A stretch of 64,000 bases of DNA from an uncultured Armatimonadetes bacterium (GTDB taxonomy: Bacteria > Armatimonadota > Hebobacteria > Hebobacterales > Hebobacteraceae). The stretch spans positions 3,936,001 to 4,000,000 of the forward strand of contig OY970296.1 in NCBI GenBank assembly GCA_963716175.1, in the 5' to 3' direction. The notes below the pieces were generated by a model. That model saw nothing but the letters and a program-made list of their open reading frames with translations, was not told where the DNA came from and did not search any database. The translations under genes were made by a program, and so were the position numbers. Every line of letters starts with the position of its first letter. Position 1 is the stretch's first letter. This document shows positions 1 to 64,000 of the stretch, piece after piece.

Positions 1-26
1 GCGCAGCCTGATGGAGAGCAGAGCTA

Positions 27-305
27 GTGAGCGGCAAGTCGAAGCGAGCGGATAAGGCCGAGGCATCGGGGCCCAGCTTCGAGCAGGCGCTGGCCCGCCT
101 GGAGGAGATCGCGCACCAGCTGGAGGGCGGCGATCTGCCCCTGGAGGAAGCGATCGCTCTGGCCGAGGAAGGCATCAAGCTGTCTCAGCTCTGCGAGCAG
201 CAGCTGACCGCCGCGGAGGGCAAGATTCAGCAACTGGTGGAGCGCATGGGCCGAGTGGAACTGGCGCCCCTGGAGACAGAGGGGGCGGAGGAAGAAGAGG
301 GATAG
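27..305 (+). CDS. xseB: Exodeoxyribonuclease VII small subunit
   Basis: SFEQALARLEEIAHQLEGGDLPLEEAIAL..EGIKLSQLCEQQL..AEGKI signature; lies just upstream of dxs. Confidence 0.93.
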   Translation: MSGKSKRADKAEASGPSFEQALARLEEIAHQLEGGDLPLEEAIALAEEGIKLSQLCEQQLTAAEGKIQQLVERMGRVELAPLETEGAEEEEG

Positions 306-312
306 GCCACCG

Positions 313-2199
313 GTGGGCGGACTGCTAGATCAGATTGGCGGGCCCTCTGACCTGCACCAGTTGGGGCGGGAGCAGCTTGCACCCCTGGCCCAGGAGATCC
401 GGGAGCGCATGATCGCCACCGTCTCCCGGACTGGCGGGCACCTGGCGGCCAGCCTGGGCGCGGTGGAGCTGGCGATCGCGCTGCACTACGTGTTCGAGAG
501 CCCCAGGGACAAGATCATCTGGGATGTGGGCCATCAGGCCTACGCCCACAAGCTGCTGACTGGGCGAAGGGATCGCTTCGACACCCTGCGGCAGGCCGGC
601 GGCATCTCGGGCTTTCCCCGGCGGCGGGAGAGCGACCACGATGCTTTCGACACCGGGCATGGCAGCACCGCCATCGCCGCGGGTCTGGGGATGGCCAAAG
701 CGCGCGATCTGGTGGGAGAGAGCCACGCGGTGGTAGCGGTGGTGGGCGATGGCGCCATGTCGGGTGGGATGTCGTTCGAGGGACTCAACTACGCCGGCCA
801 CTTGGGGACGCCGCTGATCGTGATCCTCAACGACAACCAGATGTCCATCTCCCGCAATGTCGGCGCGCTGGCTGGCTACCTGAGCAAAGTGAGGCTGGAC
901 CCCTACTACCTGCGGGCGAAGTCGGACTTCGAGGTGATGGTGTCCCGGCTGCCCCTGGGTGAGAGCCTGATTGACGCGGTGGAGCGGTTCAAGGGCGGGA
1001 TCAAGCAGCTGCTGCTGCCAGGCATGCTCTTCGAGGAGCTTGGCTTCACCTATCTGGGCCCCATTGACGGACACAACCTCTCCGCCCTGATCGAGACCAT
1101 CAAGCAAGCGCGCTCTCTCTCCTGCCCGGTGCTGATCCACATTCTCACTCAGAAGGGCCGGGGCTACGTGCATGCCGAGAATGATGCCACCAAGTGGCAC
1201 CGCACCGGGGCCTTCGACATAGACACTGGTGAGCCGCTGAGCGTGTCGAGCGGCCTGTCTTTCACTCGGGTGTTCGGCCGCACTATGGTGCAGCTCGCCG
1301 AGCGGGACCGCCGTATCGTCGCCATCACCGCGGCGATGAAAGAAGGCACCGGGCTGCAGGAGTTCGCCGAGCGCTTCCCGCAGCGGTTCTTCGATGTGGG
1401 CATGACGGAGCAGACGGCGGTGACCTTCGCCGCCGGGTTGGCGGCGCAAGGCCTGCGCCCGGTGGCCGCCATCTACTCCACTTTCCTGCAGCGCTCCTAT
1501 GACCAGATCGTGCACGATGTGGCTCTGCCTCACCTGCCGGTGGTGCTGGCGCTGGACCGGGCCGGGCTGGTGGGCGAAGACGGCCCCACTCACCACGGAG
1601 CCTTCGACCTGTCTTATCTGCGCCACATTCCGGGGATGGCGGTGATGGCGCCCAAGGACCTGCATGAGCTGGCGGCGATGCTCGCCACCGCCATCGCGCT
1701 CGACCAGCCGGCGGCGATCCGCTACCCCAGAGGGGAGGGTGCGAACCCACCGCACCAGATCCCGGATGCGCTCCCCCTGGGGAAGGGCGAGACGCTGCGA
1801 GCGGGAGACGCGGTGGCCGTGATCGCGATAGGTGCCATGGTGGGCGCGGCGGTGAGCGCGGCCGAACTGCTGGCCGAGGAAGGCATCGAGGCGGCGGTGG
1901 CCAACGCGCGCTTTGTGAAGCCGCTGGACCAGGAGCTGATCTGTGAGCTGGCGCGCGGGTGTGGGCTGGTGGTGACGGTGGAGGAGAACTGCGCGGCCGG
2001 GGGATTCGGGAGCGCGGTGGGCGAACTGCTCTACCAGCAGGATGTGCGCGTGCCCCTGCTCTGCCTGGGTCTTCCCGATGAGTTCGTCGAGCACGGGAGC
2101 CGGGAAGTGCTGCTCGCCAGCGTAGGCCTGGATCCGAGGAGCATCGCGGACAGAATCGCGGCCTTCGTGAAGCGCGGAGCGCGGACTCTCAGGTCGTAG
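313..2199 (+). CDS. dxs: 1-deoxy-D-xylulose-5-phosphate synthase
   Basis: GGHLAASLGAVEL, WDVGHQAYAHK, GDGA..GGM.FEGLN, YSTFLQRSYDQ, DRAGLVGEDGPTHHG motifs; 628 aa. Confidence 0.97.
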   Translation: MGGLLDQIGGPSDLHQLGREQLAPLAQEIRERMIATVSRTGGHLAASLGAVELAIALHYVFESPRDKIIWDVGHQAYAHKLLTGRRDRFDTLRQAGGISGFPRRRESDHDAFDTGHGSTAIAAGLGMAKARDLVGESHAVVAVVGDGAMSGGMSFEGLNYAGHLGTPLIVILNDNQMSISRNVGALAGYLSKVRLDPYYLRAKSDFEVMVSRLPLGESLIDAVERFKGGIKQLLLPGMLFEELGFTYLGPIDGHNLSALIETIKQARSLSCPVLIHILTQKGRGYVHAENDATKWHRTGAFDIDTGEPLSVSSGLSFTRVFGRTMVQLAERDRRIVAITAAMKEGTGLQEFAERFPQRFFDVGMTEQTAVTFAAGLAAQGLRPVAAIYSTFLQRSYDQIVHDVALPHLPVVLALDRAGLVGEDGPTHHGAFDLSYLRHIPGMAVMAPKDLHELAAMLATAIALDQPAAIRYPRGEGANPPHQIPDALPLGKGETLRAGDAVAVIAIGAMVGAAVSAAELLAEEGIEAAVANARFVKPLDQELICELARGCGLVVTVEENCAAGGFGSAVGELLYQQDVRVPLLCLGLPDEFVEHGSREVLLASVGLDPRSIADRIAAFVKRGARTLRS

Positions 2200-2219
2200 C
2201 GCGGCCCGAGGCGTAACAG

Positions 2220-2234
2220 GTAGGGCAGGTCCCC
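2220..2234 (+). repeat. Partial GTAG-type REP-like sequence
   Basis: GTAGGGCAGGTCC matches the 5' half of the 24-mer at 45355 and 33035. Confidence 0.4.
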
Positions 2235-2282
2235 CTAGGCCGCTTGCAGCGGGCGCGAGCACGCCTGCCGACAGCAGACCCC

Positions 2283-3395
2283 ATGAGGCGGATCACTCGC
2301 ATCTGGATCGTGCTTCTGGCGCTGCTCTTGGTGGCCCTGGCGCGCCGCCCGGCCTCTCCGCCCCAGCGCGAGCCGGAGCCGCCGCGGGTGCTCCCCAGCA
2401 TTCTGCTAACAGGGGACCTCCTGCTGGCCGATCGGGTCGGTCGGATGATCGAGCGCGAGGGTCCCCGGGCGCCACTAGCCGCCGTCCGCGAGACGCTGGC
2501 CGGCGCCGCGCTGACCATCGGTAACCTGGAATGCCCGCTCGCCACCACTGGCGAGCCGGCAAGCAAAGAATACGCCTTCCGGGGGCGGCCGGAGGCGGCC
2601 GACGCACTCCGCGAGGCCGGCTACGATATGATCGCATTGGCGAACAACCACACCATGGACTACGGCCCTGGGGCGCTGCTGGAGACGCTCGCGGCCCTGC
2701 GGGAACGCGGCCTGCATCCCATCGGGGCGGGGCGAGACGCGGAGGAGGCGCGGCGCTTCGCCGTGGTCGAGCTCGGATCGCCACCCATGAAGGTCGCCGT
2801 GCTCGCGTTCTCGAACATGCTGCCGACCAGCTTCTACGCTGGCCCGGGCCGGCCGGGAACCAACCCGGCACGCGGGGAGGCTATCCGCGCGCAGGTGGCT
2901 GCCGCCCGCGGTCAGGCCGAGCTGGTGATCGTGCTCTTCCACTGGGGAGATGAGCTATCTCCCGAGCCCTCCGCTAGCCAGCGCTATCTGGCTGGGCTAG
3001 CGGTAGCAGCGGGAGCGGATCTGGTGGTGGGCCATCATCCTCATGTGCTGCAGGGGTTGGAGCGGCGGGGGCAGGCACTGATCGCCTACAGCCTGGGCAA
3101 CTTCCTCTTCCCCAGCCGCGGCTCGGCGCGCCACACCATCATGCTGCGCTACTCGCCAGGGCGGGACGGCTCGGCGCGCGCGGAAGTGATCCCCTGCGTG
3201 ATCGAGGGATTCCGGCCGCGCCTGGCATCAGGGGAGGAGCGGGAGCAGATACTGGCCGAGCTGGGGGCCCGGTCGGAGCCGATGGGAACCAAGATCGGGC
3301 GCGACGGCAGCATTGACCTTTCCTCGGGGCCGACGATAGGCGACAAGGGGGAGAGGCGCCCAGACTTGGTTGACAAGGCCGGCCGGCCCCCGTAG
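2283..3395 (+). CDS. CapA/PGA_cap family metallophosphoesterase with N-terminal membrane anchor
   Basis: GD, GNLECP, LANNHTMDYG, FHWG, GHHPHVLQ, YSLGNF motifs; ATG at 2283 precedes a hydrophobic segment. Confidence 0.9.
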   Translation: MRRITRIWIVLLALLLVALARRPASPPQREPEPPRVLPSILLTGDLLLADRVGRMIEREGPRAPLAAVRETLAGAALTIGNLECPLATTGEPASKEYAFRGRPEAADALREAGYDMIALANNHTMDYGPGALLETLAALRERGLHPIGAGRDAEEARRFAVVELGSPPMKVAVLAFSNMLPTSFYAGPGRPGTNPARGEAIRAQVAAARGQAELVIVLFHWGDELSPEPSASQRYLAGLAVAAGADLVVGHHPHVLQGLERRGQALIAYSLGNFLFPSRGSARHTIMLRYSPGRDGSARAEVIPCVIEGFRPRLASGEEREQILAELGARSEPMGTKIGRDGSIDLSSGPTIGDKGERRPDLVDKAGRPP

Positions 3396-3398
3396 AAT
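3370..3398 (+). promoter_or_regulatory. Sigma70-type promoter for the FHA-MraY-like operon
   Basis: TTGACA-17 bp-TAGAAT ending 18 bp upstream of ATG 3417. Confidence 0.75.
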
Positions 3399-3416
3399 CT
3401 AGCCGGGGGATAGGGA

Positions 3417-3875
3417 ATGCCTCGCTGCCCGCGCTGCGACCAAGATACGGATGAAGAGAGCCGCTTCTGCAAGCACTGCGGCTACCCCACGCATGCTGCC
3501 ACCCAGGCCCTCGACGCGGATGACGACACCCTGATTTTGCGTCTCTTCGACGAGAGGCCAGAGGAAGCGCTAGCCAGGCGGGCGAGGATCTGGCTAATAG
3601 CTCAGGATGGCGAGCACGTGGCGCACACTTCCGAACTGCGGGATCAGGTCACGGTCATCGGCCGCCAGCCCGACTGCGCCATCTCGCTGCCGAGCAGCAC
3701 GGTGTCGCGGCGTCACGCCCAGATCCGCCAGGAGGGGAGCCGGTTCTTCCTGAGTGATCTGAGCAGCACCAATGGCACGCTGCTGAACCGAGAGCCGGTG
3801 ATCGGAGAAGAGCTGCTCCACGACCGGGACGAGATCGGGATCGGCATCTACCGGCTGATCTTCCGTTATTCTTAG
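3417..3875 (+). CDS. Zinc-ribbon plus FHA domain protein
   Basis: CPRC..FCKHCG ribbon; IGR, VSRRHA and DLSSTNGT FHA motifs. Confidence 0.9.
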   Translation: MPRCPRCDQDTDEESRFCKHCGYPTHAATQALDADDDTLILRLFDERPEEALARRARIWLIAQDGEHVAHTSELRDQVTVIGRQPDCAISLPSSTVSRRHAQIRQEGSRFFLSDLSSTNGTLLNREPVIGEELLHDRDEIGIGIYRLIFRYS

Positions 3876-3893
3876 CCCACCAAAGAAGCCGCC

Positions 3894-6026
3894 ATGGGCC
3901 AGTTGCTGGTCGTATTCTGCGTCGCCCTCGCGCTCGGGATCGCACTCTCCCGGACCTTTCGCCGCAGCCTGTTCTGGCTGACCTCAAGGGAGCGAAAGGT
4001 CGGCAAGGAGAGAATCCATCGCCTTTTCCCAAAGCCCCACCGGCCGCTGGGCGGCGGCCTGGCGATCATGCTGTCCGCCAGTATCGCCCTGCTGGTCGTG
4101 CCCCGCTTCTGGCATAACGCCCCGGGAACAACCGCGCTCTGGACGCTGGCGCTGGCCTGGGCCTTCGCCCTGATCGGGCTGGCGGATGACCTGAAGAAGA
4201 CCGCGGGCCGCGGTATGCATGAGCGACCCAAGTTCGCGCTGCAGGCGGCTGCGGCCTTGGCCTTTGGTGTGGCGCTATGGCGGTGGGGCGGCCCGCCCCC
4301 GGTGAACGTGCCCTTCGCGGCGCGCCCGGTCGAGTTTGGCCTGCTCTATGGCCCGTTTGTGGCGGTGGTGATCCTGGCGACCGCGAACGCGGTCAACCTC
4401 TCCGACGGAGTTGACGGGCTGGCCGGGGGCGCGGCGATGATCGCCCTGCTGGGGTTGGCGGGGGTGGGGCTGCTCGATCCCCAGCATGCCGTGGGATGGG
4501 TGTGCTGGCCCTTGATCGGGGCCATCGCTGGGTTCCTGGTCTACAACCTTCCGCCTGCTCGCCTCTTGATGGGGGACACCGGGGCGCTGGGCATAGGCGC
4601 GGCACTGGCGGCGCTGGGCATCTTCGCCGGCGTCGAGTTCTGGCTCTTGCTGCTGGCGGCCCCCTTCGTGGTGAACGCGGCCTCCGTGCTGGTGCAGATG
4701 GGCACAGTGCGCGGGCTGTGGCGGCTGGTGCGGCCGCTTCGCCACCGGAGCACGGAGACCGGACGGCCTTTCCTCTGCACCCCCCTGCACCACCACTTCC
4801 AGTGGCTGGGCTGGAATGACTGGCGGGTGCTGGCGCTGTTCTGGGGCCTGGGTGCGGTGATGTCGGCGTGGGCACTGCTCTCCCTCTGGTCCGGTCTGCT
4901 CTGGCTGATCGGGCTGCTCGGGCTGGCCGCTTTCCTGGTGGCGGCTGGGTTGCAGAAGCAGGTGCGGGCGAACTACTTCCTGGGATTGCTGCCCAGGCCT
5001 GCCGAGTCGTCGCTGCTGGTGCTCTATCGCGGCCTGCCGGTATCGGTGCTGGGCTGGCCGCTGTACCGGGTGCACTACGAGACCTCTATCACCGAGCAGA
5101 TGCTGGGCGGCGCTACCGCGGAGAGCATGCTCTGGCGGCCCATCACCGAAGTGGAGGCGCATGTGGTGCTGGGCAAAATCTACGCCGACCAGAAACTGCT
5201 CGAGCAGGCCCTGGCGGAGTGGGAGCAAGTGCCTACTCGCAATCTCCTGATCCGACCCAGTGTGATGCTGCGGCTGGCGCGAATCTACTACGGGCGGGAC
5301 CGGCTGCTGGAGGCGATCAAGCTCTGGGAGCAACTGCCACCCTCTCGCCTGGAGGAGATGCCGAACGTGCGGGAGGTGGTGCGAAGCGCGAAGCTCAGGC
5401 TGGCGGACCTGGCGAGCAAGGCCCACCGCCAGAGCATGCGGGCGACGGCCGCGGCGGGGCGCACGGGGGAAGACCCGGGGCGAATGGAGGGCTATCTGCT
5501 GGCCGCCCGCCGGCTCAACCAGGACCTGCTCTCTCTGCTGCTGTACGAGCGGGATAAGCTGAGAGGGCAGGCCGCCGACCCGCAGGCGGCGCGGGCCCGG
5601 CGGGAGCTGCTGCGGCGGACCCGCAACGCGGTATTAGCGCGAATGCGCGAGCTGGACGAATCCCTGGGAGAGCTGGCGCGGACCGTGCCCATGCCGCGCG
5701 CCGGAGCAACTGGCGCCGCCGGCCGACCCGGCCGAGCGGGCGGCCCAGGAGCTTCATCTCCCCCTGGAGGAGCTGACGCGGCTGATTGCGCCGGCAGGCC
5801 GGGGAGAGCCCGAGATCACCGGCGCCGCGGTGCACCCCAAGGCCTCTCGCAACAGCATCTTCCGCCTCCAGGTGAACTGGTCGGGGGCCGGGCCCGCGAG
5901 CGTGATCGCGAAGCGCTATGCTGCGGACCGCATCGCCTTCTTCTCCGCCTGCTACGGGCGGGAGAGAGGGGTGCTGGAGCTGCTCCACAGCTACGGAGGC
6001 GCGGTGCCCCAGGTCTACAGCGGTGA
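3894..6026 (+). CDS. MraY-like polyprenyl-phosphate transferase fused to TPR-like repeats (5' part of a frameshifted gene; genuine frame ends near 5695)
   Basis: GLADD, NAVNLSDGVDGL, MGDTGAL, PLHHHF motifs and many TM segments; TPR-like EAHVVLGKIY and LRLARIYY..LLEAIKLWEQ; low-complexity tail after about 5700. Confidence 0.85.
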   Translation: MGQLLVVFCVALALGIALSRTFRRSLFWLTSRERKVGKERIHRLFPKPHRPLGGGLAIMLSASIALLVVPRFWHNAPGTTALWTLALAWAFALIGLADDLKKTAGRGMHERPKFALQAAAALAFGVALWRWGGPPPVNVPFAARPVEFGLLYGPFVAVVILATANAVNLSDGVDGLAGGAAMIALLGLAGVGLLDPQHAVGWVCWPLIGAIAGFLVYNLPPARLLMGDTGALGIGAALAALGIFAGVEFWLLLLAAPFVVNAASVLVQMGTVRGLWRLVRPLRHRSTETGRPFLCTPLHHHFQWLGWNDWRVLALFWGLGAVMSAWALLSLWSGLLWLIGLLGLAAFLVAAGLQKQVRANYFLGLLPRPAESSLLVLYRGLPVSVLGWPLYRVHYETSITEQMLGGATAESMLWRPITEVEAHVVLGKIYADQKLLEQALAEWEQVPTRNLLIRPSVMLRLARIYYGRDRLLEAIKLWEQLPPSRLEEMPNVREVVRSAKLRLADLASKAHRQSMRATAAAGRTGEDPGRMEGYLLAARRLNQDLLSLLLYERDKLRGQAADPQAARARRELLRRTRNAVLARMRELDESLGELARTVPMPRAGATGAAGRPGRAGGPGASSPPGGADAADCAGRPGRARDHRRRGAPQGLSQQHLPPPGELVGGRARERDREALCCGPHRLLLRLLRAGERGAGAAPQLRRRGAPGLQR

Positions 6027-6840
6027 GCTGATGGCGGACCAGGCGATCCTGGTGATGCAGGACCTGGGAGACGAGACCCTGGCGGAACGGCTGGAGGTCT
6101 CCGAGGCGCCGGCGAAAGAGCAGTGGCTATACTCGGCAGTGATGGCGCTGGTGAACCTTCACGCCACCGCTCGCGCCCACCTGCGAGAGATCACCGCAGA
6201 GATTCAGAAGATTGACAAAGAGATGCTCGGCGGTGACTACTACTTCAACGCCCTGCACATCGCGCTGGACCGCATCGCCGCGCTGGGCGATAACGCGATC
6301 TCCGACTCGGAGTGGGACCGGATCGCGGAACAGGCTCGGCCCCTGGTTGATTTTCTATGTGACCGCCCGGCGGGATTCGTCCACTTCGAGTTCACCCCTC
6401 ACCACCTGCTGGTTACCGATGCTGGCCTGCGCATCTTCGATTTCGAGCAGGCTACGATCGGCCCGGCCGAGTTCGATCTGGCGGCCCTCCTCGCCCAACC
6501 CGAGAGCGATGTAGGGGCCGAGGGCTGGGAGAGTCTGGTTCGGCACTACGGTGCGGCGGCAGCGGAGGCCGGGCTGCCCGGGAGTGGGCCCGACCAGGCG
6601 CCGCGCGCGGTGGCCTATGCCGCCGCGTTCAAGTGCCTGGTCTACGCCGGCGCCGCGGCCAACTTCCTGGACAAGTTCGGAGGAGAGCATCATCTCCAGC
6701 GGTTCCACTACTACCTCCAGCGATGCCAGGCGATCATGAGCCGCTGGCCGCCTCTGCGACCGCTCGGGCGGTTGCTGGCCCCGCGGCTGCGGGCGGCGCG
6801 AGGCGCCACGCCGCGGTTGCGCACGGGTCGGCCCGCGTGA
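5830..6840 (+). CDS. APH/AmgK-like phosphotransferase domain (probable 3' part of the 3894 gene; frame looks coding from about 5701)
   Basis: VIAKRY, LVMQDLGDETL, FVHFEFTPHH, IFDFEQATIGPAEFDLAALL. Confidence 0.8.
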   Translation: MHPKASRNSIFRLQVNWSGAGPASVIAKRYAADRIAFFSACYGRERGVLELLHSYGGAVPQVYSGELMADQAILVMQDLGDETLAERLEVSEAPAKEQWLYSAVMALVNLHATARAHLREITAEIQKIDKEMLGGDYYFNALHIALDRIAALGDNAISDSEWDRIAEQARPLVDFLCDRPAGFVHFEFTPHHLLVTDAGLRIFDFEQATIGPAEFDLAALLAQPESDVGAEGWESLVRHYGAAAAEAGLPGSGPDQAPRAVAYAAAFKCLVYAGAAANFLDKFGGEHHLQRFHYYLQRCQAIMSRWPPLRPLGRLLAPRLRAARGATPRLRTGRPA

Positions 6841-6902
6841 CGTGGGCCTCGCCACTGGCATGTTCATCCGGCACGAACCAAAAGGCCCGCGCCGGGGCTG
6901 CG

Positions 6903-6932
6903 TTGACGTCAGCTTGGCCGGACGGCTATAAT
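6903..6932 (+). promoter_or_regulatory. Sigma70-type promoter
   Basis: TTGACG-18 bp-TATAAT upstream of a GGGAGG RBS and GTG 6972. Confidence 0.7.
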
Positions 6933-6971
6933 GGCGGGAGTGGGGAGAACACGGGGAGGGAGGGTCGCTGA

Positions 6972-8288
6972 GTGCGCGGGTTCTACGGGATCCTGCTGAT
7001 CATCGCGCTGGTTGCAGTCAGCGGCCTGATCGCCTATGTGGGCGACATTCTGGGGCGGCGCATGGGCCGCAAACGCCTCAGCCTGTTCGGGATGCGGCCC
7101 CGCCACACCGCCATCGCCATCTCGGTGGTGGCCGGGATGCTGATCACCCTGTTCACACTCACGGTGGCGATGCTGCTCTCCCGGGACGTGAAAGACGGCT
7201 TCCTGCGGGTCGAGTACATGCGGCGGCGGCAGGTCGAGCTGTCGCTCCAGCTCGATGTCTTGAACCGCCGCATAGCTGATCTCGACCGCGCAGGAAAGGC
7301 CGCCGAGGGCCAGCTGGTCGCGCGCAAGGCCGAGCTGGAGAGCGCCAAGCGGCAGCGAGACCAGACCTGGGCAGAGCTTCAGCAGTGGAAGCGGGAGCTG
7401 GCGAAGACCAAGAGTGATCTGGCCAAGGCCAAGGCCGACCTGGCCGAGGCGCTGCGGACAGAGAAGACCATGCACGGTGTGATCACCCGGCTGTCGAAGA
7501 CCCAGTTCGGTCTGCAGAGCCAGATTGACCTGCTGAGGACCACGGCCGCACGCGCCGCGCGGGAGTATGCGCTGGAGCGCGCGGTGCCCATCCTGTTCGG
7601 CGCGGGGCAGCCGCTGGACGTGGAGTTGGTCTCGGGCGGACAGCCGGTGGCGGCCGCGCACCGGCAGCTCGATGGCTTCGTGGCTCGCCTCAATAGCAAA
7701 GTGGCCGCGGCCGGCGCGCGTCCCCTGGCTGGCAGCAAAGAGGCGGTGATCATCCACAAGGCAGTGCGGGACCCTAAGTCCGACCAGCTCACGGTGGCCC
7801 GATCCTACCAGGTGCTCGACGCGGTCGCCACCCTCATCCATGAGAGCAGCGGGGATGTGATCGTGCGCGCCTTCTCGGTGTTCAACACCCACGCCGGGGA
7901 GCCGGTGTACGTTGACTTCGAGCTGTTCCGCAATCTGCTGGTCTTTCGTCGCGGACAGACGCTGGCGGAGACGGTGATAGACGGCCGCCTCTCCGAGCCG
8001 GCGCTGATGGGCGCGCTGGTGAGCCTGCTGCGGGACCAGGTGGGCGCCAAGGCCAGGGCCCAGAACGTGATGCCGCACCTGGGCCCGGGCGCCTCCAATC
8101 TGTTCGGGTCCGCCGGCGGAGCGGTGGGAGAGATGACCTACGAGGACCTGTTCCGCGTGATCGAGAGGCTGCGCCGCGCGGATGGGCCGGCCCGGGTGAG
8201 CGCAATCGCAGCCCAGGACACCTGGACCATCGGGCCCCTGAAGGTAGACCTGCGAGTCGAGCCGGTCACGGCTGCGGCCACACCGTGA
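6972..8288 (+). CDS. DUF3084 domain membrane/coiled-coil protein
   Basis: GLIAYVGDILGRRMGRKRLSLFGMRPRHTA N-terminus, two TMs, coiled coil; adjacent to a YqgF-like gene. Confidence 0.85.
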   Translation: MRGFYGILLIIALVAVSGLIAYVGDILGRRMGRKRLSLFGMRPRHTAIAISVVAGMLITLFTLTVAMLLSRDVKDGFLRVEYMRRRQVELSLQLDVLNRRIADLDRAGKAAEGQLVARKAELESAKRQRDQTWAELQQWKRELAKTKSDLAKAKADLAEALRTEKTMHGVITRLSKTQFGLQSQIDLLRTTAARAAREYALERAVPILFGAGQPLDVELVSGGQPVAAAHRQLDGFVARLNSKVAAAGARPLAGSKEAVIIHKAVRDPKSDQLTVARSYQVLDAVATLIHESSGDVIVRAFSVFNTHAGEPVYVDFELFRNLLVFRRGQTLAETVIDGRLSEPALMGALVSLLRDQVGAKARAQNVMPHLGPGASNLFGSAGGAVGEMTYEDLFRVIERLRRADGPARVSAIAAQDTWTIGPLKVDLRVEPVTAAATP

Positions 8289-8737
8289 CCCCGATCCCGC
8301 CCGCCGTGCTCCCGGGAGATGAGGCCAGCGCGCCCGTGCTGGCAGTGGACCCGGGGCGGGACAAGTGCGGGATAGCCGTGGTGGGGCCGGAAGGCAAAGT
8401 GCGCTATCAGGGGATTGTCGCCAGCAGCGCGGTGGCGAAGGCGGCAGCGGGGCTGGCGAGAGAGCACGGGGTGGGCCGCCTGATCGTGGGGGATGGCACC
8501 GGAGCCAGGGAGGTATGCCGGGCGCTGGCCTCGGAGCTGGCGCTGACCCCGGTGCTGGTGGACGAGCACAGATCCAGCGAGCGGGCCAGGCGCAGGTTCT
8601 TCCGGGAGAACCCGCCGCGAGGCTGGCGCCGTTTGATTCCGGTCACGCTTCAGACCCCGAACCGGCCCTACGACGACTATGTGGCGGTGATGCTGGCCGA
8701 ACGCTACCTCGACGTACAGCGGCAGAGCCGCCCCTGA
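8285..8737 (+). CDS. YqgF/RuvX-like RNase H-fold nuclease
   Basis: VLAVDPGRDKCGIA, IVGDGTG, VDEHRSSERA, YDDYVAVMLA. Confidence 0.88.
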   Translation: MTPIPPAVLPGDEASAPVLAVDPGRDKCGIAVVGPEGKVRYQGIVASSAVAKAAAGLAREHGVGRLIVGDGTGAREVCRALASELALTPVLVDEHRSSERARRRFFRENPPRGWRRLIPVTLQTPNRPYDDYVAVMLAERYLDVQRQSRP

Positions 8738-8824
8738 GGGCCGGCAATCGGGCCTGGAACCCGAGGCCAGTAAGCTCCCGGACCCGGCCGACAGACTCCT
8801 CCCCTATTCCGGCGTAACCGGCGA

Positions 8825-9628
8825 TCAGGTGGTCGCCGGCGCCTGTCCCGCGGCCGCGCTCTTAGTAGCCGCCTTCAGAAACGGGGTGAACAGATCAATG
8901 GGGATCGGGAACAGGGTGGTGGAATTGTTCTCCGAGGCCACCTCAGCCAGAGTCTGAAGGAACCGGAGCTGGAGGGCGATGGGCTGAGTGGCGATGATGT
9001 TGCCTGCGTCCGCCAGCCGCTGGGCGGCTTGGAACTCACCCTCGGCGTTGATGATCTTGGCCCGGCGCTCGCGCTCGATCTCGGCCTGGCGGGCCATGGC
9101 TCGCTTCATGCTGTCGGGCAGGATGACATCCCGCACCTCCACCATCGAGACCTTGATCCCCCAGGGCTCGGTGTGCTCGTCAATGATCTCCTGCAGGCGC
9201 TGGTTGACGCGGTCCCGCGCGGCCAGCAGCTCGTCCAGCTCGGATTGGCCGATCACACTGCGCAGGGTGGTCTGGGCCAGCAGATAGGTGGCCTTGTTGA
9301 AGTTGCGCACCTTCACCACCGCGTCGGCGGGCTCGAGCACCCGGTAATAGACCACCGCGTCCACCGTGACCGGCACGTTGTCCCGGGTCATCATCTCTTG
9401 GCGCTGCACGTCAATGGTCTCGATGCGGGTGCTGATGCGCTCCATCCGGTCCACGATGGGGATGAGCAGAATCAGGCCGGGCCCTTTCACCGGGATCAGA
9501 CGGCCCAGGCGGAAGATCACCGCCCGCTCGTACTCCCGCAGAATCCTGATTGCGGCCGCCAGCACGATGATGAAGAACACCACCACCGCGATCACGACCG
9601 CTAGGCCATAGCTTGCTTGGGTTGCCAC
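8825..9628 (-). CDS. SPFH/stomatin (band 7) protein
   Basis: [60 protein letters not shown]. Confidence 0.95.
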
Positions 9629-9655
9629 CGTTCGCCCCTTTCCGTTCCGACTCGT

Positions 9656-11047
9656 TCAAGTCTTCGCCGAGTCGCGAGCCGCCGCCTCCCGCTGCTGCAC
9701 CAGCAGGGTGAGGCCGTCCTGGCCCACCACCTCGACTTCTTCTCCCTCCCCGATTTCGCCTGCCACCGCGCGCGCCCGCCACCGCTCTCCCTCCACCAGC
9801 ACCTCTCCCCTGGGGCTCAGCCTCCCCAGGGCCCGCCCGCGCTGGCGCAGCAGCCCCTCCTCGCCGGTCCGCACTTTGCGCATGTGGGCGCGCACCGCGG
9901 CCCCGGTGACGAAGAGGAAGAAGAGCGTCACCAGCAGGGCCATCACCACGATCACCTGCCAGGAGACCCGCAGCCAGGGGGCCGAGGACCCGGTCAGCAT
10001 GAGCGCGCCCATCACAAAGGAGATCACACCCCCGACTGTCAAGATGCCGTGAGACACCACTTTCACCTCCGCCAGAAAGAGCAGCATGGAGAAAACGATC
10101 AGCCCCACTCCCGCGTAGTTCACCGGCAGCACCGCCATGGAGTAGAGCGCCAGCAGCAGACAGAGCCCTCCGATCACGCCCGGCAGGATGGCGCCAGGAT
10201 TCTGCAGCTCGAACATAATCCCCAGGCCGGCCAGCACCAGCAGCACGAGCAGCAGGTTCGGGTTCCCCAGCACATGGAAAAAGCTCTCCCTGGCGGTAGG
10301 CGAGATCTCGGTCACAGCCGCGCCTGCGGTCTCCAGCGTCACCTCTCGCTTGCCAGGGAGCGACACCTTCCAGCCGTTGATCTTGGCGAGCAGATCCTTG
10401 GGGTCTTCGGCCAGCAGGTCAATCACGTGCAGGCGGAGGGCATCCTTCGCGGTGAGCGTGGCACTCTGCCGCACCGCCCTCGTAGCCCAGTCCGCGTTCC
10501 GCCCCCGCTCCTCCGCGATCACCCGGATCTGCTCCGCGAAGGCGTTGACCACTTTCTGCGTCATGATATCCGGGGAAACCGGAGCTTGCTTTCCCTCCTT
10601 GCCTCCCTCCGGCTGCTCGGGCTTGGGCAGGGAGAGCATCTCCACGGGATGAGCGGCGCCGATGGTAGTGGCCGGATGCATGGCGGCGATGTTCGCAGCC
10701 AGGGTGACGAAGGTGCCGGCCGAGAAGGCGGAGGCCCCTGCGGGGTAGACGTAGACGATGGTGGGGAGGGGGGAGTTGAGCAGGCTCTTGGTCATGTCCA
10801 TCATGGACTCCCCCAGGCCACCGGGGGTGTTCAGTAGAATCAGCAGCGCCTGCGCGTGCTGCCTTCGCGCCTCCGAGAGGGCCCGCTCCAGGTACTCCGC
10901 AGAGGGAACATCAATGGCGCCATCCAGCCGGATCATGGCCACCGGCGGCGGGGCCGTCCACGCCGAGCCTGCCACGCCGCCGGCGGGCAGACCCACCAGC
11001 AGACCGGCGAGGAGCAGGCCCAGCGCCCATTTCGACCATAGCCCCAT
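9656..11047 (-). CDS. nfeD: Long NfeD family protein (ClpP-class protease domain, TM region, OB fold)
   Basis: Signal peptide, LNTPGG, SAG, IGAAHPV, GEVLVEGERWRA; paired with SPFH gene; start placed at ATG 11047. Confidence 0.92.
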   Translation of the reverse strand: MGLWSKWALGLLLAGLLVGLPAGGVAGSAWTAPPPVAMIRLDGAIDVPSAEYLERALSEARRQHAQALLILLNTPGGLGESMMDMTKSLLNSPLPTIVYVYPAGASAFSAGTFVTLAANIAAMHPATTIGAAHPVEMLSLPKPEQPEGGKEGKQAPVSPDIMTQKVVNAFAEQIRVIAEERGRNADWATRAVRQSATLTAKDALRLHVIDLLAEDPKDLLAKINGWKVSLPGKREVTLETAGAAVTEISPTARESFFHVLGNPNLLLVLLVLAGLGIMFELQNPGAILPGVIGGLCLLLALYSMAVLPVNYAGVGLIVFSMLLFLAEVKVVSHGILTVGGVISFVMGALMLTGSSAPWLRVSWQVIVVMALLVTLFFLFVTGAAVRAHMRKVRTGEEGLLRQRGRALGRLSPRGEVLVEGERWRARAVAGEIGEGEEVEVVGQDGLTLLVQQREAAARDSAKT

Positions 11048-12361
11048 CAGAACTCCGATCGCTTTGGGCGCATCCAGGTGGTGGCCTGCCAGCAGGGCAG
11101 GCCCTGCTCGGCGTTGCCGAACTCGCCCGGCAGCTCGCCCCCTGACAGCCCGCGCAGGCCGCGAACCATCAGCAGCGCCACCAGGAAGAAAGGCAGCACA
11201 GCCCACGGCGCCTGCTCGCGGAAGAGATTCTCGGCCTTGGCATAGCCCAGCCAGATAACCCCGCCGGCGGCCGCGACGAGAGACTTGAGAATCTGCTTCG
11301 TCCGCCGCCGGGCGCGCAGAGGGCCCGCGCGCTTCTGCTCACCCCGCTCCACACAATCCAGGCACTGCAGCGCGACCCGGGGCCAGTCGCCAGTGGGGCT
11401 CTGCCGCAGGAAGCCCAGCTCGACGCGGGCATCGTCCCACTTCTCCTGCATGCGGAGGCTGCAGGCCAGCATGGAACGCACCGCGATGCGGGGGCCGCTG
11501 CTGCCGGCCTGGCGCTGGAAATGCTCCTCGGCGGCGGGGTAGTCCCGGAGATGATAGCGGGCCAGGCCCAGGGCCGTCTCCGCCCGGAAGTCGCCCGCCG
11601 CATGGTCGAGCGCCTGCTGCAAGGCCTCGGCCGCCTCCCGATTGGCGCGAGAACAAACAGGTCACCCCGAGATTCCACCAGGCATCGGTATCGTAAGGCT
11701 CGGCCTTTGCCGCGGCTCTGAAGACCTGTCGCGCGCCCTTGAACTTGCCGATCACCACATCGGCCCGGCCCAACTGCACCAGGGCGTGCGCCTCCCGGCC
11801 ATACTCGCGGGCGTCCCGTCGGTACCCTGTGATGGCCTCGGTATCGGCATCGGCGAAGCTGATCGCCAGCTCGGTGTAGGGATCAACGATAGCCTCCCGA
11901 GCCTGCTCCCGGGCCTGGCGCACCCGGCCCCAGTACTGCTCCACTCGGGCATCGTACACCACCAGAGGACGTTCCCGCAGCAGGCCCAGCTCGCGCAGTT
12001 CCTGGCGCGTCTCCCAGGCGCGCTGTCGGTCCGCGGCTTGCTCGCCGGCCGCCTGGAGGACCTGGCCGTCCCCTTCAGCCTTGGGCGGCTCGGGCCGGCC
12101 CCAGACATCGGTGACCAGCACCTCGCCCATGCCGGCAGGCACCGGTTCGGTCAGCAGAGAGCGGGCCTGCGACAGATCGGGTGCCGGTGGCGCACCCTCC
12201 TCGGCCTCGTCGCCCTCCGCCTCCGCGGTGGCGGGACCGACCGGCCTCGCTTCCTCCAGATCCCCGGTGGCTACGCCGCCAACGGCGACCGCGGCGCCGG
12301 CCGGGGGCCAGGCCACTTGCCCAGTCTCTCTCTCCTTTGGCTCCATCTCCACTTGGGTCAA
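11047..12361 (-). CDS. TPR-repeat protein with C-terminal TM pair (frameshift near 11645)
   Basis: ORF 11339..12361 (DAWWNLGV) continues in another frame as NREAAEALQQALDH..ALGLARYHLRDYPAAEEHF to stop 11047. Confidence 0.72.
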
Positions 12362-12379
12362 GCTACTCCTCGCGTGGTG

Positions 12380-12420
12380 TTTCGGGACTTGCTTCGCGTT
12401 CCGGGACCTAAGTCCCGAAA
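12380..12420. promoter_or_regulatory. 11-bp inverted repeat just upstream of the TPR gene RBS
   Basis: TTTCGGGACTT ... AAGTCCCGAAA with a third half-site TTCCGGGACCT in the loop. Confidence 0.4.
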
Positions 12421-12473
12421 CGCCGGTGCTTCTCGTCCGCCACTCTGCCCGCCTTCGCCGACACCACCAGGGG

Positions 12474-14120
12474 CTAGGTAGCGCTGGCCAGCACGCGCTG
12501 GAAGGCGGCTACGGCCTCGGGGTCATATTTCGTCCCGGCATGTGCCGCCAGCTCGGCCAGCGCCTCCGCCTCCGACCGTGCCGGTCGGTAGGGTCGGTCG
12601 GCGGTCATGGCGGCGACGACGTCGGCCACCGCCAGCACCCGCGCGCCCAGCGGAATCTCGTCTCCCATCAGACCCTCGGGATACCCGCTGCCGTCCAGTC
12701 TCTCATGATGATACCGCACTGCGGGCTTGATTGACCAGGGAAATTCCAGCGCATCGAGGATCTGCACCCCCACCAGCGGGTGGGTGCGGACGATCTCGGC
12801 CTCCAGCGGGGTGAGTGGCCCTGGCTTGAGCAGGATCATATCACTGATGCTGACCCGGCCAATGTCGTGAACTCGCGCGGCCACGCGAATTCCTTCCGCG
12901 ATGTCGTCTGGGCAGCCCATCTCCCTGGCAATGGCGAGCGCCAGCCGCGCCACCCGGTCGGCGTGGCCCCGGGCGTAGCGATCCCGGGCCTCCACCGCCC
13001 GCGTCAGCGCGCGTACCACCGCGTACATCGCCTGCCGGTCGGGCTGAGCCGAGGGCGGCGCGGCGGCGGTCCGCTCTTCCCCCGAGAGGTAGTCCTCGAG
13101 CCGCGCCCCCCGATCTCGCTGCCGCTCCGCCAGGAAGGAGGCGACCAGAGCATTGACGGGCCGCACGCCCTCATCGGCAGTCTCCGTCAGCCCCTCCACC
13201 ACCGCCGCCTGAGCGTCGCCAGAAAGCGCAGCCAGCGCGGCCTCTCGCGCCGGCTCCTTGAGCCGCTCCCAGAGCAGAGTCAAAACGGGCTCGAGTTGCT
13301 CGCGGGCGCGGGAGCGGATGTACCAGCGCTGCTCCTCGGTCAGCGGAATCTGCCCCGACTTGCATTCGAACACTTCGTAAGCCACCACCTGCAGGTAATA
13401 GGGCCAGCCCCCGGCCAGCTCCAGCAGGAAATCGCGCTCAGCCGAGAGGTCCACGCCAGACTCCTCGGCGAGAGCGCAGACGTGGCGCCAGGCCAGCTCC
13501 GGGTCGAGGCCGCGCAGGTGGACGATGGAGAAGAGGTCAGCGAAAGGCGAGCCGACCTCCCGCCCGGCGATCTCGATCTCGTGCAGCCGGCACTCGGTGG
13601 CAGTGACGAAGCATACCCCCGGGTGGGCAGCAAGGTGGCGCAGGGCGGAGAAAAAGTTGAGATCGAAGGCCGGGTTCCTGGCGGCCAGCTCCACCTCGTC
13701 CAGGAGGAAAACCAGGCGCTCGCCGGCCACCTCGATCTGCTCCAGGATCTCCTCCAGCTCGAGGAAGCTGAGCGCATCGCGGGCCTTGATGTGGGGCCAG
13801 ACCACGGTGATCTTGCCGGTGGTCTGGCGCGCCAGCTCCTGCACCATGAGGTGGAAGAACTGCTCGGCGCTGATGGTGCCCAGCCCTTCGAAGCTGAGAT
13901 GAACCGCGGCGTGCTGAGCCGGCGATAGCCCGTGGCCGGCCAGGGCGCTGGGGCGGGCGAGGTGGAGCAGAAGCGACGTCTTTCCTGACTTCACCGGCCC
14001 CACCAGGGAGCAATTCTGACTGCCCGCCACCAGGCGCACGACCTCTCGCGTCTCTCTGGGGCGCCCAAAGTAGAACCTGGCCTCCGTGATCGGGCCCCGG
14101 TTGAAGAATGGATTCGTCAT
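12474..14120 (-). CDS. STAND-like AAA ATPase fused to an HD-GYP phosphodiesterase
   Basis: NPF..FGR, Walker A GPVKSGKT, Walker B FLLDEVE, GGWPYYLQ; HDIGR and HHERLDGSGYP; ATG 14120 overlaps the upstream stop. Confidence 0.9.
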   Translation of the reverse strand: MTNPFFNRGPITEARFYFGRPRETREVVRLVAGSQNCSLVGPVKSGKTSLLLHLARPSALAGHGLSPAQHAAVHLSFEGLGTISAEQFFHLMVQELARQTTGKITVVWPHIKARDALSFLELEEILEQIEVAGERLVFLLDEVELAARNPAFDLNFFSALRHLAAHPGVCFVTATECRLHEIEIAGREVGSPFADLFSIVHLRGLDPELAWRHVCALAEESGVDLSAERDFLLELAGGWPYYLQVVAYEVFECKSGQIPLTEEQRWYIRSRAREQLEPVLTLLWERLKEPAREAALAALSGDAQAAVVEGLTETADEGVRPVNALVASFLAERQRDRGARLEDYLSGEERTAAAPPSAQPDRQAMYAVVRALTRAVEARDRYARGHADRVARLALAIAREMGCPDDIAEGIRVAARVHDIGRVSISDMILLKPGPLTPLEAEIVRTHPLVGVQILDALEFPWSIKPAVRYHHERLDGSGYPEGLMGDEIPLGARVLAVADVVAAMTADRPYRPARSEAEALAELAAHAGTKYDPEAVAAFQRVLASAT

Positions 14121-17100
14121 CGTGGTCCCCCCTGCCTCAACCAGAGTGAGAGCAGGCCCACTTGCAGAACGCACTGGCCGGCCTGCTCTGCTACCAGCTC
14201 CGAGGCTGCTAACGCTCTCACTGCTCTTCGCACGCCAGCGGAATCGAGACCCGTAACCCGCCTCAGTTCGTCAACGCTGAGCCCGCCTTTGCCGAGGCTA
14301 CGGTCGCCGGGCCTGGACTGGTGGCCGGCAAGCGCGCCGAGGATCGGCTGCCCCTGGGGGCCAGCGCTCTCCCAGAGGTATCGGAGATGGATGTCGCCCT
14401 GCTCTACCACGTCGGCCGCCGCCTCCTCGACCAGGCTCACGCGAACCGCCGCCTCCTGCAACTGGACACAGCGCTCAACCAGGCGGTAGCCCAGGAGCTG
14501 GAGGAGATAGGGGTTCCTCCCGGTGAGCGTGATGGCCCGGGCCAGCGCGGCCTCTTCGCAGACTACGCCCAATCTGCCCAAGGGAACGCGGATCACCTGC
14601 TCGGCCACCTCGGGCTTGAGGCATCCGATCCTGCGGTGGGTGGCGAGATTGAGAAGAAAGGACCAGTGCTCGCCTGCCAGCTCCTCCAGCCGATCACTGC
14701 CAGAGAGCACGAAGCTGATGTTGCGGCTGTGTTGGATCAGGTGGCGGAGCTGAGAGAATACCTCCGGGCCCAGCACCCCGGTTCGCACCTTCTGCTCCAG
14801 GTCGTCGAACTCGTCCAGCAGCAAGACCACCCGGCCTTCCAGGCGGTCGGCTGCCTCCTGCACCTGCTCGGGCCCGCTGCTATAGCTGTCATAGGGCGCC
14901 GCGCCAGCCTCCCTGACCATGGGCTCCGAGGCCTTGGGTAGCGCCCGCCGCGCCAACTCCTGGAAGAAGGCGCCTGTGTCGTCCACCAGCATCCCTTGCA
15001 CATCAATGAAGGTGGGACGACACCACTGCGCCAGCCTGGCCTCCAGCCGCTTCAGCAAGCTGGTCTTGCCGGTGCGCCTCTGGCCCACCAGCACCACCAC
15101 GTTGCCCTCGTCGCCGCTGGTCAGGGCCCGCTCGACAAAGGCGATCTCGGCCGCGCGGCCAAAGAACATGGCGCTGTCTGCCGCCAGGGGCTTGCCCACG
15201 ACGTAGGGGTTGGCAACGGCCATGAGCGGAGTAGGCCGCACCGCCTGTACGCGGTCGGCGATCGCCTGACTGTGCCAGCCTAAGGCATCGCGAAACCGGA
15301 CCAGTCCGCGAACAGTGCGGGTCCCGGGCCGGGTGTGCCTGACCTCTATGCCTACCTGCGCTTCCTCGCCGGGCCTGAGGCAGGCAATGTCCTGCACCGG
15401 CGCTCCCTCCATCCCCACTAGCAGGTCCCAGGCGCGGCCTTGGCCCGCGTTCTCGATGCTCATGAGCAGCAGGGAGCCAGGCCCGGCGACCAGATGCTGC
15501 GAGACAAGAGCCACGCGCAGGTCGGCCGGCGCGGCCTCCTGCGCCACCCGGTCTACCAGCAGCTCCCAGTTGTGCAGGATTGGAAGCACCAGGGGCCAGT
15601 AGGCCCGTTCCCGGTCGTGGGTTGGACCCGCCGCGAGCGCGGCGCGGGCACGCGCCAGGTAGCGGTCGCGGGAGAGGCGAGAGCGCGCTCGCACCGCCTG
15701 CTTCATCATCTTGGCTGCGGCCACCACAAAGGAGACTGCGTCGAAACTGGCAGCGGGACAGGTCGCGGCCTGGCGCACCACGTCCTCGGGAGTGGCGGCG
15801 TCAGCGCAGTCCCCCAGCCAGGACAGGACCTCGGCGAGATCATCGCGCTCGACGAAGCGTAATGCCAGGGACAGATCGCGCAGCGCCTCGCCCAGGTCCT
15901 CTCCTCCCTCTAGGGCCCGCGCGGCGCAGCGCGCGAGCTCAGCCACCTCTGGGGTGCGGGCGCACCGCGCCACCTGCCAGATCACGCTGGTGGTCGCCGC
16001 CCGCAGGGGCCACCAGTAGAAGACCACCGGCAGCCGCTTCGGGTCTTGGTCGAAGGCAGCGGCAATGCCTTCGGCCGCGGCCAATGCCGTGGCCTGGTTG
16101 CTGGCGAGCGAAACCAGCTGCTCCCACATGGGGCCGGGCAGGTCGAGCATGTGCCGACAGAGAGTGCGGGTGGCGGCGAGGGCAGCCGGCGCATGCCGGT
16201 CTCCCGTTAGGCGAAGCAGCAGGTCCACCTCGGGCACGCCTCGGGGCTCCAGAGAGGCGGCGGCCGCGGCCCGCACCATCGGCTCGCGGTCCACACTTGC
16301 CGCCAGAAGGGCGCCGTGGACACCCACCGCGCCCAGGGACCTGATCGCCGCCGCCCGGACCATGACTGCTCGATCGCCGGCCAACTGCTGCAGGAGATTG
16401 GCCACTCCCTCCCCTCTCGGCCCTTCGACTCCCCCCCGGCCAGGCCTGGCGAGGGCTTCTGCCACCGCGGCACGGACCTCCGGGGAGCGGTCCGCGGCCA
16501 GACGGGAGAGCAAGGCAGGTGGCGCAAGCTCTCGATGTGCCGCAAGCACCCCGGCCGCGGCCGCCCTCACCGCTGCGCTGCGGTCCCGGGTCAGCGGCGG
16601 GAGGCAAGCTGCTGCCCAGCGCCAACCCTCTGCGGCCCACCTACCAAGGGCAGGAACAACGAGGGCGCGAACCTGAGGATCGCGGTCGGCGAGGCAGAGC
16701 TGAGCGGCGCGGGACAGGCCGCGGCCAGAGAGGTGCGGCAAAGCTGGGGCCACCGCCTTCCTTCCGGCTGCCCCGGACTCGGCCAGGCGGAGCAGAAGGC
16801 GGGCCGCGATGGCAGGCCGAACGGGTGATAGGTCCACCGCGCCGAAGGCGACGCCGGAGAGAACGCGCTGGTCTGCGCTGGCTAGAGCAGTGTCGAGCCA
16901 GGAAAGCGCTCGCCGGATGGCCGCACCCCTCGCCTGGCCCAGTGCGGCGGCCGCCGCCCAGCGCATCTCGCCATTGGGGTCGGTGAGCCGCCGCCCCAGT
17001 TCATCCACCGCCCAGGCCGAGCCGTCCCCTGCCTCCTCCTCCATCCCGGACAGAGCGGCCAGGCGCACGGTGCGCTCCGGGTGGCGGCCCAGCGCCAGCA

Positions 17101-17434
17101 GCTCTTCTCGAAAGCGGCCCTGCTGCTTGCCCAAAGCCATTCCCGCAGGGAGCGAGGAGGTGGGATCGCCTGCTGTGACCAGATCAATCACTAGCTTCGG
17201 CTGTGAGCAGGCGAGCTGGCGCAGCCCGGGAACGGCTGCCTTGGGAGGAAGGGAGAGCCGGCCTTGAGCGACATCGAAGAGGAAACGGCGCGCCCACCCC
17301 CCGCGCGCCGCCAGTCCGCCCAGCTCCTGCCAGGCGGCAACCGCTCTGTTTGCGTCGCTACCCCAGACTGCCCGGCACACCGCCCTCAGGTCCAAGCCTT
17401 CCGGAGCCTGTCCTCTACCCCGTGGCCGGCGCAT
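14117..17434 (-). CDS. HEAT-repeat protein with C-terminal STAND-like AAA ATPase and winged helix
   Basis: Repeated DxxPxVRAAAA HEAT units; NPYVVG..FFGR, GQRRTGKT, LLLDEFD, GRNPYLLQ; RBS before ATG 17434. Confidence 0.85.
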   Translation of the reverse strand: MRRPRGRGQAPEGLDLRAVCRAVWGSDANRAVAAWQELGGLAARGGWARRFLFDVAQGRLSLPPKAAVPGLRQLACSQPKLVIDLVTAGDPTSSLPAGMALGKQQGRFREELLALGRHPERTVRLAALSGMEEEAGDGSAWAVDELGRRLTDPNGEMRWAAAAALGQARGAAIRRALSWLDTALASADQRVLSGVAFGAVDLSPVRPAIAARLLLRLAESGAAGRKAVAPALPHLSGRGLSRAAQLCLADRDPQVRALVVPALGRWAAEGWRWAAACLPPLTRDRSAAVRAAAAGVLAAHRELAPPALLSRLAADRSPEVRAAVAEALARPGRGGVEGPRGEGVANLLQQLAGDRAVMVRAAAIRSLGAVGVHGALLAASVDREPMVRAAAAASLEPRGVPEVDLLLRLTGDRHAPAALAATRTLCRHMLDLPGPMWEQLVSLASNQATALAAAEGIAAAFDQDPKRLPVVFYWWPLRAATTSVIWQVARCARTPEVAELARCAARALEGGEDLGEALRDLSLALRFVERDDLAEVLSWLGDCADAATPEDVVRQAATCPAASFDAVSFVVAAAKMMKQAVRARSRLSRDRYLARARAALAAGPTHDRERAYWPLVLPILHNWELLVDRVAQEAAPADLRVALVSQHLVAGPGSLLLMSIENAGQGRAWDLLVGMEGAPVQDIACLRPGEEAQVGIEVRHTRPGTRTVRGLVRFRDALGWHSQAIADRVQAVRPTPLMAVANPYVVGKPLAADSAMFFGRAAEIAFVERALTSGDEGNVVVLVGQRRTGKTSLLKRLEARLAQWCRPTFIDVQGMLVDDTGAFFQELARRALPKASEPMVREAGAAPYDSYSSGPEQVQEAADRLEGRVVLLLDEFDDLEQKVRTGVLGPEVFSQLRHLIQHSRNISFVLSGSDRLEELAGEHWSFLLNLATHRRIGCLKPEVAEQVIRVPLGRLGVVCEEAALARAITLTGRNPYLLQLLGYRLVERCVQLQEAAVRVSLVEEAAADVVEQGDIHLRYLWESAGPQGQPILGALAGHQSRPGDRSLGKGGLSVDELRRVTGLDSAGVRRAVRALAASELVAEQAGQCVLQVGLLSLWLRQGGPR

Positions 17435-17657
17435 CTGCCCCTCTCGCCGAGGGCCAATGAGGACCCCAAATCGGCACGAGCGACTCAGCGTCTTAATACC
17501 ACATGACCAGGCCCTTATCCTTCTCGCGGACTCCGATTCGCCGCCAGGATGCCCAAATCCAGGGGAACGACCCGCGGCTGAAGGCTTCCCCCTTCGCCAA
17601 AGGCTTCGCCGGGCGTGTCGGCATGGCCGCGCAGCAGCAAGGTCGGGCACAAGGATA

Positions 17658-17686
17658 TTGCCTCGGGCGGCGGATTGTGGTAGAAT
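17658..17686 (+). promoter_or_regulatory. Sigma70-type promoter with extended -10
   Basis: TTGCCT-17 bp-TAGAAT, TG at the extended position, upstream of ATG 17743. Confidence 0.6.
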
Positions 17687-17742
17687 CACATGGGCTATTG
17701 TTTGGGGGAGCGCGCATATCAGTTAGACGAGGAGTGCGAGGG

Positions 17743-18699
17743 ATGCGCGGGAGCTGTCTAGCCATCGCCCTGCTGCTGATGCTGGGCGCGGCGCAGACGT
17801 TATGGGCAGGTCCTTTTACTGAAGTTCCCAGCGGACACTGGGCATACGGCGCCTGCGGGCGGCTGGCCGAGCTGGGGGTGCTGGGGTCCGAGCGGGCGAG
17901 CGCCTTCTCGGGCAATCCGCAGCTCACTCGCTTCGAGTTCGGGGTGGCCATCCTGGAGCCGCTGACCGAGGTGGACCGGGCGATGGCCGCGCTGCCGCCG
18001 GAGCCGGAGGTCAAGACGGCCCGGAACGCGGTGACGCGGGCCCTGCGAGTCAGCCCCTATTCCTCGGAGGACCAGATTGCCGCCGGTGCGGCCGATCTGC
18101 GCCGCCTCAGCGGCGAGTTCGGCGATGTGCTGCGCGGGCTGGGCTTCGAGCCGGGCCGGGCAGCGCGCGGCCTCCAGGCTCTGGACGCAGCCGGCCTGAG
18201 AGAGTGGAGGGCGGAGGCTCTCTCCGCGCCGGGCCGAGCCTTGATGGCTCTGACTCCGGCGAGAAGGGCGGATGACGCACTCCGCGTGCCAGTGGGACAC
18301 GGGACGGTGGCTCTGAGCTATGACCGCGATCTGAGGCCGCCGGAGGTGATGGATTACCTGGCTGCCTCTGCGGCCGAGCGTGGGACCAAGCCCGATGCCT
18401 CCGGGAACGCTGAGCCAGCGCTGCGCGATCCCCTGGTTTCTCGGCTGCGCACCGCGTACGAATATGGGCTGGGGTCGGCTCTCACGCTCAGCCTGGCCTA
18501 CGAGGAGATCGCCCGCCGGGGGCAGGGGCTGGCGCCCTTGGACAGCGCCTCGTTCGCCTCCCTGGGCATCGGATACCGGTTGACTCCATCGGCCTCGGTG
18601 AAGCTATCGTATTCGCTGCTGGAGTACTCCAACTACGTCGTGGACAGCCCGCCCCTGCGCGACCGAATGGCCGAAACCGCGGTCTCTATCGGGTTCTAG
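17743..18699 (+). CDS. SLH-domain (OmpM-like) outer envelope protein
   Basis: Signal peptide, FTEVPSGHWAY..LTRFEF SLH motif, C-terminal amphipathic beta strands ending in Phe. Confidence 0.78.
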   Translation: MRGSCLAIALLLMLGAAQTLWAGPFTEVPSGHWAYGACGRLAELGVLGSERASAFSGNPQLTRFEFGVAILEPLTEVDRAMAALPPEPEVKTARNAVTRALRVSPYSSEDQIAAGAADLRRLSGEFGDVLRGLGFEPGRAARGLQALDAAGLREWRAEALSAPGRALMALTPARRADDALRVPVGHGTVALSYDRDLRPPEVMDYLAASAAERGTKPDASGNAEPALRDPLVSRLRTAYEYGLGSALTLSLAYEEIARRGQGLAPLDSASFASLGIGYRLTPSASVKLSYSLLEYSNYVVDSPPLRDRMAETAVSIGF

Positions 18700-18779
18700 T
18701 GCAACCGCGAGGAGCGTTCAGCCTTCGCAGCCGAGGCGGCTTCGGTGGAGGAGGCGCTCCCGCGGGCAGCACCATCTGG

Positions 18780-20303
18780 ATGCGCTCCCTGGCCTGTCTC
18801 TTGGCTGCGCTCGCGCTTGCCCTGGACGCCGCCGGTTCGTTCGCCGCTGCCCTCCCTCCCACCGTGATGGAAATCCGTGCCGACGTGGTAGAGCTCGATC
18901 TTAGCCGCCAGACCACGCGCGCTCATGGCCAGACGCGGCTCGACTACGGCAACCTGGAGCTGCATGCGGATCAGGTCACGGCCAATCGTGCGACCGGGGA
19001 GATAGAGGCGAGCGGACATCTCGCGCTAGTGCAGCAGGGCCGGCGGCTGGAGGGAGACAGCCTCAAGTACGACTATCGCCGGGAAGAAGGATCGCTGACT
19101 CAGGCGCGGGTGCGAGAGCAGGGCGTGGTGATCCGGGGAGAGAGCATCGAGTTCTCACCCACCCGCGTGGTGGCGCATCATGCCAGTTTCACCACCTGCG
19201 ACAAGCAGCCCCCGGACTACGCGCTGGGGGCGGATCTGATCTCGCTCACGGCACTTCAGCCGGGCCCACAGGGGCGCCCCGAGTCGGGGCGCCTCACCCT
19301 CGACCGCGCCCGGGTGATCTACCATGGCCATCGCCTGTTCACTCTGCCACGCTACACGGTCTCGGTGGGACAGATCGGCCAGGCCGGGACTTCCCCTTTC
19401 CCGGCCAGCGGCTTCGATCGGGACGATGGGCCCTATGGGCAGATCTCATACTCGCTGGGGCGCGCCGCGGCTGCGACGACGGCCGACCTCTCCTACCGCC
19501 TCACCAGCTTCCGGGGTGTGCGAGGCTACCTGAAGCTGCGGCGAAACGCCGGGCCCCTGGAGCTGAGCACGAGCTACGTGCGGCGAGAGGCCTCGAGCGA
19601 CCGGGAGGTGCAAGCGGACGAGTTCACCACTCATCTCGCCGACGTCATGGTGAACCGGGAGCCGGAGTTCCGAGCGGCCATTCCGGCCCTGCCTGTTGGC
19701 CGGTCCCTTCGCCTGCGGGCCGAGGTGCTCCAGGGATCGTACTCCGAGACCCGGCTGACCAAGTCGGAGATCCGCGCCCGCGCCGATCGCACTGCACTCA
19801 GCGCCCTACTGGTCTCCACGCCCTATCGGGTTTTTCGTGATCTAACTCTCAGCCAGGCCATGGGCTGGCGGCGATCCGACTACTCGTCGGGAGATCGCTT
19901 CGACATCCGGTTGGTGCGCCACAGCCTCGACTTCGCGCCCAGCGGGCCGGCGCGGCTCTCGCTCTCCTACGTGTCCCGGCGCGGAGACGGGAGAACGCCG
20001 TTCCTGTTCGACGCCATTGAGGTGGGCCGGGAGCTGCTGGCGGACGTGCGGCTGCGCCTGGGTCCGCGCTGGCAGGTCCGACTAGTTGATCTCTATGACC
20101 TCACGCGGCGGGATTCGCGTGATATCATGCTGGCGGTGACGCGCACCGTCCACTGCTTGGACTACACTGTCGGTTGGCGGAAATCGCGGGGGACGTTGTT
20201 CTTCGGGATCGGCCTCACTCCCCCCTCCGCACCAGAGCGGGAGCATGAGCGAGCGGGAGCGGCGACGGCGGATTATCGAATACCTGCGCTCGGGGAAGAC
20301 TGA
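18780..20303 (+). CDS. LptD/OstA-like outer membrane protein
   Basis: EIRADVVELD, LHADQV..GEIEASG, ASFTTCD jellyroll motifs followed by beta-barrel-like strands. Confidence 0.75.
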   Translation: MRSLACLLAALALALDAAGSFAAALPPTVMEIRADVVELDLSRQTTRAHGQTRLDYGNLELHADQVTANRATGEIEASGHLALVQQGRRLEGDSLKYDYRREEGSLTQARVREQGVVIRGESIEFSPTRVVAHHASFTTCDKQPPDYALGADLISLTALQPGPQGRPESGRLTLDRARVIYHGHRLFTLPRYTVSVGQIGQAGTSPFPASGFDRDDGPYGQISYSLGRAAAATTADLSYRLTSFRGVRGYLKLRRNAGPLELSTSYVRREASSDREVQADEFTTHLADVMVNREPEFRAAIPALPVGRSLRLRAEVLQGSYSETRLTKSEIRARADRTALSALLVSTPYRVFRDLTLSQAMGWRRSDYSSGDRFDIRLVRHSLDFAPSGPARLSLSYVSRRGDGRTPFLFDAIEVGRELLADVRLRLGPRWQVRLVDLYDLTRRDSRDIMLAVTRTVHCLDYTVGWRKSRGTLFFGIGLTPPSAPEREHERAGAATADYRIPALGED

Positions 20304-21462
20304 CGCAGCCGCCAGCGAACTGGCTGGCTCCCGAGAGGTCTACCCGGGGGACGGCGCGCTCCATCATGTGATCGGGATGGCCTTCGCTGCCACCGGCACG
20401 CTGGGGCCGGCGTTAGAGGAGCTGGAGACCGCGGCCAAGCTCGACCCTCGGTCGGCCCAGACTCTGGCCGATCTGGCCCAGGTGCAGCTGGCGCGAGGCG
20501 ATACCGAGAGCGCGATCGGCTCGGCCGAGCAAGCGATGGCACTGGCCCCGGACCTGGCGTTGGCCCGCTTCACCCTGGGGCGGGCCTGCCTCGCGGCCGA
20601 GCACGCCAGCCAAGCCCGGAGGCCGCCTTCTCCCCTGCCCGGCGAGCATTTCCCACTGGCAGACGGCCGCACCCCGGCCTACCTGCGCGCGCTCCGCGAA
20701 ATGGAGACCGCGCTGGATGCCAGGCCGCCTTTCCTGGACGCGGTGCGAGCGGCGCTGACCTTGGCCTATCAGCGGGCCGGACACTACCACGCCGCGTGGG
20801 AGCAACTGCGCAGCCGGCTGGCCGAGCAGCCGATGGACCGGGAAACCAACGAGATCCAAGCTCGGCTCCAGAATGTGAGCAATGAGATCATCCGGGAGCG
20901 ATACTGGGCGATGGAGGAGGCCGATCTGCCCGGGATCGAGCGAGCGGCGCGAGCGCCGGAGGCGCGGCCGGAGGCGAAGCTGCGTCTGGCGCACGCCTAC
21001 GCCGCGGTGGGCCAGGACGAGCGATTGGCGGCCGCTCTCGCACAGGCGCGACAGTCCGGCTATCACCCAGCAGATGCGGAGGTCACCCGCACCGGGGACA
21101 GACGGCGCTATGCCGGCACCTCGGACGCGCATGTGCTGATCGGCGGCGGCCTGGAATGCGTCATTGACGAACAGCTCCGCTTCCTGCCCTATGCTGGCAT
21201 TCGCAGCATCCGCTGCGGCGAGCCGCGGCTATGGCGGGAGGTGAGCATAGAGTTCGCCGATGGCGGTCGAGCGGAGGGGCTGGCGCCCGCACTCTACCGT
21301 CTCTCTCTGCGCAGCCCCAGCGAGTTCATCCAGAGCGGCCGGTTCACGCAGTTGAGCTACGGCCCCGGGGAGACCCGCTACGCCTATGCCATCGGCGCCC
21401 GGAACCTGATCAGCGATTCCGGTGTCATCCCCTTCGCCGAAGTGGAGTCAGTGGTATTCTGA
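20245..21462 (+). CDS. TPR protein with C-terminal ImpE/TagJ-like domain
   Basis: N-terminal TPRs; DAHVLIGGGLECVI..FLPYAGIRSI..LWREV..GLAPALY..GARNLISDSG resembles the ImpE pattern as I recall it. Confidence 0.7.
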   Translation: MSERERRRRIIEYLRSGKTDAAASELAGSREVYPGDGALHHVIGMAFAATGTLGPALEELETAAKLDPRSAQTLADLAQVQLARGDTESAIGSAEQAMALAPDLALARFTLGRACLAAEHASQARRPPSPLPGEHFPLADGRTPAYLRALREMETALDARPPFLDAVRAALTLAYQRAGHYHAAWEQLRSRLAEQPMDRETNEIQARLQNVSNEIIRERYWAMEEADLPGIERAARAPEARPEAKLRLAHAYAAVGQDERLAAALAQARQSGYHPADAEVTRTGDRRRYAGTSDAHVLIGGGLECVIDEQLRFLPYAGIRSIRCGEPRLWREVSIEFADGGRAEGLAPALYRLSLRSPSEFIQSGRFTQLSYGPGETRYAYAIGARNLISDSGVIPFAEVESVVF

Positions 21463-21463
21463 T

Positions 21464-21557
21464 GATGTTCGCACAACGAAGTAATGTGCGAACATCGCCC
21501 TGTGCCTGTCTGGGCCGCCGCTTGAGCTTCGCCGTGCTACTTCATTCGGCGAAGCTC
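21464..21557. repeat. Double-palindrome element, copy 1
   Basis: Two 11-bp stems (21464-21496 and 21524-21557); homologous to 59835-59928 in reverse orientation. Confidence 0.8.
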
Positions 21558-21605
21558 TTTAGGGGGCCGGCGGGGATGCAAAGCAAGGCCTGTCCTCGGC
21601 TGCGG

Positions 21606-21634
21606 TTCCCATCTCCCGTGCTCCGCGGTATAAT
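21606..21634 (+). promoter_or_regulatory. Sigma70-type promoter
   Basis: TTCCCA-17 bp-TATAAT upstream of ATG 21667. Confidence 0.5.
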
Positions 21635-21666
21635 CACGCCCGAAGACTGCTCTGAGAGGGAGCCAG

Positions 21667-22812
21667 ATGACGCGGAAAGAGCGGGTGAGAGAGGCCATCC
21701 GGCACCGTGAGCCCGACATGGTGCCAGTAGGAGAGTGGATCATAGATTACGAGCCCGCTTCCCTGGTGCTGGGCCGTCCCACCTTCCTGCGCGGCAAGGC
21801 CCAGCTCGCCCACGCGCTCTGGGCGGGGCGGCGAGACGAGATCGTCGCTTCGGTGAAGAGCGACATGGTCGAGTTGGTGGACCGCCTCGACCTCGATCTG
21901 GTGTGCGCCGATCTCACCTGGCCCCGCGGGCTCGAGTATCAGCCACCCGAACAGGTGGACGCGGAGACCTGGCGGGATCGCCACGGGAACGTGTTCCGGT
22001 ACTCGGAGCTGACGCGCGACCTGATGCTGTTGAAGGCGGGCGAGGAGGACTACGAGCCGGCGCGGCCGTCGAGCAGGCAGGAAGGGGAGTTTCGGCCCGA
22101 TCCCTCAGAGCTGGAGGTGATCGAGCACGTGATGGCCGCGCTCGGGAAGACGCACTTCACCTTCACCGGGATGGGCCGGGCCGGCCTGCCCATCTTCACC
22201 GCACTCTGGGTGGAGCGGGACCTGCTGCGCCTGGCGGACGAGGACCCGGAGGTGCTGGCCCAGGAAAGGCTGGAAGGGGCGGAGTGGGCGGCGAAGCGGA
22301 TGCCGTTCTTCGCGGGGCTGGGCTTCGATGCCATCCTGGGCGGCGAGGACTACGGCTTCAACTCCGGCCCGTTCATGTCGCCCGGGACTTTCCGCCGCGT
22401 CTTCTTTCCCGGGCTGCAGCGGATTTGCCAGGCCGCCCACGAGAACGGGCTGTACTACATCTGTCACTCCTGTGGCAACCTGCGGGCCATCCTCCCGCTC
22501 ATGATCGAGGCCGGGATTGATGTCTACCAGGCGATCCAGCCGATCGAGGACATCGCGGGCCTGAAGCGGGATTTCGGGCGCGATCTCTGTCTCTGGGGCG
22601 GGGTGAGCAACCACGATCTGGTGGTGAGCGGTCCCGATGAGATCCGGCGGCAGGTGCGCCATGCCATCGAGACCTGCGCACAGGGGGGTGGGTTCATCCT
22701 CGGCTCCAGCCACAGCATGACGGTGCGCACCCCGCTGGATAACATAGTGGCCATGCTGGAGGCCGCGGGCCGCCATCCCCGGCCGGCTGCGGCGGAAGCG
22801 AGAGCTACCTGA
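21667..22812 (+). CDS. Uroporphyrinogen decarboxylase (URO-D/MtaA) family protein
   Basis: MTRKERV..REPDMVPV, EDYG..PFMSP, HSCG, LKRDFG..LWGGV, GGGFILGSSHS. Confidence 0.88.
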   Translation: MTRKERVREAIRHREPDMVPVGEWIIDYEPASLVLGRPTFLRGKAQLAHALWAGRRDEIVASVKSDMVELVDRLDLDLVCADLTWPRGLEYQPPEQVDAETWRDRHGNVFRYSELTRDLMLLKAGEEDYEPARPSSRQEGEFRPDPSELEVIEHVMAALGKTHFTFTGMGRAGLPIFTALWVERDLLRLADEDPEVLAQERLEGAEWAAKRMPFFAGLGFDAILGGEDYGFNSGPFMSPGTFRRVFFPGLQRICQAAHENGLYYICHSCGNLRAILPLMIEAGIDVYQAIQPIEDIAGLKRDFGRDLCLWGGVSNHDLVVSGPDEIRRQVRHAIETCAQGGGFILGSSHSMTVRTPLDNIVAMLEAAGRHPRPAAAEARAT

Positions 22813-22844
22813 CCCCGCGCGACCACGAGGCAGAGCGCAAGCAG

Positions 22845-23462
22845 ATGGTGGAGTACCAAATCCGCCGCCGCGGCATCTCCGACCGGCGGGTGCTGGCGGC
22901 GATGGAGAAGGTGCCGCGCCACCTCTTTCTCCCCAACCCCGAGGACTTCGCCGCCTACGACGATATGCCGGTCCCCATCGGATGCGGCCAGACTGTCTCG
23001 CAGCCTTACATGGCGGCGGTGATGACGGAGCTACTGCGGCTCAGGGGCGAGGAACGGGTGCTCGAGATCGGCACCGGCTCGGGCTATCAGGCTGCGATTC
23101 TGGCGGAGCTCTGCTCCGAGGTGATCACGGTAGAGCGATTCGAACCGCTGGCGGAACGCGCCCGCTCCCTCCTCGCCGAGCTGGGGTACCAGAACGTGGC
23201 CGTGATCATCGGTGACGGAACCCTGGGCTACCCGGAGAAGGCGCCCTATGATCGCGTCATCGTCACCGCGGCCGCGCCCAAGATCGCCCAGCCCTGGCTC
23301 GACCAACTGGTTGATGAAGGGCGCCTGGTGGTGCCGCTGGGTCAGCGCTGGAGTCAGACCCTGACCCTGATCAAGAAGCGGGGCGGGAGAATCGAGCAGG
23401 AAGACCACGGGGGGTGCGTCTTCGTCCCCCTGGTGGGAGAGCACGGCTGGGGGCAAGGCTGA
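22845..23462 (+). CDS. pcm: Protein-L-isoaspartate O-methyltransferase
   Basis: VPRHLF, GQTVSQPY, VLEIGTGSGYQAA, APYDRVIVTAA, FVPLVG. Confidence 0.96.
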   Translation: MVEYQIRRRGISDRRVLAAMEKVPRHLFLPNPEDFAAYDDMPVPIGCGQTVSQPYMAAVMTELLRLRGEERVLEIGTGSGYQAAILAELCSEVITVERFEPLAERARSLLAELGYQNVAVIIGDGTLGYPEKAPYDRVIVTAAAPKIAQPWLDQLVDEGRLVVPLGQRWSQTLTLIKKRGGRIEQEDHGGCVFVPLVGEHGWGQG

Positions 23463-23482
23463 GGGAGGGGCGGGTTGGTGGT

Positions 23483-23507
23483 GGCAGGAGGCAAGCCCCT
23501 GCCCGAC
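23483..23507 (-). repeat. REP-like hairpin between convergent genes
   Basis: Minus strand GTCGGGCAGGGGCTTGCCTCCTGCC. Confidence 0.55.
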
Positions 23508-23526
23508 TGGCTTCGATTCCTCCTCC

Positions 23527-25196
23527 TCAATCCCCGACGTAGCCCAGCGCGCGCAGCCTTTCCTTCGCCTGCTCCGAGAGCTGGAAGGGCCGGGCTTCCT
23601 CGCCGCGGCTGGCCTGCCACCGGCGGGCCTCTGCCTGGGCCGACTGGGTGAGGGACTTCAGGCGGCTGCGCAGCTCGGAGCCGGCGCCGGTAGCGGCGAG
23701 GTCGTGCCGCTCCTGCCGGTCGGCCCGCCGATCGTAAACCTCGAAGCGGCCGCCGCGGGGACCGCCATAGGGGTGGTAGACCACCCTGTAGCCATCGGTG
23801 GTGAGAGCTGTCTGCTCCAACCCGTACAGCAGGGCCTCCGAGTATACTTCGCACCCGCGGGCGCCATCCCGCCTTGGCAGCGCCTGCACCTTGTGCCCGT
23901 TGAGGTCGGGAGCGTGGGCGAACTCGAGGAGGGTGCCCGCGAGCTCGGCAGAGGCCACGGTCTGGGTCACCCGCTTGTCCGCGGCCACGCCCCGGGGCCA
24001 CTTCACCAACAGGGGAACCGAGAGCACCTCTTCATGCATGCTGTGCCCATGGTCGAACCCGCCGTGGTCGAACAACTCCTCGCCATGGTCGGCCGCCATC
24101 ACCACCAGCGAGTTCTCGTACACTCCGGCCCCTCTCAGGCCCTTCAGCAGTTCACCTGCCCAGCGGTCAACGTAGCGCACCTCTTCCGCGTACATGACCC
24201 GACAGAACTCCTGGTAGCGCCGTCTCGTGCCGGCCGGCGCTTGCCGAATGCCCTGGTACCAGCGCTCTCGCCTCGCCACCCAATGGGAGGGATAGCGGGC
24301 GCGAAGCTGGGGCGGGGTATCAGGCGCGTCGTAGGGGCAGTGGGGGTCGAGGTAATGGACCCAGAGGAAGAACGGCTGGCGGCGGTTCAGCTTGACCCAA
24401 TCGAGCGTATGCTCGGTGAGCGTCTGGGCGTGCGCAAGCTCCGAGTTGGTGCCGTCCGCGCCACCCTCGTTGCGGAAGTGGTCGAACCCGCGGCTCCAGC
24501 CCCGATCCGCCTCCAGGAAGACATTGGTCAACTCCGCGGTGGTGGTGTATCCCGCGCGCTGAAGCTGCTCCGGCAAGAGGTTGATCTCCTCTGGCAAGCG
24601 CGCCCGGCCCCGGTACCAGTCGCTGCCCACCGGCTCCGGGCTCTTGAGACCGCACTGGGAAGGCGGCAGTGAGGTGAAGACGGTCCCGAACGAAGTGAGC
24701 GTCCAGGGCGATCCGACATAGGCGGCGTCGTACTGAGTGGCCTCCCGGGCGAAGGCGTCCAGGTTCGGGGTCAGACCGCGGCCGCTGCCGTAAGCCCCCA
24801 GATGGTCGGTGCGCAGCGCATCGATGGTGATCAAGATCAGGTTCGGCCGCGCGTCGCCGGGCCGACGCGCCAGGGGCGCCGCTTCCCGCAGCCAGCCGCT
24901 AGGCAGGACTGGAGCTAGCCACAACACGGCCGGCGCCAGGGCCAATGCTGCGAGCAGAGCGGTCACCACTCTCCGGCCTGACGGATTCCAGAAATGGCCG
25001 CGCGCGCCCCCGGCCAGAGCCGACCCAGGAGTGGAGAGCATACGACTCCCACCAGCCATCCGACCGCACCACTTCGCAGCAGAGCGAAGAGGCTCAGCCG
25101 CGGCCAGGCTGTGGACCAGTCGCGCAAAGCAAAGACCAGGCCGACGATGAAGCCGAAGAGGCCAGCCGTAGCGAGCGCGGTGACGTATCTGCGCAT
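23527..25196 (-). CDS. Membrane-anchored sulfatase-like hydrolase (frameshift between about 24965 and 25050)
   Basis: PNLILITIDALRTDHL, SPWTLTS, WVHYLDPH, ADHGEE, DHGH; TM-rich ORF 24963..25196 supplies the N-terminus in another frame. Confidence 0.85.
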
Positions 25197-25297
25197 GGCG
25201 TAATCTCTGACTGCCCTCCTACTGGATTCGACGCCGAGCGGGCGCGCCCTGCCCCCAACAGCAGGCGAAGGCAGGCCGCTGGCGAAGGCCGGGCCTC

Positions 25298-26884
25298 ATG
25301 TCGCCGCGTTCTCACTGGTCTCTGGGTATGGGCCTCGCGGTGCTGCTGCTCGCCGCAGCCGCCTTGCTGCTGGCGCCGATGTTGGCTTACCTGTTCGGCC
25401 GCGATCAGGGCGTGTTCGCTTGCGGGGCCGAGGTCCTGGCGCGGGGCGGCGTCCTCTACCGCGATCTATGGGATGTGAAGCCCCCCGGGATCCACTACCT
25501 CTATTGGCTGAGCTTCATCGCCTTCGGACGTTCCATGCTGGCCCCGCGCCTGCTCGACCTGCTGTGGACTCTGGCCACCGCCGGCGGCCTGCTCGTGCTG
25601 AGCAGGCGATTGGCTGCGCCGCTGTGGGCCGCGGTGGCCGGCGCTTTCCTGTTTCTGATTCGATACGCGCTGGGTTTCGACTACTGGCACACCGCCCAGG
25701 GTGATGGCTTCGCCTCCTTACCTCTGACACTGGCGGCGCTCTCTCTGCTGGGCGCGGAGCGCAGGCGCAGTTGGTGGTTGGCGGCAGGGTGCGGTGCGCT
25801 GGTGGGGGCGGCCATCATCATCAAGTTCACATTGGCGGTGTTCCTGGCGCTTCCTCTGATCGCAGTGTTAGTAGCAAGAGAAGAGCGATGGCCGGCGCGG
25901 TTGCTACGGGCGGCGGGCTACGCCTTCGGCTGCCTCGTGGTGATCGCCTTGGTGGCGGCCAGTTTCTGGAAGGCCGGGGCGTTGAAGGACATGGTCGAGA
26001 TCCTGTTCATGTGGAACGCGCGCTATGCCACGATCCGGTCGCCGTACCCGGTGGCCTATGTGATCATCCGGCAGACCCTTCGCTTCCTCTTCGGGGGCCA
26101 GTATCTGGTCCTGAAGCTGATCGGGCTGCTCGGCGTCATCGGGCTGGCCGACCTGGTGGTGAGGCGGCGCGCCGCTCCCTACTGGTGGCTAGCCCCGGCC
26201 TGGTTCGGGGCCATGCTGGTACAGGTTTGGGCGCAGGGGAAATACTACGAGTACCACTGGCTTCCGGTGCTGCCCCCGTTGGGCCTGCTGGCCGGGCAAG
26301 GGATGGCGGCGGCATGGCGCCTGCTGCGGGCGCGAGCGCCCACGCCCACACTGGCGCGGGCCGCGGCCGGGATAGGCCTCGCTCTGCTCCTGGTATGCTG
26401 TGGCTTCGGCTACTGGGCGCAGTTCGCCCCGGAGATCCGCTATGCCACCGGCGCGCTGCCGGCGGCCGATTTCGCAGGCCTGTTCTATGACCGGACGGAT
26501 TTCTCGCTCTCCGCCGACCTGCAAGTGGCATCGTTTCTGAAGAGTCACACCTCACCGCACACGCCCATCTTCATCTGGGGCTTCGAGCCCGTCATCTACT
26601 TCCTGGCCGACAGGCCGCCAGCCAGCCGCTTCATCTCTCAGCATCCACTGGTGACCCCGTGGTCCCCGCCCGCCTGGAGACAGGAGTTGATCAGAGACCT
26701 GACCGCGCGCCCGCCGGCGTATGTGCTCGTGGTACACGATGATGTCATGCCCTGGATGACCATGCGGCCCTACGATTCTGCGACCGAGCTGGCCTACTAC
26801 CCGGAGCTGGCCGGTCTGCTCAACAGCAGCTATCGTCCGGTGGGGAGGATCGAGGACTTCGATATCTGGGGGAGAGCGGGGTGA
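25298..26884 (+). CDS. GT-C fold (PMT/ArnT-like) glycosyltransferase
   Basis: RDQGVF, LYRDLWDVKPPG, many TMs, C-terminal IFIWG..IYFLADR domain. Confidence 0.82.
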   Translation: MSPRSHWSLGMGLAVLLLAAAALLLAPMLAYLFGRDQGVFACGAEVLARGGVLYRDLWDVKPPGIHYLYWLSFIAFGRSMLAPRLLDLLWTLATAGGLLVLSRRLAAPLWAAVAGAFLFLIRYALGFDYWHTAQGDGFASLPLTLAALSLLGAERRRSWWLAAGCGALVGAAIIIKFTLAVFLALPLIAVLVAREERWPARLLRAAGYAFGCLVVIALVAASFWKAGALKDMVEILFMWNARYATIRSPYPVAYVIIRQTLRFLFGGQYLVLKLIGLLGVIGLADLVVRRRAAPYWWLAPAWFGAMLVQVWAQGKYYEYHWLPVLPPLGLLAGQGMAAAWRLLRARAPTPTLARAAAGIGLALLLVCCGFGYWAQFAPEIRYATGALPAADFAGLFYDRTDFSLSADLQVASFLKSHTSPHTPIFIWGFEPVIYFLADRPPASRFISQHPLVTPWSPPAWRQELIRDLTARPPAYVLVVHDDVMPWMTMRPYDSATELAYYPELAGLLNSSYRPVGRIEDFDIWGRAG

Positions 26885-26886
26885 GC

Positions 26887-26917
26887 GGCGGCGATGCCTG
26901 CGGCATGGCCGCCCTAC
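26887..26917 (-). repeat. GTAG-type REP-like hairpin
   Basis: Minus strand GTAGGGCGGCCATGCCGCAGGCATCGCCGCC. Confidence 0.55.
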
Positions 26918-26930
26918 AAGCGACGGCGAT

Positions 26931-26959
26931 GTGACGGGCGCGAGGGGATGTGCTAGAAT
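26931..26959 (+). promoter_or_regulatory. Promoter for pcrA
   Basis: GTGACG-17 bp-TAGAAT with extended TG. Confidence 0.55.
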
Positions 26960-27009
26960 GGCAGCGCCAATCTGCTTGTTCTCCATCTCTGGGGTCATGG
27001 TGATCCATC

Positions 27010-29214
27010 GTGTCTGACTCTGCCCAGTCCGCGATCCTCAATGCCTTGAATGAGCAGCAGCGGGAGGCGGTCGAGTATGGCGACGGCCCCTTGCTCATCT
27101 TCGCCGGCGCGGGCAGCGGCAAGACGCGGGTGCTGACCTATCGCGCCGCCTATCTGATCCGGGCCCGCGAGGTGGAGCCCTCCCGCATTCTGGCCGTGAC
27201 CTTCACCAACAAGGCGGCGGATGAGATGCGCGGGCGACTGCGGCGGCTGCTGGGCGGGCAGCACCGGGAGATGTGGATCGGAACTTTCCACGCGGTGTGC
27301 GCCCGCATCCTGCGCGCCGATGGAGAGCGGGTGGGGGTGCCCTCCGGGTTCGTGGTGTTCGATGAATCCGACCAGAACACACTGATGAAAGATTGCCTGC
27401 GCGACCTCGACCTGAACCCGGAGCAGTTCCAGCCCTCGCGCATCCTGGGCGAGATCGGCAATGCCAAGAACGAGCTCATCGGCCCGCGTGACTACTACAA
27501 CTGGCGCGGCGGACGGCCCTACGACGAGATCGTGTCGCGCGCCTACACGCTCTATCAGCAGCGGCTGCACGATAACCAGGCGCTCGATTTCGACGACCTG
27601 ATTGACTATGCGGTGTGGCTGTTCGAGCGCGATCCGGAGGTGCTGGCGCGCTACCAGGACCGCTTCCAGCACCTCTTGGTGGACGAGTACCAGGACATCA
27701 ACTTCGCCCAGTATCGGCTGATCGCACTGCTGGCGGCCAAGCGCCGCAATCTCACCGTGGTGGGCGATGACGACCAGGCGATCTACGGCTGGCGCGGCGC
27801 GGACATGCGGATCATCATGCGCTTCGACCAGGACTATCCCGAGGCCAGGGTGATCAAGCTGGAGCAGAACTACCGCTCCACCCAGAACGTGCTGCGGGCG
27901 GCCTGGGAGGTGGTTCGCCACAACCGCACCCGGCGGGAGAAGCGACTCTGGACCGACGCGCCGCCGGGCGAGAGGATCGCCTGCCACCGGGCCGCGGATG
28001 AGCACGCGGAGGCCTTCTTCGTCGCCGATACCATCGAGCATCTGCGACTCCACGAGAACCGTTCCCATCAGGACTTCGCCATTCTCTACCGCGTCAACGC
28101 CCAGTCCCGCGTGTTCGAGAAGGTCTTCGTCAGTCGCGGCATTCCCTATCGCATCGTCGGCGGGCTCCGCTTCTACGACCGGGAAGAGATCAAGGACATC
28201 CTCGCCTATCTTCGGGTGGTGCACAACCCGACAGACTCCGTGAGCCTGAAGCGCATTATCAACAAGCCCACCCGTGGCGTCGGCAAGACCACGCTCCAGC
28301 ATCTCGAACAGGCGGCGCGGGAGCGCAACATGTCACTACTCGAGGTTTGCCGACATGCGGAGGCGATCCCGGAGCTGGGTGCGCGGGCTCAGCAAGCGGT
28401 GGGGCAGTTCGTGAACCTGGTGGATCATCTGCGCGCCAGAGCGGAAACGGCCAGCGTAACCGAGCTGACCGAGGCCGTGATCGAGCAATCGAGCTATCGC
28501 CTGGCGCTGGAGGAAGAGCGCACGGTCAAAGCGCGGGGGAAGCTGGACAATATCCGCGAGCTTACCACCGCCACGCGAGAATACGAGGAAAGCGCCGAGC
28601 CGCCCACGCTGCCGGGGTTCCTGGAGAACGTGGCCCTGCTCACCAGTGCGGACATGCTGAAAGAGGGCGTGGAGGCGGTTCTGCTGATGACCTTGCACAG
28701 CGCCAAGGGCCTGGAGTTCCCGGTCGTGTTCCTCGTCGGCCTGGAGGAGGGGCTCTTTCCCCTCGCGCGGGCGATCATCTCCGACAATCCGCTGGAGCTG
28801 GAGGAGGAGCGCCGACTGGCCTATGTCGGCATCACCCGGGCGAAGGAACGGCTTTTCCTCACCTCGGCCGAATCGCGCACCATCTTCGGCGGTACCTCCT
28901 ACACCAAGGTCTCGCGCTTCCTGGAGGACGTCCCGGAGGAGCTGTGCGAGCCCATCGGCCCTACCTCGCCCCGCAATATCACCTGGGAGACGGCCGACGT
29001 CGCCCGCTCACCCGCCGCCCAACAGATCCTGGTCGAAGCCGGCGTGGGAGAGGCGCCCTTCAAAGTCGGCGACAGGGTGCGCCATGGCCAGTTCGGCAGC
29101 GGCATGGTGGTCTCAGTGACCGGCAGCGGCCCGGACCTGCTGGTATCCGTCGCGTTTCCGAAGCAGGGAATCAAGAAGCTGGACCCGCAGTACGCGAAGC
29201 TGGAGAAGCTGTAG
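27010..29214 (+). CDS. pcrA: ATP-dependent DNA helicase PcrA/UvrD
   Basis: AGAGSGKT, TFTNKAA, VDEYQD, VGDDDQAIY, LEQNYRST, TLHSAKGLEF, EERRLAYVGITRA, C-terminal Tudor-like domain. Confidence 0.96.
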   Translation: MSDSAQSAILNALNEQQREAVEYGDGPLLIFAGAGSGKTRVLTYRAAYLIRAREVEPSRILAVTFTNKAADEMRGRLRRLLGGQHREMWIGTFHAVCARILRADGERVGVPSGFVVFDESDQNTLMKDCLRDLDLNPEQFQPSRILGEIGNAKNELIGPRDYYNWRGGRPYDEIVSRAYTLYQQRLHDNQALDFDDLIDYAVWLFERDPEVLARYQDRFQHLLVDEYQDINFAQYRLIALLAAKRRNLTVVGDDDQAIYGWRGADMRIIMRFDQDYPEARVIKLEQNYRSTQNVLRAAWEVVRHNRTRREKRLWTDAPPGERIACHRAADEHAEAFFVADTIEHLRLHENRSHQDFAILYRVNAQSRVFEKVFVSRGIPYRIVGGLRFYDREEIKDILAYLRVVHNPTDSVSLKRIINKPTRGVGKTTLQHLEQAARERNMSLLEVCRHAEAIPELGARAQQAVGQFVNLVDHLRARAETASVTELTEAVIEQSSYRLALEEERTVKARGKLDNIRELTTATREYEESAEPPTLPGFLENVALLTSADMLKEGVEAVLLMTLHSAKGLEFPVVFLVGLEEGLFPLARAIISDNPLELEEERRLAYVGITRAKERLFLTSAESRTIFGGTSYTKVSRFLEDVPEELCEPIGPTSPRNITWETADVARSPAAQQILVEAGVGEAPFKVGDRVRHGQFGSGMVVSVTGSGPDLLVSVAFPKQGIKKLDPQYAKLEKL

Positions 29215-29229
29215 GGCGGGGCGAGGTCC

Positions 29230-29256
29230 GTAGGGAAGCCCCTCTGCGGGCTCCCC
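29230..29256 (+). repeat. GTAG-type hairpin, possibly a terminator between convergent genes
   Basis: GTAGGGAAGCCC-CTCTGC-GGGCTCCCC. Confidence 0.5.
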
Positions 29257-29275
29257 TGACAGACCCCTCAGGCAC

Positions 29276-32434
<3,159 letters not shown>

Positions 32435-32484
32435 GCTACTTGGTAGCCCAGGCTCCCAGCCTGGAGTGTGGTCAGAGATCGGGA

Positions 32485-33033
32485 ATGCTGAACCCACAAC
32501 AACGGGCTGCGCTGCTTAAGGTCGCCCGCGGGGCGATGGAGGCCGCGGCCACGAACCAGCCTTACCGCCCGGCCTCGAATGACCCGGCCTTGCGGCAGCC
32601 TGGCGCCGCCTTTGTCACCCTCAACAAGCACGGCCAGCTTCGCGGCTGCATCGGCATGATCGAGGCGCGGGACCCCCTGATCGAGTGCGTGGCCAACATG
32701 GCGCGGGCGGCCGCGCGAGAGGATTACCGCTTCCCACCGGTGCGACCCGCTGAGGTGGCCGAGCTCAGTGTTGATATCTCAGTGCTGAGCCCGTGCGAGC
32801 GGGTGGAGGACGTGAGCAAGATCGAGGTGGGCAAGCACGGGCTGATCATCCAGGACGCGCAGTGCCGGGGGCTGCTGCTGCCCCAGGTGGCGACGGAATG
32901 GGGCTGGAGTCGCGAGGAGTTCCTGGATCACTGCTGCCTCAAGGCCGGGCTGCCCGAGGGGCACTGGCGCAAGGGCGGAGAGATCTACTGCTTCACCGCG
33001 GAAGTGTTTGGGGAGGAGGAGCCGGGTGGCTGA
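32485..33033 (+). CDS. amrA: AmmeMemoRadiSam system protein A (AMMECR1 family)
   Basis: AFVTL..LRGCIG, DYRFPPV, ISVLS, GLLLPQVA, CLKAG. Confidence 0.92.
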   Translation: MLNPQQRAALLKVARGAMEAAATNQPYRPASNDPALRQPGAAFVTLNKHGQLRGCIGMIEARDPLIECVANMARAAAREDYRFPPVRPAEVAELSVDISVLSPCERVEDVSKIEVGKHGLIIQDAQCRGLLLPQVATEWGWSREEFLDHCCLKAGLPEGHWRKGGEIYCFTAEVFGEEEPGG

Positions 33034-33034
33034 T

Positions 33035-33058
33035 GGGCAGGTCGCGGACCTGCCCTAC
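33035..33058 (-). repeat. GTAG-type REP
   Basis: Exact reverse complement of GTAGGGCAGGTCCGCGACCTGCCC at 45355-45378. Confidence 0.8.
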
Positions 33059-33098
33059 CACCGGGGAAGTGCCTGGGGAGGAGGAGTAGCTGACTGCC

Positions 33099-33650
33099 AT
33101 GATGGATCATGCCGGCGCGCTGGCGCTGCTGCAAGCCCACGTCAAGACCAGGAACCTGATCAAGCACTGCCTCGCCTGCGAGGCGGTGCTGGGCGCGCTC
33201 GCCCAGCGCCTGGGCCAGGATGAAGCCACCTGGCGGCTGGCCGGGCTGCTGCATGACGTAGACTACGACCAGACCGTGAACTCGCCGGAGACGCATGCCT
33301 TGATCGGGGCCAAGCTGCTGGAGGCAGCAGGCGTTGACTCCGGGATCGTGCATGCGGTGCTGGCGCACGCCGAGAAAGTGCCGCGGGAGTCTTTGCTCGA
33401 CAAAGCCGTGTGGGTGGTGGACCCGCTCACCGGGCTGATCGTGGCCGCGGCCCTGATCAGACCGGAGAAGAAGCTGGCGGCGATTGATGCCCAGTTCGTG
33501 CTGAATCGGATGAAGGAGAAAAGCTTCGCCCGCGGCGCGAACCGGGAGCAGATTCGGGCCTGCGAGCAGGAGCTGGGGCTGCCGCTCGAGGAGTTCGTGG
33601 GAATCGGGGTACACGCGATGCAGGGCATCAGTGGCGAGCTGGGGTTGTGA
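33099..33650 (+). CDS. HDIG/HD domain phosphohydrolase
   Basis: LIKHCLA, GLLHDVDY, DPLTGLIVAAAL, MKEKSFARGANRE. Confidence 0.88.
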   Translation: MMDHAGALALLQAHVKTRNLIKHCLACEAVLGALAQRLGQDEATWRLAGLLHDVDYDQTVNSPETHALIGAKLLEAAGVDSGIVHAVLAHAEKVPRESLLDKAVWVVDPLTGLIVAAALIRPEKKLAAIDAQFVLNRMKEKSFARGANREQIRACEQELGLPLEEFVGIGVHAMQGISGELGL

Positions 33651-34111
33651 GCGAGGAGGGTTCGCTCCGGTGGGCAGTTCACCTCGCTCGCCGCAGGCCG
33701 CGCCAGGCCACAGTTGCGCTGGGCATCATCCTGGTGGGCGCAATCGCGGCGGGCCTGGGGTTCGGTAGCTTCCTGCTGGGCGCGTTGGCTGCAGTGCTGC
33801 TGCTGGCCTCGGTCGCCGACTACCTGCTTCCCATCCACTACCGGCTCGACGAGCGCGGCCTGTCTATGCGAGGGGTCTTGCATCGCCGGCGGCTGAGTTG
33901 GGGACAAGTGCGCCGGGTGATCCGGGATGACCTGGGGGTGAAGGCCAGCCCGCTGGCCCGGCCTTCGAGACTCGAAGCCTACCGTGGTATATACCTCTGG
34001 TTCGCGGACAACGAAGCCGAAGTGATGGCAGCCATCACGCATTACACCTCACCGGAGGCGGGTGGTGGAGACTATCGGCCACCTATTCAGCTTTCTACGC
34101 GCACGCCCTGA
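33647..34111 (+). CDS. Hypothetical two-TM protein with PH-like soluble domain
   Basis: Two TMs followed by YRLDERG..LSWGQVRRV; start overlaps previous stop. Confidence 0.7.
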   Translation: MSEEGSLRWAVHLARRRPRQATVALGIILVGAIAAGLGFGSFLLGALAAVLLLASVADYLLPIHYRLDERGLSMRGVLHRRRLSWGQVRRVIRDDLGVKASPLARPSRLEAYRGIYLWFADNEAEVMAAITHYTSPEAGGGDYRPPIQLSTRTP

Positions 34112-34400
34112 GCCAGAGGCGGAGAGGGCGGCGCGCGAGGCGAGGCAGGCCGAGATCGTGGAGAAGCTGGCCCGCGCCATCGTGGCGCGGCGGCTGGAGG
34201 CGCCGGCCGCACTCTTCCTGGAACTCAATCGCCCCCTCGGCTTCATCTTCAGCCAGGCCGCCTTCTTCGCCCGTCCCTTCCTGGCCTTCTTCCTGCCCAC
34301 GGCAGATGTGGAAGGGGCAGCAGAAGTCCTCGACGACCCCAGAGCCTTGGACCGGTTGATCGAGCGCATCGGCGAGATCAGCGCCGCGGAGAGCAGGTAG
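34062..34400 (+). CDS. Hypothetical protein
   Basis: IVEKLARAIVARRLEAPAALFLE..RPL; operon position and GC-biased third positions. Confidence 0.7.
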   Translation: MVETIGHLFSFLRARPEPEAERAAREARQAEIVEKLARAIVARRLEAPAALFLELNRPLGFIFSQAAFFARPFLAFFLPTADVEGAAEVLDDPRALDRLIERIGEISAAESR

Positions 34401-34402
34401 GC

Positions 34403-35197
34403 ATGGGTAGCCTGGAGCATGCCAACTGGTTCATGACCGCGCTGCTGGGTGGCATGAGCGCGATCATCATTGCCAGCGTGCTGCTCGCCCAGCGGGGCCG
34501 CGCCATGTTCATCCGCCGCATCCCCGGGCTGGCCGCCATCGAGCAGGCGGTGGGCCGGGCCACCGAAATGGGACGACCCATCTTCTTCTCGCCCGGGCTC
34601 GACTCCATCAGCATCACGACCCTGCAAGCGCTCGCCATTCTCTCTCACATCGTTCGTCTTGCCGCCGCGCAAGCCACGCGCGTGATTGTCGGGGTGCGCG
34701 ACCCGACGGTGCTGCCGGTGGCCGAGGAGTCAGTCCGCGAGGCGTTCACCGCCTCCGGGCATCCGGAGGCCTACCGGCCCGAGGATGTGCGCTTTGTCTC
34801 GGACGATCAGTTCGCCTACGCGCTGGGAACAGTGGGGCTGATGCAGCGGGAGCGGGTGGCGACGAACTTCTTCTTCGGGGGTTTCTATGCGGAGGCGCTG
34901 ATCCTCACCGAGAACGGCCAGGCGCTGGGCGCGCTGCAGGTGGCGGGCTGTCCTGATCCGACCCAGATTCCTTTCTTCATCGCCACCTGTGATTACGTGG
35001 TGATCGGCGACGAGTACTACGCGGCCAGCGCCTACCTCACCCGCGAGCCCACGCTCACCGGGAGCCTGGTGGGCCAAGATATCGCGAAAGGAATCATAGT
35101 CGCCATCGTGCTGGTGGGGTTGGGCCTTGCCACCATCCTGGGCGCGGGGCCGACGCAGCATAGCTTCCTGCTGGGTCTGTTGGCGCAGGGAAGATGA
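34403..35197 (+). CDS. DUF6754-like membrane protein
   Basis: IRRIPGLAAIEQAVGRATEMGRP, GDEYYAASAYL, GSLVGQD; N- and C-terminal TMs. Confidence 0.8.
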   Translation: MGSLEHANWFMTALLGGMSAIIIASVLLAQRGRAMFIRRIPGLAAIEQAVGRATEMGRPIFFSPGLDSISITTLQALAILSHIVRLAAAQATRVIVGVRDPTVLPVAEESVREAFTASGHPEAYRPEDVRFVSDDQFAYALGTVGLMQRERVATNFFFGGFYAEALILTENGQALGALQVAGCPDPTQIPFFIATCDYVVIGDEYYAASAYLTREPTLTGSLVGQDIAKGIIVAIVLVGLGLATILGAGPTQHSFLLGLLAQGR

Positions 35198-36000
35198 CGC
35201 AGAGCGCGCTGGTGCTTCGGATAGTGCTCTCGCTGATCGGCACCGGGGCCGTGCTGTACGCGCTGCACCGCGCGCTGGGCCCCCGCGGCCGGCGCTGGCT
35301 GATCGTGCTGGTGACGTTTGCAGGCGGCCTGTTCTACGGGCTCGAGTGGTTCTACCCGGCTCACGGCCACCCCTCGAAGAACTTCCTCACGGACTGGATC
35401 GAACCGGTCAGCAACATGCTGGCCGTGGTGGGCGCCTTCACGGTAGGTCTGGGCATCTTCAGCCTCTGCCAGGTGCACGGCCGGAACGTCGCGCGCCGGC
35501 GGGCCGGCTGGTGGAACAGCTTGGCCTTCTTCCTCGCCATGATCGCGATGTTCGTGTTCGGCCTCTGGGAGCATTACTTGCACTTGCCCGAACCCACGCC
35601 CGCGGTGGTGCCCTGGCAGAAGGCGGTCTATGAGGTGCTGTTCAGCGGGCTCTTCGTCCCCCTCCAGGCGGCGACGTTCTCTCTGCTCGCCTTCTACATC
35701 GCCTCCGCGGCCTACCGCGCCTTTCGCATTCGCACCGCAGAGGCCGCCCTGATGATGGCGGCCGCATTCGTGGTGATGCTGGGGCAGGTGCCGATCGGGG
35801 CCTGGCTCACGAATGGGCTTCCGGCGAAGACGGCTCTGGGTTTCTTTCGACTGGAGGCACTGGGCGACTGGGTGATGCGCTGGCTCAACACGCCGGCCCA
35901 GCGGGGCATCACTTTCGGCATTGCCATCGGGGCCCTGGCCATGTCGCTGCGCATCTGGCTGAGCCTGGAGCGCGGCACCTTCTTCTCGGAGCAGGGCTAG
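35194..36000 (+). CDS. Multi-pass membrane protein of the DUF6754 cluster
   Basis: About 7 TMs; ATFSLLAFYIASAAYRAFRIR; ATGA overlap with the previous gene. Confidence 0.8.
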   Translation: MTQSALVLRIVLSLIGTGAVLYALHRALGPRGRRWLIVLVTFAGGLFYGLEWFYPAHGHPSKNFLTDWIEPVSNMLAVVGAFTVGLGIFSLCQVHGRNVARRRAGWWNSLAFFLAMIAMFVFGLWEHYLHLPEPTPAVVPWQKAVYEVLFSGLFVPLQAATFSLLAFYIASAAYRAFRIRTAEAALMMAAAFVVMLGQVPIGAWLTNGLPAKTALGFFRLEALGDWVMRWLNTPAQRGITFGIAIGALAMSLRIWLSLERGTFFSEQG

Positions 36001-36004
36001 AAAC

Positions 36005-36443
36005 TGCAATCCGCAGATTACGCAGATGGCGCAGAAGAATAGGAATGACCCGAGAACCTATGCGATTATCGGCGCAGCCATTCAGGTGCATGGTGAGCTT
36101 GGCTGCGGCTTCCTGGAAGCGGTGTACCAGGAGGCGCTTGCCCTGGAGTTTGGCCGGCAGGGACTCCCGTTCGCAGCGCAGGTGGAGTTGCCGATCTCCT
36201 ATCGAGGCAGGCCGCTAGACGCGAGCTTTCGGGCGGACTTCATCTGTTTCGACGAGGTGATCGTAGAGGTCAAGGCATTGTCTGCCCTCAGCGGCGTCGA
36301 AGACGCTCAGGTGATCAACTACCTCGAAGCAACGGGGCTCCAGGTGGGCCTGCTGCTCAACTTCGGGACCAAGTCGCTTCAGCACAGACGGCTTGTGTTG
36401 TCCAAGAGATAATCTGTGCAATCTGCGTAATCTGCGGATAGCA
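36005..36443 (+). mobile_element. Inverted-repeat-flanked GxxExxY cassette
   Basis: About 31-bp inverted repeats (36005-36035 and 36413-36443) with a perfect 19-bp core ATCCGCAGATTACGCAGAT. Confidence 0.6.
36026..36412 (+). CDS. GxxExxY protein (PD-(D/E)XK-like)
   Basis: IIGAAIQVHGELGCGFLEAVYQEAL, RADF, VIVEVK, AQVINYL, GLLLNFG. Confidence 0.95.
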   Translation: MAQKNRNDPRTYAIIGAAIQVHGELGCGFLEAVYQEALALEFGRQGLPFAAQVELPISYRGRPLDASFRADFICFDEVIVEVKALSALSGVEDAQVINYLEATGLQVGLLLNFGTKSLQHRRLVLSKR

Positions 36444-37304
36444 ATGATGGAAGAGCGTTCGACCGACAACTTCTGGCAGCGCCTGCAGCAGATCCCGCGG
36501 CACTACATCTACCTGCTGCTGGCGGCAGTGGTGGTGTGGCAGCTCCTGTTCCCGATTCGCCTGCCGATAGTGCCCAGCGCGGCCACCCTAGGCCTTTACG
36601 ATGCCATCCACGCGGTGCCTGATGATAAGCTCATCATCATCAGCACCGACTGGGACGCGAGCACGCAAGCTGAGACCGGGCCGCAGACTCAGGCCATCAT
36701 CAATGCCTGCTTTCAGCTCAAGAAGCGCTTCGTGATCATGAACATGCAGCCCCCCATGGGGGTGAAGCTGGCCAATGACATCGCGCTGGAGCTGGGCAAG
36801 CAATATGGCGCTCGCTATGGCATAGACTGGGCGAACTGGGGCTATAAGTACGGCTATGGCAACGTGCTGATGGCGATGGCGAAGGATATCCCCAAGGCGA
36901 TCGGCGATGACTTCTACGGCAAACGGGTGACGACGCTGCCACTGATGAAGGGCGTGAAGGATATCAAGAGCATCGGCCTGGTGATCGAGGTCACCGGCCT
37001 GTCGGGCATGACCGAGACCTGGATAGGCCTGATCCAGGGGCCCTATCGGACCCCGTTCGCGTCGGCTTACACCGCGGTGATGGCGCCTGGCTACTATCCC
37101 TTTCTGGATTCCGGGCAGATGAAGGGGATGCTGGTCGGAGCCAAGGGCGCCGCCGAGATGGAGACCCTGGTGCACCGGCCGGGCAAAGCCACCGCCATCA
37201 TGAACGTGCAGTCGTGGGCGCACGTGCTGATCATCGCCCTCATCATCATCGGCAACCTGGGATACGTGCTGGCCCGAGCCCGGGCCCAAGGAGAGCCGCG
37301 GTGA
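36444..37304 (+). CDS. Membrane-anchored protein of the DUF6754 cluster
   Basis: N-terminal TM, soluble domain (DWANWGYK, PFLDSGQMKGMLVGAKGAAEME), C-terminal TM. Confidence 0.8.
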   Translation: MMEERSTDNFWQRLQQIPRHYIYLLLAAVVVWQLLFPIRLPIVPSAATLGLYDAIHAVPDDKLIIISTDWDASTQAETGPQTQAIINACFQLKKRFVIMNMQPPMGVKLANDIALELGKQYGARYGIDWANWGYKYGYGNVLMAMAKDIPKAIGDDFYGKRVTTLPLMKGVKDIKSIGLVIEVTGLSGMTETWIGLIQGPYRTPFASAYTAVMAPGYYPFLDSGQMKGMLVGAKGAAEMETLVHRPGKATAIMNVQSWAHVLIIALIIIGNLGYVLARARAQGEPR

Positions 37305-37969
37305 ACCCCGAGGTCACCATCCTCTGGTGCGCCGCTCTCGCTACCCTGGGGATCTATAGCATTCTCTACCGGGACAATGCCATCTCCCGGTTGTTCGAGC
37401 ACATCTTCGTGGGTCTGAGCGCGGGTTATCTGATCTTCACCACCTGGACCCAGAACCTGGAGGGCAAGTGGTGGAATCCCATGATCCACCAGCGCCACTG
37501 GTACTGGATCTTCGCCCCGGTGGTGGGGCTGCTCTTCTACCTGATCTACAGCCGGCGGCTGGTGTGGCTGGCTCGCCTGGTGATGGGGCTGTTCTTCGGC
37601 ACCGCGGCGGGCATATTCTTCCGCGAGTTCTTCCCGCTCTACTCCCCGCAGATCTACGCCTGCTTCAAGCCGCTGCGGGCCGACGCCCACCTGGCCTGGT
37701 CAGACGTGATTCTCCACAACTGGGTGTTCGTGGTCATCCTGCTGACGGTGATGAGCTACTTCTTCTTCTCCCTCCCGCACGAGGGCCGCTTCGGCCGCAA
37801 CCTGGGCCGCTCGTCTCTGCTGGGCCGGTGGTTCCTGATGGTCGCCTTCGGCGCCATGTTCGGAAACACGGTGATGGCCCGCATCTCCCTCTTCATCGGG
37901 CGCGTGCAGTTTCTGCTGAAGGACTGGATCGGGCAGTATGTGCATTGGTTCGCGGGGAGGGGGATGTAG
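37301..37969 (+). CDS. Multi-pass membrane protein of the DUF6754 cluster
   Basis: YSILYRDN..FEHIFVG..AGY and GRWFLMVAFGAMFGNTVMAR; GTGA overlap. Confidence 0.8.
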   Translation: MNPEVTILWCAALATLGIYSILYRDNAISRLFEHIFVGLSAGYLIFTTWTQNLEGKWWNPMIHQRHWYWIFAPVVGLLFYLIYSRRLVWLARLVMGLFFGTAAGIFFREFFPLYSPQIYACFKPLRADAHLAWSDVILHNWVFVVILLTVMSYFFFSLPHEGRFGRNLGRSSLLGRWFLMVAFGAMFGNTVMARISLFIGRVQFLLKDWIGQYVHWFAGRGM

Positions 37970-37990
37970 CGTGGGGCGGTCCGGAAGCCC

Positions 37991-38113
37991 GTGGGGCAGG
38001 AGTCTGTCTCCTGCCCCAGGCGGGCCGCGAGCCCCCGGCCGCAAAGGTCACCGTTGGACAGGAGCTTGCTCCTGTCACCCATCATACATGGCAGGACCGA
38101 GGTCCTGCCCAAC
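37991..38113. repeat. Cluster of three REP-like hairpins at the operon end
   Basis: 37991-38017, 38053-38076 and 38090-38113 (inverted), each GT(G/T)G..CAGG-loop-CCTG. Confidence 0.6.
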
Positions 38114-38193
38114 CGAGCGTCCCGCCGTTCCTAGAGTTCCTCTGCGCTCTCTGCGTCTCTGTGGTGCCTCCAGTTGTGATATGATGCGGTGTC

Positions 38194-39516
38194 ATGGCTC
38201 CCCGCATCCGCATCATCACCCTCGGCTGCAAGGTCAACCAGTGCGACGGCGACGAGATGGGCCGGTCGCTCGCCGCGGCGGGGTTTGATCTTCTGCCTAG
38301 CGGCCAGGCCGATCTCTACATCGTCAACACCTGCACCGTGACCGCGACCGCGGACGCCAAGGCGCGCAAGCTCATCCGCAAGCTCGCAAGAGAGCATCCA
38401 GGAGCGAAGCTGGTGGTGACCGGCTGCGGGGCGGCGCGGGATGCCGAGGCGGTCGGGATGCCCGGCCTGGTCGTAGTTCCGAACGCGCGGAAGGCGGAGA
38501 TCGCCGAGTTGGTAGCGCGGGCAGCAGTCGCCGGGCATGCGGAGATGGCTAGGCCGCCTGAGGCGACCGCCACCGCGGCTGACGGCCTAGCCGCATGCCC
38601 GCCCTACAGCACGGCCCGTACGCGCGCTTTCCTGAAGATCCAGGACGGCTGCGATCATCGCTGCGCCTATTGCGCGGTGCCCGACGCGCGGGGCCGGCCG
38701 GTGAGCAAGCCCCTGCCGGAGGTGCTGGCGGAGCTGCGGCGCCTTGCTGAGGGTGGCGCGCAGGAGGTGGTGCTGTGCGGCATTCGCCTCGGCGCCTACG
38801 GGAGAGAAGGGGGCGGCGCCCCCGGCCTGGCGGACCTGCTGCGAGCCGCCCGCGAGATCGCGGTCCCCCGGCTGCGCCTGAGCTCGGTGGAGCCCATGGA
38901 TCTCGACGGCGATCTCCTGGCGGAGATGGCGGGCCATCCGCGCCTCTGCCATCACCTCCATCTGCCACTGCAGTCCGGGGATGACGCGGTCCTGGCGGAG
39001 ATGGGCCGCGGCTACACGACCACCGATTATGCTCGCCTCGTGGACCGGATTCGCGGGGCCTGGCCGGAGGCCGCGATCACGACGGACGTGATGGCTGGGT
39101 TTCCAGGTGAGACTGAAATGCAGTTTCAGAGCACAGTTGACTTCGCGCAGGAGATCGGGTTCTCCCGCGTGCACGTTTTCCCCTACTCACCGCGGCCTGG
39201 CGCCCCCGCGGCTCAGCGGCGCGATCAAACGCCTGCAGCAGTGAGGCGGCAGCGCGCAGAACGGCTGCTGATGATCGGCGCGCAACTGGCGCAGCGGGCC
39301 GCCACCTCCTGGGTGGGGCGCGAGGTGAGAGTGCTGTTCGAGGAGCGCGATCCAGGGGGTGCACTCACGGGTCTGACCGACCAGTATCTGCGGGTGCGGT
39401 GCCACGGGCCGAGCGCATGGCTGGGCCGCATAGTGCCGGCGGAGGCGAAGACGGCGCTGGCAGGGGAGCTGATGGTGGTCGCGAACCAGCATCTGTCGCA
39501 GGGCAGCAGGAGGTAG
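38194..39516 (+). CDS. mtaB: tRNA t6A37 methylthiotransferase (MiaB/MtaB family)
   Basis: TLGCKVNQ, VNTCTVT, KIQDGCDHRCAYC, HLPLQSG, HVFPYSPRPG. Confidence 0.9.
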   Translation: MAPRIRIITLGCKVNQCDGDEMGRSLAAAGFDLLPSGQADLYIVNTCTVTATADAKARKLIRKLAREHPGAKLVVTGCGAARDAEAVGMPGLVVVPNARKAEIAELVARAAVAGHAEMARPPEATATAADGLAACPPYSTARTRAFLKIQDGCDHRCAYCAVPDARGRPVSKPLPEVLAELRRLAEGGAQEVVLCGIRLGAYGREGGGAPGLADLLRAAREIAVPRLRLSSVEPMDLDGDLLAEMAGHPRLCHHLHLPLQSGDDAVLAEMGRGYTTTDYARLVDRIRGAWPEAAITTDVMAGFPGETEMQFQSTVDFAQEIGFSRVHVFPYSPRPGAPAAQRRDQTPAAVRRQRAERLLMIGAQLAQRAATSWVGREVRVLFEERDPGGALTGLTDQYLRVRCHGPSAWLGRIVPAEAKTALAGELMVVANQHLSQGSRR

Positions 39517-39541
39517 CTTGCAGGCCACGAAGTCAACGAGC

Positions 39542-39832
39542 ATGGAGACCTTGGTCGTGATCTACGATGAGGCCTTCCAGGCCGAAATCAGCGCGGTGGT
39601 CGAGCGCGGCATGGTGGTGCCGCGCTACACCCGCATAGACGACGTGATCGGGGCGCGCATGGCGGAGCGAGAGGCGCAGTCAGGCTATCTGGCCGACCGC
39701 CGCAATCGCATCATCCTGGTGGTGGCCGAGCCGCCGACCATCGCTCGTATGCTGAGCGATCTGCGCGCGCTTCGCAACCAGAAGCGGCGCGGCATTCGCG
39801 CATTCGTGGTCCCCGTGTCTGAGGTGGTCTGA
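39542..39832 (+). CDS. Small PII-like (GlnB-fold) hypothetical protein
   Basis: About 96 aa, YTRIDDVIG and GIRAFVVPVSEVV pattern. Confidence 0.5.
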   Translation: METLVVIYDEAFQAEISAVVERGMVVPRYTRIDDVIGARMAEREAQSGYLADRRNRIILVVAEPPTIARMLSDLRALRNQKRRGIRAFVVPVSEVV

Positions 39833-39838
39833 CCGGCG

Positions 39839-41455
39839 ATGGCTACGCCCCGCCGCCCCTCACCCTCCGCTTCGCCTCGTTGGTTCCCGCTGTGCGCCGC
39901 GATCTTCTTCGCTGCCCTCATTCTCCGGCTGGGATATGCGCTGGCCCAGCCAGTCTGGACCTCGGCTGACTCCGGCTACTACGTGATGGTGGCGCGGAAC
40001 CTGTACCGCGGCCGCGGCTTCATCAGCGACTACATCTGGAACTACCTGGCAGGCCTCCCCGCGGGACTTCCCGCTCCCAGCAATGAATACTGGATGCCCG
40101 GCCAATCGGTGGTGATTGCGGCGGCCTTCGCGGTGGCGCGCTCCACCGCGCTGCGCGTGGCCCAGGTGCCCTCGCTGGTTTTCAGCGCACTGCTCTGTGC
40201 CATCACCGCCTGGATGGCAGGTCTTCTCTCCCGCCGGCGCGATGTCGCCCTGCTGGCAGGGGTGATGGCTGCAGTCTCTTTCCACCTGGCTGGGACTGCG
40301 CTCTACCCCGACCATTTCGGCCTCGCCGCCTGCCTGGCCAACCTCAGCCTGCTCGCGCTCTGGGCGGCCTGGCGGGGCTCGCCAACGCTTGCCCTGGTGG
40401 CAGGAGGGGTAGCTGGGCTGGCCTACCTGACGCGGAACGATGGCGCTCTGCTAGGGGTAGTGGCCCTGTTCCTGGCCTTCGATGTCTGGCGCAAGCGCGG
40501 CCTGCGTCCGGCGGCCGGGTACGCGCTGTGCTTCGGCGGCGCCTTCGCGCTGATCGCGGCCCCCTGGTGGGTGCGCCAGGTCGCAGTCTTCGGGCACCTG
40601 GCAGGCGCGGGGGCCCTGCGCACGGCCTACCTCACGAGCTATAACGACCTCTTCCGGCTCGACCAATCTCACCTGGATCTGAGCCATTATCTACAGACCA
40701 GCCAGACCTTCGCGGCCATGTTCAAGGGCTATGTTCTGTTCACAGAGCTGCGGCTGCTGGCGAAGGTCGTGGGTGTGGCCGGGCTGCTGGCGCTAGTGGC
40801 CCTGCGAAGAGCGGAACTGCGGCGGGAGGCGACGCCGTGGCTGGTCTACCTCGGCCTGGGACTGCTGGCTCCCGCCTTCATCGTCCCCTACCCGACTGTC
40901 AAGGGAGGTTTCTGGCATCTGATGCCAGGTCTGTGCCCGATCCTGTTCGGCCTGGGGGCAGCGGAAGCGGTTCGCATCTTCGAGTGGGGCAGACAGCAGA
41001 AGCGATCACTCCTGAAAGCGGCGGCCTGGTCCCCCGCAGTCCTGAGTCTGGCCTGGCTCCTCGCCTGGTGGGCGGCGCTGCCACAGGAGGTGGCGCGGGG
41101 GGCCTCGCCCAGCTACCCGCTGGCGGCGCGAGAGGCGGCGCGCGCCCTCCAACCACCGCTCCACGCCGCCCTCACTGACGACTGCTGGGGCCTGTACGAG
41201 GTTGCCCGAGTACCGTGCGCGCAGTTCCCTTCCGACGGCGCAGGAGCTGCGCTGCGGGTGGCCGAGGCCATCGGAGCCAACTACCTGATCACCAGAGCCG
41301 ACGCCCCGAAGCGCCTGCCGGCCATCACTGAGGTTGTCGGGCACCCCAGGTTCAGGCCCGCTGCGCGCTATCCCACCCCGGAAGGCGCAGTGTTGGTCTA
41401 CCGGATTGAGCCGCCATCGCCCTCCTCTGACAGCCGGCGCAGGATGTCCCAGTAG
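39839..41455 (+). CDS. GT-C fold glycosyltransferase-like membrane protein
   Basis: ADSGYYVMVARNLYRGRGF, YWMPG, GLAYLTRNDG, APWWVRQ; many TMs. Confidence 0.8.
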   Translation: MATPRRPSPSASPRWFPLCAAIFFAALILRLGYALAQPVWTSADSGYYVMVARNLYRGRGFISDYIWNYLAGLPAGLPAPSNEYWMPGQSVVIAAAFAVARSTALRVAQVPSLVFSALLCAITAWMAGLLSRRRDVALLAGVMAAVSFHLAGTALYPDHFGLAACLANLSLLALWAAWRGSPTLALVAGGVAGLAYLTRNDGALLGVVALFLAFDVWRKRGLRPAAGYALCFGGAFALIAAPWWVRQVAVFGHLAGAGALRTAYLTSYNDLFRLDQSHLDLSHYLQTSQTFAAMFKGYVLFTELRLLAKVVGVAGLLALVALRRAELRREATPWLVYLGLGLLAPAFIVPYPTVKGGFWHLMPGLCPILFGLGAAEAVRIFEWGRQQKRSLLKAAAWSPAVLSLAWLLAWWAALPQEVARGASPSYPLAAREAARALQPPLHAALTDDCWGLYEVARVPCAQFPSDGAGAALRVAEAIGANYLITRADAPKRLPAITEVVGHPRFRPAARYPTPEGAVLVYRIEPPSPSSDSRRRMSQ

Positions 41456-42852
41456 GCGCCGCGGTACCCGCGCTTGATCGCCTCCACCAACCGCTCGTTA
41501 TCGCTGTAGTTATAGGCCTCAGTTCCCGCTTCTGCGGTGGGGAAGAAGAAGCGCTGATCGCCGCCCACCAGACCCCCGACATATGCGGCCGGGCTATCGC
41601 CGAGCGCAGATGAAAGGTAGAAGACGGGCGCGAGGAAGTCTTCGTTCTCCTCCACCGCACCCCGGAGATTCGGGTTGCTGCCCATGGGGCCCTGGCGGCG
41701 CACCCGTTCGCTCAGCGAGGTCCCATGGTAGATGCGCACGCCAAGTGAGACCCCGGCGCGGGAGGGCGAGAGGCGTTTCACCAGGTCAACGGTGGTCGCT
41801 ATGCTCTCCCGCGTTTCTCCCGGGCCCCCCAGCAGCAGGTCATACATGAAGACCAGGCCGGCCTGCCGGCAGGCGTCCGCGGTCTCCCAGAGATCGGCGG
41901 CGCGGAAGTCCCGGCCCAGCGCGGCCAGCATGCGATCATCTCCGCTGTCGGCCCCGAAGTTGACGCCCACGCAGCCCGCGCGCCGCATCTGGAGCGCCAG
42001 ATCGGGCGAGAAGTCGCCCGGCTTCGCGTAGGTATACCAGCAGGCCCGCTCACCTATGCCCCGCTGCACCAGCTCTTCGCACACCGCCAGCGCGTGGTCC
42101 GCAGGCACGTTGAACTCGCTATCGCAGAGATGGAAGTGGTCAACACCCTGGCCGAGTAGAACCTCGAACTCGTCGGCCACTTGCTTCGGGCTGCGTGGGC
42201 GCACGCGCACTCCCTTCCCCAGAGGATCGGCACAGTAGACGCAGGCGCGGTCGCAGCCGCGCTTGGTCTCGATCCCGGCCTGTCCGCCTTCAGCGAAGTA
42301 GCGCCGGTTGTCCAGCAGCACACGCGTCCGGGTGGGAAGGTCCTCCAGAGAGCCGGCCCAGGGAGCATTCGAGCGCAGCGTGCTGCCATCACGCCAGACC
42401 AGCCCGGGTACTGCGGAGAGGTCGTCCTCCCTGGTGAGCGCGTCGGCGAGCGTGGCCAAGGGTACTTCGCCGTCTCCGGCAATGCCGTAATCGGCCCCCA
42501 CGGCCGCATGAATGGCCGCGGGCGCAACTGAGTAGCCGCTGCCGCCCACTACGATCGGAACCGAGCTGTGGCGGCGGATGGCGGCGATGATCTGGGCGAA
42601 GCCCGGCAGGAAGTTATCCGCGCTGGCCAGGAAGCAGTCATCGGTGTTGCGCAGCGTCACCGCCACCAGCGCGGGCTCTCGCTGCGCCAAGGCCTGGGCG
42701 ATCGCTGCCTGGGGATCGGGCTCGAAGCAGAGGTCGAGCAGGCCCACCTCGAATCCGCGCCCCAGGAGCACGTCCGCCATGTAATCCAGGGCCAGTGGCG
42801 CCACCGCCGGGCGCAAGCGATTGGGGTTCACCAGGAGCACCTCGGGCTTCAC
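41398..42852 (-). CDS. B12-binding radical SAM protein
   Basis: N-terminal B12-binding domain (PLALDY, LRNTDD, VGGSGYS); ETKRGCDRACVYC; LLGGPGET. Confidence 0.92.
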   Translation of the reverse strand: MKPEVLLVNPNRLRPAVAPLALDYMADVLLGRGFEVGLLDLCFEPDPQAAIAQALAQREPALVAVTLRNTDDCFLASADNFLPGFAQIIAAIRRHSSVPIVVGGSGYSVAPAAIHAAVGADYGIAGDGEVPLATLADALTREDDLSAVPGLVWRDGSTLRSNAPWAGSLEDLPTRTRVLLDNRRYFAEGGQAGIETKRGCDRACVYCADPLGKGVRVRPRSPKQVADEFEVLLGQGVDHFHLCDSEFNVPADHALAVCEELVQRGIGERACWYTYAKPGDFSPDLALQMRRAGCVGVNFGADSGDDRMLAALGRDFRAADLWETADACRQAGLVFMYDLLLGGPGETRESIATTVDLVKRLSPSRAGVSLGVRIYHGTSLSERVRRQGPMGSNPNLRGAVEENEDFLAPVFYLSSALGDSPAAYVGGLVGGDQRFFFPTAEAGTEAYNYSDNERLVEAIKRGYRGAYWDILRRLSEEGDGGSIR

Positions 42853-43146
42853 TCAGCCCTCCTCTGCGCACAGTAGGCCGCCCACCGACAACACAGCCCG
42901 TCCCACCCAGGGAATCCAGTCGCGCCCGCCGCTCCTTCCGATGGCGGCAAAGCTGTCATCATCTCGCCACAAAAGATTCACGCAAATTGCCCACCGGCCC
43001 TGGAACCTTTCGGCCTCCACAGCGTCTAATGCTGTAGAGTCGGAACGGGCAGGGCTGAGGGATCCAAACAACTAGATAGTGAGAGATGCGTTTCCCTGTT
43101 CGCTCCGCAATGACCTTGCCGCCCTCCCTCCTACGCCAGGGGGAAC

Positions 43147-43183
43147 TGGTGCCCCGGGGCAACCCGCCGTCCCCGGGGCACCA
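43147..43183. other. 13-bp GC-rich hairpin in the leader of the EEP-family gene
   Basis: TGGTGCCCCGGGG-11 nt-CCCCGGGGCACCA. Confidence 0.45.
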
Positions 43184-43219
43184 CCACATGGGGCCGCGGT
43201 TCGATAGGAGACGAGAGCC

Positions 43220-43978
43220 ATGAAGCTGAGCGCCCGGGTAGGCATCATCGCGTGCTGCGCGCTGCTGCTGCCTGCGTTCGCCGCCATCGGGGCCACCTCG
43301 CGCGTGCGCGCCGTCAGCTACACCCTGCCGGAAGACGCAATCGCGAGCCAGGAGCTGAGAGCGCTTCTGCTCTATCTCCAGCCCAACATACTGGCCCTCC
43401 ACGACGTGCCGGCCGCGGCCGCCGCCGGGAGCCAGAGCCAACTGGCCGCTCTCGCTGGGTCATTAGGAATGTACTATGCCTACCAGCCCGCCACCTCCCG
43501 GCGTGACCCCGGCTGCGCCTTGCTGTCAAGATACCCCGTTCAGAAGGTCTCTCCCCTGCCGCGGTCAGGCAATCAGTCGGTGACAGGGATGAGCGTCCAG
43601 GTCCGGGTTGGCATGGCGAGCCTGCAGGTTGCAGTGGTGCGCCCGAACTCCGACTCGGCGCGGAAGGCAGCGGTGGAAATCGTCTCCCGCTTGGTCAAGC
43701 AAGAGCCGAAGCAGCATCTGCTGTTGATGGCCTCCTTCGACCCTGGGGTAGTGATGGACACAGTCAAGGGCTGGGGGCAGGCCGGCCTTCAAGACGCGGC
43801 TGTGGCACTCAAGGACGCCCAAGCGACATTCCCTGCGGATCGGCCCACCCAACGCCTGGATTTCGTCTTGGTTTCGGCCAACTTGCGGCCCAGCCTGAAA
43901 GAGATGCGCGTGGTGCGAAACCGGGCGGCGCGCGCTCTGGGGGGACACCTGCCGGTAGAGCTCACTTTCGTGTACTGA
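43220..43978 (+). CDS. Secreted endonuclease/exonuclease/phosphatase-fold protein with degenerate active site
   Basis: Signal peptide, ALLSRYP, ATFP..RLDFVLVS, GHLPV. Confidence 0.78.
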   Translation: MKLSARVGIIACCALLLPAFAAIGATSRVRAVSYTLPEDAIASQELRALLLYLQPNILALHDVPAAAAAGSQSQLAALAGSLGMYYAYQPATSRRDPGCALLSRYPVQKVSPLPRSGNQSVTGMSVQVRVGMASLQVAVVRPNSDSARKAAVEIVSRLVKQEPKQHLLLMASFDPGVVMDTVKGWGQAGLQDAAVALKDAQATFPADRPTQRLDFVLVSANLRPSLKEMRVVRNRAARALGGHLPVELTFVY

Positions 43979-44311
43979 CCACCCGGGGATCGCGAGCTGC
44001 GCCCCGGAGACAGCGACCACATGGCTTGCCTACCGTGGTTACAATCCGGATGCGACCATCTGGCCTTGCCCTGGATTTGTGGAATAAGGGCCTGTGCGGC
44101 CGCGAGCAGTGGGCTGTCTCGGATGGTCGTATCAGCTTTCGCAGGGGGCTCCCGACCGTCTCCGAGACAGCCCGCTGCTCTTCGCGTCTGTACCGGAGGC
44201 CCGCCATCCGGCGCTACCGGCTGAGGTGATGATACCGCCTTCTGCAGGCTCTGGCAGCGTGTTGGCGCGGTAGCGGACGAATCCCGAGAGGCGGCGAGAG
44301 AGCACCCGGCC

Positions 44312-44340
44312 TTGACCGAACCCTGGGATTGTGGTAAGAA
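44312..44340 (+). promoter_or_regulatory. Possible promoter
   Basis: TTGACC-17 bp-TAAGAA with extended TG. Confidence 0.35.
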
Positions 44341-44521
44341 GACGGCCGTTGTAGGGGCGAGGGTGGCCCTCACTGTTCTAGCTAGACTATCACTGTTTCC
44401 AGCCTAGCATCGCAGCAGCACTCCCACGGCAGTGACCACGCAGGAGCACCTGGTCCGGCCATGACAGCAGCCGGAAACCAAGGTCGGCGAACGCGCGCGT
44501 CGGCCGGTCTGGAGCCTAGCT

Positions 44522-45334
44522 GTGATGCGAACCTACTCGCTAGCACCAGTGGTGGCGGCAGCGTCTCTGCTGCTCGCGGTCGGCCTGGGAGTGCGGCCGC
44601 CCGCAGCCGCGCCAACTTCGGCCGTGACGGTGCTGGTTGACGGCAAGACGCTTTCGCTGCCCACCTCCGCCGCCACCGTGGCGGGTGTTCTTGCAGAGGT
44701 CGGGATCTCCCTGCATCCGCTGGACCGCACCGCGCCTGCGCCCGACAGGCCGGTTGCCGACGGCATGGAGGTGCGCGTCACCCGGGTAACCCGCCACCAT
44801 CACACCGAGGAGGTGACGGTGCCGGCGCCGAGCCTGGTGTTGGGCGATCCGGAACTCCCCGCGGGCTTCACCCAGGTGCTCGAACACGGGCGCGACGGCC
44901 GCGTGCGGCGCGTGGTGCGGATCTGGGAGAAGGATGGGCAGGCGACCAGACGTGAGGTGATCGAGGAGCGAGTGCTGACTGCGGCGCGGGAGACGGTCGT
45001 GCTGCGCGGCACCCAAGGCCTGCCCAGCCGGGGAGGCGACTGGCGCCGGCCCCTCCGGATGCACGCCACCGCCTATGACCCCGGCCCGCGGAGCTGCGGC
45101 AAGTACGCCTCCGGCTACACCGCGATCGGGCTGAAGGCGGAGAAAGGCGTGGTAGCGGTGGACGATCGCGTGATCCCGATGGGGACCCGCCTCTATATCC
45201 CCGGGTACGGCTTCGCCGTCGCTGGGGATCGGGGAAGCGCGATCAAAGGCCACCGGATTGATCTCTGTTTCGCCACCTACACAGAAGCGCGGCAGTGGGG
45301 GCGGCGACCGGTCAAGGTCTACCTGCTCGACTAA
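44522..45334 (+). CDS. DUF348-G5-3D domain cell wall protein (YabE-like)
   Basis: TVAGVLAEVGI, GRDG G5 segment, MHATAY..VAVDDRVIPMGT..DRGSAIKGHRIDL 3D domain. Confidence 0.9.
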   Translation: MMRTYSLAPVVAAASLLLAVGLGVRPPAAAPTSAVTVLVDGKTLSLPTSAATVAGVLAEVGISLHPLDRTAPAPDRPVADGMEVRVTRVTRHHHTEEVTVPAPSLVLGDPELPAGFTQVLEHGRDGRVRRVVRIWEKDGQATRREVIEERVLTAARETVVLRGTQGLPSRGGDWRRPLRMHATAYDPGPRSCGKYASGYTAIGLKAEKGVVAVDDRVIPMGTRLYIPGYGFAVAGDRGSAIKGHRIDLCFATYTEARQWGRRPVKVYLLD

Positions 45335-45354
45335 GAGCCTGTCTGCGACATCCG

Positions 45355-45424
45355 GTAGGGCAGGTCCGCGACCTGCCCAGGCGGTCATGGGCTTGTCCGC
45401 CTCCGGCGGGTATGCCCGCCCTAC
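45355..45424. repeat. REP doublet (REPIN-like) between convergent genes
   Basis: GTAGGGCAGGTCCGCGACCTGCCC and inverted GGCGGGTATGCCCGCCCTAC. Confidence 0.75.
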
Positions 45425-45448
45425 AGCTACGGTTACGGTCCCCGAGGC

Positions 45449-45889
45449 TCAGATCTTGAACTCGATCACGGCCGAGATGCCCACGCCTTTCGCCCGCTCC
45501 GGGGTGCCGGCCGCTTTCTCAACATAGGTCGGGATGAAGATGCGGGGTCGGAAGCTGCCGATGCGGCCCTCTACCTGGAACACCGCCTTCACCCGCCTCA
45601 CGCTCTCGGGGCTCCCCACGACTTGGGCGGCGCCGATGTAGCCGCCTCCTCCCAGGGAGAGGATGGGCACCACCTTGGTCGCGCCCACGGCGGCGGCGCC
45701 GCGCTCCCCCAGCGCGCTGGTGACAAAGTGGTCTATCTTGCCGCCGTACTGGCTGACCAGGAAGCCGATGCCCAGCACCTTGACGATGTTGCCGAGATCG
45801 AGCGCCCAGGCCGCGGTCCCAGCCACCGAGAGACAGAGCAGGACGACGAGCAAGAGCGAAGCTGTGCGGGATCTGTCAATTCTCATCAC
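45449..45889 (-). CDS. Secreted hypothetical protein
   Basis: Signal peptide; TKVVPILSLGGGGYIGAAQVVG; strong RBS. Confidence 0.8.
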   Translation of the reverse strand: MMRIDRSRTASLLLVVLLCLSVAGTAAWALDLGNIVKVLGIGFLVSQYGGKIDHFVTSALGERGAAAVGATKVVPILSLGGGGYIGAAQVVGSPESVRRVKAVFQVEGRIGSFRPRIFIPTYVEKAAGTPERAKGVGISAVIEFKI

Positions 45890-45905
45890 TCTCCTCCCCT
45901 TCCCC

Positions 45906-46400
45906 TCAGAACTTGACCAGCCGGATATCGCCGGTGGCCCATACGCTCACCCCCTGGACGCGATCCAGCTTGGTCAGGCTGATGGTGGAAACCGGGATGT
46001 AGGCATAGATGCGGGCGAGATTCTGGAAGTTGAGTCGCAGCTCGGCCACGCCTTTGACCTTCGCCACCTGGGCCGGCGGCCCCGCGATCTGGGCCGCGCC
46101 CACGTAGACGCCGCCGCTCTCCAGGCTGAAGATCGGCACCCACTTCTGAGCCGTGCCCGTCCAGTCCACCTCGTCTGCCGCCGCGGGCTTCGCATCCCCG
46201 GCGGCTGGTGGGGCCTCGGCAGCAGTCTCCTCTACATAGCTGGACACGGAGGTCGCCAGCTCGCTCAACAGGCTGCTCTCGATCTGAGCCGGCGCGGGCC
46301 GCTTGCCCATGCCGGCCGCGGCCGAGAACGCGGCCGCCGCCGCGAGCAGGGCCAGGAGAATGGCGACCATGACAACCGGCAGCTTCACGCGTTGCCTCAT
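45906..46400 (-). CDS. Secreted hypothetical protein, paralog of the adjacent gene
   Basis: Signal peptide; QKWVPIFSLESGGVYVGAAQIAG; AAGGAG RBS before ATG 46400. Confidence 0.75.
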   Translation of the reverse strand: MRQRVKLPVVMVAILLALLAAAAAFSAAAGMGKRPAPAQIESSLLSELATSVSSYVEETAAEAPPAAGDAKPAAADEVDWTGTAQKWVPIFSLESGGVYVGAAQIAGPPAQVAKVKGVAELRLNFQNLARIYAYIPVSTISLTKLDRVQGVSVWATGDIRLVKF

Positions 46401-46636
46401 CTGGTCAGGCTCCTTGTCTCTGAGTTGGGCACCATTATACCTGACTGGCGAGGAAGCACAAAGCGCGAAGCCAACAAGCGTCAGCGCGTGTGTTGCCCTT
46501 GTGCCATCGCGCGCACGCAGCGGCGCGGTGGCTAGGCCGGCCGGGCCGACCGGCACCCCGGCCCGGCTTGGGCGGGCCTAGGGGCAGGGAGCCAGCATCC
46601 GGGAGGGGAATCCCACCGACAGGAAGGCACCCGACA

Positions 46637-47323
46637 GTGGCCCCGCGCGATCCATTCTCTGGTCTGACGCGAGCGACCTTGCCCGAGTATCAGTGCCAGC
46701 TTCTGCGTCCAGGCCGTGGCAGCCGGCCGGACCTGCTGCTGATTGAGGACCACGGGCAGCGCGCGGTGGTGAAGGACTATCGAGAGAGCGGTTGGTTGAT
46801 GCGTTCCCTGGTCGGGCCGTGGCTGATCGGCCGCGAGGAGCGCACCTACCGCCTGCTGGAGGGCACCCCCGGAGTGCCACGCCTGTGGGGCCGGCTGGAT
46901 CGCTGGGCCCTCATGGTAGAGCACATCGAGGGCCGCAACTGCGCGGACTTCGCCGACGGGGAGCTGCCGGCCGGGTTTTTCGATCAGCTCAGGGTGGTGG
47001 TGGAGGCGATGCACGCGCGGGGCGTGGTGCACTGCGACATCAAGAACCGGGCCAACATCGTGGTGACCGATGGGGGGCAGCCCTATGTGCTGGATTTCGC
47101 CTCCGCCTTCACCCGCGGAAGCCGGCTCAACCCGCTGCGCGCATTCGTGTTCGAGCGCTTCCGCCTCGACGACTTGCGCGGCGTGATGAAGGCCAGGCTG
47201 CTGGTGGGCCAGCTCTGGAACCAGCCTGATGCCGACTTCGCCTTCCGCCGCGGGCCGCTGGAGCGCGCAGTGCGAGCGGCGCGGAACCTCGCCCGCGCCG
47301 CCTTCAAGCTGATGGCGCGATGA
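46637..47323 (+). CDS. Small protein-kinase-like enzyme (RIO/Kdo-like)
   Basis: AVVKDY, LMVEHIEG, VVHCDIKNRANI, VLDFASA; start uncertain. Confidence 0.8.
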   Translation: MAPRDPFSGLTRATLPEYQCQLLRPGRGSRPDLLLIEDHGQRAVVKDYRESGWLMRSLVGPWLIGREERTYRLLEGTPGVPRLWGRLDRWALMVEHIEGRNCADFADGELPAGFFDQLRVVVEAMHARGVVHCDIKNRANIVVTDGGQPYVLDFASAFTRGSRLNPLRAFVFERFRLDDLRGVMKARLLVGQLWNQPDADFAFRRGPLERAVRAARNLARAAFKLMAR

Positions 47324-47351
47324 CGGCCCGTCGGTGGGACGGGAGGAGAGG

Positions 47352-47873
47352 ATGGAGCGAAAGGTTGACTCTCTCACCATCCGCCTGGTGTCGGGAGACA
47401 TCTGCGAGCGCGACGTGGACGCCATCGTCAACGCCGCCAACAACCGGCTCTGGATGGGAGGGGGTGTGGCCGGCGCCATCAAGCGGCGCGGGGGCCGCGA
47501 AATCGAGGCCGAGGCCACGGCGCAGGGGCCGATCCCGATTGGAGAGTCGGTGGTCACAGGCGCGGGGAAGCTGAAGGCGCGGCATGTGATTCACGCCGCG
47601 GTGATGGGGGCCGACCTCGCTACCAACGCCGACTACATCCGCAGGGCCACGCTCAGCGCGCTCGCTCGCGCCAGGGACCTGGGTCTGCGGAGCATCGCTC
47701 TCCCGGCCCTCGGCACCGGTGTGGGCGCCTTCCCTCTCACCGAGTGCGCTCGCATCATGCATGAGGCTGTACTCGCACATGCCAAAGGCGGGACGACCCT
47801 GGAGGCAGTCGAGTTTGTGCTCTTCGGCCGCGAGGCCTACCAGGCCTTTGCGGCAGTGTTGGGCCTGGAGTGA
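47352..47873 (+). CDS. Macro domain ADP-ribose hydrolase
   Basis: GDI..DVDAIVNAAN, GGGVAGAI, VIHAA, PALGTGVG. Confidence 0.93.
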   Translation: MERKVDSLTIRLVSGDICERDVDAIVNAANNRLWMGGGVAGAIKRRGGREIEAEATAQGPIPIGESVVTGAGKLKARHVIHAAVMGADLATNADYIRRATLSALARARDLGLRSIALPALGTGVGAFPLTECARIMHEAVLAHAKGGTTLEAVEFVLFGREAYQAFAAVLGLE

Positions 47874-47881
47874 GGTGGAGC

Positions 47882-49489
47882 ATGGCGACCTCAGGCGGAG
47901 ACCAGCGAACGCCGGAACCTAGGCCTCGGCCCAGACCTGGCCGGGGTCTTGCCAGGAGCTACCTGGTCGCCGCCGCCGTGCTGATCGCGATCCTTGCCAT
48001 CTCGCTCCCGCTGGACTCCTGGCTGCGAGCGCGGGCGAGGCGGGCGCCGCTCGACTTCCTCCCAGCCTCCACCCGCCTGGCACTCGCGGTTGACCTGCGG
48101 CCTGACAGCGCGGCGATGCGCAGCATGCGGATGGTTTGGTCCGCCTCGGATGTCCAGCACCTCGCCGGCCGCGCCACGGAGCTGAGCCAGAAACTGGTGG
48201 ACTGGACCGGGCTCAAGCTCGACCTCCGGAGAGACGCCTCCTCGTGGTTTGGGGGAGAGGTGGTGGCCGGGGCCGTGGGCGGCGAGACCGGCACGCCTCT
48301 TGGCCCTCAGTCCACGGCGGCGGGCAACCGACGCCCACCTTCACTGGTGTTGATCGCACGCATTACCAGCGCGCGCCGGGCGCGCGCCAACCTGGATCGC
48401 GCGGTGGCGCCGATGGCGCGCGATCTGGACTGGCGGAAGTCCATCCTGAGGCACACCGGGGCCAGGATCACCGTCTGGCGCGGGGCCTCGGGCCAGGAGC
48501 AGATCGCCTACGCGACGCAGCACGGATGCCTCGTGGTGGGAATGACCTCGGCCCCGGTGGCGGAATGCCTGCTCGCCGCGCGTCAGCCCGACCGCCGCCT
48601 GGCAGCGGTGGACGGGTTCCGCAGGGCGACGGGCCGGCTGCCGCCGGACTCAGCCATCTGGTGCTACCTGGATCTGGCCTCCGCCTCGCAGATGACGCGT
48701 TACCTGCTGCCCGCCCTGCGCCACGGATGGCTGGGTCTGGTGGGCGCGTATCTGGAGGGAGAGATCGGCTTCGGCAGCCAGGAGGCCGCGCCGGAGACCG
48801 CCGGCGCGCTGGCGGTGGCGCTGGTCCCGGAGAGAGACGGGCTCCGCCTGAAAGGAGTGTACGCGTCAGCGAAGCCAGGTGAGGCGGACGCTTCTCCTCA
48901 TCTGGTGAAGCTGGCGACACTGCTGCCGAGGGACACGATCGCCTATCTCGCCGCTCACCGGCCAATCGCTCTCCTCCCCCTGGTAGGTCGCCCCCCTCCG
49001 CGGCTGCTCACCCCACCGCCACGAAACCCGATGAAGAGCTGGCGGCCGTTTCCGCCGCTGGGACCCTGGCTCGGGCCCAACGCGCTCCCCAAGGACATCC
49101 TGATCGCGCTTCTGCCGCGCCCGGGCGAGCGCCGGCTGGCGATGGTGATCGCGGCGCCCTCAGGCCAGATGACCGGCGCCAGGGGCTGGCTGGCGGCGGC
49201 GATGATGCGGGGCGACGCGCCTCGCACCACCATCGGCGATTATTCGGTCATCGGCAGCGACGAAGAAGCCATACGCCAGTGCCAGCTCGCGGCGAAGGAC
49301 AGCAGTCAGCGCCTCTCGCCACCTCGCGGTCGGGATTGCCAGTTCGAGGCGTGGGTGAGGCCGGGACGCTTGTCCCACGCGCTGGCACGGTTCGAGGAGG
49401 TGCAGATCAGGGGATGGGAGGCGGCCGGCGGGGGAGAGGGAGAGCTGTCTCTCAAGGCAGAGCCGCGGAGGCTGCTCGGCGGGCAATGA
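47882..49489 (+). CDS. DUF3352-like membrane-anchored protein
   Basis: N-terminal TM, FLPAST, DASSWFGGEV, IWCYLDL. Confidence 0.6.
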   Translation: MATSGGDQRTPEPRPRPRPGRGLARSYLVAAAVLIAILAISLPLDSWLRARARRAPLDFLPASTRLALAVDLRPDSAAMRSMRMVWSASDVQHLAGRATELSQKLVDWTGLKLDLRRDASSWFGGEVVAGAVGGETGTPLGPQSTAAGNRRPPSLVLIARITSARRARANLDRAVAPMARDLDWRKSILRHTGARITVWRGASGQEQIAYATQHGCLVVGMTSAPVAECLLAARQPDRRLAAVDGFRRATGRLPPDSAIWCYLDLASASQMTRYLLPALRHGWLGLVGAYLEGEIGFGSQEAAPETAGALAVALVPERDGLRLKGVYASAKPGEADASPHLVKLATLLPRDTIAYLAAHRPIALLPLVGRPPPRLLTPPPRNPMKSWRPFPPLGPWLGPNALPKDILIALLPRPGERRLAMVIAAPSGQMTGARGWLAAAMMRGDAPRTTIGDYSVIGSDEEAIRQCQLAAKDSSQRLSPPRGRDCQFEAWVRPGRLSHALARFEEVQIRGWEAAGGGEGELSLKAEPRRLLGGQ

Positions 49490-49493
49490 CACC

Positions 49494-49591
49494 GGCGGGC
49501 ATGGGTCCCTAGGCCTGAAGGCCGGGATGGCGGCCGGCTCTGCCGGCCTAGCCAGCGGTCGCCACAGGGGCGACCTAGCCACATGCCCGCC
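49494..49591. repeat. Inverted repeat element between convergent genes
   Basis: GGCGGGCATG ... CATGCCCGCC; 3' end resembles 38586-38604 inside mtaB. Confidence 0.45.
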
Positions 49592-49600
49592 CCGCAAGGG

Positions 49601-50683
49601 CTAATGCTCGAAGACTCGCCCCCGAATGCTTCCCACCAGCCAGCCGCAGAGAACACCGAGGAAGACGAAGTTGCCACCGACCAGATAGACCGCCAACCTG
49701 CCCTCCTGCGGCGAGAGTAGACCCAGGGTGGCTGTAATCAGGCCGGAGACGAAGAACGCAACCAGGATCGAGAGCGAGAAGTTCTCATCCAGAAGAGCGA
49801 CGATGAGATAGAAGACCGGCGCCGCCCAGAAGAACACCAGACCGGGCAAGGCGACGAAGACGCCGACGGGCGTGGTTTCCGGCCCCACCCCGGCCACCTG
49901 ATACCAGAGCAGCTCATCGTCGAAGGGGCCGATGATGGCAGTTGCGGCCAGCACCAGCCCCATCAAGAAGCCGTCCCCGAGAGCAGCATAGATCAGGTTC
50001 ATGGGTAGGTTGAAGAAGGCCGGCTGCCCCCAGCGGCTCTGCAGATGGATGAGGCTCAGCACCACGAAGACCAGGGCAAGTGCCACCCCCACCCAGGCCG
50101 AAGGGGGACGGTTGAAGGGGCTGGGGCGTTCTCGGCTATATCGGCGGGAGACGGCCCTGCCCTCTCGCAGCGCGGTGACCTCTTCCAGCAACTGCCAGTA
50201 GCGCCGGCTGTTCGGGTCGAACTGGATGGCGTAGTTGTACATCGTGAGGGCCTTCTGATGCTGGCCCTGGTCGCGCAGGATGTCGCCCAGCAGAGCATAG
50301 CCCTCGGCGTTCCTGTTGTCCTGCTTCAGCGCCTCCCGCGCCAGCTCCGCGGCCTCGTTCAGCCGGCGCCGGACAAAGGCGGCCTCGGCCTCGACTAGCA
50401 TCAGACGGGCCCGCGGCAACTGGCCCAGCAGATCGGGAGGCGGCTCCTGCCCCCGGCTCTGGCGCAGCCGGCGATCGTACTCTTTGCGCTCAGGGCCCGT
50501 GAGAAAGAGGTAGGAGTTGGTCCACTGGCGGAACCGTTCATCCGGCAGCAACTGGTCGGTCCCCAGATCTTTGTGGTATTGGCGGACCAACTGCCGGTAC
50601 CGGGCGCGGATCTGGACCGGCGGTGCGCTCCAAGGAAGGCCCAACAGATCGTAGGCGTTGCGCGGCTGTCTAATCTTGAGCAT
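49601..50683 (-). CDS. J-domain-like plus TPR membrane protein
   Basis: NAYDLLGL..IRARYRQLVRQYHKD..RKEYD; TPRs; about 5 C-terminal TMs. Confidence 0.82.
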   Translation of the reverse strand: MLKIRQPRNAYDLLGLPWSAPPVQIRARYRQLVRQYHKDLGTDQLLPDERFRQWTNSYLFLTGPERKEYDRRLRQSRGQEPPPDLLGQLPRARLMLVEAEAAFVRRRLNEAAELAREALKQDNRNAEGYALLGDILRDQGQHQKALTMYNYAIQFDPNSRRYWQLLEEVTALREGRAVSRRYSRERPSPFNRPPSAWVGVALALVFVVLSLIHLQSRWGQPAFFNLPMNLIYAALGDGFLMGLVLAATAIIGPFDDELLWYQVAGVGPETTPVGVFVALPGLVFFWAAPVFYLIVALLDENFSLSILVAFFVSGLITATLGLLSPQEGRLAVYLVGGNFVFLGVLCGWLVGSIRGRVFEH

Positions 50684-50696
50684 GGCGGTGTCTGCT

Positions 50697-50726
50697 AGTA
50701 TAGTGAGTCAACTCTACCAGCGTCAA
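50697..50726 (-). promoter_or_regulatory. Sigma70-type promoter
   Basis: Minus strand TTGACG-18 bp-TATACT, 13 bp before ATG 50683. Confidence 0.55.
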
Positions 50727-50737
50727 GGCGGAGGCGA

Positions 50738-51523
50738 ATGAACCGGATCATCTTCCTGGGCACAGGCGGCGCGCGGGTGCTGGTGTTCAAGCAGCTTCTC
50801 GCCTCGGGCGGCCTCTGGATCGAGATGGCCGACACCTGCATTCACCTGGACCCAGGACCGGGGGCGCTGGTGCAGGCCACCAAGCGCAAGCTCGATCCGA
50901 CCAAGCTCGATGCGGTGATACTCTCTCATCGCCACCTCGATCACTCCGCCGACATCAACGTGATGATCGAGGCCATGACCACCGGCGGCTTCAACCGGCG
51001 GGGCCTGGTGTTCGCTCCCAGGGATGCTTACGACGACGACCCCGTGATCCTGCGCTACCTGCGAGGCTATCCGAGGCAGATGCACGTGATCGAGGAAGGC
51101 GGGGAGTACGAGGTCGGCAACGTGCGCTTCCGGGCCCCGGTGAGGCACGATCACCCGGGCGAGACCTATGGGCTAGTGTTCGAGTCCGGCGGCTGCCGCT
51201 GGTCGTACATCGCCGATACCCGCTATTTCCCTGAGCTGGCCGACCACTACCGCGCCGATGTTCTCATCATGCACACGGTGCGCCTGGAGGAGAGCAACAT
51301 CTACCACCTCTCCATCCCGGATGCCAAGCGCCTGATCGAGGCGATCCGGCCCCAGACCGCAATCATCACTCACTTCGGCATGACGGTGTGGCGGGCGAAG
51401 CCCTGGCTGGTGGCGGAGAAACTGAGCCAGGAGACCGGGGTGGAGGTGAAAGCCGCGCGGGACGGGATGAAGTTCGAGCTGCCGGGAGGAGACGAATCGC
51501 AGGAGGAGCCAAGCCATGTCTGA
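50738..51523 (+). CDS. MBL-fold metallo-hydrolase
   Basis: FLGTGG, DPGPG, SHRHLDHSAD, ADT, THFG. Confidence 0.92.
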   Translation: MNRIIFLGTGGARVLVFKQLLASGGLWIEMADTCIHLDPGPGALVQATKRKLDPTKLDAVILSHRHLDHSADINVMIEAMTTGGFNRRGLVFAPRDAYDDDPVILRYLRGYPRQMHVIEEGGEYEVGNVRFRAPVRHDHPGETYGLVFESGGCRWSYIADTRYFPELADHYRADVLIMHTVRLEESNIYHLSIPDAKRLIEAIRPQTAIITHFGMTVWRAKPWLVAEKLSQETGVEVKAARDGMKFELPGGDESQEEPSHV

Positions 51524-52544
51524 TCTGTTCGTCAGGCTGATGAGAGTCGCTGATGCCAAGGAGAACTTCTTCACGGAATGCCTCGCCGCAACGCTTGAGG
51601 AAGACACATGTCTGGCCAGGTGTCTGCTCACCTTTCTGTGCGGCGAGGAGGTGGACGGCGTTGCCGTGGCAGGTTCCGCGCTCGATATTGACACCCAAGT
51701 GTCCTACCCAGGCACTGGGTCGTGCGTGGACATGGTGTTCCGACTCGGCGGCCAGAAGTCCGTAGGTATTGAGCACAAGCTTTTCTCGCCTGAAGGGCGA
51801 GACAGCAGCGGGGAGAAGGCGCAACTAGAGAAGTACCTTAACCTACCCATCCTCGATCGTCTCGCATTCATCACTGCCTATGACACCTCCGTGAAGGCTA
51901 CGGTCTTGGCAAGCCCTCGCTATCTCAGGCCCCAGAGTCGTCAGCACTTCATGTGGTCCGACCTCTACGAGACCGTCGAGGCGAGCACAAGGCGGCCCTC
52001 AGCAAGGGTACTCAACCGGGCTCTCCTCGGGCTCTTCTCCCACCTGGGCTTCGAGCCCCCGCCGGCAGACATCGGGGACCTCAGCGATCCAGACCTCGCC
52101 GTTGGTCGCAGCAATCGGCGGAATTTCGCGAAGCTCTGGGGACCAACTCGTCAAATGCTGGATGCGCGGGGGTACCAGGTCCTGCAACCGACTAGGCAGG
52201 CAGGTCTTGATGTAGGACCAAAGCCGGAGGCTTCTACTCCTATCGAGTCGCTATGGCTGGACCCCGAACACCAGAGAGGATCGCTGCGGGTTCGCCTGAC
52301 CGCACCTGCGGCTCATCTGTCGGCCATTGAGCAGAGACTCAGGTCTCCTGGTTTCCTCCATTATGAAGACGTCTCTACGCGCATGGCAAACGCAGCCCGG
52401 AGGAAATCCGGCCGAGATGTCAAGATCCGCGTGCTCGACGTTATGATCTCGATGAGAAAGCTCTTTGGGGGAGCCGACAGCGCGGAGGCGAAGTCACAGC
52501 GCCTGGCCGATTTCACCTCGGCTGTTCTCGACGCGCTTGGTTGA
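51516..52544 (+). CDS. PD-(D/E)XK nuclease-like hypothetical protein
   Basis: ENFFTE, VDMV..GIEHK, QLEKY; visibly more A/T-ending codons than neighbours. Confidence 0.65.
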   Translation: MSDLFVRLMRVADAKENFFTECLAATLEEDTCLARCLLTFLCGEEVDGVAVAGSALDIDTQVSYPGTGSCVDMVFRLGGQKSVGIEHKLFSPEGRDSSGEKAQLEKYLNLPILDRLAFITAYDTSVKATVLASPRYLRPQSRQHFMWSDLYETVEASTRRPSARVLNRALLGLFSHLGFEPPPADIGDLSDPDLAVGRSNRRNFAKLWGPTRQMLDARGYQVLQPTRQAGLDVGPKPEASTPIESLWLDPEHQRGSLRVRLTAPAAHLSAIEQRLRSPGFLHYEDVSTRMANAARRKSGRDVKIRVLDVMISMRKLFGGADSAEAKSQRLADFTSAVLDALG

Positions 52545-52657
52545 CCGCTGCATGGATGATGCGGCAGCGCCTGTCCGCCCACAGTTCGGAGATGAACCAC
52601 ATCCCGCGACGCAGGACCACGACCTCCGCGCGTTGAACTTGCGCTGAGGGCTATCAA

Positions 52658-54112
52658 GTGCCTACGTTCACACCAGTCATCCGCGAAATCCCCTGTCCCT
52701 TGTCCGCAGTCGGTGCCTTCTCCGCCATCGCCGACCGACCTGGCAGTATCTTGCTCGAAGGCAGCACCAGGGAGCCCCGGCTTGGTCGTTACTCCTTCCT
52801 CGCCTGCGACCCGTTCCTGACTTTCCGCAGCAAAGGGCCGCGAGTAGAGATCGCGTCGGCCCAGGGCAGAGAGGACCGCGAAGGCAATCCCTTCGCGGTC
52901 CTAGGCGAGCTGCTCGCCGACTGTCGCGTGGCGCGCCCGGCGGGGGCGCCTTCTCTCATCGCCGGCGCCATCGGCTATCTCGCCTATGACCTGGGGCGGT
53001 TCGTGGAGCGCATCCCGGAGACCAGCCGGGACGATGTGCCGGTGGCCGACTGCCACCTCGGGTTCTACGGTGTGGTGGTGACGATAGATCATGTGGCCGA
53101 GCGCGCCTGGATCAGCGGCATCGGGGCGCCGGAAGTAGACCCGCGGGCGGCCCAGCGGTTGGCGGAGGCGCGGGTGGAGGGGATGAGCCAGATGATGGCA
53201 GGGGCAAGCCCCTGCCCAACAAGGAAGCCGTCCCAGCGGCCAGCGGGCAGCGGGCATGCCCTTCAGATGACCTCCAACTTCAGCCGGGAGGATTACCTGC
53301 GGGCGATTGGGCGGGCGAAAGAGTACATTGCGGCCGGCGACATCTACCAGGTGAACCTCTCGCAGCGCCTCTCTGCTCCCCTGGCCACCACTCCGTTTGA
53401 TCTCTACTGTCGCCTGAGCAGAGATAATCCCGCCCCCTTCTCGGCCTACTTCGAGACTCCGGAGGCAGCGATCGTGAGCTGCTCGCCGGAGCGATTCCTG
53501 CAGGTTCGCGGGCGGGAGGTCGAGACTCGCCCCATCAAGGGCACTCGCCCGCGCGGGCAAACGCCGGAGCAAGATGCCGCCCTCGCCGCCGAGCTGGTGG
53601 CGAGCGAGAAGGATCGCGCCGAGAACGTGATGATCGTGGACCTGGAGCGCAATGACATCGGTCGCACCTGCGAGTTTGGCTCCGTTCACGTGCCGGAGCT
53701 GTTTGCGCTGGAGAGCTACGCCACGGTGCACCACCTGGTCTCCACGGTGCGAGGCCGGCTCCGCCCCGGGAACACCGCGCTCGACTGCCTGCGCAACTGC
53801 TTCCCCGGAGGCTCCATCACGGGCGCGCCGAAAGTGCGCGCCATGGAGATCATCGAGGAGATGGAGCCGACCCGGCGCGGAGTCTACACCGGGGCCATCG
53901 GCTATCTCTGCTTCTCCGGCGATATGGATGTGAACATCGTCATCCGCACCCTGGTGGTGAAGGACGGCACCGCCTACTTCCAGGTCGGGGGGGCGATAGT
54001 GGCCGACTCTGACCCGGAGGGGGAGTACCAGGAGACGGTGGACAAAGCGCGGGCGCTGGCCGGCGGGCTGGCCGCGGAGGCCGGCGCGGAGACGATCCAG
54101 TGGCCGGGATAG
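52658..54112 (+). CDS. pabB: Aminodeoxychorismate synthase component I
   Basis: GRYSF, GDIYQVNLSQR, SPERFL, TRPIKGT, AENVMIVDLERND, FPGGSITGAPK. Confidence 0.9.
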   Translation: MPTFTPVIREIPCPLSAVGAFSAIADRPGSILLEGSTREPRLGRYSFLACDPFLTFRSKGPRVEIASAQGREDREGNPFAVLGELLADCRVARPAGAPSLIAGAIGYLAYDLGRFVERIPETSRDDVPVADCHLGFYGVVVTIDHVAERAWISGIGAPEVDPRAAQRLAEARVEGMSQMMAGASPCPTRKPSQRPAGSGHALQMTSNFSREDYLRAIGRAKEYIAAGDIYQVNLSQRLSAPLATTPFDLYCRLSRDNPAPFSAYFETPEAAIVSCSPERFLQVRGREVETRPIKGTRPRGQTPEQDAALAAELVASEKDRAENVMIVDLERNDIGRTCEFGSVHVPELFALESYATVHHLVSTVRGRLRPGNTALDCLRNCFPGGSITGAPKVRAMEIIEEMEPTRRGVYTGAIGYLCFSGDMDVNIVIRTLVVKDGTAYFQVGGAIVADSDPEGEYQETVDKARALAGGLAAEAGAETIQWPG

Positions 54113-54967
54113 CCTGGGTTAACGGGAAGCTGCTGGCCCCCGAGGAACCCGCGATCGCTGCGGCCGATCGCGGCTTCCTCTACGGAGAGGGCCTGTTCGA
54201 GACCATGCGCGCCTATCGGGGCCGGATCTTCCGCCTGGGACGCCACCTCGACCGCCTGATCGCCGCCGCGCCGGAGCTGGGCTTCGTTCCTCCCCGCCGG
54301 GAACTGCTGGAGCGAGCGACCGCGGAGGCACTCGCGGCCTCGGGTATGAGCGAGGCGGCGGTACGGTTGACGGTGACACCGGGCCCGGTGCAGGCCGCTT
54401 CCCCCACCATAGTGGTCCTCGTCCGCGACCTCGCGCTGCCGCCGGCGGAGTGCTACCAGACGGGCTGCCGCGCGGTCACGGTCCCTGCGGCCCAGGCGGC
54501 AGGAACCCCACTGAGGAGGACCAAGTCGCTCAACTACCTGGACAAGCTGCTGGCGCAGCGCGGGGCCGCGCAGAGCCGGCGCGCACGAGGCCATCATCAT
54601 TGATCCTGACGGCGGCGCGGTTGAGGGCGGAATGCGCAACGTGTTCGCGGTGATCGCGGGCGGCCTGGTGACCCCTCCTCTCTCCCGCGGCCTCCTGCCC
54701 GGAGTGACACGCGAGGCCATCCTCGAGATCGCAGAGGGGATGGGCCTCCGGAGCCAGCAGCGGGAGCTCCCGGTGAGCGAACTCCGTGGTGCAGACGAGT
54801 GTTTCCTCACCAGCTCCGTGGCCGAGATCCTGCCGGTGGCGGAGATTGATGGGCAGCGGCTGGGAGGAGCGGCCCCCGGGCCGTTGACGAGGAAGCTGAC
54901 CGCAGGCTATCGGGCGCTGGTGGCGGAGGAATCGGGCTTCGGGGCGGAAGGGGACCGGTCCGGGTAG
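54100..54967 (+). CDS. Class IV aminotransferase / aminodeoxychorismate lyase (frameshift near 54570)
   Basis: DRGFLYGEGLFETMR and KSLNY in one frame; HEAIII..EG..RNVF, LLPGVTR, ECFLTSS in the next. Confidence 0.85.
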
Positions 54968-55905
54968 AAGGCCCGCGCCATGGCCTCGATCGCGTCAACG
55001 ATGCGCGGCCCGGGCCGCATGATGTGATTAGCCTCCAGCACCACCAGGTGGTTCCGGCGGACAGCGGAGAGCCGCTTCAGCACGGGATCGGATAGCACGT
55101 CTCGCCTCATCCGCTCCGGATCACCTTCCATGGTGGAGAGTAGCAGGAAGTCGGGGTCTGCGGCCAAGAGAGACTCGGTGCTGAATGGCCGAAACCCTTT
55201 GAGGCGGGCGGCGATGTTGCGAGCGCCGGCGGCGCGAATGGCGTCGTCCTGAAAGGTCTCCGCGCCGGCCGTCCAGACCGGGTTGACGCTGATGAGTATG
55301 AACGCGGTGGGCCGTTTCGCCTCCGCTACCTCCCCTACCCTGGCTGCCACCGCGGCGAGCCGTGCCTCCAGGCGAGCGCTTGCCTGGGAGGCGCCCTGGC
55401 TGGCTCCGGTGATCTCGCCGATCTGTTCGATGGCCGTGAGAATATCGCGCAGAGTGGCGGGGTCAATCGTGAACACCTGGCAGCCCGACTTGCGCAGCGT
55501 GGCCACCAAGTCCGGCGGGTTGCCGCGCGATCCGATCACCAGGTCCGGCTCGGCCCCCAGCGTCTTCTCGGCGCTGGGCGTGAACCATCCGCCCACGCGT
55601 GGGAGCTTGGCCGCGGCCGGCGGATAGTCGGCCGGATCGGCGGCCGCCACCACCCGATCGCCGGCCCCGATGGCGTAGAGGATCTCGGTGACGGTGGGCG
55701 CGAGGGAGACGATGCGCCGGGGCGGCCGTTCGACTCGAACCTCCACGCCCTGCGCGTCCTTCAGGGTGACGGGAAAGCCAGCACTGCTCGGCGGAGCCGA
55801 GGAAGTCGGCCTCTGTCGCGTCCCAGCACAGCCGGCCACCAGCACGATGATGGTCAGGGCGAGGATTACACGATAGCGAGTGGGGCCGCCGTACCGGATG
55901 CTCAT
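54907..55905 (-). CDS. btuF: Cobalamin ABC transporter substrate-binding lipoprotein
   Basis: LVAGC lipobox, RIVSLAPTVTEILYAIGAG, RPGPRIVDA; in the cob operon. Confidence 0.85.
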   Translation of the reverse strand: MSIRYGGPTRYRVILALTIIVLVAGCAGTRQRPTSSAPPSSAGFPVTLKDAQGVEVRVERPPRRIVSLAPTVTEILYAIGAGDRVVAAADPADYPPAAAKLPRVGGWFTPSAEKTLGAEPDLVIGSRGNPPDLVATLRKSGCQVFTIDPATLRDILTAIEQIGEITGASQGASQASARLEARLAAVAARVGEVAEAKRPTAFILISVNPVWTAGAETFQDDAIRAAGARNIAARLKGFRPFSTESLLAADPDFLLLSTMEGDPERMRRDVLSDPVLKRLSAVRRNHLVVLEANHIMRPGPRIVDAIEAMARAFYPDRSPSAPKPDSSATSAR

Positions 55906-55908
55906 GCT

Positions 55909-56646
55909 CTAGCCTACCGCGGTTGCTCCGCCTAGCAGTACAGCCACCTCCACCAGCTCATTGATGGAGCCGTAGATGTCCCCGGTCAACCCACCTAGTC
56001 GCCGCAGCCAGTAGAGAGAGCAGAGCAGGGCCGCGATCACGGCCCCTCCGGCGAGAATCAGCCCGCGCTCCCTCAGCAGAGCAAAGGAGATGATGCCAGC
56101 GATGACGGCAGCGCCGATGGCGTGGCGCAGGCGGGTCTGGGCCGCGAAGCCAGCGCCAGTGCCGGCCGCTCGCGCATAGGGGAAGAAAGCGACGGCGACA
56201 ACCATGCTCAAGCGCCCCAGCACAGGCGGAAGCGCGATCAGGCGCCAATGCTCAAGTCCCGCCAGGCGGCCGTAGGCAGCGAACTTCACCAGGAGCAGAC
56301 AGATCGCCGCGGCCACCCCCAGCGCGCCCGCGCGGCTGTCCTTCATGACCGCCAGCAGGCCCGGGCGGTCGCGATGGCTGAAGAACGCGTCGGCGGAATC
56401 CATGAACCCGTCAACGTGCAATCCGCCAGTGAGCAGGAGGGCGGCCGCGATGATCAGGCCCGAGGCAACGTAGGGATCCCAGAGTGCGCGGCCGCACCAG
56501 TCCAGGCCCGCCAGGATCAGGCCGATCACGAGACCGACCAAGGGGAACCAGACGCAGGAGCGGCCCAGCTCCCCCGGCGGCAGCTCGGGCCGAGAGGGCA
56601 CTGGCAAAACCGTGAGGAATCCCAGCGCAGTCAGCAGGGCGCGCAC
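55909..56646 (-). CDS. cobS: Adenosylcobinamide-GDP ribazoletransferase
   Basis: FLTVLP, FPLVG, TGGLHVDGFMDSAD, MKDSRAG, GGLTGDIYG. Confidence 0.95.
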   Translation of the reverse strand: MRALLTALGFLTVLPVPSRPELPPGELGRSCVWFPLVGLVIGLILAGLDWCGRALWDPYVASGLIIAAALLLTGGLHVDGFMDSADAFFSHRDRPGLLAVMKDSRAGALGVAAAICLLLVKFAAYGRLAGLEHWRLIALPPVLGRLSMVVAVAFFPYARAAGTGAGFAAQTRLRHAIGAAVIAGIISFALLRERGLILAGGAVIAALLCSLYWLRRLGGLTGDIYGSINELVEVAVLLGGATAVG

Positions 56647-57704
56647 TCGTCCTCCAGGGCTTCCGACACACCCGCGCCAGCGAAGGTGGCCATCTCGTTC
56701 AGCGTCCTCACCGCCGCCTCCACCAGAGTCATAGCGAGCGCGGCTCCAGTGCCCTCGCCCAGCCGCATCCCGAGGTTGAGGAGCGGCTCCAACTGCATGT
56801 GCTTCAGGGCCGCGGCATGGCCGGGCTCGACCGAGAGATGGCCCGCGATCAGGTAGTCCCGCACCCCGGGAGCGAGCCCGGTGGCAATCAGGGCCGCCGC
56901 CCCCGAAATCAGGCCGTCAATGACCACGGGCACACGGTGAGCCGCGGCCGCCAGCATCACGCCGGCCAGCCCCCCGATCTCGAAGCCGCCCACCTTGGCC
57001 AGCACGCCCAGAGCATCGGCCGGGTCGGGCCGGTTCACGGCCAGCGCGCGCTCGATGGTCGCGATCTTCTTGGCAAAACGCGCATCGTCAATCACAGTGC
57101 CCCGGCCGGTGACGGCCGCCGGCGGGAGGCCGGTGAAGGCGGCGACGATGGCGGAGGAGGGGGTAGTGTTGCCGATCCCCATGTCGCCGGCGCCGATCAG
57201 GTCGAGGCCGCGCGCCAGCTCCGACTCAAAGACATCAATGCCCACTTCGATGGCGCGGCCGGCCTCCTCCCGGGACATGGCCGGGCCGACAGCGAGGTTG
57301 CGAGTGCCGGCCGCGATCTTGCGGGAAAGAACCGGTCCGCCAGCGCAGTCACCCGCCACCCCGATGTCCACCACCACCACGCGGGCCCCAATATGGCGGG
57401 CCAGCACGTTGATGGCGGCGCCACCAGCGGCGAAGTTGGCCAGCATCTGGACTGTCACCTCGGGCGGGTAAGCGCTCACTCCTTCGGCAGTGCAGCCGTG
57501 ATCGGCAGCCATCACGAAGATCGCCTTCGCTGAGACCTCCGGCCGGGCCCGCCCCTGCATTCCCGCCACCTTGATGGAGAGTTCCTCCAGCCGTCCCAGG
57601 CTCCCCCGCGGCTTGGTCAGCGTGTTCTGGCGCTCGCCCGCGGCCTGCATAGCGGCCGCGTCGAGCGCGCGGATGCGCGAGATGGTCTCGCTAATCCTGG
57701 ACAC
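56631..57704 (-). CDS. cobT: Nicotinate-nucleotide-dimethylbenzimidazole phosphoribosyltransferase
   Basis: LTKPRGSLGRLE, AADHG, GGAAIN, GDMGIGNTT, LGMRLGEGTGA; GTG 57704 with RBS. Confidence 0.96.
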   Translation of the reverse strand: MSRISETISRIRALDAAAMQAAGERQNTLTKPRGSLGRLEELSIKVAGMQGRARPEVSAKAIFVMAADHGCTAEGVSAYPPEVTVQMLANFAAGGAAINVLARHIGARVVVVDIGVAGDCAGGPVLSRKIAAGTRNLAVGPAMSREEAGRAIEVGIDVFESELARGLDLIGAGDMGIGNTTPSSAIVAAFTGLPPAAVTGRGTVIDDARFAKKIATIERALAVNRPDPADALGVLAKVGGFEIGGLAGVMLAAAAHRVPVVIDGLISGAAALIATGLAPGVRDYLIAGHLSVEPGHAAALKHMQLEPLLNLGMRLGEGTGAALAMTLVEAAVRTLNEMATFAGAGVSEALEDECAPC

Positions 57705-58272
57705 CGATGCCCTCCCCTCTCCCCGCAAGCCCGGAGGCTTTGATCTCCACCGGCAGGCCGGCAAGCATCCAGTACACGCGATCGGCCGCCTGCGCCAGGC
57801 GTCGGTTCGCTTCCCCCAGGAGATCGCGATAGACGCGGCCGAGCTCATAGGGTGGAACCACGCCCATCCCGACCTCGTTGGAGACGATGATGAAGCTGGC
57901 CTGACCTGCCGCGAAGACAGAAAGCAGGCCCGTCACCTCCTGCTCGACGCGCTGCTGAGCGGCAGACGGATCCCCATCCTGGAGGAGCAGATTCGAGACC
58001 AGCAGGGTGAGACAGTCGAGCACCACGACCCCGGCAAGGGCAGATTGCTGCAGCGCGACGGAGGGCTGGAGGGGCGCCTCCAGGGTTCGCCAGGAGGAGG
58101 GCCGGCCGCGCTTGTGCTCTTCGATGCGGCGGCGCATCTCCTCGTCCCCGGCCTCCGCGGTGGCCACGAATGTCACCGGCCCCCCGAGCTTGGAGGCCAG
58201 GCGGTGAGCGAAGGAGCTCTTCCCCGCGCGCACGCCCCCCAAGATCAGGATCAGTTCTTTGCCTGGTCTCAT
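57691..58272 (-). CDS. cobU: Adenosylcobinamide kinase/guanylyltransferase
   Basis: GGVRAGKS, FVATA..DEEM..RIEEH, LDCLTL, VSNEVGMG. Confidence 0.96.
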   Translation of the reverse strand: MRPGKELILILGGVRAGKSSFAHRLASKLGGPVTFVATAEAGDEEMRRRIEEHKRGRPSSWRTLEAPLQPSVALQQSALAGVVVLDCLTLLVSNLLLQDGDPSAAQQRVEQEVTGLLSVFAAGQASFIIVSNEVGMGVVPPYELGRVYRDLLGEANRRLAQAADRVYWMLAGLPVEIKASGLAGRGEGIGVQD

Positions 58273-58287
58273 TCCGATTAGCCGCCG

Positions 58288-59034
58288 CTACTGCCGGTCA
58301 TAGAGAGAGTTATCCTGGCACACGAAGCCCAGCCGGGCCTGCCGATAGTCCTCCTCGGTGAGCCAGTAACCGCTGGCCTGGGTGGTGGCCATCGGCATGG
58401 CCCTGGTATGCCCATCGCAGAATGCCACATTGGCCAGGCCGGTGTGGCGGAAGTGGGTAGTGGGGTCGGCCAACGTACCCCAGGCCTGGTAATAGGGGGC
58501 CTCGGTGAAGGAGTACTCGATCAGATTCCCGTTCTCATCTATGAAGGCGGAATCGGTGAGCAGGATGGTGTCGGATGGGTTCTGCAGCCAGGATTCCTTG
58601 GCCGGGATGCACATCGCGGGCCAGGGCAGAGGCGAGCCGCCGACATACTGCTCGTTGTAGCCGTAGCCGCCGGTGCCTTCCTCGAAGCCCTGGCTGCCGA
58701 TGTCGGCCTCGAAGCTGGGGCACACCTGGAGCTGGTCGTTGCCGTAGTAGCTCCAGAGGGGCCCCAGCTTGGGATCGAAGGCGTCGTCCTCGCTCAGCCG
58801 GCCGCCGTGCCAGCGCATCAGGTTGTCCGGGCTCATGGCCGGCACGAACCCGCCGTCGTAGTCCTCGCAGTACATGAGCATGGCCATCGTCAACTGCCGG
58901 AGATTGCTCATGCAGCTCGCCTGCCGGCCCTTCTCCCTGGCCCGGGCGAACACCGGGAACAGCAGGCCGGCGAGGATGGCGATGATGCTGATCACGACCA
59001 ACAGCTCGATTAGCGTGAAAGCGCGCCTGCTCAC
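58288..59034 (-). CDS. Prepilin-type N-terminal cleavage/methylation protein with DUF1559-like and H-X9-DG domains
   Basis: RRA|[43 protein letters not shown]; [14 protein letters not shown]; GGGAGG RBS before GTG 59034. Confidence 0.92.
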
Positions 59035-59176
59035 ATCGTCCCTCCCGCGTGGACTATCGCGGGAAGAGATGAGCGCGCGGGGAACAGAAAACCCCGGCCG
59101 CCGCAAGGATGGCCAGGGCGACGAGCCGGGTGGCGACTCGCGCCGCGCCCACTTCCCGCGAAGTGGCATTCAGCTC

Positions 59177-59360
59177 GTCAGCCAGATCGGTCTCCTGACT
59201 TCCGCGTCACCCTACTCCCTGCGCCTTCCCATCCCTGCGATGCGGGACAGTGGCTCGGCGGGCCTGGGCAGGCCCGCCCTACGTGCAGGTTTCGTCTGCG
59301 GTCACAGTTGCGGGGCAGTGACGGCCTCTCACCGTCTTCCCAACATCTTATCTGCCTGAC
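59177..59360 (-). promoter_or_regulatory. Cobalamin riboswitch
   Basis: Minus strand GGGAA-GACGGTG, CTGCCCCGCAACTGT, GCCACTG..GGGAAGGC, AGTCAGGAGACC; closing stem 10 of 11 bp; upstream of cob genes. Confidence 0.92.
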
Positions 59361-59392
59361 GCATGCTATTCGATTGTCAACGCCGCGGGAGT

Positions 59393-59421
59393 AATGTAGC
59401 CACTTCCGCGGCACACGTCAA
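59393..59421 (-). promoter_or_regulatory. Promoter of the riboswitch operon
   Basis: Minus strand TTGACG-17 bp-TACATT. Confidence 0.6.
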
Positions 59422-59522
59422 GACCCACCGCGGCGCGGCGGACCCGACAGAGAGAGCGACGGCGGGCGGCGGGCCGCCATGGCAGCGGCCCCCGAAGGCG
59501 GAAGGGCGGATCGGGACATCGC

Positions 59523-59747
59523 CTACCGCGACGAGAGGAGCCGCATGGGGTCGGCAGCGACCTCGACCCGGCCGGTGCCGCGGCACCGCGCGCAAGGGAA
59601 CTCCCGGGCCAAGGGCTCGTGGGCGGATCGCGCCAGATCCGGGCGCGCTTTGAGCTGCTCGTAGGTGGCGCGGTCTATCTCCACCCAGCCCCTGAAGAAG
59701 TGCAGCACGGCCCCAGCACCAGAGCACTCCCGACATTCCCGGAGCAT
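59523..59747 (-). CDS. Small CxxCxGxG zinc-finger protein
   Basis: CRECSGAG and CARCRGTG; AGGAGGTG RBS. Confidence 0.72.
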   Translation of the reverse strand: MLRECRECSGAGAVLHFFRGWVEIDRATYEQLKARPDLARSAHEPLAREFPCARCRGTGRVEVAADPMRLLSSR

Positions 59748-59834
59748 TGCGCCTCACCTCCTGAGCAGAGGGTCCGCCGGGCTCGACTGCCACTGGACGA
59801 CAGCCGGCCCAGACCCTCCAGCAGGCCCACTACT

Positions 59835-59928
59835 GAGCTTCGCCCAAAGAAGCAACGGGGCGAAGCTCAGGCAACTGCTCAGACGGGCCCAGAGCGGCGT
59901 TCGCACATTACTTCTTCGTGCGAACGCC
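59835..59928. repeat. Double-palindrome element, copy 2
   Basis: Reverse-oriented ungapped homolog of 21464-21557. Confidence 0.8.
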
Positions 59929-59951
59929 ATTAGGTGCCAGTTCATTGCTTA

Positions 59952-60038
59952 GAGTCTCTAACAGAACCCGGTATCAGGCTATATCAAAGCCACCGGGGCT
60001 GCGCTCAGCGCACGCTAGCCGGGTTTTGATCTAGTCTC
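59952..60038. mobile_element. Putative MITE with IS5-family-like ends
   Basis: 20-bp imperfect terminal inverted repeats (15/20) starting GAG, flanked by TTA direct repeats. Confidence 0.5.
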
Positions 60039-63000
60039 TTATTCTGCGGATCGGCTGCTGGTTCCTTCCGATGCTGCCGCCGGTCCTGCTGTCTCAGCAA
60101 ATTCGCAGCCCAGGTTGGTCAGCACGTAGGCCAGGTAGCGCTGCCCCTTCCAGTGGTTGAGGCCGGCCTGGTCCCACTTCACCTGGTCTATCACCCAGAG
60201 GCCGCGGCCCAGGCGGGAGGACACCAGCAGGCCGGGGAGGGTGTGGTACACGGGCGCGGCCAGCTTCAGTTTCGCCGGCACGCCGCTGACTGTGGGCTGG
60301 CGCAGCGCGTAATCCGCAATCTCGGTGGTCAGCGGCGGGGCGGCATTGGCCTCAGGAGCAATGGGCGCAAACCAGGCCAGCTCCTGGTTGCTGAGCGCGG
60401 CGGCCGGGCCGCTCCGGTCGTCGAGGCTGACCGATCCGGCGGCGAGCGGGCCCAGCGCGAACGTCTGCCCGGTCAGGCGCCGGACCAGGTCCAGAGAGTC
60501 GGGGGTGACGCGGTGCAGGACAACCTGCCCTCCGTCCCGCACGAACTCCTGAATGCGAGCGGGCTCACTTATGCCCTGGTCGAGGTTATAGATCAGCAGC
60601 GTCCGGTAACGGCGCAGCGCGCTCCTCGCCAGCGGCCACTTGAGCCGGTCGTACTGCAGCCCAATGGAGTCGAGAGTGGCGGCCGCCGCATCATCGCAGA
60701 ACACGCCGGGACGAGAGGAACCGGGACTTCGCTGGGAGGCGAAGGGAAGCAGGTTCCTGAAGATGCGGGTGGCCCCGGGGTCAATCCCGTACTTGCTGGT
60801 GACATCGAGCTGGCAGAGCACGATGCGGCCCTGGCCCACGCGCAGCTCGGCCAGCCCGGCGGTCTCGAGGCCGTGGGCGCCCCCGCTGTCCACGATGGGC
60901 AGGAACCCGCCCCGTTCGGGCTTGACCAGCTCGCGGCGCCCGACCACTCCGTCCGGCAGCCAGTGGGCGAGGCCGGCTGACTCGAGGCCGGTGAGGACGG
61001 GGTGATGCACGAACCGCGCGAAGTCGAGCGAGGAGCTATGCCGGCTCAGGGTGAGCGGGATCAGGGTGGCCGGGTAGGTCCGCTGCTCGAACACCAGCAC
61101 GGTGGCGCCGGCCTCGGCGAATCTCTTCAGGTCCTGCAGCACTGCCTCCGGGGGTCCGGAGGGGGTGAAGGCGCCCTTGCCGATCACGGCCACACGCAGG
61201 AAATGAAGCACACGCGGCGCGTTCTCCGGGTCGAGCGGCAGGCATTCGATCCCCATCCCGGAGAGCAGCCGCGAGGTTTCCCCCTGCGGATCGTACACCG
61301 CGGCCCGGCCGCGTGCCCCCGCGACTCGGCCGGAGAGGGCCGCGCGCCCGTAGACCTTCCAGTCTTGGGAGGAGGCGAAGAGGCGCTGGCCGCCGTCCCA
61401 CAGTTCGAGGCTGAAGCTGGCGGGCGTCACCTCCGCGCTGCTGGCCGGCAGCGCCAGCGAGGCCCTCACTTGCTGTCGGCCGGCCGGCCCCAGCAACACC
61501 GGGGCCGAACCGCTCACCTGCCACTTCCCATCTGGCGGCGCCAGCCGCCATCGCAATTGCAGCGATCGCGTCGCCCCGGTGTCGTTGAACACCATCAGGG
61601 TGCGGTCCACCACGCTGCCGGCGAAAACGCGAGTGCTGGGCTCTCGGGCGAAAGCGGCGATCGCGCGATAGGCTCTCTGCTGCGACTCCGACTGGGGGCT
61701 AGGGACAGCGTGGGCCCTCCCACATGCTCCAGGGGCACATCCCACTCACCCCCGCGTCGCGGGCCGCCGCAATCTGCATCTCCCACCGCGCGGCCTGCGC
61801 CCGAGGCCAGTAGCTCGCGACATTGGGGTAGGCGGCATCGCCAAAGAAGACGCTCAACGCATCCACCTGCGACGCCGGGACGCGCCCGAACTCCCCCAGG
61901 TAGAGCGGCTTCCTCCGGTCCCACTGCCAGACCGTCTTGGGATAGGCATCCAGCCGCACCGGCGCGTCTAGCCAGTAGGCCGTCTCCGGCCAGAGCTGCC
62001 AGTTCGGCAACTCGTGAGGGTAGTGCAGGTTGATGATGCTGGCCTTGCCGGCCGGGTCGGCATCGCCCTCGAACATCACCGGACGCGTGGGGTCGGCCTT
62101 CCGCACCAAGTCGGCCAGCTCTCCCACTTTCTGCTCGACCCCTCGTGCTTTGGCGCCGCCGCCGGAGAGCAACTCGTTCTCCGCCCCCCACACCACGATC
62201 GAGGGATGGTTGCGCTGGGCCTTCACCTGAGCCGCCAGGTGCTCCCGCGCGTTCTTCCAGAAGGCATCGGCGCTCAGCGCGTAGCTGGTGGCGAGATGCC
62301 ACAGCGCGGACTCCGAGATGAGAAGCATCCCGAAGGCATCGGCCGCATCATACCATTGAGAGGGCCAGGGCTCACCGGCAAGGGCCATCGCGGCACAGCC
62401 GGCAGATTGCGCCAGCTCGTAGGCCTGGGTGGGATCAGCGTCGTACTCTGGCAGAGGCAGAGCGCCTGTCGCCAGCAGGTGGATGGGCGTGCCATTGAGC
62501 AGGAAGCGGTCGCCCTCGATCCAGAACTCGCGGAACCCGAACTTCACCTCCGTCGAGTCACCCATCGCCCCGGTCCGCGCCCCCGCAACCAGCGAGTAGA
62601 GGTGCGGGTCCTGAGGAGACCAGAGGTGGGGGTTAGGCCAGGGGGCCTCCAGAATCACGGTTTGCTCTCGGCCCGCCGGCACGGTCACCAACTGCGGCTG
62701 CAGCCACGGCCCCTCGCCCCCGGTGGCGACACGGGCGGTGACCACGGTGCGTTCCTCACTGGTCCCGCTGTTCTTGACGGTCACATGGACCCGCAGCATC
62801 TGCTCTCGCACAGACGGGGCCACGAACGCATCCGCCACCCACACCCGGGACCGCGCCTCCACGGAGACGTGGCCCCAGATCCCCACCTCCCATCCCCGGG
62901 AGCCGATGGGAGCCAGCAGGCCCTCCTTCACCCATGACCCAAAATCGCGGGAGGCATCAGGCACGCCCACTTTGGCGCCGGGCGCGAGCAAGGCGGTCCA

Positions 63001-63414
63001 ATCCCCAACTGCTACCAGGAGCTCGTTCTCCTCGCCCAGCACCGCCTGACTGGTTAGGTCATACTCGGTAGGCTCGAATCCCCCGGCGCGCTGGCCAATC
63101 TCCTCGCCGTTGAGCAATACCCGCTGGCTGTACTTCACCCCGCCCAGCAGCAGCACGATGCGCTCTCCTGCCCAGGAGGGGGGCAGGTAGAAGTACCTGC
63201 GATACCAGAGAGTGTGCGGGCCCTGCGGCCGCCAGGTCTGGGCCGATGGCACCTGGACGGGCTCCCAGCCGGCCTCCTCGTCGGGCAGCGATTTGCTCTC
63301 AGCGAAGATGCACTCCCACTCACCGTCCAGCGAGAAAGCCTGGCGAGCCAGTGCAGGCATCCCGGACAGCAGGATCGCCGCCAGAGCGAACAGCAGTACC
63401 CGGCGTGAGGTCAT
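60039..63414 (-). CDS. Secreted glycoside hydrolase family 2 protein with C-terminal extension (frameshift near 61715)
   Basis: FSLDGEW, LWYRRYF, PHLWSPQDPHLY, FGFREF, RNHPSIVVWGAENE, DPTRPV, LGEF; ORF 60039..61745 continues in another frame. Confidence 0.85.
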
Positions 63415-63518
63415 CCCGATCGGCCTTCGTCCTCGGAAATGCGGCGCGACGGATGCCGTGTGCGGTGTGCTATGGCGCCTCTTCCGAGGCTCGCAGGCGG
63501 CTTCATGGCGCGGCGGCC

Positions 63519-64000
63519 TCACTGGACCCCGTTTCTCATAATGGCCTCATAGATGAGGGCGGCCTGCTCGAGCTGGTTCAGGTCTAACTCCTCCGTCGCG
63601 GTGTGGGCCTGGCCCATGGCCCCGGGGCCCAGCACCACCGCGGGAATGCCCCGCTCCGCCAACGGCCCGGCGTGAGTGGTCCCAGTCATGCCCTCCAAAG
63701 GCGCCTTGCCGGTCACCTGCCTCACCTGCGCGCTGACGGCCTGCACCAGGGGATCATCCGCTCGCAGGTCCAGAGCCGGCACCACCATATCCGGCCCGGT
63801 CACCTCCATTCCAATCTCCTCCGGAATGGCATCGTTCAAGTAGCTGCGCACGTCCGCCACCGCGCGGCGTCCCTCCTCTCCCGGTAGGAGCCGCCGGTCC
63901 ACCTCGATCTCGCAGCGGTCTGGCACGACATTCACATATTCCCCCCCGCGGACCACCCCCACGCTGAGACTCGCCTTCCCCAGCAAGGGATGGGCCTCTC
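63519..64000 (-). CDS. M20 family metallopeptidase (ArgE/DapE-like), 5'-truncated by the window edge
   Basis: HPLLG, GG..VNVVPDRC..DRR..PGE, GPG..QAHT..E. Confidence 0.85.
   Translation of the reverse strand, partial: EAHPLLGKASLSVGVVRGGEYVNVVPDRCEIEVDRRLLPGEEGRRAVADVRSYLNDAIPEEIGMEVTGPDMVVPALDLRADDPLVQAVSAQVRQVTGKAPLEGMTGTTHAGPLAERGIPAVVLGPGAMGQAHTATEELDLNQLEQAALIYEAIMRNGVQ

What the first reader, a model, noticed from the sequence alone, without database searches (positions are those of the whole stretch)
3370..6840. FHA protein co-transcribed with an MraY-TPR-AmgK-like (pseudo)kinase fusion
Seen: a near-consensus promoter precedes a Zn-ribbon-FHA gene, and 18 bp later an MraY homolog begins. 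It keeps all catalytic motifs (GLADD, NLSDGVDGL, MGDTG, HHH) and continues into TPR-like repeats. A single frame change near 5695 links it to an APH-fold domain, giving about 980 aa. In that domain the HxDxxxxN catalytic loop reads HFEFTPHH (D>E, N>H) while DFE is kept. Known: MraY is normally a stand-alone membrane enzyme in the dcw cluster, AmgK is an APH-fold MurNAc/GlcNAc kinase of peptidoglycan recycling, and FHA binds pThr. Inference: a second MraY whose lipid-carrier loading is gated by a sugar- or nucleotide-sensing pseudokinase and a phospho-signalling adaptor. I do not know this architecture from the literature.
Basis: partly seen in the sequence, partly recalled or inferred. Interest (0 to 1): 0.75.

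Follow-up and report, generated by a model that had tools for sequence, protein, structure and literature searches.

The report
MraY copy fused to kinase-like domain
In a group of mostly uncultured Armatimonadota bacteria, a second copy of the cell-wall enzyme and antibiotic target MraY is fused to a kinase-like domain and usually sits behind a phospho-binding adaptor gene, which suggests an undescribed way to control loading of the cell-wall lipid carrier.

Summary
The fusion is real. Relatives encode MraY-like + extra membrane helix + TPR-like/helical linker + APH-fold domain as one ~980-aa chain: 73 of 75 homologues read through the junction, and 19 of 20 genome loci hold the three parts in one frame. 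The window's break is one extra base near 5694, probably an assembly error; a 98.6%-identical relative is intact.

The family is confined to Armatimonadota-like genomes and lies outside dcw clusters. Three carrier genomes have two mraY annotations. The MraY domain keeps its catalytic residues but has lost the uracil-stacking Phe (0 of 78) and scores below the MraY cut-off. The kinase fold is AmgK-related, not AmgK. Its catalytic Asp is Glu in 77 of 77, while the ATP/metal site is invariant, so it is not a decayed pseudokinase. The Zn-ribbon-FHA gene and its promoter precede the fusion in 10 of 15 informative loci and are absent in one subclade.

Best reading: a second, regulated lipid-carrier transferase gated by a nucleotide-binding kinase fold and an FHA adaptor, analogous to mycobacterial MviN-FhaA but built from other parts. 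The architecture is shown; the mechanism is inferred (~0.45).

The parts
3370..3398 (+). sigma70-type promoter TTGACA-17-TAGAAT for the FHA-fusion operon
   Evidence: the same hexamers with 17-18 nt spacing precede the FHA gene in 8 of 10 FHA-bearing loci
3417..3875 (+). Zn-ribbon - linker with invariant Thr38 (DDT) - FHA protein, 152 aa; GR, SRxH and NGT phosphothreonine-binding motifs intact
   Evidence: OdhI model 68.8 bits, cut-off 200; C4, C7, C18, C21, T38, G82, R83, S97, R98, H100, N119, G120, T121 invariant in 80 of 80 aligned
3894..4892 (+). MraY-like polyprenyl-phosphate sugar-1-phosphate transferase domain; DDD and HHH kept, F262-equivalent is Leu, TM9b-HHH loop 32 residues long
   Evidence: fold match 9zno_A Z 38.1, rmsd 2.2, 301 aligned
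4893..4967 (+). extra hydrophobic helix after the MraY core, inferred to return the chain to the cytoplasm
   Evidence: helix 331-355 in the model; mean 1.75 K/R just after it against 0.36 before it
4971..5138 (+). three-stranded beta-rich segment plus short helix
   Evidence: strands 358-397 in the model
5139..5684 (+). about two TPR-like helical hairpins (the most conserved region, mean consensus 0.80), then three long helices
   Evidence: Atlas look-alikes are TPR proteins, at lead-level score 0.85 only
5691..5697 (+). frame break in this copy: one extra base at 5694/5695 in the variable linker, probably an assembly error
   Evidence: relatives are in frame
5728..6840 (+). APH/choline-kinase-fold domain: SRN loop, beta3 Lys, alphaC Glu, HFExxP(H/N), DFEQxT; Glu in place of the catalytic Asp
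   Evidence: model pLDDT 95.6; best fold 3csv_A Z 28.3, rmsd 2.6, 315 aligned
6903..6932 (+). promoter-like site of the next gene (DUF3084); probable 3' limit of the two-gene unit

Best explanation
SHOWN: a two-gene unit encodes a Zn-ribbon-FHA protein and one ~980-aa membrane protein (MraY-like transferase, extra helix, TPR-like/helical spacer, APH-fold domain). It is a conserved family of Armatimonadota-like genomes, separate from ordinary stand-alone MraY.

INFERRED: (1) It is a second copy beside an ordinary mraY. (2) The membrane domain is an active Mg-dependent transferase that moves a phospho-sugar(-peptide) from a UDP-sugar to the polyprenyl-phosphate carrier, with weakened or altered donor binding. 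(3) The cytoplasmic kinase fold binds ATP and metal but does not act as a standard Asp-base sugar kinase. It works as a nucleotide/ligand switch that sets transferase activity through the helical spacer. (4) Where present, the FHA protein docks on a threonine phosphorylated by a host Ser/Thr kinase and adds a second input. This is the logic of mycobacterial MviN-pseudokinase-FhaA, applied at the carrier-loading step. The break in the window copy is most likely a sequence error.
For: Fusion: 70 of 75 hits to the linker region are 924-1034 aa, and 73 of 75 read from the TPR part into the kinase. Among the 150 best library-wide representatives, all 18 with His-x-Glu are fusions (11 full-length) or fragments; none is a full-length stand-alone protein. 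19 of 20 genome loci have the three parts in one frame; the 20th is cut by a contig end. No stand-alone member of this MraY subfamily appeared among shorter proteins; full-length hits were 29-46% identical by best local alignment. Fusion MraY domains form one side of a 100-support branch (27 vs 38 rows, quick tree).

Second copy: K01000 = 2 in 8 of 13 Hebobacteria MAGs, including the three that gave loci L006, L008 and L009, and in 0 of 64 Zipacnadia (PMC10290634 supplement).

Transferase: D95, D96, K99, K110, N165, D171, N215, Q265, H296, H297 in 78 of 78; D168, D225, H298 in 77 of 78. These match the DDD motif, uridine pocket and loop E residues of A. aeolicus MraY.

Kinase fold: S648, R649, N650, K670, H827, E829, D846, E848, Q849, T851, D858, K910 in 77 of 77.

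FHA: adjacent in 10 of 15 informative loci. It is kept where the upstream neighbours differ (L001, L011) or both flanks differ (L010, L015). PrkC-type kinases are annotated in 13 of 13 Hebobacteria MAGs. Precedent: MviN-FhaA (PMC12599244).
Against: No activity, binding or expression data exist. F262 becomes L/I/H (78 of 78, against F/Y in 105 of 111 stand-alone MraYs), T75 becomes L/M, and the TM9 Glu becomes N/D/S. All 13 fusions tested score under the TIGR00445 cut-off (149-188 vs 192), so donor and activity may differ from MraY. An invariant active site fits an enzyme as well as a sensor. FHA is missing beside all 5 informative loci of the HFExTP[GS]N subclade, so it is not essential to the family. 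In the full-length model the domains' relative placement is unresolved (pTM 0.49). The second K01000 gene in the MAG table was not inspected.
Confidence: 0.45

Rival explanations
1. Bifunctional salvage enzyme. The kinase fold is catalytically active, using Glu as base or SelO-like nucleotidyl transfer. It activates a recycled wall sugar or muropeptide, which the attached transferase loads on the lipid carrier.
For: The closest annotated relatives are AmgK-like (NF045759 is the best kinase model; 3csv is the best fold). The active site is invariant in 77 of 77. Hebobacteria MAGs have anmK in 8 of 13 but murQ in 0 of 13, and the table has no row for amgK, murU or mupP, which leaves a gap in recycling. 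Methylthioribose kinase has Ser at the Asn position, and SelO lacks the catalytic Asp yet AMPylates (PMC12599244). An altered base pocket could suit a different nucleotide donor.
Against: The motifs typical of the AmgK-like group (HRD..SRN, DFQD) are all replaced. The sister stand-alone family has Ser/Gly/Ala at the base position (17 of 150 representatives), which suggests the Asp was lost before the fusion arose. No recycling genes are conserved nearby (only L001 has a BadF-type kinase and nanE upstream). De novo murA is annotated in 12 of 13 MAGs. Missing KO rows are weak evidence.
Confidence: 0.27
2. Membrane sensor with the signal running the other way. The MraY-like domain binds or slowly turns over carrier lipid or UDP-sugar and reports to the kinase fold and FHA protein, which act on other targets.
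For: The uracil-capping Phe and T75 are lost, and loop E is fixed at 32 residues against 19-27. An ordinary mraY is probably present. The membrane domain - helical spacer - kinase fold layout resembles a receptor (inference). The FHA protein has an invariant linker Thr, recalling the GarA/OdhI self-binding switch (recalled; the paper search found nothing).
Against: The whole catalytic set (three Asp, HHH, two Lys) is kept, which is more than binding alone would need. The kinase fold is of the small-molecule APH type.
Confidence: 0.15
3. Defence module against uridine-nucleoside MraY inhibitors: an inhibitor-insensitive MraY joined to an APH domain that binds or modifies the drug.
For: F262 and T75 are inhibitor contacts in MraY structures (PMC6606608). 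APH-type enzymes (CapP, Cpr17) give producers self-resistance to capuramycins (PMC6384614).
Against: It sits in a housekeeping neighbourhood (xseB-dxs upstream, DUF3084-RuvX downstream in most close loci) and is confined to one phylum. No plasmid record covers 80% of it (0 of 38 matches). The catalytic Asp is absent, and the FHA link would be unexplained.
Confidence: 0.05
4. In the organism of this window the gene is truly broken or split (a pseudogene, or two proteins with a kinase start at GTG 5830). This concerns the copy, not the family.
For: The window sequence has the extra base; reads were not available.
Against: A 98.6%-identical relative is intact. Two other genes in the window are split the same way: the TPR gene near 11650, against intact L001/L006 homologues, and the aminotransferase near 54570. 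Breaks in other homologues fall at unrelated places (P0006, P0026, P0049). The GTG 5830 position is never Met in homologues (V48, I6, R6, L4 of 70), and a start there would cut off modelled helices and most of the first strand.
Confidence: 0.12

Closest known systems
MraY (phospho-MurNAc-pentapeptide transferase; TIGR00445, PDB 4j72/9zno)
   Same: Fold (Z 38.1), DDD motif, K121/K133 equivalents, GxD uridine loop, Q305, HHH.
   Different: Fused to ~650 aa of extra chain; F262>L/I/H, T75>L/M, TM9 Glu>N/D; longer loop E; below family cut-off in 13 of 13; outside the dcw cluster; apparently a second copy.
AmgK MurNAc/GlcNAc kinase (NF045759) and the AmgK-like structure 3csv
   Same: APH/choline-kinase fold; best family model and best structural match.
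   Different: HRD>HFE, SRN>P(H/G)(H/N), DFQD>DFEQ; 23-61 bits vs cut-off 550; separate branch; no murU neighbour.
Mycobacterial MviN(MurJ)-pseudokinase + FhaA
   Same: A lipid II-cycle membrane protein fused to a kinase-fold domain and linked to an FHA protein (PMC12599244 and bioRxiv 2024.08.13.607006 passages).
   Different: Flippase there, transferase here; Hanks-type fold with blocked ATP site there, APH fold with intact ATP/metal residues here; binding shown there, only gene linkage here. An analogy; no homology is claimed.
GarA/OdhI-type FHA proteins
   Same: Small stand-alone FHA with a conserved N-terminal linker Thr; OdhI is the best NCBIfam model.
   Different: 68.8 bits vs cut-off 200; N-terminal Zn ribbon; linked to a membrane transferase. 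The self-binding mechanism is recalled, not tested.
Unnamed stand-alone ~360-aa APH-fold family with HNSxSPx(N/H) / DFET
   Same: Shares the SRN loop, beta3 Lys and (F/Y)RRE; sister to the fusion kinase domain (100 support, FastTree).
   Different: No membrane domain; Ser/Gly/Ala, not Glu, at the base position; context not examined.

Membership tests
MraY (TIGR00445) | PNPT fold with DDD catalytic motif and HHH loop | tested here: met
MraY (TIGR00445) | score above the equivalog cut-off 192 | tested here: not met
   149-188 bits in 13 of 13 fusions; two stand-alone controls 268 and 308
MraY (TIGR00445) | uridine pocket K70, G194, L195, D196, F262 and adjacent T75 | tested here: not met
   K/G/D kept; F262 never Phe/Tyr (0 of 78); T75 is L/M
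MraY (TIGR00445) | stand-alone gene in a dcw/mur cluster | tested here: not met
   fused; no mur/fts gene among 72 ORFs scanned from the loci (a subset chosen near the fusions) or among the window ORFs
MraY (TIGR00445) | makes lipid I from UDP-MurNAc-pentapeptide and C55-P | not testable with these tools
   needs an assay
WecA/TagO | closer to the WecA model than to MraY | tested here: not met
   TIGR02380 24-36 bits vs mraY 149-188; a separate K02851 gene in 11 of 13 Hebobacteria MAGs
AmgK | HRD-x-x-x-x-N and DFQD motifs; score above cut-off | tested here: not met
APH/choline kinase superfamily | PKL fold with beta3 Lys, alphaC Glu and DFG-type Asp | tested here: met
   PF01636 above gathering score
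Pseudokinase (sequence definition) | lacks at least one of beta3 Lys, catalytic Asp, DFG Asp | tested here: met
   Asp is Glu in 77 of 77; definition from PMC12599244
Pseudokinase (functional definition) | no phosphotransfer activity | not testable with these tools
   the invariant site leaves activity open
MviN-pseudokinase/FhaA-type module | FHA binds a phosphothreonine on the fused protein | not testable with these tools
   phosphorylation cannot be modelled here; only gene linkage is shown
MviN-pseudokinase/FhaA-type module | MurJ flippase with Hanks-type ActPs3 domain | tested here: not met
   the domains are Glycos_transf_4 and APH

The most novel reading that the evidence does not exclude
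The protein is a one-chain salvage route to lipid-linked wall precursors. The Asp-less kinase fold does SelO-like nucleotidyl transfer (or Glu-based phosphorylation) on a recycled MurNAc or muropeptide. It hands a non-standard NDP-sugar to an MraY whose base pocket has been remodelled, bypassing AmgK-MurU and the Mur ligases, under FHA control.
Probability: 0.1. Interest if true: 0.9.

Novelty: new variant of a known kind. Interest (0 to 1): 0.64.

Why it matters
MraY is a central wall-synthesis enzyme and antibiotic target, and it is generally treated as a stand-alone protein (established knowledge). A natural family with a fused, strictly conserved kinase-fold domain and a linked FHA adaptor would show control applied at the carrier-loading step, arrived at independently of the MviN-FhaA system. 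It also offers two clean biochemical questions in one protein: what a PNPT transferase does without the uracil-stacking Phe, and what an APH fold does with Glu in place of the catalytic Asp. The hosts are mostly uncultured, so tests must be heterologous.

Tried and rejected
Programmed frameshift: rejected. Relatives are in frame and I saw no slippery heptamer at 5676-5720 (by eye).

Separate kinase gene from GTG 5830: rejected.

FHA adjacency as mere hitch-hiking in a housekeeping block: weakened, because the pair and its promoter survive changes of flanks, but not excluded.

Complex prediction of FHA with residues 350-968: no answer (scores 0.12 and 0.02, mark 0.32). It is not used either way.

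Atlas search for the kinase domain gave hypothetical/APH clusters (Poribacteria, Latescibacterota, Chloroflexota). For the linker it gave lead-level TPR hits only. The beta segment and long helices were not folded or searched alone.

I looked for a source showing His at the catalytic-loop Asn position in active APH/MPH enzymes. Searches did not show it, so that point rests on recall.

The careful MraY tree did not finish; the quick tree is quoted. It has no WecA/GPT outgroup, so it does not give an origin.

The exact-sequence cluster look-up could not be made. Metagenome and viral contig collections were not searched.

Literature searches for the architecture listed nothing that describes it, judged from titles and abstracts. 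The library lacks most subscription papers.


Full report
OBSERVATION. A TTGACA-17-TAGAAT promoter at 3370-3398 precedes a 152-aa Zn-ribbon-FHA gene (3417-3875). After 18 nt comes an ORF whose first ~335 residues are Glycos_transf_4. Codon-position GC changes phase near 5650-5710, and the next frame (open 5638-6840) is an APH-family domain. Residue numbers below are those of the intact relative P0001.

IS THE FUSION REAL? Yes. A search with the linker region alone gave 75 proteins (the best 8000 word-sharing candidates were scored; lengths 331-1054). Seventy are 924-1034 aa and carry PF00953. Of the other five, two are N-terminally cut TPR+kinase chains, one runs into the kinase and then breaks, and two end in the linker. 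So 73 of 75 read through the junction. P0001 differs from the window at 14 of 978 positions and is intact; the window has one extra base at 5694/5695. An unrestricted search of 1.84 billion representatives with the kinase domain gave 15 hits at E<=1e-30. Among the best 150, all 18 with His-x-Glu are fusions (11 full-length; one of these, P0082, is partial at the N-terminus) or fragments, down to 32% identity. In the GTDB species set, 39 stretches matched the patterns and 20 were confirmed. Nineteen have MraY, TPR and the start of the kinase in one frame; L020 is cut by the contig end, and L011 has its own break inside the kinase. A search for shorter relatives of the membrane domain found only fragments of the family, then other stand-alone MraY-like proteins at 29-46% identity by best local alignment. 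The window holds two more split genes, so an indel error in the assembly is the simplest cause of the break. Reads were not available.

DISTRIBUTION AND CONTEXT. Of the 20 loci, 11 are titled Armatimonadota or Ca. Hebobacteria, 7 'uncultured bacterium' and 2 'Bacillota'. The last two are ~71% identical, and L002 is syntenic, so the label may be wrong (inference). Close loci sit in a housekeeping block: acc-nusB-xseA-TPR-xseB-dxs, then FHA-fusion, then DUF3084-RuvX. No mur/fts genes were found among the 72 locus ORFs scanned or in the window. In the KEGG table of PMC10290634, K01000 is 2 in 8 of 13 Hebobacteria MAGs (1 in three, 0 in two; MAGs 52-91% complete), including the three behind L006, L008 and L009. 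It is never 2 in 64 Zipacnadia. This supports a second copy, but I did not see the second gene. The same table gives wecA in 11, prkC-type kinases in 13, murA in 12, anmK in 8 and murQ in 0 of the 13, and no row for amgK, murU or mupP.

FHA LINK. The FHA gene lies directly upstream in 10 of 15 loci with enough upstream DNA (L002, L004, L012, L013 and L020 are uninformative). It is absent in L014 and L016-L019 by tblastn and by an HMM scan of six frames. Those five all carry the HFExTP[GS]N motif; proteins with that motif form one subclade in both trees. The pair survives changed neighbours in L001, L010, L011 and L015, and the promoter hexamers are identical in 8 of the 10. Nineteen contig lengths are shared between the 75 fusion and 120 FHA hit rows, which is indirect support. 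The FHA keeps its phosphothreonine-binding residues and an invariant linker Thr38 (80 of 80). The resemblance to the GarA/OdhI self-binding switch is recalled; the OdhI model scores 69 of 200 bits.

MEMBRANE DOMAIN. The fold is MraY (Z 38.1, rmsd 2.2, 301 aligned; DPAGT1 Z 29.5). The three catalytic Asp, both Lys, the GxD loop, N255, Q305 and HHH equivalents are kept in 77-78 of 78 (numbering). Family-wide changes against 111 nearest stand-alone MraYs are these: the uracil-capping F262 is L62/I14/H2 (stand-alone F101/Y4); T75 is L/M (T100); the TM9 Glu is N/D/S (E106); and the Gln-to-HHH span is 32 residues in all 78 (19-27). All 13 fusions tested fall below the MraY cut-off and far above WecA. 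One extra hydrophobic helix, followed by basic residues, should put the rest in the cytoplasm, on the side of the active site (inference). I read this as an active transferase with altered donor binding, and I do not file it as MraY.

KINASE FOLD. The domain models well (pLDDT 95.6) and best matches 3csv (Z 28.3), corramycin phosphotransferase (25.9) and NahK (21.1). In 77 intact fusions (P0006 dropped as frameshifted) the SRN loop, K670, H827, E829, P832, D846, E848, Q849, T851, D858, K910 and G916 are invariant; E687 is E76/D1, and position 834 is H65/N12. The region is as conserved as the membrane domain (0.66 vs 0.68 mean consensus). It is a pseudokinase by the sequence definition, but not a decaying one. 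It is not AmgK. It groups with a stand-alone ~360-aa family that has Ser/Gly/Ala at the base position, apart from HRD-type AmgK-like proteins (FastTree, midpoint root, 55 rows). Loss of the Asp may therefore predate the fusion.

MECHANISM. Best reading (0.45): a second carrier-loading transferase whose rate is set by a nucleotide- and metal-binding kinase fold through the TPR/helical spacer, with an FHA adaptor adding a phospho-signal in most lineages. Rivals: a bifunctional salvage enzyme (0.27; helped by anmK without murQ/amgK/murU), a membrane sensor signalling outward (0.15), and a nucleoside-antibiotic defence module (0.05). Separately, the window copy may be truly broken (0.12). Shown: architecture, conservation, linkage. 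Inferred: activity, donor, direction of control, FHA binding. Domain arrangement is unresolved (pTM 0.49).

COMPARISON AND NOVELTY. It works like mycobacterial MviN, whose pseudokinase is phosphorylated by PknB and recruits FhaA. It is not a member of that family: the membrane enzyme and kinase class differ, and the ATP site is intact here. Four searches for the architecture listed no paper describing it; I judged from listings and abstracts, and subscription journals are mostly missing. Databases name members simply 'phosphotransferase' or MraY. I rate it a new variant of a known kind: an undescribed family made of known domains.

PAPERS SEEN. PMC6606608, PMC12599244, PMC6384614, PMC6109786 and bioRxiv 10.1101/2024.08.13.607006: passages only. 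PMC10290634: passages plus rows of supplementary files 2 and 8. Gee et al. 2012 was not read, only cited through those papers. Other papers: search listings. bioRxiv supplements were closed; they do not bear on a claim here.

VERDICT. Interest 0.64.

Noticed in passing
proteins P0089, P0091-P0094, P0096, P0097, P0099, P0100, P0109, P0118 and others: An unnamed stand-alone ~360-aa APH-fold family with HNSxSPx(N/H)/DFET: no catalytic Asp but Lys, Glu and DFE kept; sister to the fusion's kinase domain. A candidate for non-standard chemistry in its own right.
   Followed up: partly
window 11047-12361 (-), break near 11650: TPR gene split across two frames; homologues in L001 and L006 are single ORFs of 431 and 414 aa.
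   Followed up: yes
window 54013-54964 (+): Class IV aminotransferase split into two frames at profile position ~131; another probable indel error.
   Followed up: partly
window 12474-17689 (-): Adjacent genes for a HEAT-repeat + STAND-like ATPase (about 1100-1190 aa) and a STAND-like ATPase + HD-domain protein (566 aa), next to a TPR gene; the ATPase-HD gene is conserved in L001 and L003. Looks like a signalling module.
   Followed up: no
L012 and L013: Two copies of the fusion, 69% identical, on different contigs of one MAG: paralogues or bin contamination.
   Followed up: partly
L001:246-2000; L010:6928-14246: A BadF-type sugar kinase and nanE lie upstream of the FHA gene in L001; a glycosyltransferase/YfhO cluster lies downstream of the fusion in L010. 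Each is seen in one locus only.
   Followed up: no
window 2244-3395 (+): PGA_cap (CapA-like) metallophosphoesterase directly upstream; present in L006, L008 and L009, absent in L003, L005 and L007. Its predicted 3' end overlaps the promoter.
   Followed up: partly
L014, L016, L017, L018 near the fusion start: The FHA-less loci share a TGGACG-17/18-TATxAT promoter-like site.
   Followed up: no
PMC10290634 supplementary file 2: Hebobacteria MAGs have anmK (8 of 13) without murQ (0 of 13), and the table has no amgK/murU/mupP row: their route for MurNAc-6-phosphate is unexplained.
   Followed up: partly
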